In this document: positions 1-64,000 of the stretch, one piece after another
Position numbering within the stretch: the stretch's first letter is position 1
Layout: every line of letters starts with the position of its first letter
Assembly (NCBI GenBank): GCA_050732635.1
Contig: JBOHRE010000003.1
Coordinates: 1,924 to 65,923, forward strand
Length of the DNA: 64,000 bases
Direction of reading: 5' to 3'
Source: Longimicrobiales bacterium
GTDB taxonomy: Bacteria; Gemmatimonadota; Gemmatimonadetes; Longimicrobiales; RSA9
Made by a program: the position numbers and the translations under genes
Notes under the pieces: model-generated
What the model was told of the DNA's origin: nothing
The model's database searches: none
The model's input: only the letters and a program-made list of their open reading frames with translations

Positions 1-1157
1 CGCAGATAGCTCAGGCCGCCGGCGCCGAGCACGACGGCTGCCAACAGCAGCATCAATGGCCCGCCCGGCACGCCGACCGCCATGCCGCGAATCGTCTCGG
101 CCACCAGCCACGCCGGGTCCTTCCATTCGATGTCGACAGCCGCCATGGTCGGCTCGAGCAGCACGCCAAGGAGCTGGGGCAGCACCAGTGCATAGAGCTG
201 CAGCGTGAAGGTGCCGGCCAGCACGAAACCCAGCAGCGGCTGCCAGACGGACGCATACCGCAACCCCGCCTGCCGCTGGCGCCAGAGCACCACTGCCAGC
301 ACCAGACCATGCGCCGCCATCACGAACAGCGCCGTGATATGGGTGTACGCGGCCAGCGCCATGCTCGCACCGTACGCCAGCGGCAGGCGCCACCCGCCGG
401 CACCGCCGCTCGCCAGACTCGTCAGGAACACCCCGCTCGCGATCACCGTCCAGAGCATCAGGCCGGTGTAGCCGCGAGCATTCTGCGAAAACCAGATGTG
501 GTGATACGACACCGCCAGAAACGCGATGGCCAGCAGCGCTTCGCGCCGGTCCGCGATCAGCCGGCCGAACCAGTACAACGCGCCCAGGCTGGCAACGCCG
601 AAGACGACCGCGGGCAGCCGCAGCGCCCACGCGCTCTCGCCGACCGCTGCGACCACCGCCCTGGCGCTCAACGAGTACAGCATGTGCTGGTTCTGGCTGT
701 CGAAGGTGGCGACGATCTCGCGCACCGGCAGCCGCACGTACGTGACCAGCGTGCGGATCTCGTCGAACCACAGCCCGTGCCCCAGGCCGTACAGTCGCAG
801 CGCCTCCGCGACCAGCAAGATCAGCCCCAACAGCGCCCACTCCCAGCGCGAGGGCGCGCCCGGCTCGCGCACCACCGACGCGACCAGCGGCGGCCCCGCC
901 ACCACCGGCCTCAGCTGCACCGCCAGCGCGAGCAGCACCGCATGCACGAGTAGCAACGCGCGAAACAGCAGCACCCCGTGCTCGACCACGGGCCGCAACG
1001 GCGATGCATCGCCCACCAGCGCCGCCGCCGTCGGCCCCACCGGCAGCAGCGCGGATGTCAGCCCCAACGCGAGGGCTACGAGAACTCGCAACAATACCTC
1101 GATATGAACGATCGGGCGGGTCCCGCGCCCGCAGCGTGCAATCCGTATTCCCTGCAT
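1..1157 (-). CDS. GT-C fold polytopic glycosyltransferase (ArnT/PMT_2-like, GT39/GT83 type); C-terminus lies beyond the left window edge
   Basis: Open-ended, so absent from the ORF track. Manual reverse translation from ATG 1157..1155 reads MQGIRIARCGRGTRPIVHIEVLLRVLVALALGL...LRLYGLGHGLWFDEIRTLVTYVRLP...LAVSYHHIWFSQNARGY... down to position 1 with no in-frame stop. Many hydrophobic helices and a first-loop WFDE motif as in ArnT/PMT-type enzymes. 75-nt gap to the upstream gene stop at 1233. Confidence 0.7.
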   Translation of the reverse strand, partial: MQGIRIARCGRGTRPIVHIEVLLRVLVALALGLTSALLPVGPTAAALVGDASPLRPVVEHGVLLFRALLLVHAVLLALAVQLRPVVAGPPLVASVVREPGAPSRWEWALLGLILLVAEALRLYGLGHGLWFDEIRTLVTYVRLPVREIVATFDSQNQHMLYSLSARAVVAAVGESAWALRLPAVVFGVASLGALYWFGRLIADRREALLAIAFLAVSYHHIWFSQNARGYTGLMLWTVIASGVFLTSLASGGAGGWRLPLAYGASMALAAYTHITALFVMAAHGLVLAVVLWRQRQAGLRYASVWQPLLGFVLAGTFTLQLYALVLPQLLGVLLEPTMAAVDIEWKDPAWLVAETIRGMAVGVPGGPLMLLLAAVVLGAGGLSYL

Positions 1158-1232
1158 GGCCCCTGGAGCCGCGTCCGTCGCCGGCGCGGACTGTTGCGTC
1201 CGCGCAACAGAACGCCAGCCGGGAAGCCCGTG

Positions 1233-3017
1233 TTAGCGGGGCCGCACATCGGCCGCGGCGGGCAATGCAGTGAGCTCGACGGCCGAACCGCCGCGAATCC
1301 GGACGTGGTAGTACGCGCGTCCGGCGAAGCGGCGCATGAGCCGGAGGTTGTCGGCGCCGCGGTCCTTGGCGAAGATGACGTCGCCGGAGCCGAGCGGGTA
1401 CGTGTTGAGCGGAAAGGCGGACTTCCAGGCCCAGCCGTCTTCCGCGACGAAGACGAGCGCAGCGGTCAGATCCCGCCGTTCGACCTCTTCTCTGAGCGCA
1501 CCGGAGGCCTGACGGTAGTTGCGACCGTATTCCGGAAGCAGGTCCGCATAGGGCATGGTGAGCACATAGACGAGCAACGCCGCGAGCGCGGCTCGGGCGT
1601 ACCGAGACACGGGGAGTGGCGCAGCGAGCCAGCCGGCGAGCGGCAGGGCGATGGCGACGGCGAGCGCGGGGACGGCCAAGAAGTAATGGCGCGATCCGTA
1701 CGCCACGCCGTGATAGAAGTGCAGCACGTAGATGCCGAGGAGCGTGAGGCCGGAGGCCAGCAACACACCGTGCCAGGGGTTGCGCCGCCAGTCCGCGCGA
1801 AACGCGGTGAGGCCGCAGATGGCGAGCAGGAGGAGCGGCAGACCGTGGACATCGAGCGACAGCTGCGCGAGCCGGTAGCTCGATACGCGCACTGCGTCGG
1901 ACGGATAATAGCCCGGGAATTCGGGCCCGTGCAGCGTGGTGCCCATGTCGGGGCCGAAGCCGAGGCCGAACCGCTGCCCCGGGTCGCGTTCCAGGAAGTA
2001 CTTGGCCATCGGCATGAGGCGACCGTCGCCCGTGAGCTGAGCGTTGTACCACCAGGTGAAGAGCACGCCGAGCGAGGCAATGACGCCGACCAGCGCGAGC
2101 TGCTTCACGAGGCCAGGGTCGTGGCGCAGCCGCAGAAGCAGGTAGATGAAGAACGGCACGGCAGCCATCGCCGCGTCGATCGGTCGCACCAGCAGATTGA
2201 GGGTCAACGCCAGCCCGGCCAGTGCGGCGAACCACGCGCTGCGCTCGCGCATCATGCGTACCCACGCCCAGGCGAATACGAGGAACAGAAACAGGTTCGC
2301 GGTGTGCGCCATGTAGGTGGCGGACATGAAGAGCACGAACGGCGAGACGGCCATGAGCAGCACGGCCAGCTGCCACTGCGCCGGCGTGTATCCGGCCGCT
2401 CGCAGCAGCGCGGCGAAGACCAGAACGCTGAGCGCGCCGAGTAGCGGATTGATGATCCAAGGCGTGTCCATCAGGTAGCCGAGGGCGAGCAGCGCGGGCC
2501 AGCCGGGATTCATGATGCCGTACCACCGCTCACCGTCCATCATGGTATGCACGAAGCCGAAGAATTCCGGTTCGGCAGGTGTGGGCAGGGACAGGCTGCC
2601 GGTCGCGAGCGTGCGCGCCTGGAACTGATAGGCGACCTCGTCGCTCACATGAGGCACGTTGTCGAGCACGAGAAAGACGGCGGCCAGCGAGGCGACGAAG
2701 AACAGGGCGGCGATGGCGGGCAGCGGGTAGGTCGTCGCCAGGCGCACGACCCGGAACGCCGCGGCGTCCCAGCGCAGCGCGAGCAGCACGAGCCCCAGGT
2801 AAATGGCGCTGCTGATCGCGACCCTGGCCCAATAGCCCACGGGCTGCATGTAATCGCCCGCGAGCAGTGGCAGCAGGATCGCAGTGGCCGTGGCGAGGGC
2901 GAGCAGCAGCCCGACTCGCGCGCGCAGTGTAGGGAGGCTCGCCTCGTCGCCGCTCGCCGGCACGGTAGCCTCGCTCAGGCGCGGGTGACGGTCGCGCAGG
3001 GCGGGCCGCCGGATCAT
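1233..3017 (-). CDS. GT-C fold polytopic glycosyltransferase (PMT_2/ArnT-like)
   Basis: 594-aa ORF, strongly hydrophobic with >10 predicted helices. Early-loop motif VPHVSDEVAYQF (D-E) typical of GT-C enzymes. ATGA stop/start overlap with the upstream gene at 3014-3017. Confidence 0.8.
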   Translation of the reverse strand: MIRRPALRDRHPRLSEATVPASGDEASLPTLRARVGLLLALATATAILLPLLAGDYMQPVGYWARVAISSAIYLGLVLLALRWDAAAFRVVRLATTYPLPAIAALFFVASLAAVFLVLDNVPHVSDEVAYQFQARTLATGSLSLPTPAEPEFFGFVHTMMDGERWYGIMNPGWPALLALGYLMDTPWIINPLLGALSVLVFAALLRAAGYTPAQWQLAVLLMAVSPFVLFMSATYMAHTANLFLFLVFAWAWVRMMRERSAWFAALAGLALTLNLLVRPIDAAMAAVPFFIYLLLRLRHDPGLVKQLALVGVIASLGVLFTWWYNAQLTGDGRLMPMAKYFLERDPGQRFGLGFGPDMGTTLHGPEFPGYYPSDAVRVSSYRLAQLSLDVHGLPLLLLAICGLTAFRADWRRNPWHGVLLASGLTLLGIYVLHFYHGVAYGSRHYFLAVPALAVAIALPLAGWLAAPLPVSRYARAALAALLVYVLTMPYADLLPEYGRNYRQASGALREEVERRDLTAALVFVAEDGWAWKSAFPLNTYPLGSGDVIFAKDRGADNLRLMRRFAGRAYYHVRIRGGSAVELTALPAAADVRPR

Positions 3018-4495
3018 GGCGCCGCCCGCTCGAGCTGCCGCGGCCGCAGGCGGTGGCGCGCAATCGTACGCAGCATGCGCAGTGCGGTGCGGCCGATCGC
3101 GACGTAGTTCGCCGAGTGCTTCGAGTCGCCGGCGATGCGTCGATGATAGGAGACCGGCACTTCGATCACGCGCTGTCCTGCCCGCAACGCAGCGACCATC
3201 ATCTCCGGAGACAGCTCAGGACCCACGCCGTGCAGGTACGGCTCCATGCGTGCGTACGAGTCGCGCCACAGCGCCCGGAACGTGCAACCGACATCGGTAA
3301 AGCGAGCCCGCCGCTGCCACCACAGCGTCTCGACCAGCTTGGCGACGGCGATGTTCCCGAGTCGGACGGGGCCGCGCATGTTGGTGCCCTGCTCGATGAG
3401 CTCTCGCGTGGTGCGCGTACCAATGACGAAGTCGGCGTCCTTCAGGTACTCCAGCAGCTTGCCGAGGTCGCGTGCGCGGAACGAATGGTCGGCCTCGGTA
3501 ACCACGAGGATGTCTCCCTGCGCGCGCGCCAGACCGTACCGGATCGTCTCACCGTAGCCGTCCAGCGCCACCGTCTCGACGCGAGCGCCCGCCTCGCGTG
3601 CCACCTCGGCCGTTCGGTCGGCCGAGCCGTTGTCGACGACGAATACCTCGTCCACGAGCGGCGCAAAGTCGCGCACCACGTAGCCGATGGACTGCTCCTC
3701 GTTATAGGCGGGGATCACCACGCTGATCGTAAAATCCGGGAAATGCGCGGCACGCGCCACGTACTGTGCGTAGTTGTGGTCATCGACCGAGTTGATGTTC
3801 ACATACGTGCCCTCCAGGAAGAAGGGCAGGACGCGTTTGCCCTGTTGCGCCAGGCGGTCGATCGCATCGGTCAGCTCGACCCGACCCGTCCTGCTCGAGC
3901 GAGGCGTGCGCTCGATGGTATCAAAAATCTCCGGCGTGAATACGTACGTGCCGCAGCCAAGGTAGCCGGTTTTCACGTCCGCCGGCTTCTCGACCAGTCG
4001 CGTGATCCGATCCCCATCGATCTCGACGGCGTAGTTCCCGCGGATCAGATCCGGCCGCGCTCCGGTCACCACGCCGCAGATCGCATCGAAGCCGTTCTCC
4101 GAGACCAAGGCCAGCCCGTCGTGGTTCGAGCGCAGGTACACCTCGTCCCCGAGCACGGTCACAAACGGGCCGGATAGTGCCGGCTTCGCCTGCATCATGC
4201 CGGTCGCCAGACCCCTGTCCACGTCCGCGCAGTTAACGAACCGGATGGCGACGCCAAGCTCCGAACCGTCGCGCAGCCGGGCCCTCACCTGCTCGCCCAG
4301 GTAGCCGATGATCACCGTGAAGTCGCGGATGCCCAGCCGGTCGCGGAGCATCTCGATGTTTCGCACGATCAGCGGCTTGCCGTCGACCTCGAGCAGCACC
4401 TTCGGCACGTCCGAAGAGCGCGGGTACGCACGACGGCCTCGGCCGGCGGCAGGAATCAATGCGCGGCTCAGCACCAGGGCGCCTGCGCCATCCAT
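3014..4495 (-). CDS. Bifunctional sugar-1-phosphate nucleotidyltransferase :: GT2 glycosyltransferase (DPM1/Ppm1/ArnC-like polyprenyl-phosphate sugar synthase)
   Basis: N-terminal half has ALIPAAGRGRRAYPRSSDVPKVLLEVDGKPLI (NTP-transferase G-x-G-x-R...PK signature). C-terminal half has ISVVIPAYNEEQSIGYVVRDF...VFVVDNGSADRTAEVAREAG...ILVVTEADHSF (GT2). The ORF-track start (GTG 4615) adds a Cys/Trp-rich 40-aa leader that looks non-protein-like; ATG 4495 (MDGAGALVLS) is preferred but uncertain. Confidence 0.8.
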   Translation of the reverse strand: MDGAGALVLSRALIPAAGRGRRAYPRSSDVPKVLLEVDGKPLIVRNIEMLRDRLGIRDFTVIIGYLGEQVRARLRDGSELGVAIRFVNCADVDRGLATGMMQAKPALSGPFVTVLGDEVYLRSNHDGLALVSENGFDAICGVVTGARPDLIRGNYAVEIDGDRITRLVEKPADVKTGYLGCGTYVFTPEIFDTIERTPRSSRTGRVELTDAIDRLAQQGKRVLPFFLEGTYVNINSVDDHNYAQYVARAAHFPDFTISVVIPAYNEEQSIGYVVRDFAPLVDEVFVVDNGSADRTAEVAREAGARVETVALDGYGETIRYGLARAQGDILVVTEADHSFRARDLGKLLEYLKDADFVIGTRTTRELIEQGTNMRGPVRLGNIAVAKLVETLWWQRRARFTDVGCTFRALWRDSYARMEPYLHGVGPELSPEMMVAALRAGQRVIEVPVSYHRRIAGDSKHSANYVAIGRTALRMLRTIARHRLRPRQLERAAP

Positions 4496-4666
4496 ATGAG
4501 GTAGGGGGAACGCCGGACCTGGCGGACACGGGGCAAAACACGCACCGCGCGGAGAGGTCGCCCAGCAACGCCCTAAGCAGCGATACGGCTTGAGGTTAGC
4601 CGCACTCTGCAGCACTCTCGGCAGCGACCCTGTCGCGCGCGTGCAACAGGATGGATGCGGGCCTGT

Positions 4667-6493
4667 TCAGTTTGCCGGCAGCGGCACGATCTTCACCAGC
4701 AGCGCATCGGTTCTGCCCCGCAGCGAGGACTGTAGCGCCCGGAGCGTGGGGATGTTGCTGGAGAGGGTCTGGCCGCCGACGTAAAAGCTGCCATCCGCAG
4801 CGACATGCGAGGTGCGACCCTCGTCGCGGGCGGTACCTCCGATGCGAACGGAGAAGAAGAGGGTCGCGAGATCGGAGGAGAGCTTCGCCGCGATCAGCTC
4901 ACCTTCACCGAACGATGTACTGAGCGTGTCGGTGGTCACCGGGAAATCCGGCGAGTAGCTCTGGCCGGTAAAATAGATGTTGCCATGAGCGTCGACGGCA
5001 GCGCCCTCGCCGCCGTCGCCCTCAGAGCCACCGAGGAAGGTGCTGGCCAGCAGGCGGGAGCCGTCGGCCGAGATCTTGGCTGCGAAGGCGTCGCCGGGAT
5101 TATTGGTGCCCTGCCCCGTGCCGGGACCACCCATGCCGCCGAAGGTCGGCTGGACGGCACCGCTGGACACGGGGAAGTCGTCGGAGAGTGTCTTTGCCGA
5201 GACCACGGCATTGCCCGCGGGATCGATGGCCAGCTCGTGGGTCTCGGTCCACTCGTGACCGGATCCGCCGAGGTATGTGCCCCAGTGCAGGCGGGAGCCA
5301 TCGCTGGACAGCTTGCCCACGAAATAATCGGACGGGCCGCTCAGCTGGCGATCGAATCCGCCGGGTGTGGGCATGTCGGCCGAGGCGGTCGCGATGAGGA
5401 CGTAGATGTCGTCGTTGTTCGGATCGAGCCGCAGCGAGTTCGTGTTCTGCTCGGTGCCGGAGCCGCCGAGGTAGGTGGCCCACAGCACGCGTGAGCCATC
5501 GCCCTGCACCTTCACGATCAGGGCATCGCGTCCGCCGCGGATGCCGGATTGAAACGCGTTTGCGAACCAGCTCTGCGGGAAGCCACCGGCTCCTGCGTCG
5601 TCGGACGTCATGAGCAGGACGTTACCGGCACGGTCCACATCGATGTCGCGGATCGGGACGATGCTCGAATTTCCGAAATAGCTGCACCAGTCGACCTGGC
5701 CCGCGGACGTGAGCTTGCAGACGAAGCCGTCCTGCCGGCCGTAGAGCGTGTGGTCGATGCTGCCGACGAAGCCGGTCTGGAATGCGCCCGAGGTCACGGG
5801 GAACCCGGCGCCGGCACGACCGGCGACGAAGATCGAGCCGTCGGCGGCCAGCTCGATCGCGTACGCACGATCGAAGTTCGGCCCGCCGATGTACGTCGAC
5901 CAGATGATCTGACCACCGGGGCCGAGCTTGGTCACGAATACATCCTCCGCATCGGAGCCGGGATTGTTGAAGGTGCCGTCCCAGGCTCCGGCCACGGGGA
6001 AGTCCGGCGAGCTCGTGCCTCCGGCGAGGTACACGTTACCCAGCGGATCGCTCGCGATGTCGCGGAGCTGCTCGGTGCCCGAGCCGCCCAGATAGGTGAC
6101 GTAGGCCACGACCATGGCCTGCACGCCCGGGGTTACGGTGCCTGTCGTCACCTGGATCTGAGCCGAGCCGCTCCTGCCGTCGCTGCTGGCGGTGATGGTG
6201 GCGTTGCCCACTGCGACGCCCGTGACCAGTCCCGCGCTGGACACGGCGGCGCGGCTCGAATCGGAGCTGCTCCAGCGGATCGGGTAGCCGCCGAGCGCAT
6301 TGCCGGCAGTGTCCAGCACGCGGGCAGTCAGGCGGACCGTCCCACCAACCGAAATGGACGCCTGTGCCGGCAGCACCTCGACGGCCTCGACGGGCAGCGT
6401 GCCGACCGAGCCATCATCGCCACAGCCGCTGCCGATCGCCGCCCACGTGAAGAGCGCGGCGAGTGAACGCCGAACGTTGCTTGCGTATCGCAT
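4667..6493 (-). CDS. Secreted lipoprotein with Ig-like Big_2 domain and SBBP-type beta-propeller repeats
   Basis: Internal ATG 6493 is preceded by an AGGGGA SD-like box and gives MRYASNVRRSLAALFTWAAIGSGC (lipobox). Big_2-like segment VEVLPAQASISVGGTVRLTARVLDTAGNAL...ATITASS. It is followed by at least six repeats containing YLGGSG.E / FV.KL...G...W.TY. Confidence 0.8.
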   Translation of the reverse strand: MRYASNVRRSLAALFTWAAIGSGCGDDGSVGTLPVEAVEVLPAQASISVGGTVRLTARVLDTAGNALGGYPIRWSSSDSSRAAVSSAGLVTGVAVGNATITASSDGRSGSAQIQVTTGTVTPGVQAMVVAYVTYLGGSGTEQLRDIASDPLGNVYLAGGTSSPDFPVAGAWDGTFNNPGSDAEDVFVTKLGPGGQIIWSTYIGGPNFDRAYAIELAADGSIFVAGRAGAGFPVTSGAFQTGFVGSIDHTLYGRQDGFVCKLTSAGQVDWCSYFGNSSIVPIRDIDVDRAGNVLLMTSDDAGAGGFPQSWFANAFQSGIRGGRDALIVKVQGDGSRVLWATYLGGSGTEQNTNSLRLDPNNDDIYVLIATASADMPTPGGFDRQLSGPSDYFVGKLSSDGSRLHWGTYLGGSGHEWTETHELAIDPAGNAVVSAKTLSDDFPVSSGAVQPTFGGMGGPGTGQGTNNPGDAFAAKISADGSRLLASTFLGGSEGDGGEGAAVDAHGNIYFTGQSYSPDFPVTTDTLSTSFGEGELIAAKLSSDLATLFFSVRIGGTARDEGRTSHVAADGSFYVGGQTLSSNIPTLRALQSSLRGRTDALLVKIVPLPAN

Positions 6494-6631
6494 CTCGATC
6501 CCCTGAAAGGCCGGCTCCTGCATGGGTCGGGCCGCAGTTGCCACACCCTGCCGTTCTGGTGCGCTCATGACGGGTGGGCGCACCGGCTACGGAACCATTG
6601 GCGTGAGGCGCAGGGCCCGGCTCCCCGGCGA

Positions 6632-8191
6632 CTAATCGGCGAACGCTGCGGCTTCGGGGCGCTCGGCCGCTGCCGCGCGCTCGAATCGATAACGGTGCGC
6701 GGCGCCGCCGTTGACGGCCGTATCCCAGAGCACGGGCAGGTCTCTGAGCCAGCCGCCAGCGACCGCGAGAAGCGCTACGCAAAGCGTGGCCACCCGGAGC
6801 CGCTGCTGCGGCTTCCAACGCAATCGTTCGACGGCCAGCCGCGGTGCGGCCAGCACGATTGCCGCCGGCACGACCAGCAGCGCGTGCAGCGGCACGGCAT
6901 ACCGCGACAGCGAGTATGTCACGCCGAAGACCAGGGTCGCGTGGCCGATGTACAGCAGCGCGAAGCCGCGGAATGCCGATGGCGCCATCACCGCCAGGCC
7001 CGCGAAGCCGGCGATCACGAGCCCGGCGAAGAAGGCGGCACTCACAGGCGTGAGCAGCGGCGACAACCATTTTCTGGCCCGCGGGCCGTACCAGCCGTTG
7101 CGCAGGTGGCGGAGCAGGAACGAATCGAGCGTCCAGAGGTGCTGCGCTTCCCAGGCGGCCTTTCGAAGAAAGCGATCGGGCGCAGCGGCTATATTGGCGC
7201 GCGCGAGCTCCATGGCAGCCGCTTGCGCGCGCGCCGCATCGTGGACGACGAGCTGCTCGTAGCGCTCACCACCGATCCGGCCGAACCGCTCGCTCCAAAA
7301 GTCGTCCTTGTCGACGTACGCGGCTTCGGGCTGATTACCGACCAGAAAATTGAAGGGGCCGTTGCTATCGACCAGGATCGGCGCGCCAGTCACCTCGAGA
7401 TTACGCAGCGTCCAGGGCATGACCACGAACAGGGCAGCGCAGGTCAGCAGCGCAAACCGAGCGGCGAAGCCCGACCAGCTCGGCATCGTCCACCCACCAG
7501 CCGCCGCCGGCGTGGTGGCTGCGCGGCGCCGTCGCTGGATCTGCAGTGCGCCCCACGGCAGGAGCAGCGGCGCAAAGCTCAGGATGATAGGCCGAGTCAG
7601 ACCCGCGAGGCCGAGTGCCAGCCCGGCTACCGCCCAAGGGGCGAGGCCGTTCTCGTGGATGGCCACAAGAAGCCGGTCGATCAGCACTAGGAGCAGGAAC
7701 AGGAACAGCGTCTCCGACCATAGCCGGTGCGAGAAGGACACGAGCACAGGATCAAACGCAATCAGGCCCGCCGCCACACGGCCAACAGTAAGCCCGAAGT
7801 GGCGCCGTGTGATCCTGTAAACCAGCAATATGGTGAGGGTGCTAAGCACTGCCTGCGCAAGCCGAGCGCCGACCGAGCCGAGTCCCAGCGCAAGAAAGGC
7901 CGCCAGGAACGCGGGATAGAGCGGTGGTCGGAACGTAGTCGGGAATCTACCCTCAGAGGCGATGCTCTCGGCGAGCGTCAAATACACGGCTTCGTCGAGA
8001 ATCGGACGCTGCGTGTCGGCGATCAGTGCGAGGACGGTCTTGAGTGCCAATGACGTAAGAGCGATCGTGAGCAGTACGCGGTCCGGGCCGCCGCGTGAGA
8101 CCGGCGAGGTCCCCGGTCTGCTGTCGGGCTCAAACATCGGAGCCACCGTCGCGTCGCTGAGCTCTCCCATCGCGTTGCGCACAGAGTTCAA
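6632..8191 (-). CDS. GT-C fold polytopic glycosyltransferase (ArnT/PMT_2-like)
   Basis: 519-aa multi-TM ORF with RPILDEAVYLTLAESI (D-E loop motif). The track start is TTG 8191, overlapping the upstream stop as TTGA. Alternative ATG at 8170. Confidence 0.8.
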   Translation of the reverse strand: MNSVRNAMGELSDATVAPMFEPDSRPGTSPVSRGGPDRVLLTIALTSLALKTVLALIADTQRPILDEAVYLTLAESIASEGRFPTTFRPPLYPAFLAAFLALGLGSVGARLAQAVLSTLTILLVYRITRRHFGLTVGRVAAGLIAFDPVLVSFSHRLWSETLFLFLLLVLIDRLLVAIHENGLAPWAVAGLALGLAGLTRPIILSFAPLLLPWGALQIQRRRRAATTPAAAGGWTMPSWSGFAARFALLTCAALFVVMPWTLRNLEVTGAPILVDSNGPFNFLVGNQPEAAYVDKDDFWSERFGRIGGERYEQLVVHDAARAQAAAMELARANIAAAPDRFLRKAAWEAQHLWTLDSFLLRHLRNGWYGPRARKWLSPLLTPVSAAFFAGLVIAGFAGLAVMAPSAFRGFALLYIGHATLVFGVTYSLSRYAVPLHALLVVPAAIVLAAPRLAVERLRWKPQQRLRVATLCVALLAVAGGWLRDLPVLWDTAVNGGAAHRYRFERAAAAERPEAAAFAD

Positions 8192-10071
8192 CGATCGTGT
8201 GCGCGCGCGCGGCGAAATGGCTGGAGCAGATGCATGGCATCTGGCGAATCAGCGAGGTTCGCGCGTTCGCCCGGGTCCATCTCGAGATCATAGAGCTCCT
8301 CACCGCCCCCACTCGTCCATATGTAATGTATGCCGTTCTCGACCAGGGAAACCATGTCGCCGTTCGCCGCTGGATACCATTGCGGTAAGCGCACGCCTTG
8401 CGTTACCTCCGAACGGACAGGTCCCCGAGACCCGTACGTGCTGGATTCCCAGTATCGCGCCATCGAATTCCCCGGAAACGACGCGGCGGTGTCGAACGTC
8501 AACTCTGCGATAGTCGAAGCGAGATCCGTCAGGCCGACCGAATGCTCGACTCTTACGCCTTGCGGGACGCCCGGTGGATAGAAGATCAGCAGTGGGACGT
8601 GCAGCGCGGGCATGTACAAGGTATGTCCATGCAGGTAGGCGCCGTGCTCTCCGAATTCCTCGCCGTGGTCGGATGTGACGATCACGAGCGTGTTGTCGAG
8701 CAGCCGCCGATCCTCGAGCGCCTCGAATAGAGCCGCTATTTGCGCATCTATGTACAAGATCGACGCGTCGTAGCTATTGATCTCCAGGCGTAAATCGTCG
8801 GGATCCATACCGTCGCGACGCTGTCCTGGAGTTGTGCGACGCAGAGGGCTCAAGCGGCCTGGCCGGTCGGCCCCCGCGATTACGTGATAAAACGAGTCCG
8901 GCGGCAAATACGGGTCGTGCGCATCGAAATAGTTCAGAAAGGCGAAGAATCGGCGGTCGCTAGGCGAGTCGATCCAGCGCAGGAATTCCTCGTTGATCGT
9001 CGCTGCGCTCCTGCGCCCGAGGAGCTCATCCGTGCCGATCAGCGCTCGCAACGCGCGTCGCGGGGCGATCATGCGGCCGAGCGTTGAGCTCCTAATGAGC
9101 TCTGCGACGGAAATCGGATGATCCACATACGTATGGAACCCGCGATCGAGGCCGGTTTCATACGTCGCATATATCAAGTTCGCGACGAAACCGCCCGTCC
9201 GATATCCACGTTCCGAAAAGAACTCTGCCAGCGTGGGCTCGGCCTCATCCAAGGGGACGAGCCAATCCGCAGACAGCTGGTGTGGCAAGAGCCCGGTGAA
9301 GATGCTCGCGTGCGACGGAAGCGTCCATGGCGCGGGCGACAGCGCCTGGTCGAACACCACGCTGCGCGCCGCGAGCCGGTCGAGCCACGGTGTCGTCGAC
9401 CGTGCGTACCCGTACAGGCTGAGGTTGGCGGCCCGGACGGTGTCCAGGATGATGAGCAAAACGTTCGGGCCTCGCTGTAAAGTGGAGGCAGCTCGTCCAC
9501 CGCCAGCTTTCCCGATCGCGTGAGTCGCGCTGAGCCCGAAGCCGAAAAGAACCACTGCCGCCGCAAGCCACGGGGTGGTCCGGCGGAGGAGCTGCCCGAA
9601 GTCAGGTGGTGCAGCCGCAGCTCTACGCGCGGCGGCTGCTGCGATGCCGATCACGAGCAGCAGAAAAGCTATCCAATGGAGCCGCTGAAACAGGTACGGG
9701 AACAGGACCACGAGCACCGCCGGAATTGCCAGCACGAAGACTGTCGCATCAGTGCGAGTCCAGCGAGGCCGGTACTTAGCGATCACGGCAATGACGAGCG
9801 CGGCCAGGCCGAAGAAAACGACATAAACGATTGGCACCATCCAAGCGTAGTGTGGGCTTCGATGGATGAATTCGCCAAGCACGAAGCGACGAACAGTAAT
9901 ACTCGAGGCATCCGCGAGCCCTGTAAGCAACGCGAACCAGAGCCCAATACGGATTACTTCGCGGCTACTGGATGTCTCCCGGTCGGCGACGCTGGGCCTC
10001 GGCTCACGACCGCGATGTGTATCTAGGTGTTGGGGATGCGCCCTCGGCCGCGACACTGGTTTCATGGTCAT
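8188..10071 (-). CDS. Membrane-anchored sulfatase-fold (alkaline-phosphatase superfamily) enzyme, paralogue 1; LtaS/EptA/OpgB-like architecture
   Basis: About 190-aa N-terminal region with ~5 hydrophobic helices, then NVLLIILDTVRAANLSLYGY...TPWLDRLA...SPAPWTLPSHASIFTG and VIVTSDHGEEFGEHG. This is the sulfatase scaffold, but C-x-P-x-R is replaced by T-L-P-S-H. ATG 10071 forms an ATGA overlap with the upstream stop. Confidence 0.85.
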   Translation of the reverse strand: MTMKPVSRPRAHPQHLDTHRGREPRPSVADRETSSSREVIRIGLWFALLTGLADASSITVRRFVLGEFIHRSPHYAWMVPIVYVVFFGLAALVIAVIAKYRPRWTRTDATVFVLAIPAVLVVLFPYLFQRLHWIAFLLLVIGIAAAAARRAAAAPPDFGQLLRRTTPWLAAAVVLFGFGLSATHAIGKAGGGRAASTLQRGPNVLLIILDTVRAANLSLYGYARSTTPWLDRLAARSVVFDQALSPAPWTLPSHASIFTGLLPHQLSADWLVPLDEAEPTLAEFFSERGYRTGGFVANLIYATYETGLDRGFHTYVDHPISVAELIRSSTLGRMIAPRRALRALIGTDELLGRRSAATINEEFLRWIDSPSDRRFFAFLNYFDAHDPYLPPDSFYHVIAGADRPGRLSPLRRTTPGQRRDGMDPDDLRLEINSYDASILYIDAQIAALFEALEDRRLLDNTLVIVTSDHGEEFGEHGAYLHGHTLYMPALHVPLLIFYPPGVPQGVRVEHSVGLTDLASTIAELTFDTAASFPGNSMARYWESSTYGSRGPVRSEVTQGVRLPQWYPAANGDMVSLVENGIHYIWTSGGGEELYDLEMDPGERANLADSPDAMHLLQPFRRARAHDR

Positions 10072-11957
10072 GGCCGCTGAACACCGGCCACGGCCGGCGC
10101 GTCTTCGATCTCCACTCGCCAGTCCAGCACGCCGGGTTCCGACCGTCGATGCAAGTCTGCACGGAGGGAACGGAGCACGAAGGAGGTCCGCTCCTCATCC
10201 GCCAGATTGTGCAGTTGCTGGGGATCACTCTCGAGCTCGTAGAGCTCTTCCGCTCCGGACTCGTACAGTGTGAACTGCCACCGGCGCGTCACGACCGCAG
10301 CCAGCCAACCTCGCGAGCTGGGCCAGTTCGCATCGACCATCGACCGGCGCGCGAGCTCCGCGAGAACGGCAGGCGGCGAGGTCGCGGCCTGGAACATCGA
10401 GGGCTGCGGGAAGCTCGACTCGAAACCCAGCAGCTCGGCGATCGTCGTCGGAATCTGGGCCACACCGACCACCTGGCTCACGCGCTCGCCGACCGGCAGC
10501 CCAGCACCAGAGCGAACGATCATCGGGATGTGCAGCTGCTCGCGATACAGGCTGTGGCCGTGGTACATCATACCGTGCTCGCCCCAGCTCTCGCCGTGAT
10601 CGGAGGTGACGATGATGACCGTATTGTCGAACAGGCCGCGGTCGTCCAACGCCTCGAACAGACGCCCCAGCTCGCTATCCAGGTACGCGATCGACTCGTC
10701 ATAGCGGTCGACCATGCTGCGCAGCTCGGCCTCGTCGGGCAGTGTGATATCGTCGCTCAAGGCACCGATATCGATCTCCCTGGGCCTCTCGCTCACCGGC
10801 GCCACAGCCGAAAATCGGCCCCGGTAGCCCTCGGGCGGGAGGTAGGGCCCGTGCACATCGAAATAGTTCACGAAGGCGAAGAACGGACGCTCGCCGAGCG
10901 CGTCGATCCAGCGCAGAAGATCCGCGTTCACATCGGCCGCCCACTTGCGACCGGGCACATCGATCAGCCCGAATCGCGGCAGTACCTCATAGGCCAGCCG
11001 CCGGCCCAGAACCGTACGCGCCACAGCGTCGCCCAGTGAACCCCAGAAGTCTTCGTAATGGATGAAGCCTCGATCGAGACCGGTCTGGCGACCCACCCAG
11101 AACGTGTTGGCTATGAAGCCGCCGGTGGCGTAGCCGCGCTCCTGGAGGAACTCCGCAAGTGTGGGGAAACGGTCATCCAGGTAGGGACGCCGCATGACCC
11201 CGGCTCGGTGCTCGTGCAGCGCGCGCCCGGTCATCATCGTGGCGTGTGTGGGCAGCGTCCACGACGACGTCGCGTAGGCGTTCTCGAACAGCACACCCTG
11301 CCGCGCCAGGCTGTCGAGGTGGGGCGAAGTCGCCCGTGGGTAGCCGTAGCTCGAGAGGTGGTCTGCTCGCTGCGTGTCCAGCACCAACAGGAGCACGTTC
11401 TGCGAGCGCGTGGCCGGTTCCGGAAGCCGTCTCAATGCGAGGGCTTCGCGAGTGCGAGCAACACCAGCCAGACCCGCGAACAGCACCAGTACGGCGGCTG
11501 CCAGCGCCGGCAGCGTGCGTCGCACCAGCCGAGCGGCGGCAGCGCGACGTCGCCGGTACAGCCGCGCGGCGGCGACACCGACGCCGGCGCCGAGTACACC
11601 CGCCGCGAGATCGGAGATGCCAAGGCCGGGCAACGTGGTCGCGAGGAATGCGCCGCCGCCGACGAGAAGCGCGACGAGCACACTGTCCCACGGCGCGCGC
11701 CGTATGATGAAGGCCAAGCCGCTGCTCAGCAGGGCGACCGCCGCGAAGACGAAGGCGTAGAACAGCGGTGCAAAGGCGAGCACGTACGCCGAGTTACCAG
11801 TTCGCCATGACAGCGCTCCGGGCACGAAGCCCAACGCCACGAACAGAAAGGCTTCGATGAGGCCGTAGACGAGTCCGAGCCAGACGGCAAGAGACAGCAG
11901 ACGGAGCTGCGAATGCGAGTGCGTCAATTCGGCGCCCTCCTCGAACGGCTCGCCCAT
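10068..11957 (-). CDS. Membrane-anchored sulfatase-fold enzyme, paralogue 2
   Basis: N-terminal multi-TM region, then NVLLLVLDTQRADHLSSYGY...SSWTLPTHATMMTG...IIVTSDHGESWGEHG. ATG 11957 overlaps the upstream gene end by 34 nt. Confidence 0.85.
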   Translation of the reverse strand: MGEPFEEGAELTHSHSQLRLLSLAVWLGLVYGLIEAFLFVALGFVPGALSWRTGNSAYVLAFAPLFYAFVFAAVALLSSGLAFIIRRAPWDSVLVALLVGGGAFLATTLPGLGISDLAAGVLGAGVGVAAARLYRRRRAAAARLVRRTLPALAAAVLVLFAGLAGVARTREALALRRLPEPATRSQNVLLLVLDTQRADHLSSYGYPRATSPHLDSLARQGVLFENAYATSSWTLPTHATMMTGRALHEHRAGVMRRPYLDDRFPTLAEFLQERGYATGGFIANTFWVGRQTGLDRGFIHYEDFWGSLGDAVARTVLGRRLAYEVLPRFGLIDVPGRKWAADVNADLLRWIDALGERPFFAFVNYFDVHGPYLPPEGYRGRFSAVAPVSERPREIDIGALSDDITLPDEAELRSMVDRYDESIAYLDSELGRLFEALDDRGLFDNTVIIVTSDHGESWGEHGMMYHGHSLYREQLHIPMIVRSGAGLPVGERVSQVVGVAQIPTTIAELLGFESSFPQPSMFQAATSPPAVLAELARRSMVDANWPSSRGWLAAVVTRRWQFTLYESGAEELYELESDPQQLHNLADEERTSFVLRSLRADLHRRSEPGVLDWRVEIEDAPAVAGVQRP

Positions 11958-13753
11958 TGGACCGGCGGGACGGTCGCGGTGCCGGATCGCGCCGGATGCG
12001 CACGCTCTGCCTCTTTCAGCCGCTGCCGCATTCCCTTCAGGATGGGCTCCGCTGATCGGCTACGGGACAGATCGACCATCTCTCGAGGATCGCGACGGAG
12101 GTCGTACAATTCCTCACGCCCATTTCGGTAATGGATATAATGCCAGTCTTTCATCACGATCGAGGCGTTGCGACCGAGCTCGGACACGGCGACAGCCGTA
12201 TCAGCCGTCGCGCGCGCATTTGCCCACAGCCGGGTCAGCGGGCGCCCCGGGACTGCGGCAGCACGGTGTCCGACCAGCTCGAGCACGGTCGCAGGAAGAT
12301 CCCGTAGCGTCGCCGGTGCCGGGATCCGCTGCCCAGCAGGTATCGCGGAGCTTCCGGGGAACGAGATCAGGAGCGGCACGTGCAGCGCCGGCATGTAGAG
12401 ACTCGTGGCATGGCCGGTGCGGCCATGCTCCCCGAAGAGCTCGCCGTGATCCGACGTTATGATCAGGATCGTGTTGTCGAGAATGTTTCGGCTGTCGAGC
12501 TCATCGAGCAGTCGACCGATTTCGTGATCCATGTATGCTATCGCGGCATCGTACCGGCGGACCGCCTCCCGACCGCTTCGCGGCTGCGCCCCGAACGAGC
12601 CGAACCAGCGCTCCGTAAAATCCGCCTCGCGCTGCTCGGCACTTTGCCACAGCGTATCAAACGCTTCCGGAGCCGAATACGGCCGGTGCGCATCGAAATA
12701 GTTGAGAAATGCAAAGAACGGCCGCTCGCTCGTATCCAGCCACGCGAGAAATTCCGCGTTTACTTCCGCGGCACTCTTCCGCGAGCTGGTCCGCTCCTCG
12801 ATATCCTCGAAGTAACGCGTCAGGTGGAGAAGCTGGCCGGGTGTGGAGCTCAGCAAGAGCTGCCACAGGTTGATCGGACTGCTACTGAAATGGATGAATC
12901 CGCGGCCGAGGCCACTCTCCCGCGTCGTGTAATAGTAATTGGCCGTAAACGCAGCGGTTTGATAGCCGCTGTCGCGAAGCAGCTCCGCCAGCGTAGCATA
13001 CCGTTCGCCGAGCGGCCGCTGGAAGCCGAACTCCAGCTCTCGTGGGTGTCGACCGGTGAAAATACTGGCGTGCGAAGGAAGCGTCCAAGGCGACGTGACG
13101 ATCGCACGATCGAACACAACAGCGCGCTGAGCAATCCGTTCCAGTCGCGGTGTCGTCAAACGCTCGTAACCATACAGGCTGAGATTGGCGGCGCGTACGG
13201 TATCGAGGATGAGCAGGAGAACATTCGGCGATTCGGCTCGGGCCTGAGGCACGTCGGCAGAGCTGATCTGCTCGGCGGTCAAGCGCGTTCCGATAATGCC
13301 GACCATGAGGAAGCCCACGGCTGCGGCCATTGGTCCCGCCGTGACTCGGACCATCCGGCGAAACCCAGCCCAATGAGACGCGGCCAGCCAACCGGTTTGG
13401 ACCGCTAGACCGAGAGACAGCGCCGCCAGTGCAGCGGCGTGCCAGCGGTCTCCAACAACGAGGCTGAGCAAGCTCCCATACGCGCACAATGCGAAGATGC
13501 CGACCACGAGCGCAGGATCCGCGAAGCGATCCCGGTATAGACTGGCGAGCCACAGCGCGAGTCCGACCAGACCGAAGAAGAGGACGTAGGAGAGGGGCGA
13601 CATCCAGGCCACGTGAACGCTCGCCCACACGATCTCGTGGAGCGCGTACCGCTGGATCAACAGCACGGCGGCCTCGACGAATCCGCAGATCAAGCCGAAC
13701 CAAGCCGCGATCAGCAGAATCGGAGACCTCGTCCGCGCGCTGCCCAGTGCCAT
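11924..13753 (-). CDS. Membrane-anchored sulfatase-fold enzyme, paralogue 3
   Basis: The ORF track gives 11924..14383, but its first 210 aa overlap the upstream membrane-protein gene and are Arg/Gly-rich. ATG 13753 (MALGSARTRSPILLIAAWFGL) overlaps the upstream TGA as TGATG. Motifs NVLLLILDTVRAANLSLYGY...SPWTLPSHASIFTG...LIITSDHGELFGEHG. Confidence 0.8.
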   Translation of the reverse strand: MALGSARTRSPILLIAAWFGLICGFVEAAVLLIQRYALHEIVWASVHVAWMSPLSYVLFFGLVGLALWLASLYRDRFADPALVVGIFALCAYGSLLSLVVGDRWHAAALAALSLGLAVQTGWLAASHWAGFRRMVRVTAGPMAAAVGFLMVGIIGTRLTAEQISSADVPQARAESPNVLLLILDTVRAANLSLYGYERLTTPRLERIAQRAVVFDRAIVTSPWTLPSHASIFTGRHPRELEFGFQRPLGERYATLAELLRDSGYQTAAFTANYYYTTRESGLGRGFIHFSSSPINLWQLLLSSTPGQLLHLTRYFEDIEERTSSRKSAAEVNAEFLAWLDTSERPFFAFLNYFDAHRPYSAPEAFDTLWQSAEQREADFTERWFGSFGAQPRSGREAVRRYDAAIAYMDHEIGRLLDELDSRNILDNTILIITSDHGELFGEHGRTGHATSLYMPALHVPLLISFPGSSAIPAGQRIPAPATLRDLPATVLELVGHRAAAVPGRPLTRLWANARATADTAVAVSELGRNASIVMKDWHYIHYRNGREELYDLRRDPREMVDLSRSRSAEPILKGMRQRLKEAERAHPARSGTATVPPVQWASRSRRAPN

Positions 13754-15300
13754 CAGCTGCTCGGGTGTGGGGCAGCGATTGGTGCTGCCACGCGGCGATC
13801 GCTTGGCGCCGCCGGAGCGACTGTCGAGAAGCGCCCGGTCCACCTGATGATCGCTACCATGAGCACGACTGCCGTGAGGTATGTGATAAGTCCCAGGCGC
13901 GGTGCCGATTCGATCAGCCAATCGACACTGAGCAAGGGCGCCGCGACCGCGAAGGCCAGGATGAAAGCTGCGAGCCGCGTCTCCCAAATCAATGCCGCCA
14001 GCGGTAATACCCAGAGAACGAACCACGGCCAGACGTGGCCGACCACCACGAACAGGATCAGCGCCATTACCGCCAGGCTCGCACGTGCCAGGTGCTTCGC
14101 ATCGGGATTTCGAAACAGAGCCGCCAGGTAGTAGAGCAGGAGCCCCGTGCCGAGACCCGCGAACACCGCCGTTGCGATCGGAACCGTCAGCGGCACGCCG
14201 GCCATGCGCGCGAGTGAAGCCAGCGCCACGCCCGGAGTCCAGAACACCCAGTTCTGCATCTGTCGAGTAGCGTCCAGCACGTGCGTGTCCCTGGCGAAAA
14301 GTAGCATGAGCCCGGCAGCTGCGAGAATCGATACACCCGCTCTGAGCAGATACCGCCGATCGGTGAGTCGGCGCTGCCGCCATGCGATGAGCAGCTCGAG
14401 TGCGGCCAGAGGCGCAGTCACATATTTCACCAGCGCGGATACGAACAGCGTCGGCATGGCCCAGCCTGACCAGCGCAGGGGCCGGCTGGCGCAGAAGAGC
14501 CAGAAAACCATGAAGAAGGCCATGACGATGTCGTTATGGCCTTCGCCGATCGTGAGATGGGCGGATACAGGCAGCCATCCAAAGAACACGACAGTCAACG
14601 CCTCGTGAAGCGGCGAGCGGGTCCGCGCTTCGCGCCGCAGCAGGAACAGCGTGCCGATCCAACATCCCGCCAGCGTGAGTTTGAACAATAGGAAAGTAAG
14701 CCAGACGCTACTGCCGCCGAGCGCGGCGAGAAACGCGGCTACCAGACCCCAAGCGGGCCCATAGGTCATGCGATCGCCGAAATCCTCGACCGGTAGACCA
14801 GCCATCGCCGAGGTCGTGAACGCGTCGTAGTACGGGTTCGCGCCTGCGCCGATCATGCGACCCCAGATCACGGACAGCCAGAAATCCTGGGTGAACGCCG
14901 GTAGCGCGAAGACACTGATCAATGCGGCTCCGCAGGCGAAGCCGGTCAGGTTTCGGATCGCGCTGCAGTCGATCCGATCCGGCGCCCTGGCGATTCGCCA
15001 GGCGACATACACGGCCGCCAGCGTTGCCAGGAGCAGGGGCCCAAAATAGACAAGCAGCCGAATGGCCGGCTCGGTCAGCGGGGAATCGCCGCTGACGTAC
15101 CGAGCCAGCGCATCCCGAGCATCAGCCGGGAGCGGCATTGCGGCAGAGAATCGCTGCAGAAGGTCCAGCTCTCGAGGCTGCTCGATCTCACGCGGTGAGA
15201 CTGGCGCCAATCCGAACGAGATCGGTACGAGCGCAGCGAAGGCAATGAGGTGGAGGAGCCCCGCCAGCCGGATGTCCCGGATCAGCTCACTTCCGTGCAT
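13753..15300 (-). CDS. Polytopic membrane glycosyltransferase-like protein (GT-C, MptB/GT87/DUF2029-like)
   Basis: More than 10 hydrophobic helices. Motifs TQDFWLSVIWGRMIGAGANPYY, MTYGPAWGL and GEGHNDIVMAFF resemble polyprenol-phosphate-mannose-dependent mannosyltransferases (from memory, needs an HMM check). Start is ATG 15300 (MHGSELIRD) or GTG 15327. Confidence 0.65.
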   Translation of the reverse strand: MHGSELIRDIRLAGLLHLIAFAALVPISFGLAPVSPREIEQPRELDLLQRFSAAMPLPADARDALARYVSGDSPLTEPAIRLLVYFGPLLLATLAAVYVAWRIARAPDRIDCSAIRNLTGFACGAALISVFALPAFTQDFWLSVIWGRMIGAGANPYYDAFTTSAMAGLPVEDFGDRMTYGPAWGLVAAFLAALGGSSVWLTFLLFKLTLAGCWIGTLFLLRREARTRSPLHEALTVVFFGWLPVSAHLTIGEGHNDIVMAFFMVFWLFCASRPLRWSGWAMPTLFVSALVKYVTAPLAALELLIAWRQRRLTDRRYLLRAGVSILAAAGLMLLFARDTHVLDATRQMQNWVFWTPGVALASLARMAGVPLTVPIATAVFAGLGTGLLLYYLAALFRNPDAKHLARASLAVMALILFVVVGHVWPWFVLWVLPLAALIWETRLAAFILAFAVAAPLLSVDWLIESAPRLGLITYLTAVVLMVAIIRWTGRFSTVAPAAPSDRRVAAPIAAPHPSS

Positions 15301-17143
15301 GATCCGCTGTGGCCAGCTGCTGCGCACGCCGGAGCTCGCTGCGCAGCTCAGCCATTACGCCAGCCATGGATGGCAATCCACTCAGATCGTGCGCCTGACC
15401 AGGATCACGCACGATATCGAACAGGAGCTCGGTTCCGTCACCATTCTGGATGTACTGCCAGTCGCCGCGGATCACCGATGCCATGTCGCCCTTGCTCACC
15501 GGCCATTCCGGCGGTGTTCGGATGCCTTTGGTGAGTGCCGCGAGCGCCGGCACGTCATTTCTCCGGACATCGCCGGCTTCGCTCAGGTCCCGCCAATATG
15601 GATTCAGACTCTCTCCCGAAAACTCCGCATCCAGGCCTGCCAGCTCGGTAAGCGTCTGCGCCAGAGTTCGCACGCTGACCACATTGTCGACTCGCATGCC
15701 GGCGGGGATGCCCGGACCCCACACGAACAGCGGCACACGCAGGACCGGCATGTACAGGCTATTACCGTGTCCCGTGAGATCCTGCTCGCCAAACATCTCA
15801 CCGTGGTCCGAAGTCACGACCACCACAGTGTTCTCGAGGACATCTCGGCGCTCCAGCGCAGTCAGCAGCAGGTGCAGCTGATCGTCCAGGTAAGCCAGGG
15901 CTCCATCGTACCCTTCGATGCCTCGGTTCTCATGCCGGAACCGCCGTCGGTACTCGGACGGGGGACGGTACGGCTGGTGAGCATCGTAGTAATTCAGAAA
16001 GACGAAGAACGGACGTTCGTCGGCCCCATCCAGCCAGTGAAGGAACTCCTTGTTCACCTCGGATGCGTCCTTACGGTCGGAAAATGGATGGTACGGCTGC
16101 CAGCCCGCCCGCCATGCTTTCACACGCTGTCCCAGGCCGGCCGTGAGCAACCACTGCCTCCAGGTCCATTTATAATCGCGATACTCCAGAAACCCTCGCG
16201 CGAGACCGGAATCGTGGCCGGTGTACAGCAGATTCGCCACGAAGCCGGCGGTCAAATAGCCGGCGTCGCGAAACGCCTCGGCGACTCTCGGGAACCGCCG
16301 ATCCAGCGGAACCTTCCAGTTGGTCTCCAGTTCGACTGCCTCTCGACCGGTGAAGAGACTCGCATGCGTTGGCAGCGTCCATGAAGACGTCGCGATCGCA
16401 TGGTCGAACGTCACGCCTTGTGCCGCCCACCGATCCAAATGCGGCGTGGTCAGTCGTTCGTAGCCGTACAAGCTCATGCTTTGGGCGCGTACGGTGTCGA
16501 GAATGATCAGCAGGATGTTGCGGCTGCCGCTGGGAACGGTCCCGGTCAATGCGGCCATCTCATTCCGCTGCGTAACTAGCCGCCATCCTCCAGTTCCAGC
16601 GGCCGCGGCGATCACGAGAGCCAGAAAGAGAGCCAGCGTGCGAGCGACCAGGGCTTCGAATCGCTGCCAACGTTGGCGAGTCATTCGCGTGATCTGGATG
16701 GCCAGTCCGAGTGCGAGTCCGGCTGCGCCCCAAGCATTCAATAGATGCCAGCCGAACGTGTTCAGCAGACCGAAGCAGGCGAGAAAGGCAAATACGAAAA
16801 CGGCCGCGAGTCTCGATCGGTCGCTTCCGGTGAGCCACGGCAGCAGTGCCAGAGCCAGGATCGGCAGCGTGAAGAAAGCAAGATTCGCAAGCGGTGGCAG
16901 CCACAGCGCGTGGAAGGGTAGCCAAACAAAACGATCGAGCAACAGCAGCACGGCTACACGACCAGCTTCAACGAGCCCGCCCGCTAAAGCGAACCAGATG
17001 CCGATCAGTGCAATCCAGCCGCTGGCCAACAGCCTTTGTCGGACGAGCTGCGCTGCTGCAGCGGATGCCGCCGCTTCACGCTCGCGGCCGGGCGGCATTA
17101 GCGTGCCGCTCGATAGTGGCTGGTTCATAGGGCGAGGGCACAA
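15287..17143 (-). CDS. Membrane-anchored sulfatase-fold enzyme, paralogue 4
   Basis: N-terminal multi-TM region, then NILLIILDTVRAQSMSLYGY...SSWTLPTHASLFTG...VVVTSDHGEMFGEQD. The track start TTG 17143 lies 3 nt after the upstream TAA. Alternative ATG at 17128. Confidence 0.85.
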   Translation of the reverse strand: MCPRPMNQPLSSGTLMPPGREREAAASAAAAQLVRQRLLASGWIALIGIWFALAGGLVEAGRVAVLLLLDRFVWLPFHALWLPPLANLAFFTLPILALALLPWLTGSDRSRLAAVFVFAFLACFGLLNTFGWHLLNAWGAAGLALGLAIQITRMTRQRWQRFEALVARTLALFLALVIAAAAGTGGWRLVTQRNEMAALTGTVPSGSRNILLIILDTVRAQSMSLYGYERLTTPHLDRWAAQGVTFDHAIATSSWTLPTHASLFTGREAVELETNWKVPLDRRFPRVAEAFRDAGYLTAGFVANLLYTGHDSGLARGFLEYRDYKWTWRQWLLTAGLGQRVKAWRAGWQPYHPFSDRKDASEVNKEFLHWLDGADERPFFVFLNYYDAHQPYRPPSEYRRRFRHENRGIEGYDGALAYLDDQLHLLLTALERRDVLENTVVVVTSDHGEMFGEQDLTGHGNSLYMPVLRVPLFVWGPGIPAGMRVDNVVSVRTLAQTLTELAGLDAEFSGESLNPYWRDLSEAGDVRRNDVPALAALTKGIRTPPEWPVSKGDMASVIRGDWQYIQNGDGTELLFDIVRDPGQAHDLSGLPSMAGVMAELRSELRRAQQLATADHARK

Positions 17144-17146
17144 TGA

Positions 17147-19972
17147 TTAGTCGACACGATTACCAGCGCTCCGTTGAGCGGTGGCCGGGGACACCGGACC
17201 ACGTAAGGGCAGAGCGGGTACTTCTCGGAGCACACGGTGCAGATGCTCCGCAATTAGGCGGTGCGCTCTTTGGTTTGGGTGCCAATCCCATTCGGCCACT
17301 TGAAGAGCATCCGGAGCATACCCCTTGAATACGTCGCTGAGATCCAGAGTGACGAATCCTGCATCGCTCGCGAACCGCTCGAGTGCAGCAACGCCGTCTG
17401 GAGGGTTGGCCGACTCGAAGGTCGGCAGATAAATCCATACAGGAGTGATTCCACTCTGACGGCAGATCCTGGCAATTCGGTCATACGTAAACGATAGAAT
17501 CTCCGAGCCAAAGGACTGTAGCCTTCGCTCAGCCGCGGTACGCGTCTCCCCTGGCTCGATCGAGACCTGCTGCACGAACTCTCGAAGCTCAGGATAGGGA
17601 ACCTCAACTCCCTTCACCGCCATGCTCGCAAGGTGACGAATGACTTCACTGCGATCACTGCCGTGACCTATGACAAACACGGCGTCGGGTTCGAATCGTA
17701 GAGCTTTGGTTTCCAACGCGCGGAGGAGTTGAAACGGTGTAAAGCCCCCAACCGCGAAATTCAGAATCTCGTAGGTGGTTGCTCCGCCGACCGACCGATT
17801 CAGTCGATCCTCGAGCACCTTCTCGAACACGTGTTCGTCGTCCACTCCCCACCCCATCGCCACGGACGCTCCGAGAAGCGCGATGCGATACGTCGATGGC
17901 GGTGTTTTTAGCTCATACTCTTGGTCGCGCATTCCCCACTGGTTGGTGTGCAGACGCGCACCATTGAAAATAGTCGATATGTGCGGCCGCAACTCACCGA
18001 CAAAAAAGTCGTGGGTCAGCAGCACCAGGTCAGAATCCCACAGGCTGCCTACTGCCGGCGGACGCTGCATGTACACCTGCCACAGCTCACCATTGAAGCG
18101 GCTCACGCCGACCAGATTTTCGTAATAGCCGCGCTGTAACAATGTAGCGTCCTGCTGGTTGAGCTCGGTGCTCTGCAAACCCGCCAGTGTGGCCGCCATG
18201 CGCGCAGGCAGCGGCTCCGTGATGGCCGGACGGCTGATCAGGAGAAGTGCGGCGACCAGCGCGCAGGTTCTCGCCGCGGTAGGCAGCAAGCCCCCCGGCC
18301 AGCGCACGTGCCCTCTGGACCGCCACCATTCGCTCACCACCTTCATGCCGGCCATCACCGCGAACATACCGGCACCGATCAGGAACAGTACGGCTGTGAC
18401 CGCGATCGTCCCGAGCACATTCTGGGAGCGGTCGCCGAATATCGACCAGAGGCTCGCCCACTGGGCCAAGCTGGCGCTCGTCCACAGCGACCAGAGAATG
18501 CACATCGTAGCGAATGTCGCCCCTACGCGAAGGGCCTGACTGACGTGCTCCCGTGTCGAGCTCCGAGCACCGGCAACCGCGCGTTTCCGGCCCCGGCTCA
18601 GTTCGTAGAGGGAGTTCGCAACCAGGAGTACAGCCAGCAGCGTCCAGAACAGCAGATCCGGACCGGACAGCAGGAAATCGCCAAGGATCCAGAACCACTG
18701 ATACGCGTGGAAGAACCATGTGAGAACGAAGACGACCAGAGTGGCGCCAATGATCGCGGTCCGCTCACCGAGCCTACGTAGCCGGAAGAAGGCCGGATAA
18801 TAGAAGACCTTCATCATGAAGTCCTTCCAATAAATGTTGATCCGGCGCCACAGATCGGTGAAGCTGGAGGCCAAATAGAAATATCGGTGCGTCTCCGGAA
18901 GATTGAATCCGAACAGGTGCAGCATGCCAATGATCAGATGGAAGAGACCGGACACCTTCAAGTACAGCAGGAAGTTGGCAGCAATGTACTGGACCAGCTC
19001 GGGCGGCGTCGACACGTCCGCGGGCGACAGAGCGAGGTGCTGGTAGACCAGCCGGTAGATCAGAAGATGAGTAATGCCGCGCACCATCCACTGGATACCG
19101 CGCTGGTAGATGACGCACGCATCGTCGTTGTAGTACGTGCGCCGGAACGTGGCGAAGTCGACCACCGGAAACAGCGGGAAAACGAGGTTCGGCAGCATGA
19201 AGAAATACGCGAGCGCGTCCGCCGGCCGCCACGGCCGAGTCGCGTGTTTAAGATCGTACATGTAGATGATCAGCCTGAACATGAACATCGAGCCCAGGAT
19301 GGGCCATATGGCCGCGGACCACGGAGCCGACAGGGAGCCGCCGCGGAATAGCGCGAGCAGCAGCCCGGCGGCGATGAGCAGCGCAACGCGCAATCCGAAG
19401 CCGAGCGGAAGATGGCAGATCAGGATGAGCGACAGCCCCAGGGCGATCAGCCAACCGGCAGCAACGAAGCCAAACGTCGTCCAGGCCGCGACGAAGGAGA
19501 GCGCCACGAAGAACGGTAGCCGATGCCGCTGCGGCAGCGAGTGGTGCAGCACGAACCCGGCAAACGTGAGGACAGCGATCTTCTCGTAGAATGCGGTGTT
19601 CTCGATCGCGAAATGCTGGAGCAGTAACACCACCAGAGCGAGCTGAGTCGTGACCGCCGCCAGTGCGGGGATCGTGCGCGCATGCTCGGCCCACCAGGCG
19701 CGGATCGCGTCGAATATCGGCTGCTGCTGGGCTCCCAGGTGAAGTGACACACCTTGCGTCAGGGCCACACCACCGGCGAGGCCCAGCAGCGCCTGTGGTA
19801 CGCCGAGGCCGGGCTCGCCGAGGAACAGGTCGGCCACCAGCGCCCCCACTACCGCGAAGCCCCCAAGCGCCACCAGAAGCGCGGCGAGCAGCCGCGCCGC
19901 CCATACCCGCTGACGGCTGTCAGGAACGAGTACGACGCCAACAGGCGCGCTGTTCATGGTCGGAGTTGCCAC
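17147..19972 (-). CDS. MBOAT (AlgI/DltB-like membrane O-acyltransferase) fused to a C-terminal extracytoplasmic SGNH/GDSL-like (DltD/AlgX-like) domain
   Basis: 941 aa. MBOAT block VSGLFHLIIGMLHLFGFNLPETHRYFYLASSFTDLWRRINIYWKDF plus downstream TWFFHAYQW. After further TM segments come SGNH-like blocks YRIALLGASVAMGWG, ILNFAVGGF, AVFVIGHGSD and EWDWHPNQ. The start lies 3 nt after the halogenase-like gene stop. Confidence 0.8.
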   Translation of the reverse strand: MATPTMNSAPVGVVLVPDSRQRVWAARLLAALLVALGGFAVVGALVADLFLGEPGLGVPQALLGLAGGVALTQGVSLHLGAQQQPIFDAIRAWWAEHARTIPALAAVTTQLALVVLLLQHFAIENTAFYEKIAVLTFAGFVLHHSLPQRHRLPFFVALSFVAAWTTFGFVAAGWLIALGLSLILICHLPLGFGLRVALLIAAGLLLALFRGGSLSAPWSAAIWPILGSMFMFRLIIYMYDLKHATRPWRPADALAYFFMLPNLVFPLFPVVDFATFRRTYYNDDACVIYQRGIQWMVRGITHLLIYRLVYQHLALSPADVSTPPELVQYIAANFLLYLKVSGLFHLIIGMLHLFGFNLPETHRYFYLASSFTDLWRRINIYWKDFMMKVFYYPAFFRLRRLGERTAIIGATLVVFVLTWFFHAYQWFWILGDFLLSGPDLLFWTLLAVLLVANSLYELSRGRKRAVAGARSSTREHVSQALRVGATFATMCILWSLWTSASLAQWASLWSIFGDRSQNVLGTIAVTAVLFLIGAGMFAVMAGMKVVSEWWRSRGHVRWPGGLLPTAARTCALVAALLLISRPAITEPLPARMAATLAGLQSTELNQQDATLLQRGYYENLVGVSRFNGELWQVYMQRPPAVGSLWDSDLVLLTHDFFVGELRPHISTIFNGARLHTNQWGMRDQEYELKTPPSTYRIALLGASVAMGWGVDDEHVFEKVLEDRLNRSVGGATTYEILNFAVGGFTPFQLLRALETKALRFEPDAVFVIGHGSDRSEVIRHLASMAVKGVEVPYPELREFVQQVSIEPGETRTAAERRLQSFGSEILSFTYDRIARICRQSGITPVWIYLPTFESANPPDGVAALERFASDAGFVTLDLSDVFKGYAPDALQVAEWDWHPNQRAHRLIAEHLHRVLREVPALPLRGPVSPATAQRSAGNRVD

Positions 19973-19975
19973 TGT

Positions 19976-21325
19976 TCAGAATGCCGGCTTGAAAGCGTCG
20001 TTCGTTAGCTCACCCAGCATATTGTGCCAGATGTGCCTCTCATCGTTCTCCACCACCGTCACGATCTGCTGCATCTTCTGCAGGACCGCAGGCTGTTCCT
20101 CGTCGTAGACGTCGCCCTGCAACAGCTTGAGCACGTCGAGGCGATACCGCCGATCGCGAACGAACGCGGTGAACAGGACGTTCAGCCGGTAGTAAACCGA
20201 GATGAAGTCGTACCAGTTACGCGTTCCGCGGCGGATGGTGGTCTCGAAGTCGCTGAACGCGCTCCGCGAGAACTCGCCAGTCTCGAATGCGCGGAGCACG
20301 TCGCGGCTCGCGAAGCGCGCGCTGTTCAGGGCGATACTGACGCCGGTCGAGAAGATCGGGTCGACGAAGCGCGCCGCGTCGCCGATCAGAACGAGCCGAT
20401 CTCCAGTGATCTGACGCATCGCATAGCTGTAATCGCCCTCGTCCTTGAGCGGCCGCAGCTGCAGTGATGCAGCGACGCCGTCCCGCAGCTCCGGCCGGCT
20501 GCCGAGGCAGTCCCAGAAGAACTGCTCACGCTCCTGGCGGGCTTTCGCAAAGTGCCTCTTCTGCGTGACCACACCGATACTGGTGACGGAATCGGTGATC
20601 GGGATCTGCCAGACCCAGCTGTTGGTGATCGGCAGGAAGTGGACGAAGATGTGATCGCGCAGTGTGGCGTCGCGGGCGCCGGAAGCGCGATCGTAGCCTT
20701 CGAACCACGTGTGCAGCGCAAACTGATCGAAGACTTGGTCGTTGACCTTCCACTTGAGCTGGTTGCCGACCAGCGTACGTCGGCCGCTGGCATCTACGAC
20801 CATGCGTGCAGTGATGCCGACGGATCGTCTGCCGAGGGTGAAGAAGACGGTTGCGTGGCCCTCAGCGAATTCGACGCGCGTGACGGGCACACCTTCGTAC
20901 ACGGCCGCGCCGAGCTCATGCGCGTGCTGCAGCAGAATGTTATCGAAGACTCCGCGGTCGACGTGATAGGTGTAGGTCTGGTCGACGCCTGCCTGCTCCC
21001 GCTCGGCGAATTCGATGTCGACCTGGCAGTCGGGCTCCAGCCCTTCCCAGTCGTGCACAGCGAGGCCGGAGCTGGTGCTCGATGTCCAGACCGCGCCGTA
21101 TTTGTGCGGGAATCTGGCGGCTTCCAGCTTCGGCAGCAGGCCCAGGTCCTTGAACACGCGAGTCGAAGAGGGGACCAGGGATTCGCCGACGTGCGGTCGG
21201 GGGAACAGCTCGCGCTCCAGCACGACGCAGCTGATGCCGGCGCGGGCCAGGTAAGCGGCCATGCTCGAGCCGGCGGGGCCACCGCCGATGATGGCTACGT
21301 CGAAGTCGGTCGCTGTGGCGGCCAT
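19976..21325 (-). CDS. FAD-dependent halogenase-like flavoprotein (PltA/PrnA-type motifs)
   Basis: DFDVAIIGGGPAGSSMAAYLARAG (GxGxxG), NSWVWQIPITD (WxWxIP) and GDAARFVDPIFSTGVSIA (FxxPxxSxG). ATG 21325 (MAATATDFDV) is preferred over the track start 21382, which would overlap the carrier gene by 44 nt. Confidence 0.8.
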   Translation of the reverse strand: MAATATDFDVAIIGGGPAGSSMAAYLARAGISCVVLERELFPRPHVGESLVPSSTRVFKDLGLLPKLEAARFPHKYGAVWTSSTSSGLAVHDWEGLEPDCQVDIEFAEREQAGVDQTYTYHVDRGVFDNILLQHAHELGAAVYEGVPVTRVEFAEGHATVFFTLGRRSVGITARMVVDASGRRTLVGNQLKWKVNDQVFDQFALHTWFEGYDRASGARDATLRDHIFVHFLPITNSWVWQIPITDSVTSIGVVTQKRHFAKARQEREQFFWDCLGSRPELRDGVAASLQLRPLKDEGDYSYAMRQITGDRLVLIGDAARFVDPIFSTGVSIALNSARFASRDVLRAFETGEFSRSAFSDFETTIRRGTRNWYDFISVYYRLNVLFTAFVRDRRYRLDVLKLLQGDVYDEEQPAVLQKMQQIVTVVENDERHIWHNMLGELTNDAFKPAF

Positions 21326-21338
21326 TTCAGTCTTCGGT

Positions 21339-21605
21339 TCAGGTCGTGACCTGACGCTGCCGAACCAGCGCCGCAATGTCATCGAGCGTATTCAGATGAT
21401 CGACGCTCGCCTCATGCGCCTGGATCTCGATGCCGAAGCGCTCTTCGAGGAACGCGACCAGGCGGACGGTCGCCAGGGAATCGAGGATGCCTCCAGTGAT
21501 GAGCGGCGTCTCGCTCGTCAGCTCGCCTGGCGCCGTGCCGGGCAGAAACTCATCGAGGATGAAGTCCTTGATCGTGCCCTGAATCCCCTCCATGGCCTCC
21601 CTCAT
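21339..21605 (-). CDS. Stand-alone acyl/peptidyl carrier protein (DltC-like subtype)
   Basis: 88 aa. Phosphopantetheine-site context GGILDSLATVRLVAFLEERFGIEI resembles DltC (LLDS.GTV.LL..E.RF) more than the FAS ACP motif (DSLDTVELV). Confidence 0.85.
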   Translation of the reverse strand: MREAMEGIQGTIKDFILDEFLPGTAPGELTSETPLITGGILDSLATVRLVAFLEERFGIEIQAHEASVDHLNTLDDIAALVRQRQVTT

Positions 21606-21634
21606 GGTGCAAGATACGGAAGTGCCCGGCGCCT

Positions 21635-22783
21635 TCAGACGCCGAGCCAGCGTGCGATGATGTTGCGCTGCATCTCCGACGTGCCGGAGTAGAGCGTGCC
21701 GCCGACGGCGTCGCGGAGCGTGCGCTCGACCTCGTACTCGGTGGTATAGCCGTAGCCGCCGTGGACCTGGACGGTGGCGAGTGCCGACTCGAGCAGTGAT
21801 TCGCTGACGAACAGCTTGGCGATCGCCGCCTCCAGCGCGGCGCTGCGGCAGTGCTCGAGACGCCAGGCGGCCTGATAGACCAGCAGCCGCGCCGCCTCGA
21901 GCCTGACCTTCATGTCGGCGATCCGGTGCGCGACTGCCTGGAACTTGCCGATCGCCTGGCCGAACTGGGTTCGCGTGCGGGCGTATGCGATCGACTGCTC
22001 GAGCAGCCGCTGCATCGTACCGACATGGCTGGCGAACAGGCAGATGCGCTCCCAGTCCATGGCATGCGTGAAGACGCGCGAGCCGCCGCCGACGCCGCCG
22101 AGGACCGCATCCGCAGCGAGCTCGACATCATTGAACGTCAGCTCGCCGAGCGGTGAAGAGCGCAGGCCCATCTTGTCGATCTTGCCGCTCGCGCCGACGC
22201 CCGGCGTGGCGCGCTCGACGAGCAGCGCAGTGATGCCGCCATGATAGCCCTTCGCCCGGTCGGTCACGGCAAAGACGATGACCAGATCCGCGACCGGTCC
22301 ATTGGAGACGAACATCTTGGCGCCGCTCAGACGGAAGCCGCACCCGTTGGGCTCCGCGCGGGTGCGCAACGCGAAGGCGTCGGAGCCGGAGCCGGGTTCG
22401 GTCATGGCGTGCACGCCGATCAGCGTGCCATCGCAGAGCCCCGGCAGGTAACGGCGCTTCTGTTCCTCGGTGCCGAACTTCCAGATTGGCACGACGCAGG
22501 AGAGCAGGTGCGCACAGATGGAGAAGACCAGTCCGCCATCACGGCAGCCGTAACCGAGCGCATCGAGCGCGACGGCGCAGGAAAGCGCGTCGAGGCCCAG
22601 GCCACCGTACTCCTCCGGGACGGGCAGGCCCGGCAGGCCAAACTCGCCGCACCTGCGCCAGAGCCCGCGCGGAAACTCCTGCTCGAGGTCGCGCTCGGCG
22701 GCGCCCTCATTGAGCGTCGCCCGGGCGAAGCCGATGACGCGATCGCGCAGATCCGTCTGCTCCGGCGTCAGCTCGAAATTCAT
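21635..22783 (-). CDS. Acyl-CoA dehydrogenase family flavoprotein (candidate acyl/aminoacyl-S-carrier dehydrogenase)
   Basis: The track ORF 21635..23242 is over-extended. ATG 22783 (MNFELTPEQTDLRDRV) forms an ATGA overlap with the adenylation-gene stop. 382 aa with typical ACAD layout and C-terminal HGGYGYTTEYEVERTLRDA. Confidence 0.85.
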   Translation of the reverse strand: MNFELTPEQTDLRDRVIGFARATLNEGAAERDLEQEFPRGLWRRCGEFGLPGLPVPEEYGGLGLDALSCAVALDALGYGCRDGGLVFSICAHLLSCVVPIWKFGTEEQKRRYLPGLCDGTLIGVHAMTEPGSGSDAFALRTRAEPNGCGFRLSGAKMFVSNGPVADLVIVFAVTDRAKGYHGGITALLVERATPGVGASGKIDKMGLRSSPLGELTFNDVELAADAVLGGVGGGSRVFTHAMDWERICLFASHVGTMQRLLEQSIAYARTRTQFGQAIGKFQAVAHRIADMKVRLEAARLLVYQAAWRLEHCRSAALEAAIAKLFVSESLLESALATVQVHGGYGYTTEYEVERTLRDAVGGTLYSGTSEMQRNIIARWLGV

Positions 22784-24348
22784 GCGACGGGCTCGAGCAG
22801 GCGCTGGTAATCGACCTTGGCGGTCGACGTCTTGGGCAGCGTGTCGACGAAGGCAAACGCGTCGGGCACCATCCACAACGGCAGGACCTCGGCGCAGAAG
22901 CGCTTGAGCTCGATCAGGCCGGGCCGCTGCGCGTCGCGGCAGCTCAGGTACGCCGTGATGCGGACGTCGCCCTCGGCACCGCGTGTGGCGACTGCCGCCG
23001 CCTCGCGGATCGCGGGGTGCCGGTACAGGCCGGCCTCGATCTCGCCCAGCTCGATCCGGTAGCCGCGGCGCTTCACCATGCGGTCGCGGCGACCCAGGAA
23101 GATGAAGTCGCCAGCGGAGTCCTCGGCAACGACGTCGCCCGTGCGATACCAGCGGGTCCCATCGGCGTCGCTGAGGAACGCCCGCTCGGTCTGCTCGGGC
23201 CGGTTCCAGTACCCCGCCATCACCGGCGCACCGGTGACGCACAGCTCGCCCTCCTCTCCGAGACCGACGTCCTCGCCGTTCGCGTCGATGATCCGAATCC
23301 GCACATGCGAGCAGGGGCGCCCGATCGGATACGGCTCGACGCGGTCATCGGGCACTCGCTCCGCGACCTCGTACCAGGTGCAGACGTTCGTCTCGGTCGG
23401 GCCGTACAGATTGAAGTAGCGGGGGGCCGGCCACAGCCGCTGAATGCGTCGGAGGTGCTTCACCGGGAAGACCTCCCCGGCGAACAGCACGGTGCGCAGC
23501 GCGGGATACGTCTGGCGCTCGAGCCGCCCGTACTGTGCCAGGAGCGCGAGGATCGAAGGAGCGGAGTACCAGACCGTGATCCGGCGCTCGGCAATCATGG
23601 CGCCGAGCGTGATCGGGTCCTTGGCCGCCTCGGCGCCGATCAGCACGATCGTCGCACCGTGCTTGATCGCCACGTACAGGTCGAGGATCGACAGATCGAA
23701 ATGCAGCGGCGCGTGCGAGGAGAAGCGATCGTCATCGTGCGGCGCGAACGCTTCCGAGCACCAGTCGACGAAGCTGAGGGCGTTGGCGTGACTCAGCATG
23801 ACGCCCTTGGGCGTGCCCGTCGATCCCGAGGTGTAGAGGATGTAGGCCAGCCCGTCCGCGCCGGCGGCAACGCCAGGTCTCACCGGGACCAGGGCCTCCG
23901 CCTTCAGTGCGGCGCGCAGCCCGCGTCCCGCGCCGACCTCGGCCAGTCGCAAAAACGCGGGACCGTCCGTCTCGCGGTGCAGCTCCCGAGCGATGGCGTT
24001 CGCAACCGCCTCCTCGACGATCAGCGCGCAGACACCGCAGTCCTCGAGGATGTAGGCGCTGCGCTGCACCGGCGCGCCCGGGTCGATCGGCACGTACGCG
24101 CCGCCCGCCTTCAGGATGCCGAAGATCGCGGCAACCGCATCGATCGATTTCCCCAGCGCCAGACCGACGCGATCACCGGGGGCCACGCCCCGGGCAACCA
24201 ACCAGGCGCAGACGCGGTCCGAAAGAGCATCCAGCGCGGCATACGTGATGTCGCCGCACCCCGGCTCCTCGATGGCGACCTGCTCCGGCCGCCGCCTCGC
24301 CGCCACCGTCAGCAGTGTGCACAGCGTGCGCTCTGGATGTATGCTCAT
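22780..24348 (-). CDS. Stand-alone adenylation enzyme (amino-acid adenylation domain, DltA/PltF-like)
   Basis: 522 aa with A-domain cores LAYILYTSGSTGTPKGV, HFDLSILDLY (FDxS with Asp), NLYGPTE, YRTGD, GRRDRMVKRRGYRIELGEIE and PKTSTAKVD. No C, T or TE domains are fused. Confidence 0.9.
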   Translation of the reverse strand: MSIHPERTLCTLLTVAARRRPEQVAIEEPGCGDITYAALDALSDRVCAWLVARGVAPGDRVGLALGKSIDAVAAIFGILKAGGAYVPIDPGAPVQRSAYILEDCGVCALIVEEAVANAIARELHRETDGPAFLRLAEVGAGRGLRAALKAEALVPVRPGVAAGADGLAYILYTSGSTGTPKGVMLSHANALSFVDWCSEAFAPHDDDRFSSHAPLHFDLSILDLYVAIKHGATIVLIGAEAAKDPITLGAMIAERRITVWYSAPSILALLAQYGRLERQTYPALRTVLFAGEVFPVKHLRRIQRLWPAPRYFNLYGPTETNVCTWYEVAERVPDDRVEPYPIGRPCSHVRIRIIDANGEDVGLGEEGELCVTGAPVMAGYWNRPEQTERAFLSDADGTRWYRTGDVVAEDSAGDFIFLGRRDRMVKRRGYRIELGEIEAGLYRHPAIREAAAVATRGAEGDVRITAYLSCRDAQRPGLIELKRFCAEVLPLWMVPDAFAFVDTLPKTSTAKVDYQRLLEPVA

Positions 24349-24450
24349 GCGGATACAGCCCCGTCCGTGAGGCGACTGCGTTCTGTCTTGTTGGTTTGGA
24401 CCCGTCGTGAGCCGCGCCTCGGGGTGGCGCGGATACCGACTGCCGTCTGA

Positions 24451-24609
24451 CTACGCGCGGGAGCCGAACAGCCGGGCGAAGGTCCGGCTGACCGCCGAGA
24501 TGCCGCCGCGGACGAAGCCGACCGTACGATGCCAGAACATGAGGGCCACGCCGGCACCGGCGGCCAGGGCGGACGCCAGCGGCATCAGGGTCTCGGGGCC
24601 GATGTACAT
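24451..24609 (-). CDS. Candidate 52-aa single-pass membrane peptide
   Basis: ATG 24609 is preceded by GGAGA 7 nt upstream. Sequence MYIGPETLMPLASALAAGAGVALMFWHRTVGFVRGGISAVSRTFARLFGSRA has one hydrophobic helix followed by a basic tail. Same strand as the adenylation gene and 102 nt upstream of it. It is part of the over-extended track ORF 24451..24840. Confidence 0.45.
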   Translation of the reverse strand: MYIGPETLMPLASALAAGAGVALMFWHRTVGFVRGGISAVSRTFARLFGSRA

Positions 24610-25058
24610 AGCCTGTCTCCGGTGCTGTGGTTCAGTGTGTCGGGCCGATTGGGGGGCCGAACGGCCGCGTGCACCCTCTGAAATCTCCGGGCCAGGCGCG
24701 CGGCGGGGGCGCCCCAACCGGCAGGAGCGGCCACTTCGGCCGTGAATCGCCGGGCAGGCTGGCCGTAAAGGCCCCCCGAACACCGTCCGCTCCGGGGTCA
24801 GGGCTGTAGCATGCGTGCAACAGAACGGGCGGCCATGCAACGCGCGTGCGGCTCGTCGAGGCGGCTGAGCGGGAGGCGGCTGAGCTGAACGGCACCGAAG
24901 AAGACGGGCCCCGGCACGCCGTCACGCGCGCCGCCGCCAGGGGAATGCTTCGTGCCTTCGAGTTGGCGCCCGCCGAGGACGTCGGCGGGGTGCCGCGGCC
25001 GGGCTGCGCGCGGCGGCACGCCAGCCGCGAATTCAACTCCGTCTGTCGGACACCCTGC

Positions 25059-26282
25059 ATGCGAATCGGCGTCGACGCCTCCTGCTGGAGCAACCGCCGC
25101 GGGTACGGTCGGTACACGCGTGAGCTGCTGCGCGCGCTGGTCGAGCTCGCGCCGGAGGAGGAGTGGATCTTCTTCCTGGACCCGTGGACCGACGCGGTGT
25201 TCGACCTCAGCGGCGCGAACGTGCGCCGGGTCGTGGTGCGGCAGGGTCGCTCGCCCTCGCAGGCGGCGTCGGCGAACGGCAGCCGCAGCCCACGCGACAT
25301 GTTGCGCTTCACGGCCGCGGTGCGGGCCGAGGCGCTCGACGTGTTCTTCTGTCCATCGGTATACACCTACTTCCCGCTGCCTCCTGCGTTGCGGGCGGTG
25401 GTGGCCGTGCACGACGCGATCGCCGAGCGCTACCCGACGCTCACGCTGCCCTCGCTACGGTCGCGGCTGTTCTGGCGCGCGAAGGTGCGGCTCGCGCTGC
25501 GCCAAGCGCGGATCGTGCTCACGGTCTCGGATTACTCGGCGCGTGACCTGGTGCAGGTGCTGGGCGTAGCGCCCGATCGCATTCGCGTGGCGGGCGAGGC
25601 GCCGGCGACGGCGTACCGGCCGAGCGAGGCGGCTGACATCGCGGCGGCGGCGCGTCGGCTTGGGCTGTCAGCAGCGGATCGCTGGTTCGTCTACGTGGGT
25701 GGCTTCAATCCGCACAAGCGGGTCGACGTGCTGGTGCGCGCGCACACGCGCCTGGCCCGGGAGGTCGTCCCGCCGCCGCACCTGGTCCTGGTCGGCCCGA
25801 CGACCGAGGACGTGTTTCACAGTGGCTTCAGCGCGGTGAAGCAGGCAATCCGCGAAGGCGGCAGCGAGCAGCTCGTGCATTGGGCGGGATACGTGCCCGA
25901 CGAGCAGCTCCGACACATCCATTCGGGCGCGGTCGCGCTGGTCCTGCCCTCGATGTGCGAGGGGTACGGCCTGCCGGCGGTCGAAGCGGCGGCGTGCGGC
26001 ACACCGGTCATCGCGACCCGCGAGAGCCCGCTGCCCACGCTGCTCGAAGGCGGCGGCCTGTTCATCGAGCCCGGGCGCGAGGATGTGCTGCTGGCCGCGA
26101 TGCACGGCATGCTGCAGGATCCCGGCGAGCGCGCGACGCTGGGCCGCGCAGCGCGAGCAGCCGCCTCGCGCCTGAGCTGGCGCACGAGCGCCGAGACGAC
26201 GCTCGCCGCGCTGCGCGAGGCAGCGGGCAGGTCCGAGAACGCGACGGTGCGCCGCGCAGCCGTTCAGGAGATCGGCGCGTGA
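25059..26282 (+). CDS. GT4-family (GT-B) glycosyltransferase
   Basis: The internal ATG 25059 (MRIGVDASCWSNRRGYGRYTRELL) is a typical GT4 N-terminus. The C-terminal region has WAGYVPDEQL...LVLPSMCEGYGLPAVEAAACGTPVIA (E-x7-E region). The upstream 71 aa of the track ORF look non-coding. Confidence 0.85.
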   Translation: MRIGVDASCWSNRRGYGRYTRELLRALVELAPEEEWIFFLDPWTDAVFDLSGANVRRVVVRQGRSPSQAASANGSRSPRDMLRFTAAVRAEALDVFFCPSVYTYFPLPPALRAVVAVHDAIAERYPTLTLPSLRSRLFWRAKVRLALRQARIVLTVSDYSARDLVQVLGVAPDRIRVAGEAPATAYRPSEAADIAAAARRLGLSAADRWFVYVGGFNPHKRVDVLVRAHTRLAREVVPPPHLVLVGPTTEDVFHSGFSAVKQAIREGGSEQLVHWAGYVPDEQLRHIHSGAVALVLPSMCEGYGLPAVEAAACGTPVIATRESPLPTLLEGGGLFIEPGREDVLLAAMHGMLQDPGERATLGRAARAAASRLSWRTSAETTLAALREAAGRSENATVRRAAVQEIGA

Positions 26283-27025
26283 GGGCGATCCTCTGCTACC
26301 ACTCGATCGATGCCTCCGGATCGGTCATCTCCGTCGACCCGGATGTCTTCCGGCAACAGATCGCCTGGCTCGAGCGTAGCGCGGTGCGCGTGGTGCCGCT
26401 CGACCGCCTCGTGGAGTCCCATGACAGTGGCGACGCGGTGGCGCTCACGTTCGACGACGCCTTCGCCAACTTCGCCGAGACCGCGTGGCCGGTGCTGCGC
26501 GACGCCGGATTACCGGCGACGGTCTTCGCGCCGACCGACCACATGGGTGGCTGGAACGACTGGGTCCAGCCGGCGCACCTGCGGATCCCTGCCCTGCCGC
26601 TCATGAGCTGGCAGGTGCTGGCGCGCCTGACGGAGGAAGGTGTGGTCGTCGGCTCGCACACATGCACACACCCGGATCTGACGACGCTGCCGGCCGCCGC
26701 CATCGCCGGCGAGCTGGAGCACTCGGCGGATCGCATCGAGCGCGAGACGGGACGGCGGCCGGGTGCTCTCGCCTACCCGTTCGGCGCGTGCGACGCGCGC
26801 GTCGCGGACGTCGTCGCCAGCCGCTACCGTCACGCGTGCACGACGCGACTCGAGCCGTATCACGCAGCGGACTCGCGGCACGAGCTGCCACGGCTGGACA
26901 TGTACTACTTCAGGCGGGCCGGGCAGCTGGAGCGCTGGGGCTCCTGGCGGTTCGATGCCACGCTGCGCGCGCGGCGCACGGCGCGTTCCGCCCGCCACGT
27001 GCTGCTGCCGGGGCGGTCGCCGTGA
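26279..27025 (+). CDS. Polysaccharide deacetylase (NodB homology / CE4)
   Basis: GTG 26279 overlaps the GT4 stop as GTGA. VRAILCYHSID...VALTFDDAFANFAETAWPVLRDAGLPATVF...VVVGSHTCTHPDL are NodB motifs (DD, H-x-x-x-H). Confidence 0.8.
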   Translation: MRAILCYHSIDASGSVISVDPDVFRQQIAWLERSAVRVVPLDRLVESHDSGDAVALTFDDAFANFAETAWPVLRDAGLPATVFAPTDHMGGWNDWVQPAHLRIPALPLMSWQVLARLTEEGVVVGSHTCTHPDLTTLPAAAIAGELEHSADRIERETGRRPGALAYPFGACDARVADVVASRYRHACTTRLEPYHAADSRHELPRLDMYYFRRAGQLERWGSWRFDATLRARRTARSARHVLLPGRSP

Positions 27026-28203
27026 GCGCCGAGCGGCCCTACCTCTCCGTCATCGTGCCCGCATTCCAGGGCAGCGGCATTCTGCGGGACTCGCTCGGCG
27101 CCCTGCTGGAAAGCGATCTGCCGCGCGCTGCGTGGGAGCTGGTCGTGGTCGATGACGGCAGCACCGATGAAACCTCCTGGGTCGCGGCAGAGTACGCCGA
27201 CACCATCGTGCGGCTCGCGGGCAAACCGCACGGACCAGCGTACGCGAGGAATCGCGGCTCGGAGGTCAGCCGCGGTGAGGTCCTCGTATTCATCGATGCC
27301 GATGTCCGCGTGCATCGCGATACGCTGCGGCGCTTCACGGAGCTGTTCAGCGGCGATCCCTCACTGGCTGCGGCCTTCGGCTCCTACGATGACCGGCCCC
27401 CGGGTGCCGGCCTCGTGTCGCAGTTCCGCAACCTGATGCACCACTACGTGCACCACCGCAACGCGGGCGAAGCCGAGACGTTCTGGGCCGGCTGCGGCGC
27501 GGTTCGCACGGACGTGTTCCGGGCCGTCGGCATGTTCGACGAGTGGCACTACACTCGCCCGCAGATCGAGGACATCGAGCTCGGCCGCCGCTTACGCGTG
27601 CACGGGCATCGAATTCGGTTGGCCCCCGAGATCCAGGGCTCGCACCTGAAGCGTTGGACGCTCTGGAACGGCCTGATGACCGACTTGCACCACCGCGGCG
27701 TGCCGTGGATGTGGCTGATCCTCGAGGAGGGGCCGAACGCCGGGTCACGCACGCTGAACGTGCGCACCCGCGAAAAGATCTGCACGGCACTGGCGGGCCT
27801 GACACTCGCAGCCGCGGCCGCCGCGCTGGCGCTGCGCAGCTTCCTTCCGCTCCTCGTCGCCACCGCCGCCACGCTCACGGTGATTGCGCTGAACAGCAGC
27901 TTCTACGCGTTCCTCCGGCGCCACCGCGGCTGGCTGTTCACGGTGGCCGCGGTGCCGTTGCACCTCATGTACTTCGTGGTGAACGGCTTCTCGGTCATCT
28001 TCGGCGGGCTGATGCAGGCGCTGTTCGGCGAGCCGCTGCCCTCCGACGAGGCCGCCGCGCAGGCGGAGCTCGGCATCGAGACCTGGCCGCCCGGCCCGCG
28101 GCGGCCGGCTCGGAGCATGTACCGCGCTGTGCAGCCCGCGGGGTCGCGGGCCCGCGACGCGACAGACGAGGAAGGGTCTAGTCGGCCGCTGCTGCGTCGG
28201 TGA
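27022..28203 (+). CDS. GT2 glycosyltransferase with C-terminal transmembrane segments
   Basis: GTG 27022 overlaps the upstream stop as GTGA. YLSVIVPAFQGSGILRDSL...LVVVDDGSTDET...ARNRGSEVSRGEVLVFIDADV, followed by 3-4 hydrophobic helices. Confidence 0.85.
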   Translation: MSAERPYLSVIVPAFQGSGILRDSLGALLESDLPRAAWELVVVDDGSTDETSWVAAEYADTIVRLAGKPHGPAYARNRGSEVSRGEVLVFIDADVRVHRDTLRRFTELFSGDPSLAAAFGSYDDRPPGAGLVSQFRNLMHHYVHHRNAGEAETFWAGCGAVRTDVFRAVGMFDEWHYTRPQIEDIELGRRLRVHGHRIRLAPEIQGSHLKRWTLWNGLMTDLHHRGVPWMWLILEEGPNAGSRTLNVRTREKICTALAGLTLAAAAAALALRSFLPLLVATAATLTVIALNSSFYAFLRRHRGWLFTVAAVPLHLMYFVVNGFSVIFGGLMQALFGEPLPSDEAAAQAELGIETWPPGPRRPARSMYRAVQPAGSRARDATDEEGSSRPLLRR

Positions 28204-29371
28204 CCAGCTCACTCGCGGCCCGCACATCGGACGGGCTCAGCCGACCATGTGTCGGCAGCGTGAGCAGCTCGGTGGCGAGCGTCCAGGCGCCCGCGTAGAC
28301 CTCGCCCGGATCCAGCCGCAGCTGCTGAACGGCGGGCAGCTCGGTCAACGGCCGCGGATAGCTGCCCTCCACACCCAGCTTGCGACCGTGCGCGAGGAGC
28401 CGCTCGCGGCTCATGCCGCTCGAGATGCGCAGCGGAAAGCGGAGCCAACCCGGCTGCGCCGCGGCGGGCACGCAGAAGACGTTGCCGGTGTGCTGCCACA
28501 GTTCAGCCGCCAGGTAGCGGGTTGCGTTGCGCCTGCGGCTGGCCGCCTCCTGCTCGGCCTGGGTGGCAGTGGCCAGCAGCAGCGCGGCGGCGGTGCGGCT
28601 CAGCCCGCGAACGGCGGCGTCGGGCGTTCGGTAGTGCGTCTCACCCAAGCCCACACCGGGCAGCGCGCGCGGGAGGGCATAGAGTGAGGGCCGCGCGAAC
28701 GTCCACTGCGCGAGCGCACGGCCGAGCACGCCCGTGTCCTGCGCGCTGCCTGCTGCGCTTGGCTGCGGCGCCAGCGAGCTCCAGCCGGAGCGCAACAGCA
28801 GCGCGCCACCCGCGCCGCCGGTCCAGCCTTTGCCGCGCCCGAAACTGAGCACGCTGATCGGCGCCAGCGAACCCAGTGGACGGCCGCGCCACGCGGCGCC
28901 GTGACCCTGCGCCGCGTCTTCGATCAGCACCGCGTCGAAAGCCCGTGCGGCGTCGCTCAGCGTGTCCCAGTCGACGGGGATGCCGAACAAAGGGGCGACG
29001 ACGATGCCGCGGGCTCCTGCCCGCAGCGCGGCCCGCAGCGAGTCGGGATCCGGGTTCAGTGTGGCCGGATCCAGGTCGTAGAAGCGGATGGGTACGCCCG
29101 CGCCGACGGCGGCGGTCGCGACATCGAAGCACGAGAACGCCGGCAGCGCGACGGCGGCGTCCGCGCCGAGCCGCGCGCGCAGACTGCTCAACGCCAGTTG
29201 CAGCGCTGCGGTGCCCGACGCGCAGAGCACGGCACGGTCGGCCGTGAAGCGCTCTTGCAGCTGCGTGCGGAGCGTCTCGCCGACGTCCGGCAGCAAGCGC
29301 GCGGCGCAGAGCGCGCCGCGCAGCAGAGCCGCGCTGGTGATGGGTGAGGACGCCGGCAGCTGATAGCGCAA
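28178..29371 (-). CDS. DegT/DnrJ/EryC1/StrS-family aminotransferase-like protein
   Basis: ASGTAALQLAL, LIEDAAQGHGA and SVLSFGRGKGWTGGAGGAL (candidate PLP-Lys context). Its 3' end overlaps the convergent GT2 gene by 26 nt. Confidence 0.7.
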   Translation of the reverse strand: MRYQLPASSPITSAALLRGALCAARLLPDVGETLRTQLQERFTADRAVLCASGTAALQLALSSLRARLGADAAVALPAFSCFDVATAAVGAGVPIRFYDLDPATLNPDPDSLRAALRAGARGIVVAPLFGIPVDWDTLSDAARAFDAVLIEDAAQGHGAAWRGRPLGSLAPISVLSFGRGKGWTGGAGGALLLRSGWSSLAPQPSAAGSAQDTGVLGRALAQWTFARPSLYALPRALPGVGLGETHYRTPDAAVRGLSRTAAALLLATATQAEQEAASRRRNATRYLAAELWQHTGNVFCVPAAAQPGWLRFPLRISSGMSRERLLAHGRKLGVEGSYPRPLTELPAVQQLRLDPGEVYAGAWTLATELLTLPTHGRLSPSDVRAASELVTDAAAAD

Positions 29372-29394
29372 CGGAGCCGTCGCTGGGTTGCGCG

Positions 29395-30462
29395 TCAGGG
29401 CAGTTGGCGCGCCAGGACGGGGCCCACGGCGTTGGCCACGCGCAGGGGCAGCCTGCTCCAGGCCGCCGTCGCCGCACGCAACATTGGCCGCTCAGGGTAC
29501 GGCGTGGCCGGTCGGCCGCGCGGCGAGAAGGTCAGCCAGGGCAGCGTCTCGTCCGTGCCGCCCCACTGCCGCTTGAAGCGGTGGGTACCGGTGTCGGGTG
29601 TGCAGCGGCCAAAGTTGAAGGTGCGCAGGCCACGCTCGATCATCTGCTCCATGAAAGCCCAGTACAGCAGCATGTTCGGGGCCTCACGCGAGATTTCGCG
29701 CAGGGAGGAAGCCCAGGTCATCTCGAACTCGCCCGCCCAGGCAAAGCCGCAGCCGGCGGCGACCGGTGTGGAGTTCTTGTAGACGACGCCGAACGTGACC
29801 TGCTGCGGGAACAGGCGTGCAACGCGTTCGAAGAAGGTTCGCGGCAGCACGGGCGTGCCGAGGTCGCGCATGTTGCGCGAGAAGACCTCGTAGAAGGCGT
29901 CGCGGTGCTCGGCCCCGAAGCGCGTCTCCATGCCCGCGCGCTGCGGGCGCCGAATCTGACTGCGCAGCTTGGAGCGGAAGCTGACCCAGAGCTCCTCGGC
30001 CGTCGACGGCAGCGGCAGCGTGACCGTGATCTTACGGGCCTGCGGGGCGCTGGCTTCGCCCGCGCCCCTGATCCGCAGCTCGAGCAGCCGCGTGCGCCGC
30101 TGCCTCGCCTCGGCCAGCGCGCGCGCAAACAGCAATCGACGCGCATGCACACTGCCGATCGGGCCGCCGTAGTTCAGGAATGGCATCGACAGCAGCAGGC
30201 CGCCGAACAGTCGCGTCTGTACGCGGACCAGCGGCAGCGCGCCGTGCCAGACGCCGTCCGGATCGACGACCACGTCATAGCGCGGCTCATGACCGAGAAC
30301 GTCCTGCATCACCTCGCGCCAGCCGCCGAGGTGACAAAAGCTGCTGCCCGGCTGCGAGGCGACGAACGCGTCCCAGTCGTCGCCCGCACCGTCATAGGCC
30401 GCCACGGCCAGTCCGGGAGCGATCGTTTCAGCCCGCAACAGCGATCGGAGATTCGAAGCCAT
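29395..30462 (-). CDS. FemAB-family protein of the PEP-CTERM/exosortase-associated type
   Basis: WDAFVASQPGSSFCHLGGWREVMQDVLGHEPRY...GALPLVRVQTRLFGGLLLSMPFLNYGGPIG matches my memory of the exosortase-locus FemAB family. The start is uncertain: ATG 30462 or the track start 30531, and both overlap the upstream gene. Confidence 0.7.
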   Translation of the reverse strand: MASNLRSLLRAETIAPGLAVAAYDGAGDDWDAFVASQPGSSFCHLGGWREVMQDVLGHEPRYDVVVDPDGVWHGALPLVRVQTRLFGGLLLSMPFLNYGGPIGSVHARRLLFARALAEARQRRTRLLELRIRGAGEASAPQARKITVTLPLPSTAEELWVSFRSKLRSQIRRPQRAGMETRFGAEHRDAFYEVFSRNMRDLGTPVLPRTFFERVARLFPQQVTFGVVYKNSTPVAAGCGFAWAGEFEMTWASSLREISREAPNMLLYWAFMEQMIERGLRTFNFGRCTPDTGTHRFKRQWGGTDETLPWLTFSPRGRPATPYPERPMLRAATAAWSRLPLRVANAVGPVLARQLP

Positions 30463-31270
30463 CAGCAATGGGTTCAAAACGGAATTCGTGTAGTAGCCGG
30501 CGTAGCCGCAGCGCGGTCCGGCCGAGACCACCGTAGTGACGAATGCGCGTCGGCAGCGTCACATCCAGGCGAGGCTGCGCGGGATCCAGCTCCCAGGGGT
30601 GGATGTAGAAGGTGCCGGGCAACCCGCGGCGCTCGCAGCTCTTCAGCGCGTCGCGCGTGTGCGCGAACGGCAGCAGCCGGAAATAGGCACCGCCGCCGGC
30701 GGGCAGGCGCATGCCGAAGCGCCTGATGGTCGTCGGCGGAAACTCGCGAATGCGGCCGCCCGGCCGCTCGATCCAATGCGGCTCCGGCCGGGCCGCCGCG
30801 TAGCCATAGCCTGGCCGGCGGATGGGAAACAGGCTCGAGTCGTAGGCATGTCCCGTCTCGATCAAGGTATCCAGAGCCCATTCGTGGCCCGGCGTGATCG
30901 AGAAGCTGGGAGCGCGAAAACCCAACACGCGGCTGCCGGTGATCGATTCCAGCAGCTCCTTCGTGCGGCGGACCGAGTCGTTGAACTGCTGCGGCGTCTG
31001 CGCGGTCACGCGGCGGTGGTCCCACCCGTGGGAGGCCACCTCGTGGCCAGCCGTACAGATGCGCCGGACCAGGGCGGGCTGGCGTTCGGCCACCCAGCCG
31101 AGCACGAAGAAGGTGCCGCGCACGCCGAATTCGTCGAGCAGCGCGAGCAGTAGCTCCAACGCCCCGAGCAGCCGGCTCTCACGAGCCGACCACGTGGCGA
31201 AGGGCGCCGCCGATTCCAGGGCCGAGGCTTGGAAGTACTCCTCGACGTCAACCGTAAAGTAGTGTCGCAT
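30428..31270 (-). CDS. Polysaccharide deacetylase, PEP-CTERM (XrtA) locus subfamily
   Basis: MRHYFTVDVEEYFQASALE...GTFFVLGWVAERQPALVRRICTAGHEVASHGWDH is the characteristic N-terminus of the exosortase-locus deacetylase family. Confidence 0.85.
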   Translation of the reverse strand: MRHYFTVDVEEYFQASALESAAPFATWSARESRLLGALELLLALLDEFGVRGTFFVLGWVAERQPALVRRICTAGHEVASHGWDHRRVTAQTPQQFNDSVRRTKELLESITGSRVLGFRAPSFSITPGHEWALDTLIETGHAYDSSLFPIRRPGYGYAAARPEPHWIERPGGRIREFPPTTIRRFGMRLPAGGGAYFRLLPFAHTRDALKSCERRGLPGTFYIHPWELDPAQPRLDVTLPTRIRHYGGLGRTALRLRRLLHEFRFEPIADGFESPIAVAG

Positions 31271-31310
31271 CCAGAATGCGAGTTACGACTCGGGGCCGGT
31301 CAGAGGAGCA

Positions 31311-31322
31311 AGGCATATGCCC
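31311..31322. promoter_or_regulatory. Perfect 12-bp palindrome AGGCATATGCCT in a divergent promoter region
   Basis: Read directly. It lies in the 236-bp gap between the divergently transcribed deacetylase operon (start 31270) and the LMW-PTP gene (31507). Function unknown. Confidence 0.2.
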
Positions 31323-31506
31323 TGCGCCTGCGGGCGAGCCGGGTCCTCTCGCGGGGAACGTGCACAACCGACGCGAACGACGTAGGATGCGGCGCGCCGC
31401 CTGGCCGTTTCGCGCTCGCGTTGTGTTGCGCGACCGCTACACGTGCGGGTCTGGTCGTGTCCGGAGTGTCGGACCGCTGCGGCGATCGAATCGGCGGGGA
31501 TGATCG

Positions 31507-32136
31507 GTGAAAGCAATGATTGGCAAGCGTGGCCAGCGAAGCCGACGCGAGCTGCGCCAGGCGCCCCGGGCGCTGGCGCGGCGCGTGCGCCGTGGTCTCG
31601 AGCGGTCGCTCCACGGGTTGCGGCGGAGCCGTGCCATACGGCGCATTCGAGGGTGGCGTCGAAGGACGGACTCGGTGCTGTTCGTCTGTCATGGCAACAT
31701 CTGCCGGAGCCCCTATGCGGCCGCGCGTTTCGAGCGTCTGCTTCCCCCGCCCTGGAATGGCCGGGTGCGTGTCGCCTCGGCCGGCTTCATCGGACCCGAT
31801 CGCAGCGCGCCGGAGCTCGCGCGGCGTGCGGCAGAGAGCCGCGCGATCGAGCTGAACGGGCACCGCTCGCAGGTGCTGACACCACAGCTCCTTCAGGAAT
31901 GGGACCTGGTGCTCGTGATGGAGCCGTCACAGGGACGCGCGCTGCGACGTGCGTTTCGGCGCAGCGCTGGCGTCATCGCGCTCGGGGATCTGGATCCCCT
32001 GCCGATACGCACGCGTCGCATCATCGATCCGATCGAGGGCGACGCGGCGCTGTTCACCGAAACATACGAGCGGATCGACCGCTGCGTTGCCGAGCTCGTG
32101 AAGCTGCTCGGCATGTCCACTCATTCAGCGCAATGA
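31507..32136 (+). CDS. Low-molecular-weight protein-tyrosine phosphatase (Wzb-like) with Arg-rich N-terminal extension
   Basis: VLFVCHGNICRSPYAAARF (C-x5-R-S P-loop) and a downstream IDPIEG (Asp acid). About 55 Arg-rich residues precede the P-loop, so the true start may be later, but there is no internal Met. Confidence 0.85.
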   Translation: MKAMIGKRGQRSRRELRQAPRALARRVRRGLERSLHGLRRSRAIRRIRGWRRRTDSVLFVCHGNICRSPYAAARFERLLPPPWNGRVRVASAGFIGPDRSAPELARRAAESRAIELNGHRSQVLTPQLLQEWDLVLVMEPSQGRALRRAFRRSAGVIALGDLDPLPIRTRRIIDPIEGDAALFTETYERIDRCVAELVKLLGMSTHSAQ

Positions 32137-35100
32137 AATCGAACGATTCGATGGTGAGCTCGAGGCGAGCAATGCGACGGCTGCGCGGGGCGGTGAGGCT
32201 GTGGGCTGTGATCGGTCTCGTGAGCGGCTCGTTTGCCGGCGAAACTCTCGCGCAGAGCGTCACGAAGGCCGGCCTCAGTGTTCGGGTCGAGAGCGCGCAG
32301 GGCGAGGAGCTGGCAGGCGGCAGGGTCGAGGCGCGCGAGCTCGACAGCGGCCTGCGCTACGAGGCGTCGGCGCGGGGCGGCGGTACGTATTCCCTGGATG
32401 CACTGCCGCCCGGCCGCTACGAGATCTTCGTCGAGCGGCTCGGCTATCGGCCGGCGCTGCTGCGCGTGGTCGGGGCGCGCGCCGGCGGCGTGACACACGC
32501 GCTGGTCCGGCTCGCTCCGACGGAGCCCCCGGTGACGGGCGTAGATACGGTAATCTTCGCTGCGACGAGCGCAGCCATCGTCCCGGGACCAGGGACCTGG
32601 GTCGGTCGTCGCCTCATCGAGGGGCTGCCCTGGCCGCGCCGTACAGCGGCCGCGCTGCGGCTGCCGAGCACGATCGCCGGTGACGGCGCCATCCAGGGGC
32701 TTCCTGCCCGCTCGAGCACGACGGTGGTGGATGGGCAGACGTTCCCTGCGGTGCGGCACCCGTGGGCGGCGGCCGATCCACTTGGCCGGACCGGCCCGTT
32801 CAACCTGCTCGCGCTCGGCGGCGCCGGGGTCTACGTGGATCCGGTCGACGTCGAGTACGGCCGTGGCGCAACCGGATTCCTGACGCTGTTCACGGCGCCG
32901 GCCGAAGCCGGTGCCGGTGTCGCGTTCGTGAGCGGCGCGGCGGGCGGCATGATCAGCGAGCTGGGCGCACCAGCCGGTGCGCCCAATGGAAGCTGGGTGG
33001 ACGCGGGCGCGCGCATCACAGGGCAGATGCTGGGCGACAGCGCGCGGCTCGCCGTGGCGGTCGAGGGCGGGCGGTATGAGACGGTCTTCGTACCTGCGGC
33101 CGCAGAGCTGGTCGCGCCGTTCACGCAGGTTGCGGCAGACTCGTTCGGCATCTCGTTGGACGAGACGTTCTCGCCGCGGCTGATCGAGGCTCAACGGATC
33201 TCGGCCTTCGGCCGGCTCGACTGGGTCGTGTCAAGTAGCAGCGAGCTGAGCGTCGGCTTCGGCGCGGCCGTGGCGCCGGAGGCCTCGTTCCGCCTTCCTG
33301 GCCGCCACGCGCAAGAGGCCCTGGCGACGACGGACGGCAACGATCTGTTCGGCACGATCGCACTGACGTCCCGCATCCGGGAGCGCTGGACCAGCGAGCT
33401 CAGGATCGCCGGCAGCAGATCCACGCGCAGCTTCACCGACGGCGGGACGGAGGGTGCGCCACGGACGCTGCTGGCCGGTGCGGACGTCGCCATCGGCATC
33501 CCGGCGGAGATTCCGGGCCGGTTCGGCTCGACCGGCGCGCAGCTCCGCGAAACCGTGCACTACAACGCGGACCGGCACCGTCTGAAGGGCGGCGTCGAGC
33601 TCGGGCTGCGGCACCTCGAAAACGAGTTCAGCGGCAGCACGGCTGCGGGCTACGTCTTCGGCGATGCGGCTGCGTTTGCCGGGCTAGCCGGACTCCTCGA
33701 GCTGCCCTCCGTCGCCTGGCCGAGCGCCAGCTTCTCGATCACGTCGCTCGGCGCGTTCGTGCAGGATACCTGGAGCGCAGCGCCCGGCCTCGATCTGACG
33801 CTCGGCTTCCGCTATGACCAGGACCGTCTGCCGCACGACGAGATCGGGCACGATGCCGAATGGTTTCGCCTGTCCGGCATGGCCGCCGATTCCGCGCCGG
33901 CCGAGATCGCTGCACTCAGCCCCCGGGTGGGTTTCACCTGGAGCGCCGGTGGGCAGAGCGGCTGGGTCGTGCACGGTTCGGCCGGGCGTTACGCCGATCC
34001 GTTCGACCCAGCGGCGCTGGTCGAGGCCGTGGTCCTGTCGGCGCCGGGCGGTGTGCAGCGCGAGGTCGGCACGCTCAGCGCGTGGTCGGAGCGGCCGGCC
34101 GTCAGTGGTCCGGTCACCGAACGTCATGCACTGCTGGCCCCGGAGTTCCGCTCGCCGCAGAGCGCGCGTGCCTCACTCGGCCTGGTCCGCTCCATCGGCG
34201 CCTCGACCGCGATTCGCCTCGTCGGTGCCTACCGCGAAACGGACTTCCTGCCGCGCCGTGTCGACCTGAACCTGCAATCGAGTCCCGCTGCGCTCGATCA
34301 GCACGGCCGGATCCTCTACGGTGAGCCGCTCAAGCTGGGAGCAATGCTCGCCGCCACAGTCGGCAGCAACCGGCGCTTCCCCGACTACGATGTCGTCTGG
34401 GCGCTGAACGCGGATGGCAGCTCCACCTATCGCGGCATTACGATCGGCGCGGAGCACGAGGGGCCGCTGTCGGTCGGCATCGAATACACCTACTCCGAGA
34501 CCACCGATGACTGGGTGGACGCCGGCCTTTCACCCGGGCCGCAGTCTCCCCCGTTGATCGCGCAGGGCCTGGACGACTGGGACAGTGGTGTCTCGGACTT
34601 CGATGTCCGGCACCGGGCCGCCGCGACCGCGCTCCTCTCGTTCCCGACCAGTGTCGGCGACCTCGGCGTGGCCGGCCTCTACACCTACCGATCCGGTCTT
34701 CCCTTCACCCCGATCGTGGCCGCCGGTGTCGATGCCAACCTGGATGGGATCGCCGGCAACGAGCCGGCCTTCGTCGATGCGCAGGTCGACGGCATCCAGG
34801 AGCTGAGCGGCCAGTGGGACTGCCTGCGGCTCTCCTCCGGCGCCTTCGTCGAGCGGAACGCCTGCCGCACGCCGGCGGCCCACGCGCTGCACCTCCGAGG
34901 ATCGGTCGGGCTGCGCGGCACCAGCTTGCGCGGAGAACTGTTCGTCGAGCTCATCAATGCGCTCGCATCGGTGAGCGACGGCCCCGTCAACCCGTCGCTG
35001 TACCGGATCGATCCGACCGCTGCCCTCGCCGAAGCCGATGGCGAGCTGCAGATCCCGCTGATCACGAATCCTGCATTCGGCGAGCCCCTGCTCGGGCAGG

Positions 35101-35147
35101 GTGAGCCGCGCATCCTACGAATCGGCACGAGGATCCTGTTCCGATGA
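32133..35147 (+). CDS. Large outer-membrane beta-barrel protein with N-terminal carboxypeptidase-regulatory-like domain (TonB-dependent-receptor-like)
   Basis: The track ORF 31443..35147 is over-extended. ATG 32133 overlaps the LMW-PTP stop as ATGA. Signal peptide MKSNDSMVSSRRAMRRLRGAVRLWAVIGLVSGSFAGETLAQ. CarboxypepD_reg-like GLSVRVESAQGEELAGGRVEARELDSGLRYEASARGGGTYSLDALPPGRYEIFVERLGYRP. Long beta-rich remainder ending RIGTRILFR. Confidence 0.7.
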   Translation: MKSNDSMVSSRRAMRRLRGAVRLWAVIGLVSGSFAGETLAQSVTKAGLSVRVESAQGEELAGGRVEARELDSGLRYEASARGGGTYSLDALPPGRYEIFVERLGYRPALLRVVGARAGGVTHALVRLAPTEPPVTGVDTVIFAATSAAIVPGPGTWVGRRLIEGLPWPRRTAAALRLPSTIAGDGAIQGLPARSSTTVVDGQTFPAVRHPWAAADPLGRTGPFNLLALGGAGVYVDPVDVEYGRGATGFLTLFTAPAEAGAGVAFVSGAAGGMISELGAPAGAPNGSWVDAGARITGQMLGDSARLAVAVEGGRYETVFVPAAAELVAPFTQVAADSFGISLDETFSPRLIEAQRISAFGRLDWVVSSSSELSVGFGAAVAPEASFRLPGRHAQEALATTDGNDLFGTIALTSRIRERWTSELRIAGSRSTRSFTDGGTEGAPRTLLAGADVAIGIPAEIPGRFGSTGAQLRETVHYNADRHRLKGGVELGLRHLENEFSGSTAAGYVFGDAAAFAGLAGLLELPSVAWPSASFSITSLGAFVQDTWSAAPGLDLTLGFRYDQDRLPHDEIGHDAEWFRLSGMAADSAPAEIAALSPRVGFTWSAGGQSGWVVHGSAGRYADPFDPAALVEAVVLSAPGGVQREVGTLSAWSERPAVSGPVTERHALLAPEFRSPQSARASLGLVRSIGASTAIRLVGAYRETDFLPRRVDLNLQSSPAALDQHGRILYGEPLKLGAMLAATVGSNRRFPDYDVVWALNADGSSTYRGITIGAEHEGPLSVGIEYTYSETTDDWVDAGLSPGPQSPPLIAQGLDDWDSGVSDFDVRHRAAATALLSFPTSVGDLGVAGLYTYRSGLPFTPIVAAGVDANLDGIAGNEPAFVDAQVDGIQELSGQWDCLRLSSGAFVERNACRTPAAHALHLRGSVGLRGTSLRGELFVELINALASVSDGPVNPSLYRIDPTAALAEADGELQIPLITNPAFGEPLLGQGEPRILRIGTRILFR

Positions 35148-36172
35148 AGCACCGCTACTGCGTAGTCTCGAGTCTGCTGATCGCGGCCGGAACAGCGGCT
35201 GCATGCGCTGACTCCGAGCCCGGAGTCCTCTCACTCGACGCGACCGGAAGCGTCGCCGGCGTGGTCTACATCGACCGCGACGGCAACGGTGAGCTGGACT
35301 CGACCGATGGGCCGGTCGAAGGCGTCACCGTCATGCTGATCCCGCACGCGCGTGACGTCGCGGCCGCGCACGCAGCCAGTCTCGAGACCGGCGTCTTCAC
35401 CCTCGGCCCCGTGCCCGTGGGCCGCTATGACCTGGCGGTCGACGATGCATCCATTCCCGACAGTCTCCGCCTCGCGCGGATCGACAGCATGTCCGTGACC
35501 GTGCTGCCCGCCGACACTGCACTGACCTTCGTTCAGCTCGGCTATCCTCACATGAGCATCGCCGAGGCCCGGCAGGCAGCAGTCGGCCAGCGCGTCTTCA
35601 TCGAGGGCGTCGCCCTCAACGCGTGGAGCACGTTCGCCGATTCGACCGTGCACGTCAGAGACACCGCCGGCGCGATCCGGGCCGTGCGCGTCGAGCCCTG
35701 GAACGTGACGGCCGGTGACAGTGTCCGCGTGCTCGGCACGCGCTCGATCCAGACGGGCCAGCCCGTGCTCCAGCTCGCCCGCCTCTTCGACCTCGGACCC
35801 GTGCTCGATGCCCCCGCGCCCGACACCATGAGCACCACCGAGGCCGCCAGCGCGCTCGGCGGTACGGCCGATGCCGACCTCGTCACCGTGGTTGCGGCAT
35901 TGGTGACCGACACCACTCGGACAGCGGATGGCGAACCCCGCATCATTGTCGATGATGGATCAGGCCCCCTAGCAATCGTGCTCGACCAGCACATCCGCTT
36001 CACCTCGCCGCTGTTCCCCACCGGCGATCCGCTGCTGTACAAGATCACCGCCACGGGACTGCTCGTGCCGGTTCGCGAGGGTGAATGGGCATTGAAGCCC
36101 CGCTCGAACCAGGAGGTCATTCTGATCCCGCCGGACGATCCGGCGGGCAGCGGTCAGCCCCACTCGCCTTGA
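35144..36172 (+). CDS. Hypothetical lipoprotein with SdrD-B/Cna-B-like fold segment
   Basis: ATGA overlap with the upstream gene. MKHRYCVVSSLLIAAGTAAAC (lipobox-like). GVVYIDRDGNGELDSTDGPVEGVTVMLI resembles SdrD B-type repeats. The rest is unassigned. Confidence 0.6.
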   Translation: MKHRYCVVSSLLIAAGTAAACADSEPGVLSLDATGSVAGVVYIDRDGNGELDSTDGPVEGVTVMLIPHARDVAAAHAASLETGVFTLGPVPVGRYDLAVDDASIPDSLRLARIDSMSVTVLPADTALTFVQLGYPHMSIAEARQAAVGQRVFIEGVALNAWSTFADSTVHVRDTAGAIRAVRVEPWNVTAGDSVRVLGTRSIQTGQPVLQLARLFDLGPVLDAPAPDTMSTTEAASALGGTADADLVTVVAALVTDTTRTADGEPRIIVDDGSGPLAIVLDQHIRFTSPLFPTGDPLLYKITATGLLVPVREGEWALKPRSNQEVILIPPDDPAGSGQPHSP

Positions 36173-36540
36173 CACGGGCGGCGGCGGCCGGTAAACATTC
36201 GAGGTTGGCCAGCCACCTTGGTGGTCACCTGCCGGCGGCTCCGCCGCCAGCTGACGGATCACCCCAGTTACCGGAGGACCGCTTGGAGAGCTCAGTGCTA
36301 CCGGGATTACTAGGACCCGAGGATGACATCACCGCCTTCTTCAGCCGCGCGGCGCCGAGGGCCGAGCCGCGCGCGATCGTGCCGCCCGAGACGGTAATGC
36401 AGACGGCCGCTCCGTCCCACACGCCCGTAGTCACGCGCATGCAGACGCAGCGGCAACCGGCCGTCGATCAACGCAAGCTGCCGCCGTACCTGCGCGGCCA
36501 CCCCCGCTTCCGGCAGTAGGCGCCGCAGTAGGGGCGGGGC

Positions 36541-36586
36541 ACGCAGAAAATCAGAAGGGGCCGCTGGCAGACACCAGCGGCCCCTT
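36541..36586 (-). terminator. Rho-independent terminator for the PEP-CTERM protein gene
   Basis: Perfect 13-bp stem AAGGGGCCGCTGG / CCAGCGGCCCCTT (36555-36567 / 36574-36586) with a 6-nt loop. On the minus strand it is followed by CTGATTTTCTG. It lies 31 nt downstream of the stop at 36617. Confidence 0.6.
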
Positions 36587-36616
36587 CTCATTGGTCGGGA
36601 TCCGGGCGGGCCGGGC

Positions 36617-37453
36617 TCAATCGAGCGCGGAATCCTCGTCCGCCTGCGAGCCATGGCGGCGGCGACGGCGCGCTGTGGCAGCTCCGAGACCCATCAGGCC
36701 GCTGCCCAGCAGCACGATCGTGATCGGCTCGGGCACGATGCTGGGGCCGCACCCGCCGACACAGGTCTCGCCCTGGAACGAGCCGAGGTCCCCGCTGCCG
36801 GCGCCCGCCTCGGACACGGAGACGACGCCCCACGCCAACTGGAGCTGGGAGACGTCGACCGCTCCGGCAGCCGTAAAGGCAAAGGTCACCCAGCCGGTCG
36901 CGACGCCGTTCAGGCAGGTCTCGAAGTATGCGGCCGGGTTCGCATCCGGTCCGATGCAATCCTGGATGCCGCCCTCGGCCGTCTGCGTCGCCAGCCCCCA
37001 CTCGACCCCGCTACCCGACGAGTTGATACTGTTCAGGTTCTGGCGGAACGCCCAGAACGACGCCGGCGTCACCGTGGTCAGCGTGCCCTTCTGGTTTACC
37101 GTCCCGCTCTGTGCGATGGCCCCGTCCTCAGTATAGATCGTCCCCTCAGCGCCGAGCACGTTCTCGTTGCGCGTATCGCTGAGGTCAGGCGAAAGAACGC
37201 CCAGCCGTGTCAGCGTCGAACCGCCAATGCTGCCGTCCTCGAGCACGGCGTAGACGTTCTGTACGCGCAGATAGAACTGCGTCCGCGTCGTGCCGCCGGC
37301 ATCCGCGTACGTCTGCACCCGCACCTGGAAGCTGGCGCAGGTCTTCACCATGCCCGCGGAGCACTGGCCAGCGAAATCGATCCACTGCCCCTGCGCCGGC
37401 GCGGCCAGCGCGGTGGCGATCACCAGCGCGATTCCAGCACTCCACGTTCTCAT
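36617..37453 (-). CDS. PEP-CTERM sorting-domain secreted protein
   Basis: C-terminus GPSIVPEPITIVLLGSGLMGLGAATARRRRRHG is a VPEP motif, then a TM helix, then an Arg cluster. N-terminal signal MRTWSAGIALVIATALAAPAQG from ATG 37453 (the track start 37477 adds 8 aa). Confidence 0.85.
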   Translation of the reverse strand: MRTWSAGIALVIATALAAPAQGQWIDFAGQCSAGMVKTCASFQVRVQTYADAGGTTRTQFYLRVQNVYAVLEDGSIGGSTLTRLGVLSPDLSDTRNENVLGAEGTIYTEDGAIAQSGTVNQKGTLTTVTPASFWAFRQNLNSINSSGSGVEWGLATQTAEGGIQDCIGPDANPAAYFETCLNGVATGWVTFAFTAAGAVDVSQLQLAWGVVSVSEAGAGSGDLGSFQGETCVGGCGPSIVPEPITIVLLGSGLMGLGAATARRRRRHGSQADEDSALD

Positions 37454-37753
37454 ACCTGGCTCCTGGCCAACCATCATGAATGCGCCCCGGCCGTCGCAGT
37501 CCTCACGACAGAGTGGCCGGGGCTCTCAGTGAACCGGATTGCCGCTACTCCCGACTGCAGCAATCGCGCCGACCTACGCACGCGCCCGCGAGGTCGGAAT
37601 AACTCTTTGTTCGGCAGCAACTTAGCAGGATCGAGGCCGGCCTCTGCTGACGCCGCCGCGTGTGGCCGAGCCACAGCAGTGGCGCGGCGACCTGGATATT
37701 CGGCGCAACACTGGCTGGCTGGCGCGTACGGAACTTGCGCCCGGCCGTCGCGT

Positions 37754-37763
37754 CCCCCCCCCC
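37754..37763 (+). repeat. Homopolymeric C10 tract
   Basis: Read directly (cgtCCCCCCCCCCgaat). It lies 17 nt upstream of the preferred TTG start of the epimerase gene, or inside the coding frame if the longer track ORF (37660) is real. Confidence 0.9.
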
Positions 37764-37779
37764 GAATCGCGGAGCGCTC

Positions 37780-38769
37780 TTGCGATACGTCGTCACTGGC
37801 GGCGCCGGCTTCATCGGCTCGCACCTGGTCGAGCAGCTGGTCGAGCGCGGCCCCGAGGTGGTCGTGCTGGACGATTTCTCGACTGGGCGACGCGAGAACC
37901 TGGAACCGTTCCGCAGCGCGATCACATTGGTCGAAGGGAGTGTGACCGATCCCGCAGCGTGCGCCCGAGCGCTGCGCGGCGCCGACTACGTCCTGCACGA
38001 GGCAGCAATCCCGTCCGTGCCGCGCTCGCTGGAGGACCCGCGCGGTACGCATGCGGCCAACGTCGATGGTACGCTGACGCTGCTGCTGGCAGCCAGAGAG
38101 GCGGGCGTGCGCCGCGTCGTGTATGCCGCCTCATCATCGGCGTACGGCAATACCGAGGAGCTGCCGAAACACGAGCGCATGATGCCCAAACCGCTCTCTC
38201 CCTACGCGGTGCAAAAGCTGGCCGGCGAGCACTACTGCCGCGCCTTTGCCGCCAGCTTCGGCCTGCCGACCGTCGCGCTCCGCTACTTCAACATATTCGG
38301 ACCTCGTCAGGATCCCGCGTCCGAGTATGCGGCCGTGATTCCCCGCTTCATCACCGCCGCCCGCGCTGGAGTCCAGCCGACGATCTTCGGGGATGGCGAG
38401 CAGACCCGCGACTTCACGTATGTCGCCAATGCCGTGCACGCGAACCTGCTCGCCTGCGCAGCGCCGGCCGCGCAGGTGAACGGGCAGGTCTTCAATGTCG
38501 GTTGCGGGCAGCGGATCAGTCTGAACCGCCTGTGGGCAGAGATCGCAGCCATCACCGGCTGCGCGCTCACGCCACGCTACACGAATCCGCGGCCCGGCGA
38601 CGTCCGCGACTCGCTGGCCTCTCTCGACGCCGCGCACGCGGCGCTCGGCTACCAGCCGGTCGTCGGGCTCGCGGCCGGATTGCGGCGGACCGTCGACTTC
38701 TTCGCTGCCGAAACGCCTGGCGGAGCCGCGCCCGGCCCGGCCCCTGCCGCAGCACCCCGACAGCCATAA
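37780..38769 (+). CDS. NAD-dependent nucleotide-sugar epimerase/dehydratase (SDR; UDP-hexose / UDP-GlcNAc 4-epimerase-like)
   Basis: RYVVTGGAGFIGSHLVEQLVERG (Rossmann fold), SSSAYG and YAVQKLAGE (Y-x3-K). TTG 37780 is preceded by GGAG (37771-37774). The track start 37660 adds 40 non-homologous residues. Confidence 0.85.
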   Translation: MRYVVTGGAGFIGSHLVEQLVERGPEVVVLDDFSTGRRENLEPFRSAITLVEGSVTDPAACARALRGADYVLHEAAIPSVPRSLEDPRGTHAANVDGTLTLLLAAREAGVRRVVYAASSSAYGNTEELPKHERMMPKPLSPYAVQKLAGEHYCRAFAASFGLPTVALRYFNIFGPRQDPASEYAAVIPRFITAARAGVQPTIFGDGEQTRDFTYVANAVHANLLACAAPAAQVNGQVFNVGCGQRISLNRLWAEIAAITGCALTPRYTNPRPGDVRDSLASLDAAHAALGYQPVVGLAAGLRRTVDFFAAETPGGAAPGPAPAAAPRQP

Positions 38770-38960
38770 TGCTGCGCCTCACCGGCACTTTGTTGGTCGC
38801 CTGCGACAGCGGGCCGACCCCGAAGGGCCTCAGGCCGGGCTTCTAACTACAATGTCCCCAAGCACTTACTCGACCACCCGCAGGGCCGTTGCAGCGGTGT
38901 GATTCGTGCAATCCACGGGATCGGTACACGTGATCCGATACGCGCAACAAGCGGTTCAAG

Positions 38961-39057
38961 AGTGGCCGTCGTTACACCCTCCCTTACGGCCACTCCGAGC
39001 GGGCCCGGCACTGTCGGGCCCGCTCGTCACTCGCAGGGCCGTGTGGAAAAACGGCCC
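38961..39057. other. Cluster of three perfect GC-rich hairpins in a ~490-bp intergenic region (candidate structured RNA or leader)
   Basis: H1 is AGTGGCCGT/ACGGCCACT (38961-38994, 16-nt loop containing CCCTCCC). H2 is GAGCGGGCCCG/CGGGCCCGCTC (38997-39025, 7-nt loop). H3 is GGGCCG/CGGCCC (39036-39057, loop TGTGGAAAAA). Strand and function unknown. Confidence 0.4.
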
Positions 39058-39112
39058 GGGCGAGACCCGCGCCGAGCGGATCTGTAAGCGATCCAATGAA
39101 CCGGAGGCGACG

Positions 39113-39175
39113 ATGTCGAGGAAGGGCCGGGGCCGGTGTGTGCGCGCATCTTGCGGCTTGATCCGAAGCCCGTGA
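39113..39175 (+). CDS. Candidate 20-codon upstream ORF
   Basis: GGAGG (39103-39107) lies 5 nt before ATG 39113. Encodes MSRKGRGRCVRASCGLIRSP. Its TGA overlaps an in-frame ATGATG (39175) of the receiver-gene reading frame as TGATGATG. Confidence 0.25.
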   Translation: MSRKGRGRCVRASCGLIRSP

Positions 39176-39261
39176 TGATGCCGCTTTCAGCTCTGCCCGC
39201 GGGGGCAGGAATCGGGTCGCGCAGTCAGGCTGCTGGCGCACCACGAATCGCAGTGGGGGCC

Positions 39262-39636
39262 ATGGCGTCTCGAACGATTCTGATCGTCGACGACAACCCG
39301 GGAAACCGTTCGGTTTTCAGCCGTGCACTGCTGCAGTACGGCTATCGCGTGCTGGAGGCGGAGAACGGCGCGGAAGCGATCCGGCTGGCGAGCGAGCACC
39401 TGCCGGACCTGATCCTGATGGATCTGGAGATGCCGGTCATGAACGGGTGGGACGCGGCGGAGCTGTTGAAGCGGGACCCGCGCACGCGCGACATCCGTAT
39501 CATCGCGATTTCCGTGCATGACGTCTTCGAGCACGAAGCAGTTCACTTCGCGTCGTTTCTGTCGAAGCCGATATCGCCGAGCCTGCTGCTAGCCGAGGTG
39601 CAGCGGCTGGTGCCCGACGAAACCAGCTCATCGTGA
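39262..39636 (+). CDS. Receiver-only response regulator (CheY-like)
   Basis: MASRTILIVDDNPGNRSVF...PDLILMDLEMPVMNGWDAAELLK. Alternative upstream start at ATG 39175 (a 29-aa extension). Confidence 0.85.
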   Translation: MASRTILIVDDNPGNRSVFSRALLQYGYRVLEAENGAEAIRLASEHLPDLILMDLEMPVMNGWDAAELLKRDPRTRDIRIIAISVHDVFEHEAVHFASFLSKPISPSLLLAEVQRLVPDETSSS

Positions 39637-40067
39637 TCTCCGAGACAGTGAGGTTCGGGCCCGCACGCACGATTCTCGTTGCCGACGACGACGTCGAAGA
39701 GCGGCGGGCGTTCGAGGCTCTCCTGCGGGGTGCCGGTTTCGCTGTGCTGCTGGCGGCTGACGGTCTCGCTGCGCTGCGCACCGCAAAGCTCACCCAGCCC
39801 GATCTGATCTTGATGGATCTGCGGCTGCCAGGGATCGATGGCTGGGAGGCGGCAGCACGGTTGAAGGCTGATCCGTCCACGCGCGAGATCCGGGTCGTCG
39901 CCATCTCCGGATTCGATGTCTTCAGCGGCCCGACCGATGCCTTCGCGGGGTTCGTCTCGAAGCCCGTCCCGCCCGGGCTGCTGCTGACGGTCATCGAGCG
40001 GCTGCTGCCGCAGCGCGGGTCGGCTGCATCAGCCGCGGCGGGACCGCCGTTTCTGGCGAGGTCCTGA
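39633..40067 (+). CDS. Receiver-only response regulator (CheY-like), second copy
   Basis: ATGA overlap with the previous gene. RTILVADDDVEERRAFEALL...PDLILMDLRLPGIDGWEAAARLK. Confidence 0.85.
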   Translation: MISETVRFGPARTILVADDDVEERRAFEALLRGAGFAVLLAADGLAALRTAKLTQPDLILMDLRLPGIDGWEAAARLKADPSTREIRVVAISGFDVFSGPTDAFAGFVSKPVPPGLLLTVIERLLPQRGSAASAAAGPPFLARS

Positions 40068-40072
40068 GCCGC

Positions 40073-41236
40073 TCAGCCGCGCTCGGCGACCTGGCTCACA
40101 TCCTTGTCGCCACGCCCGCTCAGGCACACGACCACCGGCCCCGCAGCGCGCCAGCGTGCGCCTTCACGCAGGAGATAGGCGATGGCGTGCGCGCTTTCCA
40201 GCGCCGGGATGATGCCTTCCAGCCGCGCCAGCCGCTCGAACGCGGCCAGCGCCTCGTCGTCGGTCGCGCTCGCGTACTCGGCTCGGCCGCTGTCGTGCAG
40301 CCAGGCGTGCTCCGGGCCGACGCCGGGATAATCGAGGCCGGCGGAGATCGAGTGCGCCGGCGTGACCTGGCCGCGCTGATCCTGGAGCAGATAACTCAAC
40401 GACCCGTGCAGCACGCCGGGGCGGCCGGCGGCGAGCGACGCCGCGTGCCGGCCGCTCTCGAGCCCCGCGCCCGCGGCCTCGACGCCGATCAGCTCGACGT
40501 CGGCCGCCTCGACGAACGCGTGGAAGATGCCGATCGCGTTCGAGCCGCCGCCGACGCAGGCGATCACGGCCGCCGGCAGGCACGACTCGACGCGCATGAG
40601 CTGCTCGCGCGTCTCGCGGCCGATCACCGCCTGGAAGTCGCGCACGATCGTCGGGTACGGATCCGGCCCCACGACCGAGCCGATGATGTAATGCGTGTCG
40701 CCGACGTTCGTGACCCAGTCGCGAATCGCCTCGTTGGTCGCATCCTTCAGCGTGCGCGTTCCGCTGTCCACGGTCACGACGTCGGCGCCGAGCAGCCCCA
40801 TGCGGTACACGTTGAGCGCCTGACGACGCATGTCCTCGGCGCCCATGTAGATCACGCAGTCGAGGCCGAAGAGCGCGCACACCGTTGCCGTTGCGACGCC
40901 GTGCTGGCCGGCGCCGGTCTCCGCGATGATGCGCCGCTTGCCCATGCGCCGCGCGAGCAGCACCTGGCCGAGCGTATTGTTGATCTTGTGCGCGCCCGTG
41001 TGGTTGAGGTCTTCGCGCTTCAGGTAGACCCGGCTGCCGCCGGCCGCAGCACCCAGCCGATCCGCACGGTACAGCGGCGTCGGCCGGCCCACGTAGTCGC
41101 ACAACAAGGTGTCCAGCTCCGCGCTGAACGACGCGTCCGCGCGAACCGACTCGTACGCGGCCGCCAGCTCGTCCAGCGCCGCGATCAGCGTCTCCGGTAC
41201 GTAGCGGCCGCCGTACTGGCCATAGCGCCCGCTCAT
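40073..41236 (-). CDS. trpB: Tryptophan synthase beta chain
   Basis: [24 protein letters not shown]...[16 protein letters not shown]...[11 protein letters not shown] 41236 is preferred over the track start 41350. Confidence 0.95.
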
Positions 41237-41364
41237 GATGGTAGAGGGCGCAGAGAAGCAAGCAAGATGATCATCGGGTTCATGATAACCGCGGAGAGCG
41301 CCGGGAACGCAGAGGGTTGAGCGGAATATTTGCCAGGCCCACGGCGCCAATCAAATTTTGAATG

Positions 41365-41476
41365 TTTTGTTTGGCGTATTCAGCGTGCTGCTGCGGGAAC
41401 AGGTTCTCGGCGTGCGCTGCGGTCTCGGCGGTGATCAGGGGCGGCGCTCCACGTGCTCGGCGCGCTCGGCGGTTCC
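41365..41476 (-). repeat. REP-like dispersed repeat cluster (about three degenerate motif copies)
   Basis: Plus-strand text TTCTCGGCGTGCGCTGCGGTCTCGGCGGTGA (41404-41434), CTCCACGTGCTCGGCGCGCTCGGCGGTTCC (41447-41476) and a degenerate copy at 41370-41397. They are reverse complements of the motif seen at 45041-45120. Confidence 0.5.
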
Positions 41477-42151
41477 GCCGGCAGCGCGGGCGGCCGCGAT
41501 GAAGGCCCGGACACGGTCGCCGGATTTCTCGCCCACCACGCGCTCGACGCCGGAGCTGACATCGACGACCGCGGGACGGAGCAGCCCGATCGCCACGGCG
41601 ACGTTTTCGGGCGTGAGCCCGCCGGCGACGACGATGGTGGGGGACGACGGCAGCCGTGCGAGCTCGTGCGCCACGCCAACCCAATCGAAGCGCACGCCCG
41701 AGCTGCCACGCTCGGCCGCGCCCTCCAGCAGCAGCGCGTCCGCTCGGGCGTAACGGGCCGCTGCTTCGGCCAGCTCGGCGCTCGACCGCAGCCGCACGGC
41801 CTTCCATACGCGAAACCGGCCGCCCGCGCGCAGCTGCTCGACTCGCTCCGCCGGCTCATCGCCATGGAGCTGGAGCACGTCCAACCGCAGCGTCTCGGCC
41901 GCGTGCAGCATGTCATCCGGCTGCGCGTCGACGAACACGCCCACGCGTCGCACGGTCGCACCAGCGAGCGCCGCGAAGGTGATCGCCGCCTGCTCGAGTG
42001 TTTGCGCGCGCGGTCCCCTCGGCGAGAGCACGATGCCGACGTAATCGGCGCCCGCCGCTGCCGCGACGAGCGCGTCCTGCGCGCGGCATACGCCGCAGAT
42101 CTTGACGGCCGGCCGTGATCGCACGGGCGACGTCGTCGCTGCCGGCCTCAT
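41435..42151 (-). CDS. trpF: Phosphoribosylanthranilate isomerase
   Basis: AVKICGVCRAQDALVAAAAGADYVGIVLSP...LQLHGDE. ATG 42151 overlaps the trpC stop. The C-terminal ~14 codons run into the REP-like repeat. Confidence 0.85.
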   Translation of the reverse strand: MRPAATTSPVRSRPAVKICGVCRAQDALVAAAAGADYVGIVLSPRGPRAQTLEQAAITFAALAGATVRRVGVFVDAQPDDMLHAAETLRLDVLQLHGDEPAERVEQLRAGGRFRVWKAVRLRSSAELAEAAARYARADALLLEGAAERGSSGVRFDWVGVAHELARLPSSPTIVVAGGLTPENVAVAIGLLRPAVVDVSSGVERVVGEKSGDRVRAFIAAARAAGGTAERAEHVERRP

Positions 42152-42963
42152 CCGCGATCCGCGGCCGCCACCGAGCTGCCCGCGCGCTGAGCGCGAGTGT
42201 GGCCGACCAGCGCGCGCAGGCCCGGACCACCGCGCCGCATGGCCCATTCGCCGACCAGCACGGCATCGACGCCCGCCGCCCCGAGTGCCACCACGTCCGC
42301 GGCGCTCTGGATACCGCTTTCTGCCACCAGCACCACAGCCGCTGGAACGAGGGACGCGAGTCGCAGTGACTGCCGCACGTCCGTCTGGAAGCTCGCCAGG
42401 TCGCGGTTGTTGATGCCGATGATCCGAGCACCCGCGTCGATGGCCGCTTCGATCTCGCCTTCATCGTGCACCTCCACCAGCGCCGCCATGCCCAGGACTG
42501 CCGACGCCGCCAGCAGCTCGCCGAGCCGGGCCGGCTCCAGCATGCGCACGATCAGCAGCACGGCATCCGCGCCGGCACCGCGCGCCTCCAATAGCTGCAC
42601 CTCATCCAGGATGAAATCCTTGCGCAGCACAGGCAGCGTCACGGCCGCGCGCGCCTGCTCGAGGTCCGCGAGCGCGCCGCCGAAGTCGACCTCGTCCGTC
42701 AGCACGCTCAGCGCAGCCGCTCCCGCGCGCGCGTACGCGCGCGCGTACTCCACCGCACTCGCGTCCTGCCGGATCCAGCCGGCCGACGGCGAGCGCCGCT
42801 TGAATTCCGCGATGACCGCAACATCGTCCCGCGCGCGCAGGATCCTCTCGAACGACCGCACCGGTGCGGCGCGTTCCACCGTCTGCCGCAGCGTCCGTTC
42901 GTGCTCCCGCAGCCGGCCGACCTCGGCCCGCTTCTGCTCCACGATCCGCTCGAGAACGCTCAA
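42148..42963 (-). CDS. trpC: Indole-3-glycerol-phosphate synthase
   Basis: MSVLERIVEQKRAEVGRL...VIAEFKRRSPSAG...LSVLTD...LRKDFILDEVQLLEARGAGADAVLLI. Confidence 0.95.
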   Translation of the reverse strand: MSVLERIVEQKRAEVGRLREHERTLRQTVERAAPVRSFERILRARDDVAVIAEFKRRSPSAGWIRQDASAVEYARAYARAGAAALSVLTDEVDFGGALADLEQARAAVTLPVLRKDFILDEVQLLEARGAGADAVLLIVRMLEPARLGELLAASAVLGMAALVEVHDEGEIEAAIDAGARIIGINNRDLASFQTDVRQSLRLASLVPAAVVLVAESGIQSAADVVALGAAGVDAVLVGEWAMRRGGPGLRALVGHTRAQRAGSSVAAADRG

Positions 42964-43000
42964 GCCTCTTGCCTTCGGTTCCTTTTCGGTTTAGCTTGCG

Positions 43001-43022
43001 ATTCGGGTGCTATTCGGGTGCT
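43001..43022. repeat. Tandem duplication of the 11-mer ATTCGGGTGCT
   Basis: Read directly in the trpC-lexA divergent intergenic region. Confidence 0.9.
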
Positions 43023-43109
43023 TGCGCCGGGGACCCGCGCGTGCAACCATGCAGAGCCTCCGTCGCGACGCCCTCGAAGCGGGCGCCTGCCGAGACATCG
43101 CCTCACCCC

Positions 43110-43127
43110 GTACATGCTGGAGTGTAC
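43110..43127. promoter_or_regulatory. Palindromic GTACA-N8-TGTAC element abutting the lexA start (speculative LexA operator)
   Basis: GTACATGCTGGAGTGTAC was read directly. It overlaps the GGAG SD and ends 1 nt before ATG 43129. No known LexA-box consensus was matched with confidence. Confidence 0.2.
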
Positions 43128-43128
43128 C

Positions 43129-43737
43129 ATGCCCGTAACCAAGCGGCAAAAGGAAATTCTGGATTTCCTGCAGACGTATCTCGAGGACAATGGCTACGCG
43201 CCGAGCTACGAGGAGATCGCCAAGAACTTCGGCTTCTCCTCCCTCGCCACCGTTCATGAGCACCTCGAGAACCTGCGCCGCAAGGGTTACATCAGGAAGA
43301 ACTACAATGAGAGCCGCTCGATCGAGCTCGTGCCGATGGGGCTGCGCATCGCCGCCGTCGAACTGCCGCTGTACGGGCGCGTCGCCGCCGGTGCACCCAT
43401 CGAGGCCGTCCAGGACCAGGAGTCGGTCGCGGTTCCCGAGGACATGCTCGGCCGCGGTGGGCACAACTACGTGCTGCGTGTCGAGGGCGACTCCATGATC
43501 GACGAGCAGATCCGCGATGGCGATTACATCATCGTCAACTCACGGCAGCTGGCCAACAATGGTGAGATGGTCATCGCGCTCGTCGATGGCGATTCCGCCA
43601 CGCTGAAGAAGTTCTATCGCGAGGCCGATGGCCGCGTGCGACTGCAGCCCGCGAATGCGACCATGCGGCCGATGTTTTTTCGCGCCGATCGCGTGCGTGT
43701 GCAGGGCATCGTCGTCGGCGTCTTGAGGAGGTACTGA
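43129..43737 (+). CDS. lexA: LexA repressor
   Basis: MPVTKRQKEILDFLQTYLEDNGYAPSYEEIAKNFGFSSLATVHEHLENLRRKGYI (wHTH), GRVAAGAPIEA (Ala-Gly cleavage site), VEGDSMID (Ser) and ATLKKF (Lys). Confidence 0.95.
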   Translation: MPVTKRQKEILDFLQTYLEDNGYAPSYEEIAKNFGFSSLATVHEHLENLRRKGYIRKNYNESRSIELVPMGLRIAAVELPLYGRVAAGAPIEAVQDQESVAVPEDMLGRGGHNYVLRVEGDSMIDEQIRDGDYIIVNSRQLANNGEMVIALVDGDSATLKKFYREADGRVRLQPANATMRPMFFRADRVRVQGIVVGVLRRY

Positions 43738-43759
43738 ATACCGTCGACGTGGAGGCATC

Positions 43760-43930
43760 ATGGGTGAGGCGAAGGTGCGCGGCGGCCAACCGCTCGAACG
43801 GTTGGCGCCCAGAAAGCCGCTCGTTGTCGGATTCCGTACGCGACGGGCGACCACCGTGCTGTTTCCGCGCTCGAAACCTGCGCCGCTGCGCGGTCCCTGG
43901 ACACTGCAGGCGGTCATCTCCGCAAACTGA
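43760..43930 (+). CDS. Candidate 56-aa ORF directly downstream of lexA
   Basis: GGAGG lies 5 nt upstream of ATG 43760. Encodes MGEAKVRGGQPLERLAPRKPLVVGFRTRRATTVLFPRSKPAPLRGPWTLQAVISAN. Too short for the ORF track. Third-position GC is only moderately high by eye and no homology was recognised. Confidence 0.3.
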   Translation: MGEAKVRGGQPLERLAPRKPLVVGFRTRRATTVLFPRSKPAPLRGPWTLQAVISAN

Positions 43931-43952
43931 CGCGCGACAACGGCGGAAGCCC

Positions 43953-44999
43953 TCACCGGCCCGCGCTCTCCGAAACCTCGCGCAGCTCATCGAGCTTGGC
44001 GGCGGCGCTGCCGGCGTCGAGGGCCTGCTCCGCGCGTAGGATACCGTCGGCGATGGAGTCCGCGACACCGGCGACGTAGAGCGCGGCGCCCGCGTTGAGC
44101 GCGACGGCGGCGCGAGCGCCGGGCGGGCCGTTCCCGGCCAGGATCTGCACGACCAGCTTGCGGTTCTCCTCGGGGCTTCCGCCCGCGAGGTCTTCCAGCG
44201 CAAAGCCCGACCAGCCGAAGGCGGCCGGCTCGAGGCGCAGCCGCCGCACCTCGCCGTGTCGCAGCTCCAGCACATCCGTCTCGCCAACGGGGCTCAGCTC
44301 GTCCATGCCGGGCGCGCCGTGAACGACGAGCACGTGCTCATGACCGAGCTCACGTAACCCGTGGGCGACGAGCTCGAGCAGCCGCGGATCGGCAACGCCG
44401 ACGACCTGACGTCGGGCTCCCGCAGGATTGGTCAGCGGTCCCAGCAGGTTCATGATCGTGGAAATGCCCAGCTCACGGCGCACCGGTGCGACGTGGCGCA
44501 TTGCCGGATGCAGCAGCGGCGCGAACATGAACACGATGCCGGTGCGATCGAGCACCTCCGCCATGGCCTCGGCCGAGAGCTCGATGCGGACACCCAGCGC
44601 CTCGAGCACATCCGCGCTGCCGCAGCGGGAGGTGAACGAGCGGTTGCCATGCTTCGCGATGCGTGCGCCGGCGCCGGCGGCCACCAGTGCCGCGGCGGTC
44701 GAGATGTTGAAGGTGGTCAGCAGCCCACCGCCGGTCCCGCAGGTGTCCGTCACGGCAAGATCGGTGGACACCACGGGAATCATGGCACCCCGCAGCGCCC
44801 GAACTCCTCCGGCGATCTCCGTGGCCGCTTCGCCCCTCGCACGCAGTGCGGCCAACAGCGCGGCAACCTGCACCTGGCTCGCGCGGCCGGCCATCACCTC
44901 GCCGAATGCACGCTCCGCCTCCTCGACGGTCAACGCGCGCGCAACGGCCAGCGCGATCAACTCGCCCAGCGACGGGCCTTCGGCCGGGTCAGTCGTCAT
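43953..44999 (-). CDS. trpD: Anthranilate phosphoribosyltransferase
   Basis: DTCGTGGGLLTTFNISTAAALVAAGAGARIAKHGNRSFTSRCGSADVLEALG. Confidence 0.95.
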   Translation of the reverse strand: MTTDPAEGPSLGELIALAVARALTVEEAERAFGEVMAGRASQVQVAALLAALRARGEAATEIAGGVRALRGAMIPVVSTDLAVTDTCGTGGGLLTTFNISTAAALVAAGAGARIAKHGNRSFTSRCGSADVLEALGVRIELSAEAMAEVLDRTGIVFMFAPLLHPAMRHVAPVRRELGISTIMNLLGPLTNPAGARRQVVGVADPRLLELVAHGLRELGHEHVLVVHGAPGMDELSPVGETDVLELRHGEVRRLRLEPAAFGWSGFALEDLAGGSPEENRKLVVQILAGNGPPGARAAVALNAGAALYVAGVADSIADGILRAEQALDAGSAAAKLDELREVSESAGR

Positions 45000-45040
45000 C
45001 CAGCGATTCTAGTCGCTCCCCCGCGCTGGCGGCCAGGCAA

Positions 45041-45199
45041 TCACCGCGGAGCGCGCAGAGTACGCCGAGAAAGCAACGACCAGTTCACCGCCGAGGACGC
45101 GGAGCACGCCGAGAAAACAACAGCAAAATATGTGTGGCTCACCGGCGTTTGGCGGGAGGCCGGTGGAGCTCCGCGTGCTCGGCGTGCTCTGTGGTGCAT
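45041..45199 (+). repeat. REP-like repeat cluster: two direct motif copies plus one inverted copy
   Basis: TCACCGCGGAGCGCGCAGAGTACGCCGAGAAAGCAAC (45041-45077) and TCACCGCCGAGGACGCGGAGCACGCCGAGAAAACAAC (45085-45121). The inverted copy is GAGCTCCGCGTGCTCGGCGTGCTCTGTGGTGCA (45167-45199). The arms can pair over at least 12 bp. Confidence 0.5.
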
Positions 45200-45428
45200 C
45201 GACGTAGCCTCAGCGCGCTCGGCTCGTCATGGTCACCGAGTGAGGCCGGCGCGGCAACGATTCGTTGCCATTCAGGGGAGCGCGCGCTGGGCCGCGGCGC
45301 GCCTAAGTTGTTGGCCCGACACGGGTTGGGCGGATCCGTAGGGGGCGGCACACGGTCTGCCTTTGTAGCGGCCAGCGAGCCGACGAGAATCGATCGCGCG
45401 CGCCTTCTCCCTAGCGAACAGGTGCTTC

Positions 45429-47306
45429 ATGCTGGTGTCAGAGTACGGCTTCAGTCCGGCGGTGCCACTTCGTGCGCTGCTGCTGTCGCTGGGCGCGCTG
45501 GTGGTGCCGGTCGTGGCTGCGATCGCGCTGCCGGAGGCGATCGACGAGTACGCGATCCTGTTATGGATGCTGGCCCTGATTCCGGCGCTGCTGCTGGCGT
45601 ATTACCGCGGCTGGCGGGGCGTGGCAACCGCGCTGGCCGGAGCAATGGCGGTCCTATCGCTGAGCCAGGCGGCATTGCACACCCTCGACGCGAGTCTGGC
45701 GAACCGGCCGCTGCTGATTCTGGTGGTCCTAGTGTTCGCGGCCGTCGCGATTGCGATCGGTTGGGTGACCGAGCTACTGCACCGGGAGCGCGCGCTGGCC
45801 CAACAGAGCGCGGTCGACGTGAACCTGCTGCTGACCGAGGAAGGCACGATCCGCTACGCGAGCCCTTCACTGCACCGCGTGACGGGATTCGCGTCGGCGC
45901 AGGTGGTCGGCTCCGGGCTGTCACGCCTGGTGGTGGCCGAGGACATCGAGCGGCTGAACGCGGTTCTGGAATCATCGGAGGAGCTGGCGAAAGCGCATGT
46001 CCTGCGGCTGCGATCCGCCGACGGTAGGGTACGCTCGTTCGAGGCGGGGTTCGCCGACCATCGATCGGATCCGTCGTTGCGGGGCGTCGTCATGAGTCTG
46101 CGAGACGTGACGGAGCGGCGAGAGCTGGAGGCGCGACTCGCGGAGACACAGCGGATGGAGGCAATCGGCCGGCTCGCCGGCGGGCTGGGGCATGACTACA
46201 ACAACCTGCTGACGGCGATCCGGAGTCGTACGCGGTTTCTGATGACCGATCTCAGCGCCGACGATGCCATGCGCGAGGAGCTGGAGGAGATCGATCGAGC
46301 CGCAACCCAGATCGCGGTGCTGACGCGCCAGCTGCTGGCCTTCAGTCGACAGCAGCTGTTGCAGCCACAGGTGCTGGATCTGAACGAGCTGGTAACGGAG
46401 ATGGGCCTGGTGCTGCGCAAAGTGATCGGCGAAGGCGTCGACTTGAAGTTGCAGCTCGGCGCCGATCTGGGCGCCGTGCGCGTGGACCCCGGCCAGATCC
46501 AGCAGTCGATCATCGACCTGGCGGTGCATGGCGGCCAGGCCATGGCTGACGGTGGGCAGCTCGAGATCCGTACAGCAAACGTCCACCTCGATGAAGCGTT
46601 CACCCGTCGATTCCGCTACCCGGTGAAATCCGGCGATTACGTCCTGCTGTCGATCAGCGACACTGCGCCTACCTGGACCAGCGAGGCGCGGGATCGGATC
46701 TTCGAGCCGTATTTTACGACGACTCTGAGCGCGCAGTCCGAGGGGCTAGGCCTCGCCACGGTCTACGGCGTCGTGAAGCAGAGCGGCGGATACATCTGGG
46801 CCGAAGACGGGCCGGGTGGCGGGAACGTCTACAACATCTACCTGCCGCGTCTGAGCGGCGCGTTCGAGCTGCCGCGGATCCGCACGCGCGAAACCGACCC
46901 AAGCTCGGCGACCGTGCTGGTCGTCGAGGATGAGGACGGCGTGCTGTCCGTCGTGCGTCGCGCACTGCTGCGAGCCGGCTATCGGGTGCTGGACGCGCGC
47001 CACGGCGAGGAAGCGCTCGAGATCGCCGCGGCACACCGCGGTCGTGTCGACCTGTTGCTGACGGACCTGATGATGCCTGGCCTGGGTGGCCGCGACCTGG
47101 CGGCGCGCCTGATGCCGGATCATCCGGGCATGGCCGTGCTGTTCATGTCCGGCTACACGAAGGATGCCGCGCTACGCAACGACCTGATCGACGGCGAGGG
47201 CGAGTTCCTGCCGAAGCCGTTCGGTCCGGAGGAGCTGCTGGCGAAGGTGCACGAGGCGCTCACCCGTGGCCCGCGAGAAGGAGCGCTATGCCCGTCCGCG
47301 ACCTGA
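45429..47306 (+). CDS. Hybrid sensor histidine kinase (N-terminal TM segments, PAS, HisKA, HATPase_c, C-terminal receiver)
   Basis: Four to five N-terminal helices. PAS-like EEGTIRYASPSLHRVTGF. H-box LAGGLGHDYNNLLTAI. ATPase GLGLATVYGVVKQSGGYI. Receiver TVLVVEDEDGVL...VDLLLTDLMMPGLGG. Confidence 0.9.
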   Translation: MLVSEYGFSPAVPLRALLLSLGALVVPVVAAIALPEAIDEYAILLWMLALIPALLLAYYRGWRGVATALAGAMAVLSLSQAALHTLDASLANRPLLILVVLVFAAVAIAIGWVTELLHRERALAQQSAVDVNLLLTEEGTIRYASPSLHRVTGFASAQVVGSGLSRLVVAEDIERLNAVLESSEELAKAHVLRLRSADGRVRSFEAGFADHRSDPSLRGVVMSLRDVTERRELEARLAETQRMEAIGRLAGGLGHDYNNLLTAIRSRTRFLMTDLSADDAMREELEEIDRAATQIAVLTRQLLAFSRQQLLQPQVLDLNELVTEMGLVLRKVIGEGVDLKLQLGADLGAVRVDPGQIQQSIIDLAVHGGQAMADGGQLEIRTANVHLDEAFTRRFRYPVKSGDYVLLSISDTAPTWTSEARDRIFEPYFTTTLSAQSEGLGLATVYGVVKQSGGYIWAEDGPGGGNVYNIYLPRLSGAFELPRIRTRETDPSSATVLVVEDEDGVLSVVRRALLRAGYRVLDARHGEEALEIAAAHRGRVDLLLTDLMMPGLGGRDLAARLMPDHPGMAVLFMSGYTKDAALRNDLIDGEGEFLPKPFGPEELLAKVHEALTRGPREGALCPSAT

Positions 47307-48418
47307 AGACGGACTCCGTCATCCTGATCGTCGACGACGATGCCGGCATCCGCCGGATGCTGGAGCGGGTCCTAGGCAGCGCCGGCTACAATCGGGTTCA
47401 CGCGATTGCGGATCCGGCCGAGCTGCCGACGCAGGTCCGTGCGTTGTCCGCGGACCTGATCGTGCTCGACCTGCACATGCCGAACATCGACGGGTTCGAC
47501 GTGCTGCGCGCGCTTCGGTCCGAGGTCGGCGCGGAGGAGTACCTGCCCGTGCTGATGATCACCGGGGATCTGAGCCGCGCATCGCGGAACCAGGCGCTGT
47601 CGATGGGCGCCAAGGATTTCCTGACCAAACCCTTCGATCCGGACGAGGCGCTGCTGCGCATCTCGAACCTGCTGCTGACGCGGATGCTGTACTGCGAGAT
47701 GAGCGATCACCAGCGCGTACTCGAGCAAAAGGTTGCGGCGCGTACGCGTGCGCTCGAGGCGGCACAGATCGAGATCCTCGAGCGGCTGGCGCTCGTCTCC
47801 GAGTTCCACGACGAGCAGACCGGCCAACACATTCGCCGGGTCGGGACCCTGGCAGCGTTGCTGGCCAGGACGCTACACCTGCCGGAGCCCGAGGTGGAAT
47901 TGATCCGTCGCGCGGCGCTCCTGCACGACGTGGGCAAGGTCGCAATCCCGCCGGACGTTGCTCAGAAGCGGGGTCGCCTGACGCCGTCCGAATTTCAGTG
48001 CATGGCGAAGCACACGACGATCGGGGCGCGGCTGCTCTCGAACAGCCGGTTCCGCGTGCTACGCAAGGCCGAGGAGATCGCGCTGCGGCACCACGAGTGG
48101 TTCGATGGCACCGGCTACCCCGAAGGGCTGGCGGGAGATGCGATTCCGATTGCGGGGCGCATTGTCGCGGTCGCTGACGCCTTCGATGCACTGACGCACG
48201 AGCGCCCGTACAAGGGCGCCTGGTCGGTGCAGGATGCGCTGCTCGAGATCCGCCGCGAGACGGGCACGCACTTCGATCCGGTCGTCGTCGACGCACTGCT
48301 CGCGTTGCACGGCGAGGGTGTGCTCGCGGCGCTGGACGAGCCGCTCAGCGACGCGCGGGCACAGGCGCAGAACCGCAGCGAGCATGGCGCGCTCGCAGCG
48401 CTCGTGGCCGCACCCTGA
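47288..48418 (+). CDS. Response regulator with HD-GYP phosphodiesterase domain (RpfG-like)
   Basis: Receiver VILIVDDDAGIRRML...ADLIVLDLHMPNIDG. HD-GYP region has ALLHDVGKVAIP and HHEWFDGTGYPEGL. Confidence 0.9.
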   Translation: MPVRDLKTDSVILIVDDDAGIRRMLERVLGSAGYNRVHAIADPAELPTQVRALSADLIVLDLHMPNIDGFDVLRALRSEVGAEEYLPVLMITGDLSRASRNQALSMGAKDFLTKPFDPDEALLRISNLLLTRMLYCEMSDHQRVLEQKVAARTRALEAAQIEILERLALVSEFHDEQTGQHIRRVGTLAALLARTLHLPEPEVELIRRAALLHDVGKVAIPPDVAQKRGRLTPSEFQCMAKHTTIGARLLSNSRFRVLRKAEEIALRHHEWFDGTGYPEGLAGDAIPIAGRIVAVADAFDALTHERPYKGAWSVQDALLEIRRETGTHFDPVVVDALLALHGEGVLAALDEPLSDARAQAQNRSEHGALAALVAAP

Positions 48419-48424
48419 CGCGAC

Positions 48425-50368
48425 TCAGGCTTCGGGCGGTACCAGCCGGATCGGTACGCGTGCGCGCATCGTGATCGGCCGGCCACCCGCCCGGCCGGGC
48501 TCGAAGCGCAGCGAGGACGCGATCTGAAGCGCGGCGCGATCGAGGCCGCCGTCGCCCGATGAGCTGGCGATACTGGCCTCCGTCACGCGGCCCGTGCCGT
48601 CCACGGTCACGATCAGTGTGAGCGGGCCGGGCATGCGCCCGCGCCACTGGTAATGCGGGCGCAGCAGCTCCGCGATCTCGCCGGCGTTACGCAGCACTGG
48701 CGCTGTCACCGTCTCACTCGCCAGCACTTCCTCGCCGAGCATCCGCCGCGGCGGCTGGAGCAGCCGACTGGATACCGGTGCACTCACATCGAAGGAGTTG
48801 ATCGCCGCATCGATTTCGGCGTCGGGTGCGTTCACCTCGGCCGGCGGCGGTGGCAGCCGCGCGGGCTCGCTCGCGACCGTCGCCTGTGCCGGTGCTGTCT
48901 CCAGCGGAGCAGGCGCCTCAGAATCTGTCTCCTCCGGCGCCAGCGTCGTCGAGTCCAGTGGCGGCAGCGGCCGGGCGATCTCCGCTTCGGGGGCAAGCGT
49001 AGGCTGCCCCGTGGCCATCCCATAGCTGGCTGCGAAGCTCTGGACCTCGTCCGGCGGTCCGTTTCCGTTCGAGGGCCCCAGCTCGATCGCCGCGAATGCG
49101 GCGCCGCCGCCGATGAGCACCGCCGCGATACTCGCGGCGAGCACGCTCGGCCGGGACCAGCGCCGCCGTCGGGGCGGCCGATAATCGAAGCGGACTTCGT
49201 CAACGACGGCCAGCACGTCGAGCGGCTCGTTGGGCTGCTCGGCAGCGCTTTCAGCGGTGACCTCTGCCTGCACCGGCGCGGCTTCCTCCTCGGCATCGAA
49301 GAAGGTCAGGCTCGGCGTTGGTAGCGGCTCACGATCGGCCAGCCGCAACGCCGGCGGCGGCGCGACCGCAGGAGCAACGTCGGGCGCGCCGGCACGATCG
49401 GCGGCCACCGGCGGCTTCTGCAGCGGTGCACCAGGCAGACGGTATTGGACAGTGAGTGCGGCTGCGTCGTCGCTCTCGACATCATCGTGCAGCAGCTCGA
49501 TGGGCGCTTCCAGTGCGGCGTCGCGCCGAGCCAGCGGGCTCAGATGCGCCAGGAATGCCGCGGCATCCGCCCAGCGAGCGCTCGGGTCCTTCGCGACCGC
49601 GCCAGCAATAGCGACCTGGAGATATACCGGCGTGTCCGGCCGCAGACTCATGAGCGACGGCAACTCCTCATTCTTCTGCTTATAGATCACACTATAGATC
49701 GTCTCACCATCCCACGGCCTCGCGCCGGTCAGCATCTCATGACCGATCAGACCGAGGCTGTACAGGTCGCTGCGACTGTCGAGCTCGCCGCCATCGATCT
49801 GCTCGGGCGACATATACGCCGGTGTCCCGATCACCACGCCCGACAGCGTGACGTTGCTCTGCGACTGCAGGCTCTTGGCGATGCCGAAGTCGGAGATCAG
49901 GGCCCGGCCGCTCGTCTCATCAATGAAGATGTTCTCCGGCTTCAGGTCCCGGTGCACGATGCCCTGGCCATGCAGGTAGTTCAGGCCCGACGCAAGATCT
50001 CGCAGGATGGATTCGACCAACACGAGCGGCAGTGCGCCGCGCTCCCGCAGCAGTTCACGCAGCGTGCGACCAGGCGTGTGTGACATGATCAGCGCCAGCC
50101 CGCCATCTGGCAGTCGCTTCGCGCTGTAGACCAGCACAATGTTGGGGTGCTGGAGCCGCGCCAGCAGCCGGGCTTCGCGCTCGAAACGCGCACGCGTGTC
50201 CTCATCGGCGCTGCTGCCGTCGCGCACTACCTTGATCGCGACCTGCCGGCCCAGCTCTCGGTCTCGTGCCAGAAAGACCACCGATACGCCGCCGCGGCCG
50301 AGCTCCGAAAGGATCTCGTACTCGGCGCCCAGTGCCGCTACCGCCGACTCCATCGAGTACATCATCAT
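48425..50368 (-). CDS. Ser/Thr protein kinase with a TM segment and a C-terminal TonB-C-like domain
   Basis: Kinase motifs GRGGVSVVFLA, VAIKVV, HRDLKPENIFI, DFGIA and TPAYMSPEQ. TM segment PSVLAASIAAVLIGGGAAFAAI. C-terminus GPLTLIVTVDGTGRVTEASIASSSGDGGLDRAALQIASSLRFEPGRAGGRPITMRARVPIRL follows the TonB C-terminal domain pattern. Confidence 0.85.
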   Translation of the reverse strand: MMMYSMESAVAALGAEYEILSELGRGGVSVVFLARDRELGRQVAIKVVRDGSSADEDTRARFEREARLLARLQHPNIVLVYSAKRLPDGGLALIMSHTPGRTLRELLRERGALPLVLVESILRDLASGLNYLHGQGIVHRDLKPENIFIDETSGRALISDFGIAKSLQSQSNVTLSGVVIGTPAYMSPEQIDGGELDSRSDLYSLGLIGHEMLTGARPWDGETIYSVIYKQKNEELPSLMSLRPDTPVYLQVAIAGAVAKDPSARWADAAAFLAHLSPLARRDAALEAPIELLHDDVESDDAAALTVQYRLPGAPLQKPPVAADRAGAPDVAPAVAPPPALRLADREPLPTPSLTFFDAEEEAAPVQAEVTAESAAEQPNEPLDVLAVVDEVRFDYRPPRRRRWSRPSVLAASIAAVLIGGGAAFAAIELGPSNGNGPPDEVQSFAASYGMATGQPTLAPEAEIARPLPPLDSTTLAPEETDSEAPAPLETAPAQATVASEPARLPPPPAEVNAPDAEIDAAINSFDVSAPVSSRLLQPPRRMLGEEVLASETVTAPVLRNAGEIAELLRPHYQWRGRMPGPLTLIVTVDGTGRVTEASIASSSGDGGLDRAALQIASSLRFEPGRAGGRPITMRARVPIRLVPPEA

Positions 50369-50395
50369 TGTCAGACCTCCTGCTGGGCGCGCGTC

Positions 50396-51403
50396 CTAGC
50401 GGATGGCGACCAGAAGCGTGACGACCAGCCAGATCAAGAACCCCGATACCACACTCAGCCATGCGAATGCATCCAGCGACAGCCCGCGCGGCCAGCTCCG
50501 GCGCGGCCGTACCGCCTCTGACGACGCCAGGATCGGCCGCGCACGGCCTGCTCTCGATGCGGGCGGCAGCGCAGCGCTCGGCTGCGCCGCCATGTCGCGC
50601 GCGGGCGCGCTGGGCGCGCTCGCCGCCGCGACGGCATCCGGCGCAGGCCCTCGAAGCGATGCTGCAGCGGGGGCCTTTCCCTCGAACAGCAGACCGAACT
50701 CGAGGATGGCCACCGTCACATTGTCCGGAGTCCCGCGCGCCACAGCCAGCTCCGCCAGCACGCGAGCCGCCTCCAACGGCGCCGACGTCTGCAGTGCTGC
50801 GGCACGGATCTCCTCGTCCTGCAAGGTACCGTGCAGCCCGTCGCTGCACAGGAGCACTGCGCCCGCCGCATTGACTTCGTAGGGCCCAAACAGGTCGACG
50901 TCGACCTCGAGCTTCGGCCCCACCGCCCGCAGCAGAACATGCTTGAAGGGCGAACGCTCGGCCTCCTGCGGCGATAGCGCACCATTGCGAACGGCCTCAG
51001 TCACGAACGAATGGTCGACTGTAAGCCGCGTGATGCCCGACCCGTCGAGCCAGTACGCGCGACTGTCGCCGACGTTGGCCACCTCGAAGCGGCCACCGTC
51101 GCGTAGCACGGCGACCAGCGTCGTGCCCATCCCCTCACAGCCATCGCGATCGGATTCGAAGCACACGGCTTCGTTCGCCAGCCTCACCGCGTCGCCCAGG
51201 GCCGCGCCGCACATCAGCTCACGCTCCAGCGTCGCGATCGCCGTACGACTCGCGATCTCACCGCCGCCATGGCCGCCCATGCCGTCGGCCAGACAGGCGA
51301 GCTTGCGCCGGTCGTCCAGTGCCAGGATCGCCGCCCAGTCCTCGTTCGAGCGACGTGGGCCCTGCAGGCTGAATGCGCCCGAACGATCCCCGTATACGCT
51401 CAC
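50396..51403 (-). CDS. PP2C-family Ser/Thr phosphatase with C-terminal TM anchor
   Basis: SLQGPRRSNEDWAAI, LADGMGGHGGGEIAS and CSDGLHG. GTG 51403 overlaps the FHA-gene stop as GTGA, and is preferred over the track start 51544. Confidence 0.85.
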   Translation of the reverse strand: MSVYGDRSGAFSLQGPRRSNEDWAAILALDDRRKLACLADGMGGHGGGEIASRTAIATLERELMCGAALGDAVRLANEAVCFESDRDGCEGMGTTLVAVLRDGGRFEVANVGDSRAYWLDGSGITRLTVDHSFVTEAVRNGALSPQEAERSPFKHVLLRAVGPKLEVDVDLFGPYEVNAAGAVLLCSDGLHGTLQDEEIRAAALQTSAPLEAARVLAELAVARGTPDNVTVAILEFGLLFEGKAPAAASLRGPAPDAVAAASAPSAPARDMAAQPSAALPPASRAGRARPILASSEAVRPRRSWPRGLSLDAFAWLSVVSGFLIWLVVTLLVAIR

Positions 51404-51831
51404 CTGCCGCACCGGAACCGCAGCGTTACGGCACCGAGACGCATCTCCGTTCCCTCGTTCAAGATTCGCCACTCCCCGGGCACTCGCAGCTCCGTCCCAT
51501 CCACGATCACCGGGTTGGTCGCCGACAGATTTTCGATCCGCCACCCCTCTTCCGTGCCGAGCAGGCGCGCATGGACCCGGCTCACCGTCGGCGACGCCAA
51601 CTGGATGTGCGGCCCTCCGCCGCCCGGCGCACGACCGATCGTCACGATCGGCCGCGCCTCACCCGCTGCTCGCACCAGTCCGAATCGCGCACCGCGGCCC
51701 GGGCCCCCCACGACCTCCAGGTAGCCGGGCAGCAGCTCCATCATCTGCGCGGCCGCATCCCGCTCATCATGGTTCGACGCCGCCGGCACGGGCGGCTCCA
51801 CGCCGACCGGCCAGGGCGCTGGCTCTGCCAT
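51400..51831 (-). CDS. FHA-domain protein
   Basis: VTIGRAPGGGGPHIQLASPTVSRVHARLLGTEEGWRIENLSATNPVIVDG. ATG 51831 (MAEPAPWPVG) is preferred over the track start 52017. Confidence 0.8.
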   Translation of the reverse strand: MAEPAPWPVGVEPPVPAASNHDERDAAAQMMELLPGYLEVVGGPGRGARFGLVRAAGEARPIVTIGRAPGGGGPHIQLASPTVSRVHARLLGTEEGWRIENLSATNPVIVDGTELRVPGEWRILNEGTEMRLGAVTLRFRCGR

Positions 51832-52143
51832 GCGCGAGCCGCGCTGCTCAGAACGTTGAATCGGAAACACGAGTGGGGGATCCGCCGCCGCGCTCCGTTT
51901 CGGGCGGCGTCCCCGCCTCAGCACCGAGAGGAGTCGCCGGATCAACACTGCCCCGAACCGCGTCGAATCACCCAGCACGCGGCAGAATGCCGCGCTCCAC
52001 CCGCACCACCGGCGCAATCCGCATACCCCGGATCGTGCGCCGATGCATCATCTCTAAATCGTTGTGTCACCGGTAGTTACAATCTCGAGCGGCCAGCCGG
52101 CGGCGCCGCCTTTGGCGCCGTATGTTGCGCGCGCGCCACAGGG

Positions 52144-52188
52144 CCCCGCCCCCGCGCCCGACCCTCCCCGCCCCCGCCCCCGCCCCCG
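52144..52188. repeat. C-rich tract with repeated CCCCG/CCCCCG runs (G-quadruplex-prone on the minus strand)
   Basis: ccccgcccccgcgcccgaccctccccgcccccgcccccgcccccg was read directly. It is intergenic, between the FHA operon and truA. Confidence 0.8.
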
Positions 52189-52190
52189 TC

Positions 52191-52310
52191 GATGGTTCAT
52201 GGTTGGTGGTTGGTCGTGCCCGCCGGACGCCAAAGGTGACCGGGATGCCCCACGTGCCGCGAACGCCCATCAACCATCAACCATCAACGATCAACCACCA
52301 ACCACCAACC
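52191..52310. repeat. Inverted arrays of a heptamer repeat (GATGGTT-type versus CATCAAC/CACCAAC-type)
   Basis: Left array GATGGTTCATGGTTGGTGGTTGGTCG (52191-52216). Right array (CATCAAC)x3 GATCAAC (CACCAAC)x2 (52268-52310). The left arm matches the reverse complement of 52288-52310 at about 20 of 23 positions. Confidence 0.7.
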
Positions 52311-52389
52311 CCCAACGCCACCCAGCGCCTAGACGCGCACTCCACAGCACTGCTGTGGCGCGCTTGACACCCTCGCCCCCCAACCTACC

Positions 52390-53229
52390 TTGCCGGCCGT
52401 GGAGCCCCCTCTCGAGCGGCGGGTCAGATTCACGTTACAATACGACGGCTCCGTGTTCCAGGGCTGGCAGACGCAGCCGGGCGCGCGGACGGTGCAGAGC
52501 GAGGTGGAAGGCGCGCTGTCGCGGTTGGTCGACCGGCCGGTGCGCGTGGTGGCGGCGGGGCGCACAGACCGCGGCGTGCACGCCACCGGCCAGGTGGTTT
52601 CAGTGGTGGTGCCGCCGAAATGGTCACCGGAGGCGCTGCGTCGCGCGCTGAACGCACTGCTGCCAGCCGAGGTGCGCGTGACCGCTGCGAGCGAGGCGGC
52701 GCCGCCCTTTCACGCACGTTACAGCGCGGTGGCGCGGGGCTACGTCTACCGTCTGGGCACTCACCCACTGGCCCATTCGCCCTTCAGGCGACGCTGGTGT
52801 TGGCCGCTGGCCGAAGCGCTGGAGCAGGATGCGCGGCGTGGCCTCGCCTTCGACGTCGCCTGGCTGCGTCAGGCCGCTGCTGCGCTGGCCGGCCGGCGCG
52901 CGTTCCGCGCCTTCGCCAAGGCGGGTCAGGAAGAGCGCGGCGACGTCTGCACCGTGCACCGCGCGGCCTGGCAGGAGTGGGCGTCGGGGTTGCAGCTCGT
53001 GATCGTCGCGGATCGCTTTCTCCATCACATGGTACGATACCTCGTGGGCACGATGGTCGACATCGCGCGGGGCCGGCGGCCCGGCGAGGACTGGGTCCGG
53101 CTGCTCGACGGTGATGCGGACGTGACGACATCGCCCCCGGCGCCGCCGGAGGGACTTTTTCTGGTGCGGGTGTACTACGACACCACGGAGCTCGAAGCGG
53201 AGGAGTCATTCGATGAAGATCTTCCTTGA
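52390..53229 (+). CDS. truA: tRNA pseudouridine(38-40) synthase
   Basis: [19 protein letters not shown]...[18 protein letters not shown]. The track start is TTG 52390. Alternative GTG at 52399. Confidence 0.9.
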
Positions 53230-53911
53230 CAGCGCGGACCTGAGCGAGATCCGGCGTGGCGTCGAGGCCGGGCTGATCGACGGCATCACGACGAATCCGT
53301 CGCTGCTGTCGAAGGCGGCGGGCGGCGAGCATGAGCCGCGTGAGATCCTCGAAGAGATCTGTCGGACCGTACCAGGTCCGATCAGCGCCGAGGTCGTGGC
53401 CACGGACACGGAGACAATGCTGAGCGAGGGCCGCATGCTCGCGCGCATTGCCGACAACATCGTGGTCAAGGTGCCGCTGATCGAGGAGGGGCTGCGCGCC
53501 TGTCGCGCGTTCCGCGCCGAAGGCATCGCCGTCAACGTCACCCTGTGCTTCTCGCCGACGCAGGCGCTGCTGGCCGCGAAGGCGGGCGCCAGCTACATCT
53601 CGCCGTTCGTCGGCCGCATCGACGACGTCAGCGGCAACGGCATGGAGCTGATCCAGCAGATCGTGCAGATCTACCGCAACTACGATTTCGAGACCGAGGT
53701 GTTGGTCGCATCCGTGCGGCACCCGGGGCACATGGTCGAGGCCGCGCTGCTCGGCGCGGACGTCGCCACCGTGCCCTTCAAGGTGCTCATGCAGCTGCTC
53801 ACGCATCCGCTGACGGACAAGGGGCTCGACGCCTTCCTCGCGGACTGGGCGAAGCTGCCTAAGGAGCGGCGCACGATCGCCGCGCCCGAAGAGCTGGTCG
53901 GCGCCCGCTGA
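53213..53911 (+). CDS. tal: Transaldolase (short, Fsa/TalC-type)
   Basis: [32 protein letters not shown]...VVKVPL...[14 protein letters not shown]. Confidence 0.9.
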
Positions 53912-53925
53912 CCGAATCGTAGAGC

Positions 53926-55431
53926 ATGGAACGTCGCAGGCTGCGGTTCTGGCTGGTGGTTCTCGCGGCGCTGCTGCCGCTGGCGGCCTTTGCAGCGCGC
54001 GGCGAGGAGGTGCTGCGTCGCGCGTTCGCCGACTCGCCTGCGGAGCGGACCGATGGCCCGCCACTCGCAGCGGCAGCCAACGCGCTGTCCACGCCGCTGA
54101 GCCAGCAGGTGGCGACGTCGCCCGACTCGCTCGACGCGTCGCGGCGCACCGCCATCGTCGCCGCCGCCGAGCGCGTGGCACCGGCCGTGGTCAGTGTCAA
54201 CGTGATCCGCCGCACGACCGTGCAGCCGCGCAGCATCTGGGAGAGCTTCTTCATTCCGCCCGGCTATGAGCGCGAGGTGGCGGGCCTCGGCTCCGGCTTC
54301 ATCGTCTCGGCCGATGGTCTCGTGGTCACGAACGAGCACGTGGTGCGTGGCGCGACGCAGCTCGTGGTCACGTTGCCGGACGGTCGCGACCTGGAGGCCG
54401 AGCTGGTCGGCACCGACGAGCTGAACGACCTGGCGCTGCTGCGCATGGTCGTGCCACGCGGCGGCCCGCCCCTGTCGGTCGCGCCGCTCGGCGACTCCCG
54501 GGCGCTGCTCATTGGCGAGTGGGCGATTGCCATCGGCAACCCGCTCGGTTACCTGATGTCGAACACCGAGCCGACGGTCACGGCGGGCGTGATCAGCGGC
54601 ATCGGCCGCAACATCGTGTCCGGCGGACAGGCCGGTGAAGGCGGCCTGTATGTCGACATGATCCAGACCGACGCCTCGATCAACCCCGGCAACTCCGGTG
54701 GCCCGCTGGTCAATGCGCGGGGCGAAGTCATCGGCGTGAACTCGTCGATCTTCTCGCGCAGTGGCGGCAGTGAAGGGCTCGGCTTCGCGATCCCGATCAA
54801 CCGCACGCGCCGGATCGTGGCCGACCTTCTCGAGGATGGCGCCGTGCGCCGCGCGTGGATCGGTGTCGAGGTCGAGCCGTCGAACCCGAACGCGTTCGGC
54901 CGCAGCGGTGAGATCGTGGTCGGCAGCGTGGCGCCTGGCTCGCCGGCAGAGCGAGCGCGGCTGCGCGTCGGCACGACGATCGTGCGCGCCGGCGAACGAC
55001 GGATCCGCACGCCGCTAGACTGGGACGCCGCGCTTCTGGACGCGTCAGTCGGCGAGCCGCTCGAGGTCACGCTGCGCGAGGGCGACCGCGAGCGCGTGGT
55101 GCAGCTCGTACCGGCCGACCTGCCCTCGCTCAGTGCCGAGCGGATCCGCGCGTTCTCGGATTTCGAGCTGATCACGCTGACGCCAGCGGTCCGCGCCGAG
55201 CGGCAGCTGGCCAGTGAGCGAGGCGCGCTGATCGTGGGTCTCTCGGATCAGGCGAGGCGCTCGCTCGGCCTGCAGGACGGTGATCTCATCGTGCAGATCA
55301 ACCGCACGCGCATCACCAGCGCCGAGCAGGCGGCCACGCTGCTGCGCCGTCTGGCCGGCGGTGGCGCCGTGCGCCTCATGTTCGAGCGGCGCGGCCAGCT
55401 CATCTCGACCTGGTTCTCGATCGCGGCGTGA
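53926..55431 (+). CDS. HtrA/DegP/DegQ-family periplasmic serine protease with two PDZ domains
   Basis: Signal/TM segment MERRRLRFWLVVLAALLPLAAFA. Catalytic-triad context GSGFIVSADGLVVTNEHVV, DLALLR and TDASINPGNSGGPLVN. Two PDZ-like C-terminal segments. Confidence 0.9.
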   Translation: MERRRLRFWLVVLAALLPLAAFAARGEEVLRRAFADSPAERTDGPPLAAAANALSTPLSQQVATSPDSLDASRRTAIVAAAERVAPAVVSVNVIRRTTVQPRSIWESFFIPPGYEREVAGLGSGFIVSADGLVVTNEHVVRGATQLVVTLPDGRDLEAELVGTDELNDLALLRMVVPRGGPPLSVAPLGDSRALLIGEWAIAIGNPLGYLMSNTEPTVTAGVISGIGRNIVSGGQAGEGGLYVDMIQTDASINPGNSGGPLVNARGEVIGVNSSIFSRSGGSEGLGFAIPINRTRRIVADLLEDGAVRRAWIGVEVEPSNPNAFGRSGEIVVGSVAPGSPAERARLRVGTTIVRAGERRIRTPLDWDAALLDASVGEPLEVTLREGDRERVVQLVPADLPSLSAERIRAFSDFELITLTPAVRAERQLASERGALIVGLSDQARRSLGLQDGDLIVQINRTRITSAEQAATLLRRLAGGGAVRLMFERRGQLISTWFSIAA

Positions 55432-56897
55432 GCGACGCGGCGCAGGGTATCGGGGCCGCCGCGGGCGCACCCACCCGCTACCAGAATCCGCTCGTCGAAC
55501 GCTACGCCTCGGCCGAGATGAGCCGCATCTTCTCGCCGGCCTTCCGCTTTGGCACCTGGCGCCGACTCTGGCTGGCGCTCGCCGAGGCGCAGCACGAGCT
55601 GGGGCTCCCCATCAGCGACGCGGCGCTGCGCGCCCTGGCCGCCCACCTCGATGACATCGACCTGGACCGCGCCGCGCAGCTCGAGCGGCGCTTCCGCCAC
55701 GACGTCATGGCGCACGTGCACCTCTACGGCGACGTCGCTCCCGAGGCACGCGGCGTGATCCACCTCGGCGCGACCAGCACGTACGTCACCGACAACAGCG
55801 AGCTGATCCAGCAGCGCGAGGCATTGCGGCTGGTGCGGCGCCGACTGCTCGCCTGCATCGCGAAGCTTGCGACCTTCGCCCGTCGCTGGCGCGACCTGCC
55901 CACCCTCGGCTTCACGCACTTCCAGCCCGCGCAGCCGACCACCGTCGGCAAGCGGGCCACGCTCTGGCTGCAGGACCTGCTGCTCGATGTCGAGGAGATC
56001 GACCACCGTCTCGCGACGTTCCGCTTCCGCGGCGTGCGCGGCACGACTGGAACCGAGGCCTCGTTCCTCGAGCTGTTCGACGGCGATCACGCGCGGGTCG
56101 AGCAGCTCGGCGCGCTGGTGGCCGAGAAGATGGGATTCGAGCGCCTGTTCGGTGTCACTGGCCAGACCTACCCGCGCAAGGCGGACTACGCGCTGGTCGC
56201 GGCGTTGGGCGGCGTCGCCGCGTCGGCATCCAAGTTCGCCAATGACATCCGCCTGCTCGCGCACCTGCGCGAGGTCGAGGAGCCGCTCGAGGCCGAGCAG
56301 ATCGGCTCATCGGCCATGGCCTACAAGCGCAACCCCATGCGTTCGGAGCGCATCAACGCGCTCGCGCGCCACGTCCTCGTGCTCACCATGGACCCGGCGA
56401 TGACCGCGGCCGCGCAATGGCTCGAACGCACGCTCGACGACTCGGCCAACCGCCGCATCGCCATTCCCGAAGCCTTCCTCGCCACCGATGCCGTGCTGGT
56501 GCTGCTGCAGAACGTCGCCGCCGGTCTGGTCGTGCGGCCCGGTATCATCCGCCGTCGCCTGGACGACGAGCTGCCTTTCCTGGCGACGGAGGCGATCCTG
56601 ATGCGCGCCGTGCGCGCGGGTGGCGACCGCCAGGCGCTGCACGAGCGGATCCGCCGCCACGCGTTGGCCGCCGCCGAGCAGCAGAAGGAGCACGGTGCGG
56701 CGAACGACCTGATCGACCGGATCGCGCGCGACGCCGAGATTGCGCTGTCACGCGACGAGATCGAGGCGGCGCTCGACCCGGCACGCCACACGGGCCGCGC
56801 CGCCGCACAGGTCGACGCGTACCTGGCGCGTTACGTGGACCCGCTGCTGGAGCGAGCCGCAGCCGGCTCGCAGGCGGGAGCTGAAGTACGGGTGTGA
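55428..56897 (+). CDS. purB: Adenylosuccinate lyase
   Basis: YASAEMSRIFSP...GSSAMAYKRNPMRSE (fumarate-lyase signature). ATGA-type overlap with the htrA-like gene. Confidence 0.95.
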   Translation: MSDAAQGIGAAAGAPTRYQNPLVERYASAEMSRIFSPAFRFGTWRRLWLALAEAQHELGLPISDAALRALAAHLDDIDLDRAAQLERRFRHDVMAHVHLYGDVAPEARGVIHLGATSTYVTDNSELIQQREALRLVRRRLLACIAKLATFARRWRDLPTLGFTHFQPAQPTTVGKRATLWLQDLLLDVEEIDHRLATFRFRGVRGTTGTEASFLELFDGDHARVEQLGALVAEKMGFERLFGVTGQTYPRKADYALVAALGGVAASASKFANDIRLLAHLREVEEPLEAEQIGSSAMAYKRNPMRSERINALARHVLVLTMDPAMTAAAQWLERTLDDSANRRIAIPEAFLATDAVLVLLQNVAAGLVVRPGIIRRRLDDELPFLATEAILMRAVRAGGDRQALHERIRRHALAAAEQQKEHGAANDLIDRIARDAEIALSRDEIEAALDPARHTGRAAAQVDAYLARYVDPLLERAAAGSQAGAEVRV

Positions 56898-57871
56898 GGG
56901 GCGGGAGCAGGCGCGGGGGCGGGGGCGGGGCCGGGCCGGGCCAAACCGTCTCGCAGAGTGAGCTGCCGCTGACGCTGATCGCGCGCGGCAAGGTGCGCGA
57001 CATCTACGATGCCGGCGTCGGCGCGGGCGGCGAACCCCGGCTGCTGATCGTCGCCTCCGACCGGATCAGCGCGTTCGATGTGGTGCTGCCACAGCCGATC
57101 CCCTGGAAGGGCGCAGTCCTGACTCAGATCACGGCGTGGTGGCTCGAGCGGCTGCCCGGCGCGGCGCCGCACCACCTGCTCAGCGTCGACACGGACGAGA
57201 TCGCCGACATGCTGCCGGAGCTTCGCGGCCGCGAGGCAGAGTGGGCCGGGCGCGCCATGCTCGTGCGTCGCGCCCGCACGATCCCGGTCGAGTGCGTGGT
57301 GCGCGGTTACCTGTCGGGGTCGGCCTGGAAGGAGTACCGCGAGCGTGGCACGCTCGCGCACGAGCCGCTGCCGGCAGGCCTGATCGAGGCGCAGCGGCTC
57401 GATCCGCCGATCTACTCCCCGGCGACCAAGGCCGAGCACGGCCACGACCAGAACATCACCTTCGCGGCTGTCCGCGACCGGCTCGGCGCCGCGCTCGCTG
57501 ATCTCCTGCGCAGCCGTTCACTCGCCATCTACGACGCCGGCCGCGAGATCGCCGCGCACGCCGGCATCATCATCGCCGACACCAAGTTCGAGTTCGGCGT
57601 GCTGCCGAATGGCGAAGTGCTGTTGATCGATGAGGTGCTGACGCCCGATTCCTCGCGGTTCTGGCCCGAGGCCGACTACACGCCCGGGCGCGCGCAGCCG
57701 TCGCTCGACAAGCAGCCGGTGCGCGACTACCTGGACGCGCTGGCCGCACGAGGCGAGTGGGACGGCCAGCCTCCCGGACCGGAGCTGCCGCAGGACGTCA
57801 TCGAGGCGACGTCGCAACGCTACCTCGAGCTGTTCCGCCGGCTCACCGGCCGCGCTCCCGTCGGCGGCTGA
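56894..57871 (+). CDS. purC: Phosphoribosylaminoimidazole-succinocarboxamide (SAICAR) synthase
   Basis: LIARGKVRDIYDAG...LIVASDRISAFDVVL...IIADTKFEFG. GTG 56894 overlaps the purB TGA as GTGA. The first ~20 codons are the G-rich tract (RGGSRRGGGGGAGPGQ), so the true start is uncertain. Confidence 0.88.
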   Translation: MRGGSRRGGGGGAGPGQTVSQSELPLTLIARGKVRDIYDAGVGAGGEPRLLIVASDRISAFDVVLPQPIPWKGAVLTQITAWWLERLPGAAPHHLLSVDTDEIADMLPELRGREAEWAGRAMLVRRARTIPVECVVRGYLSGSAWKEYRERGTLAHEPLPAGLIEAQRLDPPIYSPATKAEHGHDQNITFAAVRDRLGAALADLLRSRSLAIYDAGREIAAHAGIIIADTKFEFGVLPNGEVLLIDEVLTPDSSRFWPEADYTPGRAQPSLDKQPVRDYLDALAARGEWDGQPPGPELPQDVIEATSQRYLELFRRLTGRAPVGG

Positions 57872-58395
57872 GCCGCGCTGAGCCCCCGGGTCGCTACTTT
57901 GTTTCCGCGACAGTGCTGCGAGCACGCGCATTCTTTGTTGCCGACGCAACACATCGTAGCCCCGGCCGGGGCGTTCCGGCGCACCATGTTCCGGGCGCAT
58001 CTCGTTGTCGTTGCCCGAGTTGATCGATTGCCACGGCATGACTCGCTGGCTGGCATGCGAGTCGCATTGACGGTCCCGCGCTTGGCGCCGCTCTCCCCGG
58101 GGCAGTCGCCAGACGGGAGCGGGACGAATGACGCGACGACCGACGAATTTACAGCAGCGCGTGCGCGAGCTGCTCCAGCAGCGCGCACCGAAGCCAGTGC
58201 CCCCCAGCAAATCGTTCCTCATGGCGAGGCGTGGCGTCGATCGCGCCGTCGGTGGTGGGTCGACTCCCGCCGTCGGATCCAGTTCGGCGCCCCGTCCCGC
58301 CGCCACCATGCGTACATAGTTCAGACGCCACGGTCGCGCCGGTGCCCAGGCCGGCGCGGCTGGCGATTCGTCGGGCGGTCGCGTAACAATACCTG

Positions 58396-59229
58396 ATGCG
58401 GCGACCGCGACTGCCCCGCCCCGTACTGCCCGGCGTCATCATCCTCCCGAGCGCGCTGACGCTCGGCAATCTCTTCTTCGGCGTCTGGGCCATTGTCGCC
58501 GCGACCCGCGGCGAGTTCATGAATGCGGCCTGGCTCATCGTGCTCGCCGGCATCGCCGACACGATCGACGGCCGCGTCGCGCGCATCACCCAGACCGGCA
58601 CGCGCTTCGGCGAAGAGCTCGACTCGCTGGTCGACGCGATTTCCTTCGGCATCGCGCCGGCGCTGATCATCTTCCACCTCTTCCTCAGCACCGAGAACTG
58701 GAGCTGGATCGCCGCCTTCGTGTACGTCGTCGGCGCCGTGATCCGGCTCGCCCGCTTCAACGTCGAGCAGGCCGGCCACGCCAAGACCGCCTTCCACGGG
58801 CTGCCCTCGCCGTCCGCAGGCATGACGCTCGCCACCTTCTACCCCTTCAGCCAGACCGCCTTCTTCCAGCAGCACCTCGGCCACCTGAACTGGCCCGTGA
58901 TCATGACCGCCTCCATGATCATGCTCGCCTGGCTGATGATGAGTCACATCCTCTATCCTGTGCTGCCGAAGTTCGGCCTGCGCAACGCCAAGGGCATTGC
59001 CACCGGCATCTTCCTGCTCGGCTGCATCGCCGCATCGCTCACCATCCCGGCCCTCTTCTTCTTTCCGTTCTTTGCGACCTACATTGCCTACGGCATCGTC
59101 AAGGCCGTCGTGCTCGGCTTCTTCGAGCTGCTGCCCGAACGCGACCTGATGATCGATGAGGAAGAGACCGGCGACGAGGCCGGCGCCGAGCTGCGCGACG
59201 TCGACTATGATGAGCTGCGAGCGCGATGA
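58396..59229 (+). CDS. pssA: CDP-diacylglycerol--serine O-phosphatidyltransferase
   Basis: CDP-alcohol phosphatidyltransferase motif ADTIDGRVARITQTGTRFGEELDSLVDAISFG. Multi-TM protein. Confidence 0.9.
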   Translation: MRRPRLPRPVLPGVIILPSALTLGNLFFGVWAIVAATRGEFMNAAWLIVLAGIADTIDGRVARITQTGTRFGEELDSLVDAISFGIAPALIIFHLFLSTENWSWIAAFVYVVGAVIRLARFNVEQAGHAKTAFHGLPSPSAGMTLATFYPFSQTAFFQQHLGHLNWPVIMTASMIMLAWLMMSHILYPVLPKFGLRNAKGIATGIFLLGCIAASLTIPALFFFPFFATYIAYGIVKAVVLGFFELLPERDLMIDEEETGDEAGAELRDVDYDELRAR

Positions 59230-59549
59230 CCGAATTCCTGGTGACGGTGCGGATCACGCCGCGACGCGGACTGCTCGATCCGGAGGGCAAGGCGATTCAC
59301 GGTGCCCTCGAATCGCTCGGCTTCCCCGCCGTCGACGAGGTGCGCGTCGGCCGCCTGGTGCGACTGCGGCTCGCGGCTGAATCGAACGCCGCCGCCCACG
59401 ACGAGGCGCGCCGTATGTGCGAGAAGCTGCTGGCCAATCCAGTGACCGAGGACTACCGGATTGAGGTGGAGTCTCCGGACTCTCGCCGGCCCCGCAAACG
59501 CGCAGCCGGCGCGCACGTTCACGACGATCCCGATCCCGATCCCGACTGA
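59226..59549 (+). CDS. purS: FGAM synthase subunit PurS (with ~25-aa acidic/basic C-terminal tail)
   Basis: MTEFLVTVRITPRRGLLDPEGKAIHGALESLGF...KLLANPVTEDYRIEVE, followed by the tail ...HVHDDPDPDPD. Confidence 0.9.
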   Translation: MTEFLVTVRITPRRGLLDPEGKAIHGALESLGFPAVDEVRVGRLVRLRLAAESNAAAHDEARRMCEKLLANPVTEDYRIEVESPDSRRPRKRAAGAHVHDDPDPDPD

Positions 59550-59552
59550 GCA

Positions 59553-60260
59553 ATGCACGTCGCGATCGTCACCTTCCCCGGCTCCAACTGCGACTACGAT
59601 TGCTACAAGGCGATCCGCGACGTGCTCGGCGCCCACACCGAGTTCGTCTGGCACCGCGAGACCTCGCTGGGCGACGCCGATGCGCTCATCCTCCCCGGCG
59701 GCTTCAGCTACGGCGACTATCTGCGCGCCGGCGCCATCGCCCGCTTCAGCCCGATCATGGAACCGGTGCGCCGCTTCGCCGCCGCTGGCCGGCCCGTGCT
59801 CGGCATCTGCAACGGCTTCCAGGTCCTGTGCGAGGCGGGACTGCTGCCCGGTGCGCTCGTGCGCAACGACACGCTGCGCTTCGAGAGCCGCACGGTGCGC
59901 GTGCGCGTCGAGAACACGTCGACGGCCTTCACCAACGCCTATGAGCCCGGCCAGATCCTCGAGCTGCACATCGCCCACGGCGAGGGCTGCTACGTGGCCG
60001 ATCCCGAGACGCTGGACAGGCTCGAGGCCGAGGGCCGCGTCGCGTTCCGCTACGTCGACCGCGGCGGCCGCGCCACGGCGGAGGCGAACCCGAACGGATC
60101 GCTCCGCAACATCGCGGGCATCGCCAACGACGCTGGCAACGTTCTCGGGCTGATGCCGCACCCCGAGCGCAGCGTCGAGGCCCTGCTCGGGTCGACCGAC
60201 GGACTGGGCGTCTTCGAGTCGCTAGGGCGCAGCGTCCCCGCTCGGGCCCCGACCTCGTAG
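59553..60260 (+). CDS. purQ: FGAM synthase glutaminase subunit
   Basis: [21 protein letters not shown]...[12 protein letters not shown]...[17 protein letters not shown]...MPHPER. Confidence 0.95.
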
Positions 60261-60336
60261 CTCTCCAGGTCGGCCGGCCCCGTCCATACCAACGGGTCAG
60301 CCGTCGTGCAGGTTGACGCGCCGCGGCGACGGGCGC

Positions 60337-60418
60337 GGCTCGTACCTTCTCGGCCCCTCTGATTTTTGGTACAACCTGTACAGCCGACCGCCGGTGCCTG
60401 AGCCGATGGGACAGCCCG
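60337..60418. repeat. Left arm of a long imperfect inverted repeat
   Basis: Core TTTTGGTACAACCTGTACAGCC (60364-60385) matches the reverse complement of 61088-61109 at 19 of 22 positions. Weaker similarity extends about 30 nt inward and about 20 nt outward. Confidence 0.6.
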
Positions 60419-60710
60419 AGCCTCACTCCGCCGCACGCGCCGGTCGAGGATGCCGGTCGAGTAACCCGCCGGCCGAGTCACCTGCCGGGCCGTGCACCCT
60501 GCCGGCCCGGGCACGCTCGGCCCAGGAACCCTCCCAGCCCAGGCACCTGCCGTCCCAGGCACGCCGGCTCAGGCACACCCTGACAGCCAAAGGCACCACG
60601 GCCCAGGCAGCTGGCGGCCGAGTCGTCGCGTCCCGGGAACTCGGCCCGGCCCAAGCGTTCGCTCCGCTGCCCGATCGAGCGGCTCAGCCTTGACGTCACG
60701 AACGGCCCGC

Positions 60711-60724
60711 TGTAAACGTTTACA
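60711..60724. promoter_or_regulatory. Perfect 14-bp palindrome TGTAAACGTTTACA (LacI-family operator-like) overlapping a TACAAT box
   Basis: Read directly. It fits the generic LacI/CcpA/PurR-type pattern TGnAAnCGnTTnCA. TACAAT at 60721-60726 overlaps its right half. TTGACG at 60690-60695 is 25 nt upstream, which is too far for a canonical -35. Confidence 0.5.
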
Positions 60725-60731
60725 ATCAGCA

Positions 60732-61050
60732 GCCGCCGAGCGTGGCCGGACCCGAAAAACATTGCAGGACGAGCCGCGGCCGCTGAGCTGGCGGAACCCG
60801 AAAAGCATTACAGCACGAGCCGCGGCCGCTGAGCTGGCGGAACCCGAAAAACATTGCAGCACGAGCCGCGGCCGCCGGCGTGGCCAGACCCGAAAAACGT
60901 TGCAGCACGAGCCGCGGCCGCTGAGCCTGGCGGAACCCGAAAAGCATTGCAGCACGAGCCGCGGCCGCTGAGCGTCGCGGAACCCGAAAAACATTGCAGC
61001 ACGAGCCGCGCGGCCGCTGAGCGTCGCGGAACCTGGAACGAGCAGCGAGT
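60732..61050. repeat. Tandem array of about 6.5 copies of a 46-47-bp unit (non-coding minisatellite)
   Basis: Unit example: GCGGCCGCTGAGCTGGCGGAACCCGAAAAACATTGCAGCACGAGCC. Unit starts read at 60732, 60776, 60822, 60868, 60914, 60961 and 61008 (the last is degenerate). The unit length is not a multiple of 3 and the units are contiguous, with no spacers. Confidence 0.9.
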
Positions 61051-61054
61051 GCCG

Positions 61055-61125
61055 CGGGCTGGCGCATCGGTCGACTCGGCGGCGACGGGCTGTACAACAT
61101 GTACCAAAACCACGAGGAGACGAGC
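61055..61125. repeat. Right arm of the long imperfect inverted repeat
   Basis: Core GGCTGTACAACATGTACCAAAA (61088-61109). See the left arm at 60337-60418. Confidence 0.6.
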
Positions 61126-61327
61126 GGGTAACGGCCGGCTCGGAGCACGCGGCCGGCGGGCGGCGGACGACGGCGGGCGCCACAGCGCCAGTCGCCGCAA
61201 TCGAGGTGGCCGGCCGGACACCCCGGCGCGGTGACCCAGAGGCGAGCCGGGTTGGGCGGGCGTCGGGGCGGAATCGAGCGCCGCTAATTGTGGGCGGCGC
61301 GTTGGCCCACGTGCAACTGCGCGCGGG

Positions 61328-62374
61328 ATGGGCACGACGATCAAGGACGTGGCACGGGAGGCCGGCGTCTCGGTGGCGACGGTGTCGCGCGCGTTCAATG
61401 GGAGCGGGCCGGTGCGTCCGGACACGCTGCGGCGGATCGAGGACGTGGCCGAGCGGCTGCGGTACCGGCCGCACGGCGGTGCGCGCAGCCTGATCACGCG
61501 GCAGACGCGCACGGTAGGAGTGCTGCTGCCGGATCTGTACGGTGAGTTCTTCTCCGAGGTGCTGCGCGGCATCGACAAGACGGCGCAGGCGCGCGCACAC
61601 CATATCCTGGTGTCGAGCTCGCACAACGAGCGCGAGGAGCTGGAGGCGGCGGTGGCGGCAATGCACGGCCGCGTCGATGGCCTGATCCTGATGGCCCAGG
61701 ACACCGGGGTCGCGTCGCTGCTAGGCGAGATTCCGTTCGGCCTGCCGCTGGTGCTGCTGAACTGTCGGGCGGATGGGCCGTACGACTCGATCACCATCGC
61801 CAACGAGCGGGGCACGCGCGCGGTCGTGCGCCATCTGAGCGCGCTCGGTCATCGACGGATCGCGATGATCAAGGGTCCGGACGGCAATTTCGATGCGGCG
61901 GAGCGGCTGCGCGGGTATCGCAAAGGGATGCGCGAGGCGGGGGTGACGAGCACGTCGGCGCTGGAGCTACCAGGCGCCTTCACGGATGCGTCGGGGTACG
62001 CGGCGGCCAAGCATCTGCTGAGGATGCGGCCGCGGCCAACGGCAGTGCTGGCCGCCAATGACACGACGGCGCTGGGCGCACTGAGCGCGCTGCGTGAGGC
62101 GGGCGTCGCGGTGCCGGACGACATCGCGGTCGTCGGCTTCGACGACATTCCGATGGCGCGCTATCTCAATCCACCGCTCACCACGGTTCACGTGTCGATC
62201 CGGGAGCTAGGCAAGCGAGCGGTCGAACGGCTGCTCACGGCACTGGACGATAAGGACGCGCACGAACCGCGCGAGGACGTGCTGCCGACGCGGCTCGTAG
62301 TGCGTGGCACGTGCGGCGCGCCGACGCTGACCGGCGGCAGCCACGCAGCTGACACGGACGAGGGGCAATGTTGA
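61328..62374 (+). CDS. LacI-family transcriptional regulator
   Basis: MGTTIKDVAREAGVSVATVSRAFNGSGPVRPDTLRRIEDVAERLRYRPHGGARSL (HTH_LacI), followed by a periplasmic-binding-protein-like sugar-binding core. Confidence 0.9.
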   Translation: MGTTIKDVAREAGVSVATVSRAFNGSGPVRPDTLRRIEDVAERLRYRPHGGARSLITRQTRTVGVLLPDLYGEFFSEVLRGIDKTAQARAHHILVSSSHNEREELEAAVAAMHGRVDGLILMAQDTGVASLLGEIPFGLPLVLLNCRADGPYDSITIANERGTRAVVRHLSALGHRRIAMIKGPDGNFDAAERLRGYRKGMREAGVTSTSALELPGAFTDASGYAAAKHLLRMRPRPTAVLAANDTTALGALSALREAGVAVPDDIAVVGFDDIPMARYLNPPLTTVHVSIRELGKRAVERLLTALDDKDAHEPREDVLPTRLVVRGTCGAPTLTGGSHAADTDEGQC

Positions 62375-64000
62375 CGCGCGCGCGTGGAGTCGCTATCGCC
62401 GTGAGCGCCGGTCTGGCACTCGGCTGCGCCGCGCCGCGCGACGTGTCGGCGCCGCCGGTCGAGCCATCGCCGCCGCGAGGCCGGGTGGCGACGACTCCTC
62501 CACCGCCGGCGCCAGTCGTCACGGCCGGCCGGCGAGCGGCGGCGGTCCGCGATCCACGGATGGAGCAGTTCGTCGACTCCGTGCTGGCGCGCATGACGCT
62601 GGCCGACAAGCTAGGCCAGCTGAATCAGCCCACGGGCCCCGGTCCACAGACGGGTCCCGAGCAGCGTTCCGGTTCGGAGGCGGACGTACGTGCCGGTCGC
62701 ATCGGCTCCTTCCTGGGCGTGTGGGGCGCCGCCAACACGCGCAGCCTTCAGCGCATCGCAGTGGAGGAGAGCCGGCTGGGAGTGCCGCTGCTGTTCGCGC
62801 ACGACGTGATCCACGGCTTCCGCACGATCTTCCCGGTTCCGTTGGCCGAATCCGCGAGCTTCGACACCGCGGCGGTCGAGCGTGCGGCGCGCATTGCCGC
62901 CACGGAAGGCGCGGCGCACGGCGTTCACTGGACCTATGCGCCGATGGTGGATCTCGCGCGCGATCCTCGCTGGGGCCGCATTGTCGAGGGCGCGGGCGAG
63001 GATCCGTTTCTGGGTGCGGCCATGGCGGCCGCGCGGGTGCGCGGCTTCCAGGGCGAGGACCTCTCGGCGGACAACACAATGATGGCGACGGCCAAGCACT
63101 TCGTCGCCTATGGCGCCGCGGAGGGCGGTCGCGACTACAACACCGCCGACATCTCCGACATTACGCTGCACGAGATCTACCTGCCGCCGTTCCGCGCCGC
63201 GATCGACGCGGGCGCAGGTTCGGTGATGGCCGCCTTCAACGAGATCGGCGGCGTGCCGATGCATGCGCACAACGAGCTCATCGATGGGCTGCTGCGCGAG
63301 GAGTGGGGCTGGGACGGCGTCCTGGTGAGCGACTACACGGGCGTGCTGGAGCTGCTGCGCCACGGCATTGCGGCGACGCCGGCCGAGGCGGGTGTCCTCG
63401 CGCTCGCGGCCGGCGTTGACGTGGACATGGTCAGCCGGATCTACCTCGAGCACCTCGATTCGATGGTTCTCGCCGCCCAGGTCGACGAGCGGGAGATCGA
63501 TGAGGCAGTGCGGCGCGTGCTGCGCGCGAAGTACCGCCTCGGCCTGTTCGAGGATCCGTACCGCTACGCCGACGAGGCCCGGGAGCGCGCGCTCACGCTG
63601 GCGCCCGAGCACGTGGCGGAGGCGCGCGCACTGGCGCGCAAGGCGATCGTGCTGCTGAAGAACGAGCCGCACAACGGCTCGGCGGTGCTGCCGCTACGCA
63701 GGGACATCGGCACGATCGCCGTGATCGGCGCGCTGGCGAGCGATCAGCGCTCGCCGTTGGGCTCGTGGGCGGCCGCCGGGCGTGCCGAGGACGCCGTATC
63801 GGTGCTCGACGGGATCCGCGCGGCCGTCGCGCCGGCAACCACGGTGCTGTACGCCGAGGGCGCAGCGGTGGAGGGTCAGGACACGAGCGGTTTCGCCGAA
63901 GCGCTGCGGGTGGCGCGGCGCGCCGACGCCGTGGTGCTGGTACTCGGCGAGCACCACGACATGAGCGCGGAGGCACGCAACCGCAGCTCGCTGGATCTGC
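62368..64000 (+). CDS. Glycoside hydrolase family 3 (BglX-like beta-glucosidase) lipoprotein; 3' end beyond the window
   Basis: Open-ended, so absent from the track. Manual translation from ATG 62368 reads MLTRARGVAIAVSAGLALGC...DKLGQLNQ...GVPLLFAHDVIHGFRTIFPVPLAE...WTYAPMVDLARDPRWGRIVEGAGEDPFLG...AKHFVAYGAAEGGRDYN...VMAAFNEIGGVPMHAHNELIDGLLREEWGWDGVLVSDY. It overlaps the LacI stop by 7 nt. Confidence 0.9.
   Translation, partial: MLTRARGVAIAVSAGLALGCAAPRDVSAPPVEPSPPRGRVATTPPPPAPVVTAGRRAAAVRDPRMEQFVDSVLARMTLADKLGQLNQPTGPGPQTGPEQRSGSEADVRAGRIGSFLGVWGAANTRSLQRIAVEESRLGVPLLFAHDVIHGFRTIFPVPLAESASFDTAAVERAARIAATEGAAHGVHWTYAPMVDLARDPRWGRIVEGAGEDPFLGAAMAAARVRGFQGEDLSADNTMMATAKHFVAYGAAEGGRDYNTADISDITLHEIYLPPFRAAIDAGAGSVMAAFNEIGGVPMHAHNELIDGLLREEWGWDGVLVSDYTGVLELLRHGIAATPAEAGVLALAAGVDVDMVSRIYLEHLDSMVLAAQVDEREIDEAVRRVLRAKYRLGLFEDPYRYADEARERALTLAPEHVAEARALARKAIVLLKNEPHNGSAVLPLRRDIGTIAVIGALASDQRSPLGSWAAAGRAEDAVSVLDGIRAAVAPATTVLYAEGAAVEGQDTSGFAEALRVARRADAVVLVLGEHHDMSAEARNRSSLDL

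Follow-up and report, generated by a model that had tools for sequence, protein, structure and literature searches.

In the 64-kb window, which is the whole stretch of Longimicrobiales DNA analysed here and derives from a short-read MAG, the genes purB, purC, pssA, purS and purQ are followed by a 1067-bp gap and then by lacI, a GH3 glycosidase gene and the gene of a TonB-dependent receptor. The receptor at the end of this lacI-headed operon is an outer-membrane protein of the SusC type, with a carboxypeptidase-regulatory-like domain. A single genome has this locus; the closest relatives of the two genes that border the gap share 64% identity in LacI and 80% identity in PurQ. Relatives with a PurQ of 77-80% identity retain the order htrA-purB-purC-pssA-purS-purQ-purL-purF, whereas at the window locus the lacI cluster occupies the place of purL after purQ, which makes the spacer between them a synteny breakpoint. 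At the loci of the relatives, no gene homologous to any stretch of the repeat-bearing element within the gap was found. Searches through purQ and two internal ORFs retrieved no record of a further assembly of the locus, and the contig reached through pssA stops before purQ.

The gap holds two inverted arms, two tandem arrays, and a predicted promoter with its operator and leader (Table 1). Repeats are also present in other spacers of these genomes. In the relative L038, repeat-bearing spacers have grown in the same pur operon, and the other spacers of the 64-kb window are rich in microsatellites, with tandem or inverted repeats occurring there and in a relative. In view of these spacers, repeat growth between genes seems to be a habit of this lineage.

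Table 1. Coordinates of the genes and features between purQ and lacI, numbered from the first nucleotide of the window.
Feature	Position	Strand	Remarks
purQ	59553..60260	+	stop codon at 60260
Left arm, imperfect 119-nt inverted repeat	60300..60418	.	starts 40 nt past the purQ stop codon
Left arm core TTTTGGTACAACCTGTACAGCC	60364..60385	.	palindrome GTACA-ACC-TGTAC
Degenerate tandem array, 13-18-bp units GCCGG(N)CGAG / CCCAGGCAC	60439..60609	.	upstream of the promoter
Predicted -35 hexamer TTGACG	60690..60695	+	putative role; relatives have TTGACA at the like place
Predicted LacI-family operator TGTAAACGTTTACA	60711..60724	.	perfect 14-bp palindrome; overlaps the predicted -10 and TACAAT
Minisatellite, 46-47-bp units	60729..61038	+	5 full units, shortened first, degenerate last; Tandem Repeats Finder, nhmmer
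Right arm of the inverted repeat	61055..61174	.	inside the predicted lacI leader; also in Logan contig L001, positions 75-194
Right arm core GGCTGTACAACATGTACCAAAA	61088..61109	.	palindrome GTACA-ACA-TGTAC
Rest of the predicted leader	61175..61327	+	7-bp G+C hairpin 61278-61300 that lacks a U tract; the lacI ATG follows after 27 nt
lacI	61328..62374	+	has the Pfam domains LacI and Peripla_BP; heads the lacI-GH3-TonB-dependent receptor operon

The predicted lacI promoter, operator and leader

The palindrome TGTAAACGTTTACA fits the LacI-family pattern TGNAANCGNTTNCA with a central CG, and is located 15 nt downstream of the hexamer TTGACG. It is the sole match within 3 mismatches in the 64-kb window, no second operator for lacI being found there at this threshold. 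When this region was compared with the loci of those relatives whose LacI is most similar (59-64% identity), four independent ones (L013, L016, L017-L019 and L043/L044) proved to have the same palindrome with 0-1 mismatch. In each of them TTGACA precedes the palindrome by 14-15 nt, and the first gene of the lacI operon follows it after 56-71 nt. The four share a module of the form TTGACA-N14/15-TGTAAACG(T/A)TTACA upstream of their lacI operons. In addition, the helix-turn-helix segment of LacI, VSVATVSR, is invariant across the window, L013, L016 and L017. The conservation of this module points to an autoregulated promoter/operator, and the region 60690-60724 would thus be the LacI-repressed promoter of the lacI-GH3-TonB receptor operon. 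The palindrome had gone unnoticed in an earlier description of the same DNA, which was made from the letters without database searches and is referred to below as the sequence-only reading.

The predicted -10 element (TAAACG/AAACGT) resembles the consensus only weakly, and a generic promoter scan found no promoter. Judged from the conserved geometry, transcription would start at ~60725-60730. The array of 46-47-bp units begins at 60729-60732, just past the operator and within a few bases of this predicted start. As the TACAAT box overlaps the operator and sits near the conserved -35, rightward transcription into the array is likely.

Compared to the 56-71 nt that separate the operator from the start codon in the relatives, the corresponding distance in the window is 603 nt, ~540 nt more than in any of them. 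No terminator-like site was found on the + strand before lacI. Since the array begins at the predicted start, with neither such a terminator nor a second operator following it, the simplest interpretation is an expanded 5' leader of lacI, composed of the array, the right arm and 150 nt of G+C-rich sequence, with transcription presumably reading through from the promoter into the gene. The sequence-only reading had proposed an RNA transcribed from the TACAAT box, which was a step in the right direction; with no + strand terminator found before lacI and no second operator in the window, the stretch is better described as part of the leader of lacI-GH3 than as a separate RNA gene. Only the operator aligns between the element and the loci of the relatives, and the repeats around it are lineage-specific.

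The two tandem arrays

Tandem Repeats Finder delimits the longer-unit array at 60732-61033, with a period of 46, 6.4 copies, 88% matches and a score of 460; apart from the neighbouring degenerate array (131), no other array in the 64-kb window scores above 72. A profile built from five units detects seven in-register copies at 60729-61035 (nhmmer), which follow one another at spacings of 46, 46, 46, 47 and 47 bp. The conserved 33-nt block of the unit occurs five times within 3 mismatches, compared to 0 occurrences expected from shuffles. These results bear out the earlier count of ~6.5 head-to-tail copies in the right half of the element. The units are A-rich and poorly structured, each holds the short palindrome GCGGCCGC, and six of the seven contain GGA. 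The centre of the array is homogenised, and the units at its ends are degenerate. Head-to-tail units within the 10-100 bp range, located in non-coding DNA, are the hallmark of a minisatellite or VNTR. A CRISPR array was considered and rejected, for the units abut with a period equal to the unit length, leaving no unique spacers between the repeats. Derivation of the unit from an ancestral leader like those of the relatives was likewise dismissed, as no significant similarity was detected.

The left half of the element consists of a second array, for which Tandem Repeats Finder gives 60451-60609 with a period of 16-17, 3.5-7.1 copies and 70-76% matches; the repeat families D8, D9 and D17 span it. 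The quasi-periodicity described earlier for this half is real, and reflects an array far more decayed than that of the 46-47-bp units.

Sequence variation among the 46-47-bp units apparently clusters in one block of 13 nt (Fisher p = 0.0002), yet becomes uniform once a single divergent unit is left out (Fisher p = 0.6). With the signal gone, we discarded the idea that the 13-nt block is constrained or hypervariable by design, and the variation of the units gives no sign of constraint. The block of the divergent unit has an inverted near-copy in the left half, identical at 16 of 18 positions (pair I3), which suggests that it may have been produced by template switching among the local repeats. 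None of the units comes within 3 mismatches of the operator. A protein-binding array, one of the explanations previously put forward, is not supported by units so unlike the operator and so uniform in their variation apart from the divergent one.

The same run was also assembled independently by Logan, and that assembly is interrupted within the array: its contig L001 begins in the sixth of the seven units and reproduces the last units together with the right arm. Given this interruption, and the short reads on which the MAG of the window is based, the exact copy number of the array is provisional.

Across the three codon positions, the G+C content stays flat (0.65-0.83) in each of the four parts of the element, compared to 0.69/0.50/0.94 in purQ, and none of the nine ORFs of the element has a Pfam match. 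Moreover, the unequal spacings of the 46-47-bp units would break any reading frame. The element is thus non-coding, as had been noted from its sequence. The long ORFs that are open on both strands could be taken as the remains of a decayed gene, and the break of the Logan assembly as the mark of an assembly artefact. A decayed gene is difficult to reconcile with the flat codon-position G+C, the ORFs devoid of Pfam domains and the relatives' loci devoid of a homologous gene; an artefact is difficult to reconcile with the right arm and last units in the independent assembly, so that only the copy number is at risk. We regard a decayed gene or an artefact as hardly credible.

At the RNA level, the array shows no excess of folding on either strand (z = -0.35 on the + strand and -0.53 on the - strand), nor do the arms, the z-scores of array and arms ranging from -0.5 to +0.9. 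Two variants of the unit would form small hairpins, which lie in different registers and therefore do not covary. No Rfam family was matched at its gathering score; the best match, a 16-nt partial resemblance to DUF805b (E = 0.21), reaches 16.8 bits where 35.6 would be required. The non-coding RNA built of repeats that the sequence-only reading had envisaged draws no support from units that show neither excess folding nor covariation nor an Rfam match. On the - strand, a hairpin followed by U5 in the units of the array yields 5 terminator-like sites, compared to 1.0 expected. We interpret these as a by-product of the repeat and not as terminators, for no gene or promoter on the - strand feeds them.

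A functional leader RNA built of the repeats was also weighed. Its seven A-rich units would bind an RNA-binding protein or a small RNA and might act as a sponge or control stability or translation; the RNA would be made only when LacI is released. The position of the array at the predicted start of a regulated promoter, its A-rich and poorly structured units with their GGA, and the faint, partial resemblance to DUF805b are consistent with such a role. However, there is no conserved hairpin or covariation, the two unit types pairing in different registers; folding excess and a pattern of constraint are both absent, the unit is missing from the relatives and from the collections searched, and the Rfam score remains well under the gathering score. 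We therefore consider this role unlikely.

The inverted arms

Local alignment of 60300-60418 with the reverse complement of 61055-61174 gives a score of 52, compared to 19.4 +/- 2.8 for shuffles (maximum 33), and the predicted duplex of the two arms has an energy of -149.6 kcal/mol, compared to -93.4 +/- 6.6 for shuffles. It comprises 87 Watson-Crick and 6 G-U pairs over 119 nt, the arms being ~73% complementary. The G-U pairs are equally frequent on both strands, which indicates that the arms are a repeat at the DNA level and not an RNA helix under selection; pairing of the arms at the RNA level was rejected on this ground. A global palindrome across the element was also rejected, since the inverted matches have no common axis. 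In the inverted orientation, the arm cores are identical at 19 of 22 positions, and the three mismatches are exactly the central N3 of GTACA-N3-TGTAC. The cores and their mini-palindromes had been correctly recognised before, whereas the extent of the surrounding similarity, put at ~70-80 nt, in fact reaches about 119 nt.

The core is much better kept than the remaining arm sequence. A conserved core in which only the centre of the palindrome varies is the pattern expected of a site that binds a dimeric protein, as opposed to neutral decay, and may point to such a site here. Perfect GTACA-Nx-TGTAC sites (x = 0-20) occur only 4 times in the 64-kb window. Moreover, the distances from the predicted promoter to the left and right cores, 325 and 363 bp, place it close to the middle of the segment that the arms enclose. 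The conservation of the core and the near-midpoint position of the promoter are not explained by the account that we favour below, and they keep two alternatives alive, one with an invertible promoter and the other with looping operators. Among other candidates for the core, the LexA box of this organism was excluded, as the candidate box at lexA has N8 spacing and not N3; a sigma-54 promoter, an NtcA/CRP site, a cop box and a cyanobacterial LexA box presumably each fail on spacing or on invariant positions.

Searches for further copies bear on all readings of the arms. Profiles of the arm and of the unit (nhmmer) detected no other copy in the window or at any fetched locus. The arm pattern gave 11 matches in a genome contig collection from which the source genome is absent, all in unrelated taxa, and 17 in metagenome and viral contigs, mostly of low G+C and with dissimilar flanks; these matches reflect only chance. 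Three Nevskia-like matches (66-68% G+C) proved to be an unrelated cluster of GTACC-N4-GGTAC operators. The unit pattern had no match in the metagenome and viral contigs, and blastn against plasmids and phages returned none. Target-site duplications are absent both at the outer flanks of the arms (GGGTCA/GGGCGC) and at the flanks of the cores (CTCTGAT/CCACGAG). Neither a transposase nor a recombinase was found among ~45 genes, a set that covers the window and a further 3 kb.

A MITE-like element, or another non-autonomous mobile element with the arms as its ends, as suggested by the sequence-only reading, would account for the long terminal inverted repeats, here imperfect over 119 nt, and for their location at a synteny breakpoint. 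Yet neither possible pair of ends is flanked by a target-site duplication, the arms are only ~73% complementary, the window and the collections hold no other copy and no transposase was found, and the interior contains the operon's own conserved promoter and operator. Of the features expected of a MITE, terminal inverted repeats are present, whereas target-site duplications are absent and further copies are missing from the window and the collections, and we judge a mobile element very improbable. The earlier statement that no known family could be recognised still stands, since none fits.

The first of the two readings kept alive by the cores is an inverton, in which a site-specific recombinase acting on the arm cores would flip the 700-bp segment, turn the LacI-controlled promoter away from the lacI-GH3-TonB receptor genes and so make the glycan-uptake operon phase-varying, as in Bacteroides; the flipped junction would join GATTTTTGGTACA...TGTACAGCC to CGTCGCCGCCGAGTCGACC. 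Such a switch would suit a promoter-bearing segment (60690-60724) flanked by inverted repeats and a downstream operon with a SusC-type outer-membrane TonB receptor, and Gemmatimonadota belong to the same superphylum as Bacteroidota, which was counted in its favour. However, the central trinucleotides of the cores, ACC and TGT, do not match in the inverted orientation, a recombinase missing from the genes surveyed in the window and in L001 would have to act in trans, which is possible, and the Logan contig, which reads straight through the right arm, agrees with the window in its orientation. The 10 and 9 nt that are identical on either side of the core centre could still serve as a crossover region. 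Inverted repeats often flank promoters that are not invertons (PMC11602134), and this was counted against an inversion as well. No paper linking invertons to Gemmatimonadota was found in the literature searched. Altogether, inversion of the segment appears unlikely.

In the second, a dimeric regulator would bind both GTACA-N3-TGTAC cores, ~350 bp on either side of the promoter, and loop the DNA between them, for which the looping by GalR or DeoR serves as the model; this would put a second layer of control on the operon. Both arms have perfect half-sites and share none of the three central N3 positions, and the rarity of such sites in 64 kb and the position of the promoter near the midpoint between the cores fit this arrangement. 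On the other hand, no such site is present at the lacI operons of the relatives or elsewhere in the window, the similarity of 119 nt far exceeds the length of an operator, and a candidate regulator was not found. Paired operators are, in our estimation, improbable. The same holds for the broader proposal that a recombinase or a looping protein acts on the arms, as functional sites that bracket the LacI-repressed promoter, which would then be under both repressor and DNA-topological control with the array, variable in copy number, as a tuning knob; we would not expect this to prove correct. To our knowledge, no combined switch of a repressor with inversion or looping has been described in Gemmatimonadota. 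If the arms were active, they would form the first promoter switch described in this phylum, and nothing that we found makes that likely.

Origin of the repeats and comparison with known systems

Our preferred account, which we hold with somewhat more belief than doubt, is that the gap is a repeat-expanded regulatory spacer, namely a leader minisatellite of the VNTR type bracketed by an old, imperfect inverted duplication. The repeats look like young, lineage-specific tandem duplications in addition to an old inverted duplication, and do not resemble a mobile element or a structured RNA. According to this account, the control region of a LacI-repressed glycan-utilisation operon would have been inflated by local duplication in this Longimicrobiales lineage. 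RNA polymerase would start at ~60725-60730, from the promoter that combines TTGACG with the overlapping operator, and LacI would bind the palindrome at 60711-60724 and block this promoter until a sugar ligand arrives. The transcript would then cross ~600 nt of untranslated leader before lacI. The first 300 nt of this leader would be the minisatellite, for which replication slippage or unequal recombination of the initially transcribed sequence is the presumed origin. Upstream of the promoter, the 16-17-bp array would be of like nature but older and decayed. The 119-nt arms would represent an old inverted duplication made at the purQ/purL synteny breakpoint during the rearrangement. We infer that the repeats are themselves nearly neutral; their effect on expression is most likely at most quantitative, exerted through the length of the leader and possibly through a variable copy number.

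On this account, the 1.07-kb gap is a recognisable LacI promoter/operator with lineage-specific growth of repeats at a synteny breakpoint, and not an unknown element. For this LacI clade, both in Gemmatimonadota and in neighbouring MAGs, the analysis also supplies a motif of practical use, TTGACA-N14/15-TGTAAACGTTTACA. Should the copy number of the array vary, the array would naturally mark strains and would also amount to a natural experiment on the length of the leader.

Known systems resemble individual parts of the gap. Invertons such as fimS, hin and the PUL or capsule promoters of Bacteroides likewise have inverted repeats that bracket the promoter of a surface or uptake operon; they differ from the present locus, in which no recombinase was found, the core centres differ, the arms are long and degenerate, and the independent contig shows one orientation. 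The sopC-type partition site of the F plasmid consists of 12 units of 43 bp, and sopC and iteron arrays share with the minisatellite tandem units of ~45 bp, each with a short palindrome. By contrast, the array described here is chromosomal and lies among housekeeping genes, has no partition or replication genes beside it, and is located in a predicted transcribed leader. In sponge RNAs such as CsrB and RsmZ, too, a short unit recurs along the transcript of a regulated promoter, with GGA in most units, whereas the predicted leader lacks presentation in hairpin loops, a terminator of its own, conservation outside this genome and an Rfam match.

The MIRU-VNTRs of Mycobacterium are units of 46-100 bp in the operon spacers of a high-G+C genome. 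They and the minisatellite have much in common, including head-to-tail units (46-47 bp here) that occupy non-coding spacers and are homogenised in the centre but degenerate at the ends, and a high-G+C host. However, MIRUs are dispersed, with one shared unit and short coupling ORFs, whereas the unit of this array had no other copy in the 64 kb and the collections. The promoter itself corresponds to an autoregulated LacI-family promoter/operator of the cre-like or PurR-like kind, 14 bp long with a central CG. As in that family, the palindrome TGTAAACGTTTACA overlaps the predicted promoter and is conserved upstream of lacI operons whose regulators have an identical recognition segment; the difference is one of distance, with the predicted operator of the window placed 603 nt from the start codon and those of the relatives 56-71 nt.

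Palindromes sharing half-sites or pattern with the arm cores

The perfect palindrome just before the start codon of lexA shares its half-sites with the arm cores, the inverted-repeat cores that flank the lacI promoter region, but spaces them differently. A GGAG motif lies at its centre, and the palindrome may serve this lineage as its LexA box or, alternatively, form a hairpin that encloses the ribosome-binding site.

In Nevskia-like contigs matched by the arm pattern, palindromes that overlap one another (TGTACCGATAGGTACA, TGTACCTTTTGGTACA and GGTACAAGATGTACA) are clustered between a divergently transcribed gene and the gene of a putative AraC-type regulator. Kinship of these clusters to the arms was rejected; they represent an unrelated GTAC-type operator cluster that matched the arm pattern by chance.

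Coordinates of palindromes and hairpin
Feature	Location	Remark
GTACATGCTGGAGTGTAC, perfect GTACA-N8-TGTAC palindrome	window 43110-43127	3' end 1 nt before lexA ATG (43129)
7-bp G+C hairpin, GCGCCGC-N9-GCGGCGC	window 61278-61300	lacks a U tract; 27 nt 5' of the lacI start codon
Nevskia-like palindrome cluster	L007 2880-2925	
Nevskia-like palindrome cluster	L022 800-850	
Nevskia-like palindrome cluster	L035 1320-1370	

Hairpins around the predicted lacI leader

Besides the G+C hairpin close to lacI, each unit of the tandem array within 60810-61009 encodes on its minus strand a 5-bp hairpin (GCGGC UCGU GCUGC) that includes a single G-U pair, with AAUGUUUUUC after it. Terminator-like sites on this strand number five, against 1.0 expected. 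Neither a gene nor a promoter is present on the minus strand to the right of 60810-61009, and these sites were therefore taken as a by-product of the repeat.

Other repeat-bearing spacers and a sulfatase-domain locus

The spacer upstream of truA (52144-52316) carries (CCCCGC)n and seven CCATCAA/CCACCAA heptamers, together with a complementary TTGGTGGTTGG stretch at 52190-52215; TTGACA-N16-TACCTT lies nearby at 52354.

Three paralogous minus-strand genes at 8188-17143 encode products of ~620 aa each with a sulfatase domain. Two are adjacent, and the third is set apart by two intervening genes; neither of these has a Pfam match, and one runs on the opposite strand. As glycosyltransferase and PMT_2 genes adjoin the paralogues, the region looks like a cell-envelope locus.

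Gene order around purQ

In one Longimicrobiales relative (L038, 4800-4950), the purS-purQ spacer is expanded to 565 bp and contains an inverted repeat of ~26 nt (GGAGCGGGAACGTTTACGTTTACGGGG / CCCGTGAACGTAAACGTTCCCGCTCC), hexamer repeats and an additional small ORF.

Comparison with Longimicrobiales relatives (L038-L042) placed a synteny breakpoint at window 59553-61328: purL and purF directly follow purQ in the relatives, whereas the lacI-GH3-TonB receptor cluster comes after purQ in the window.
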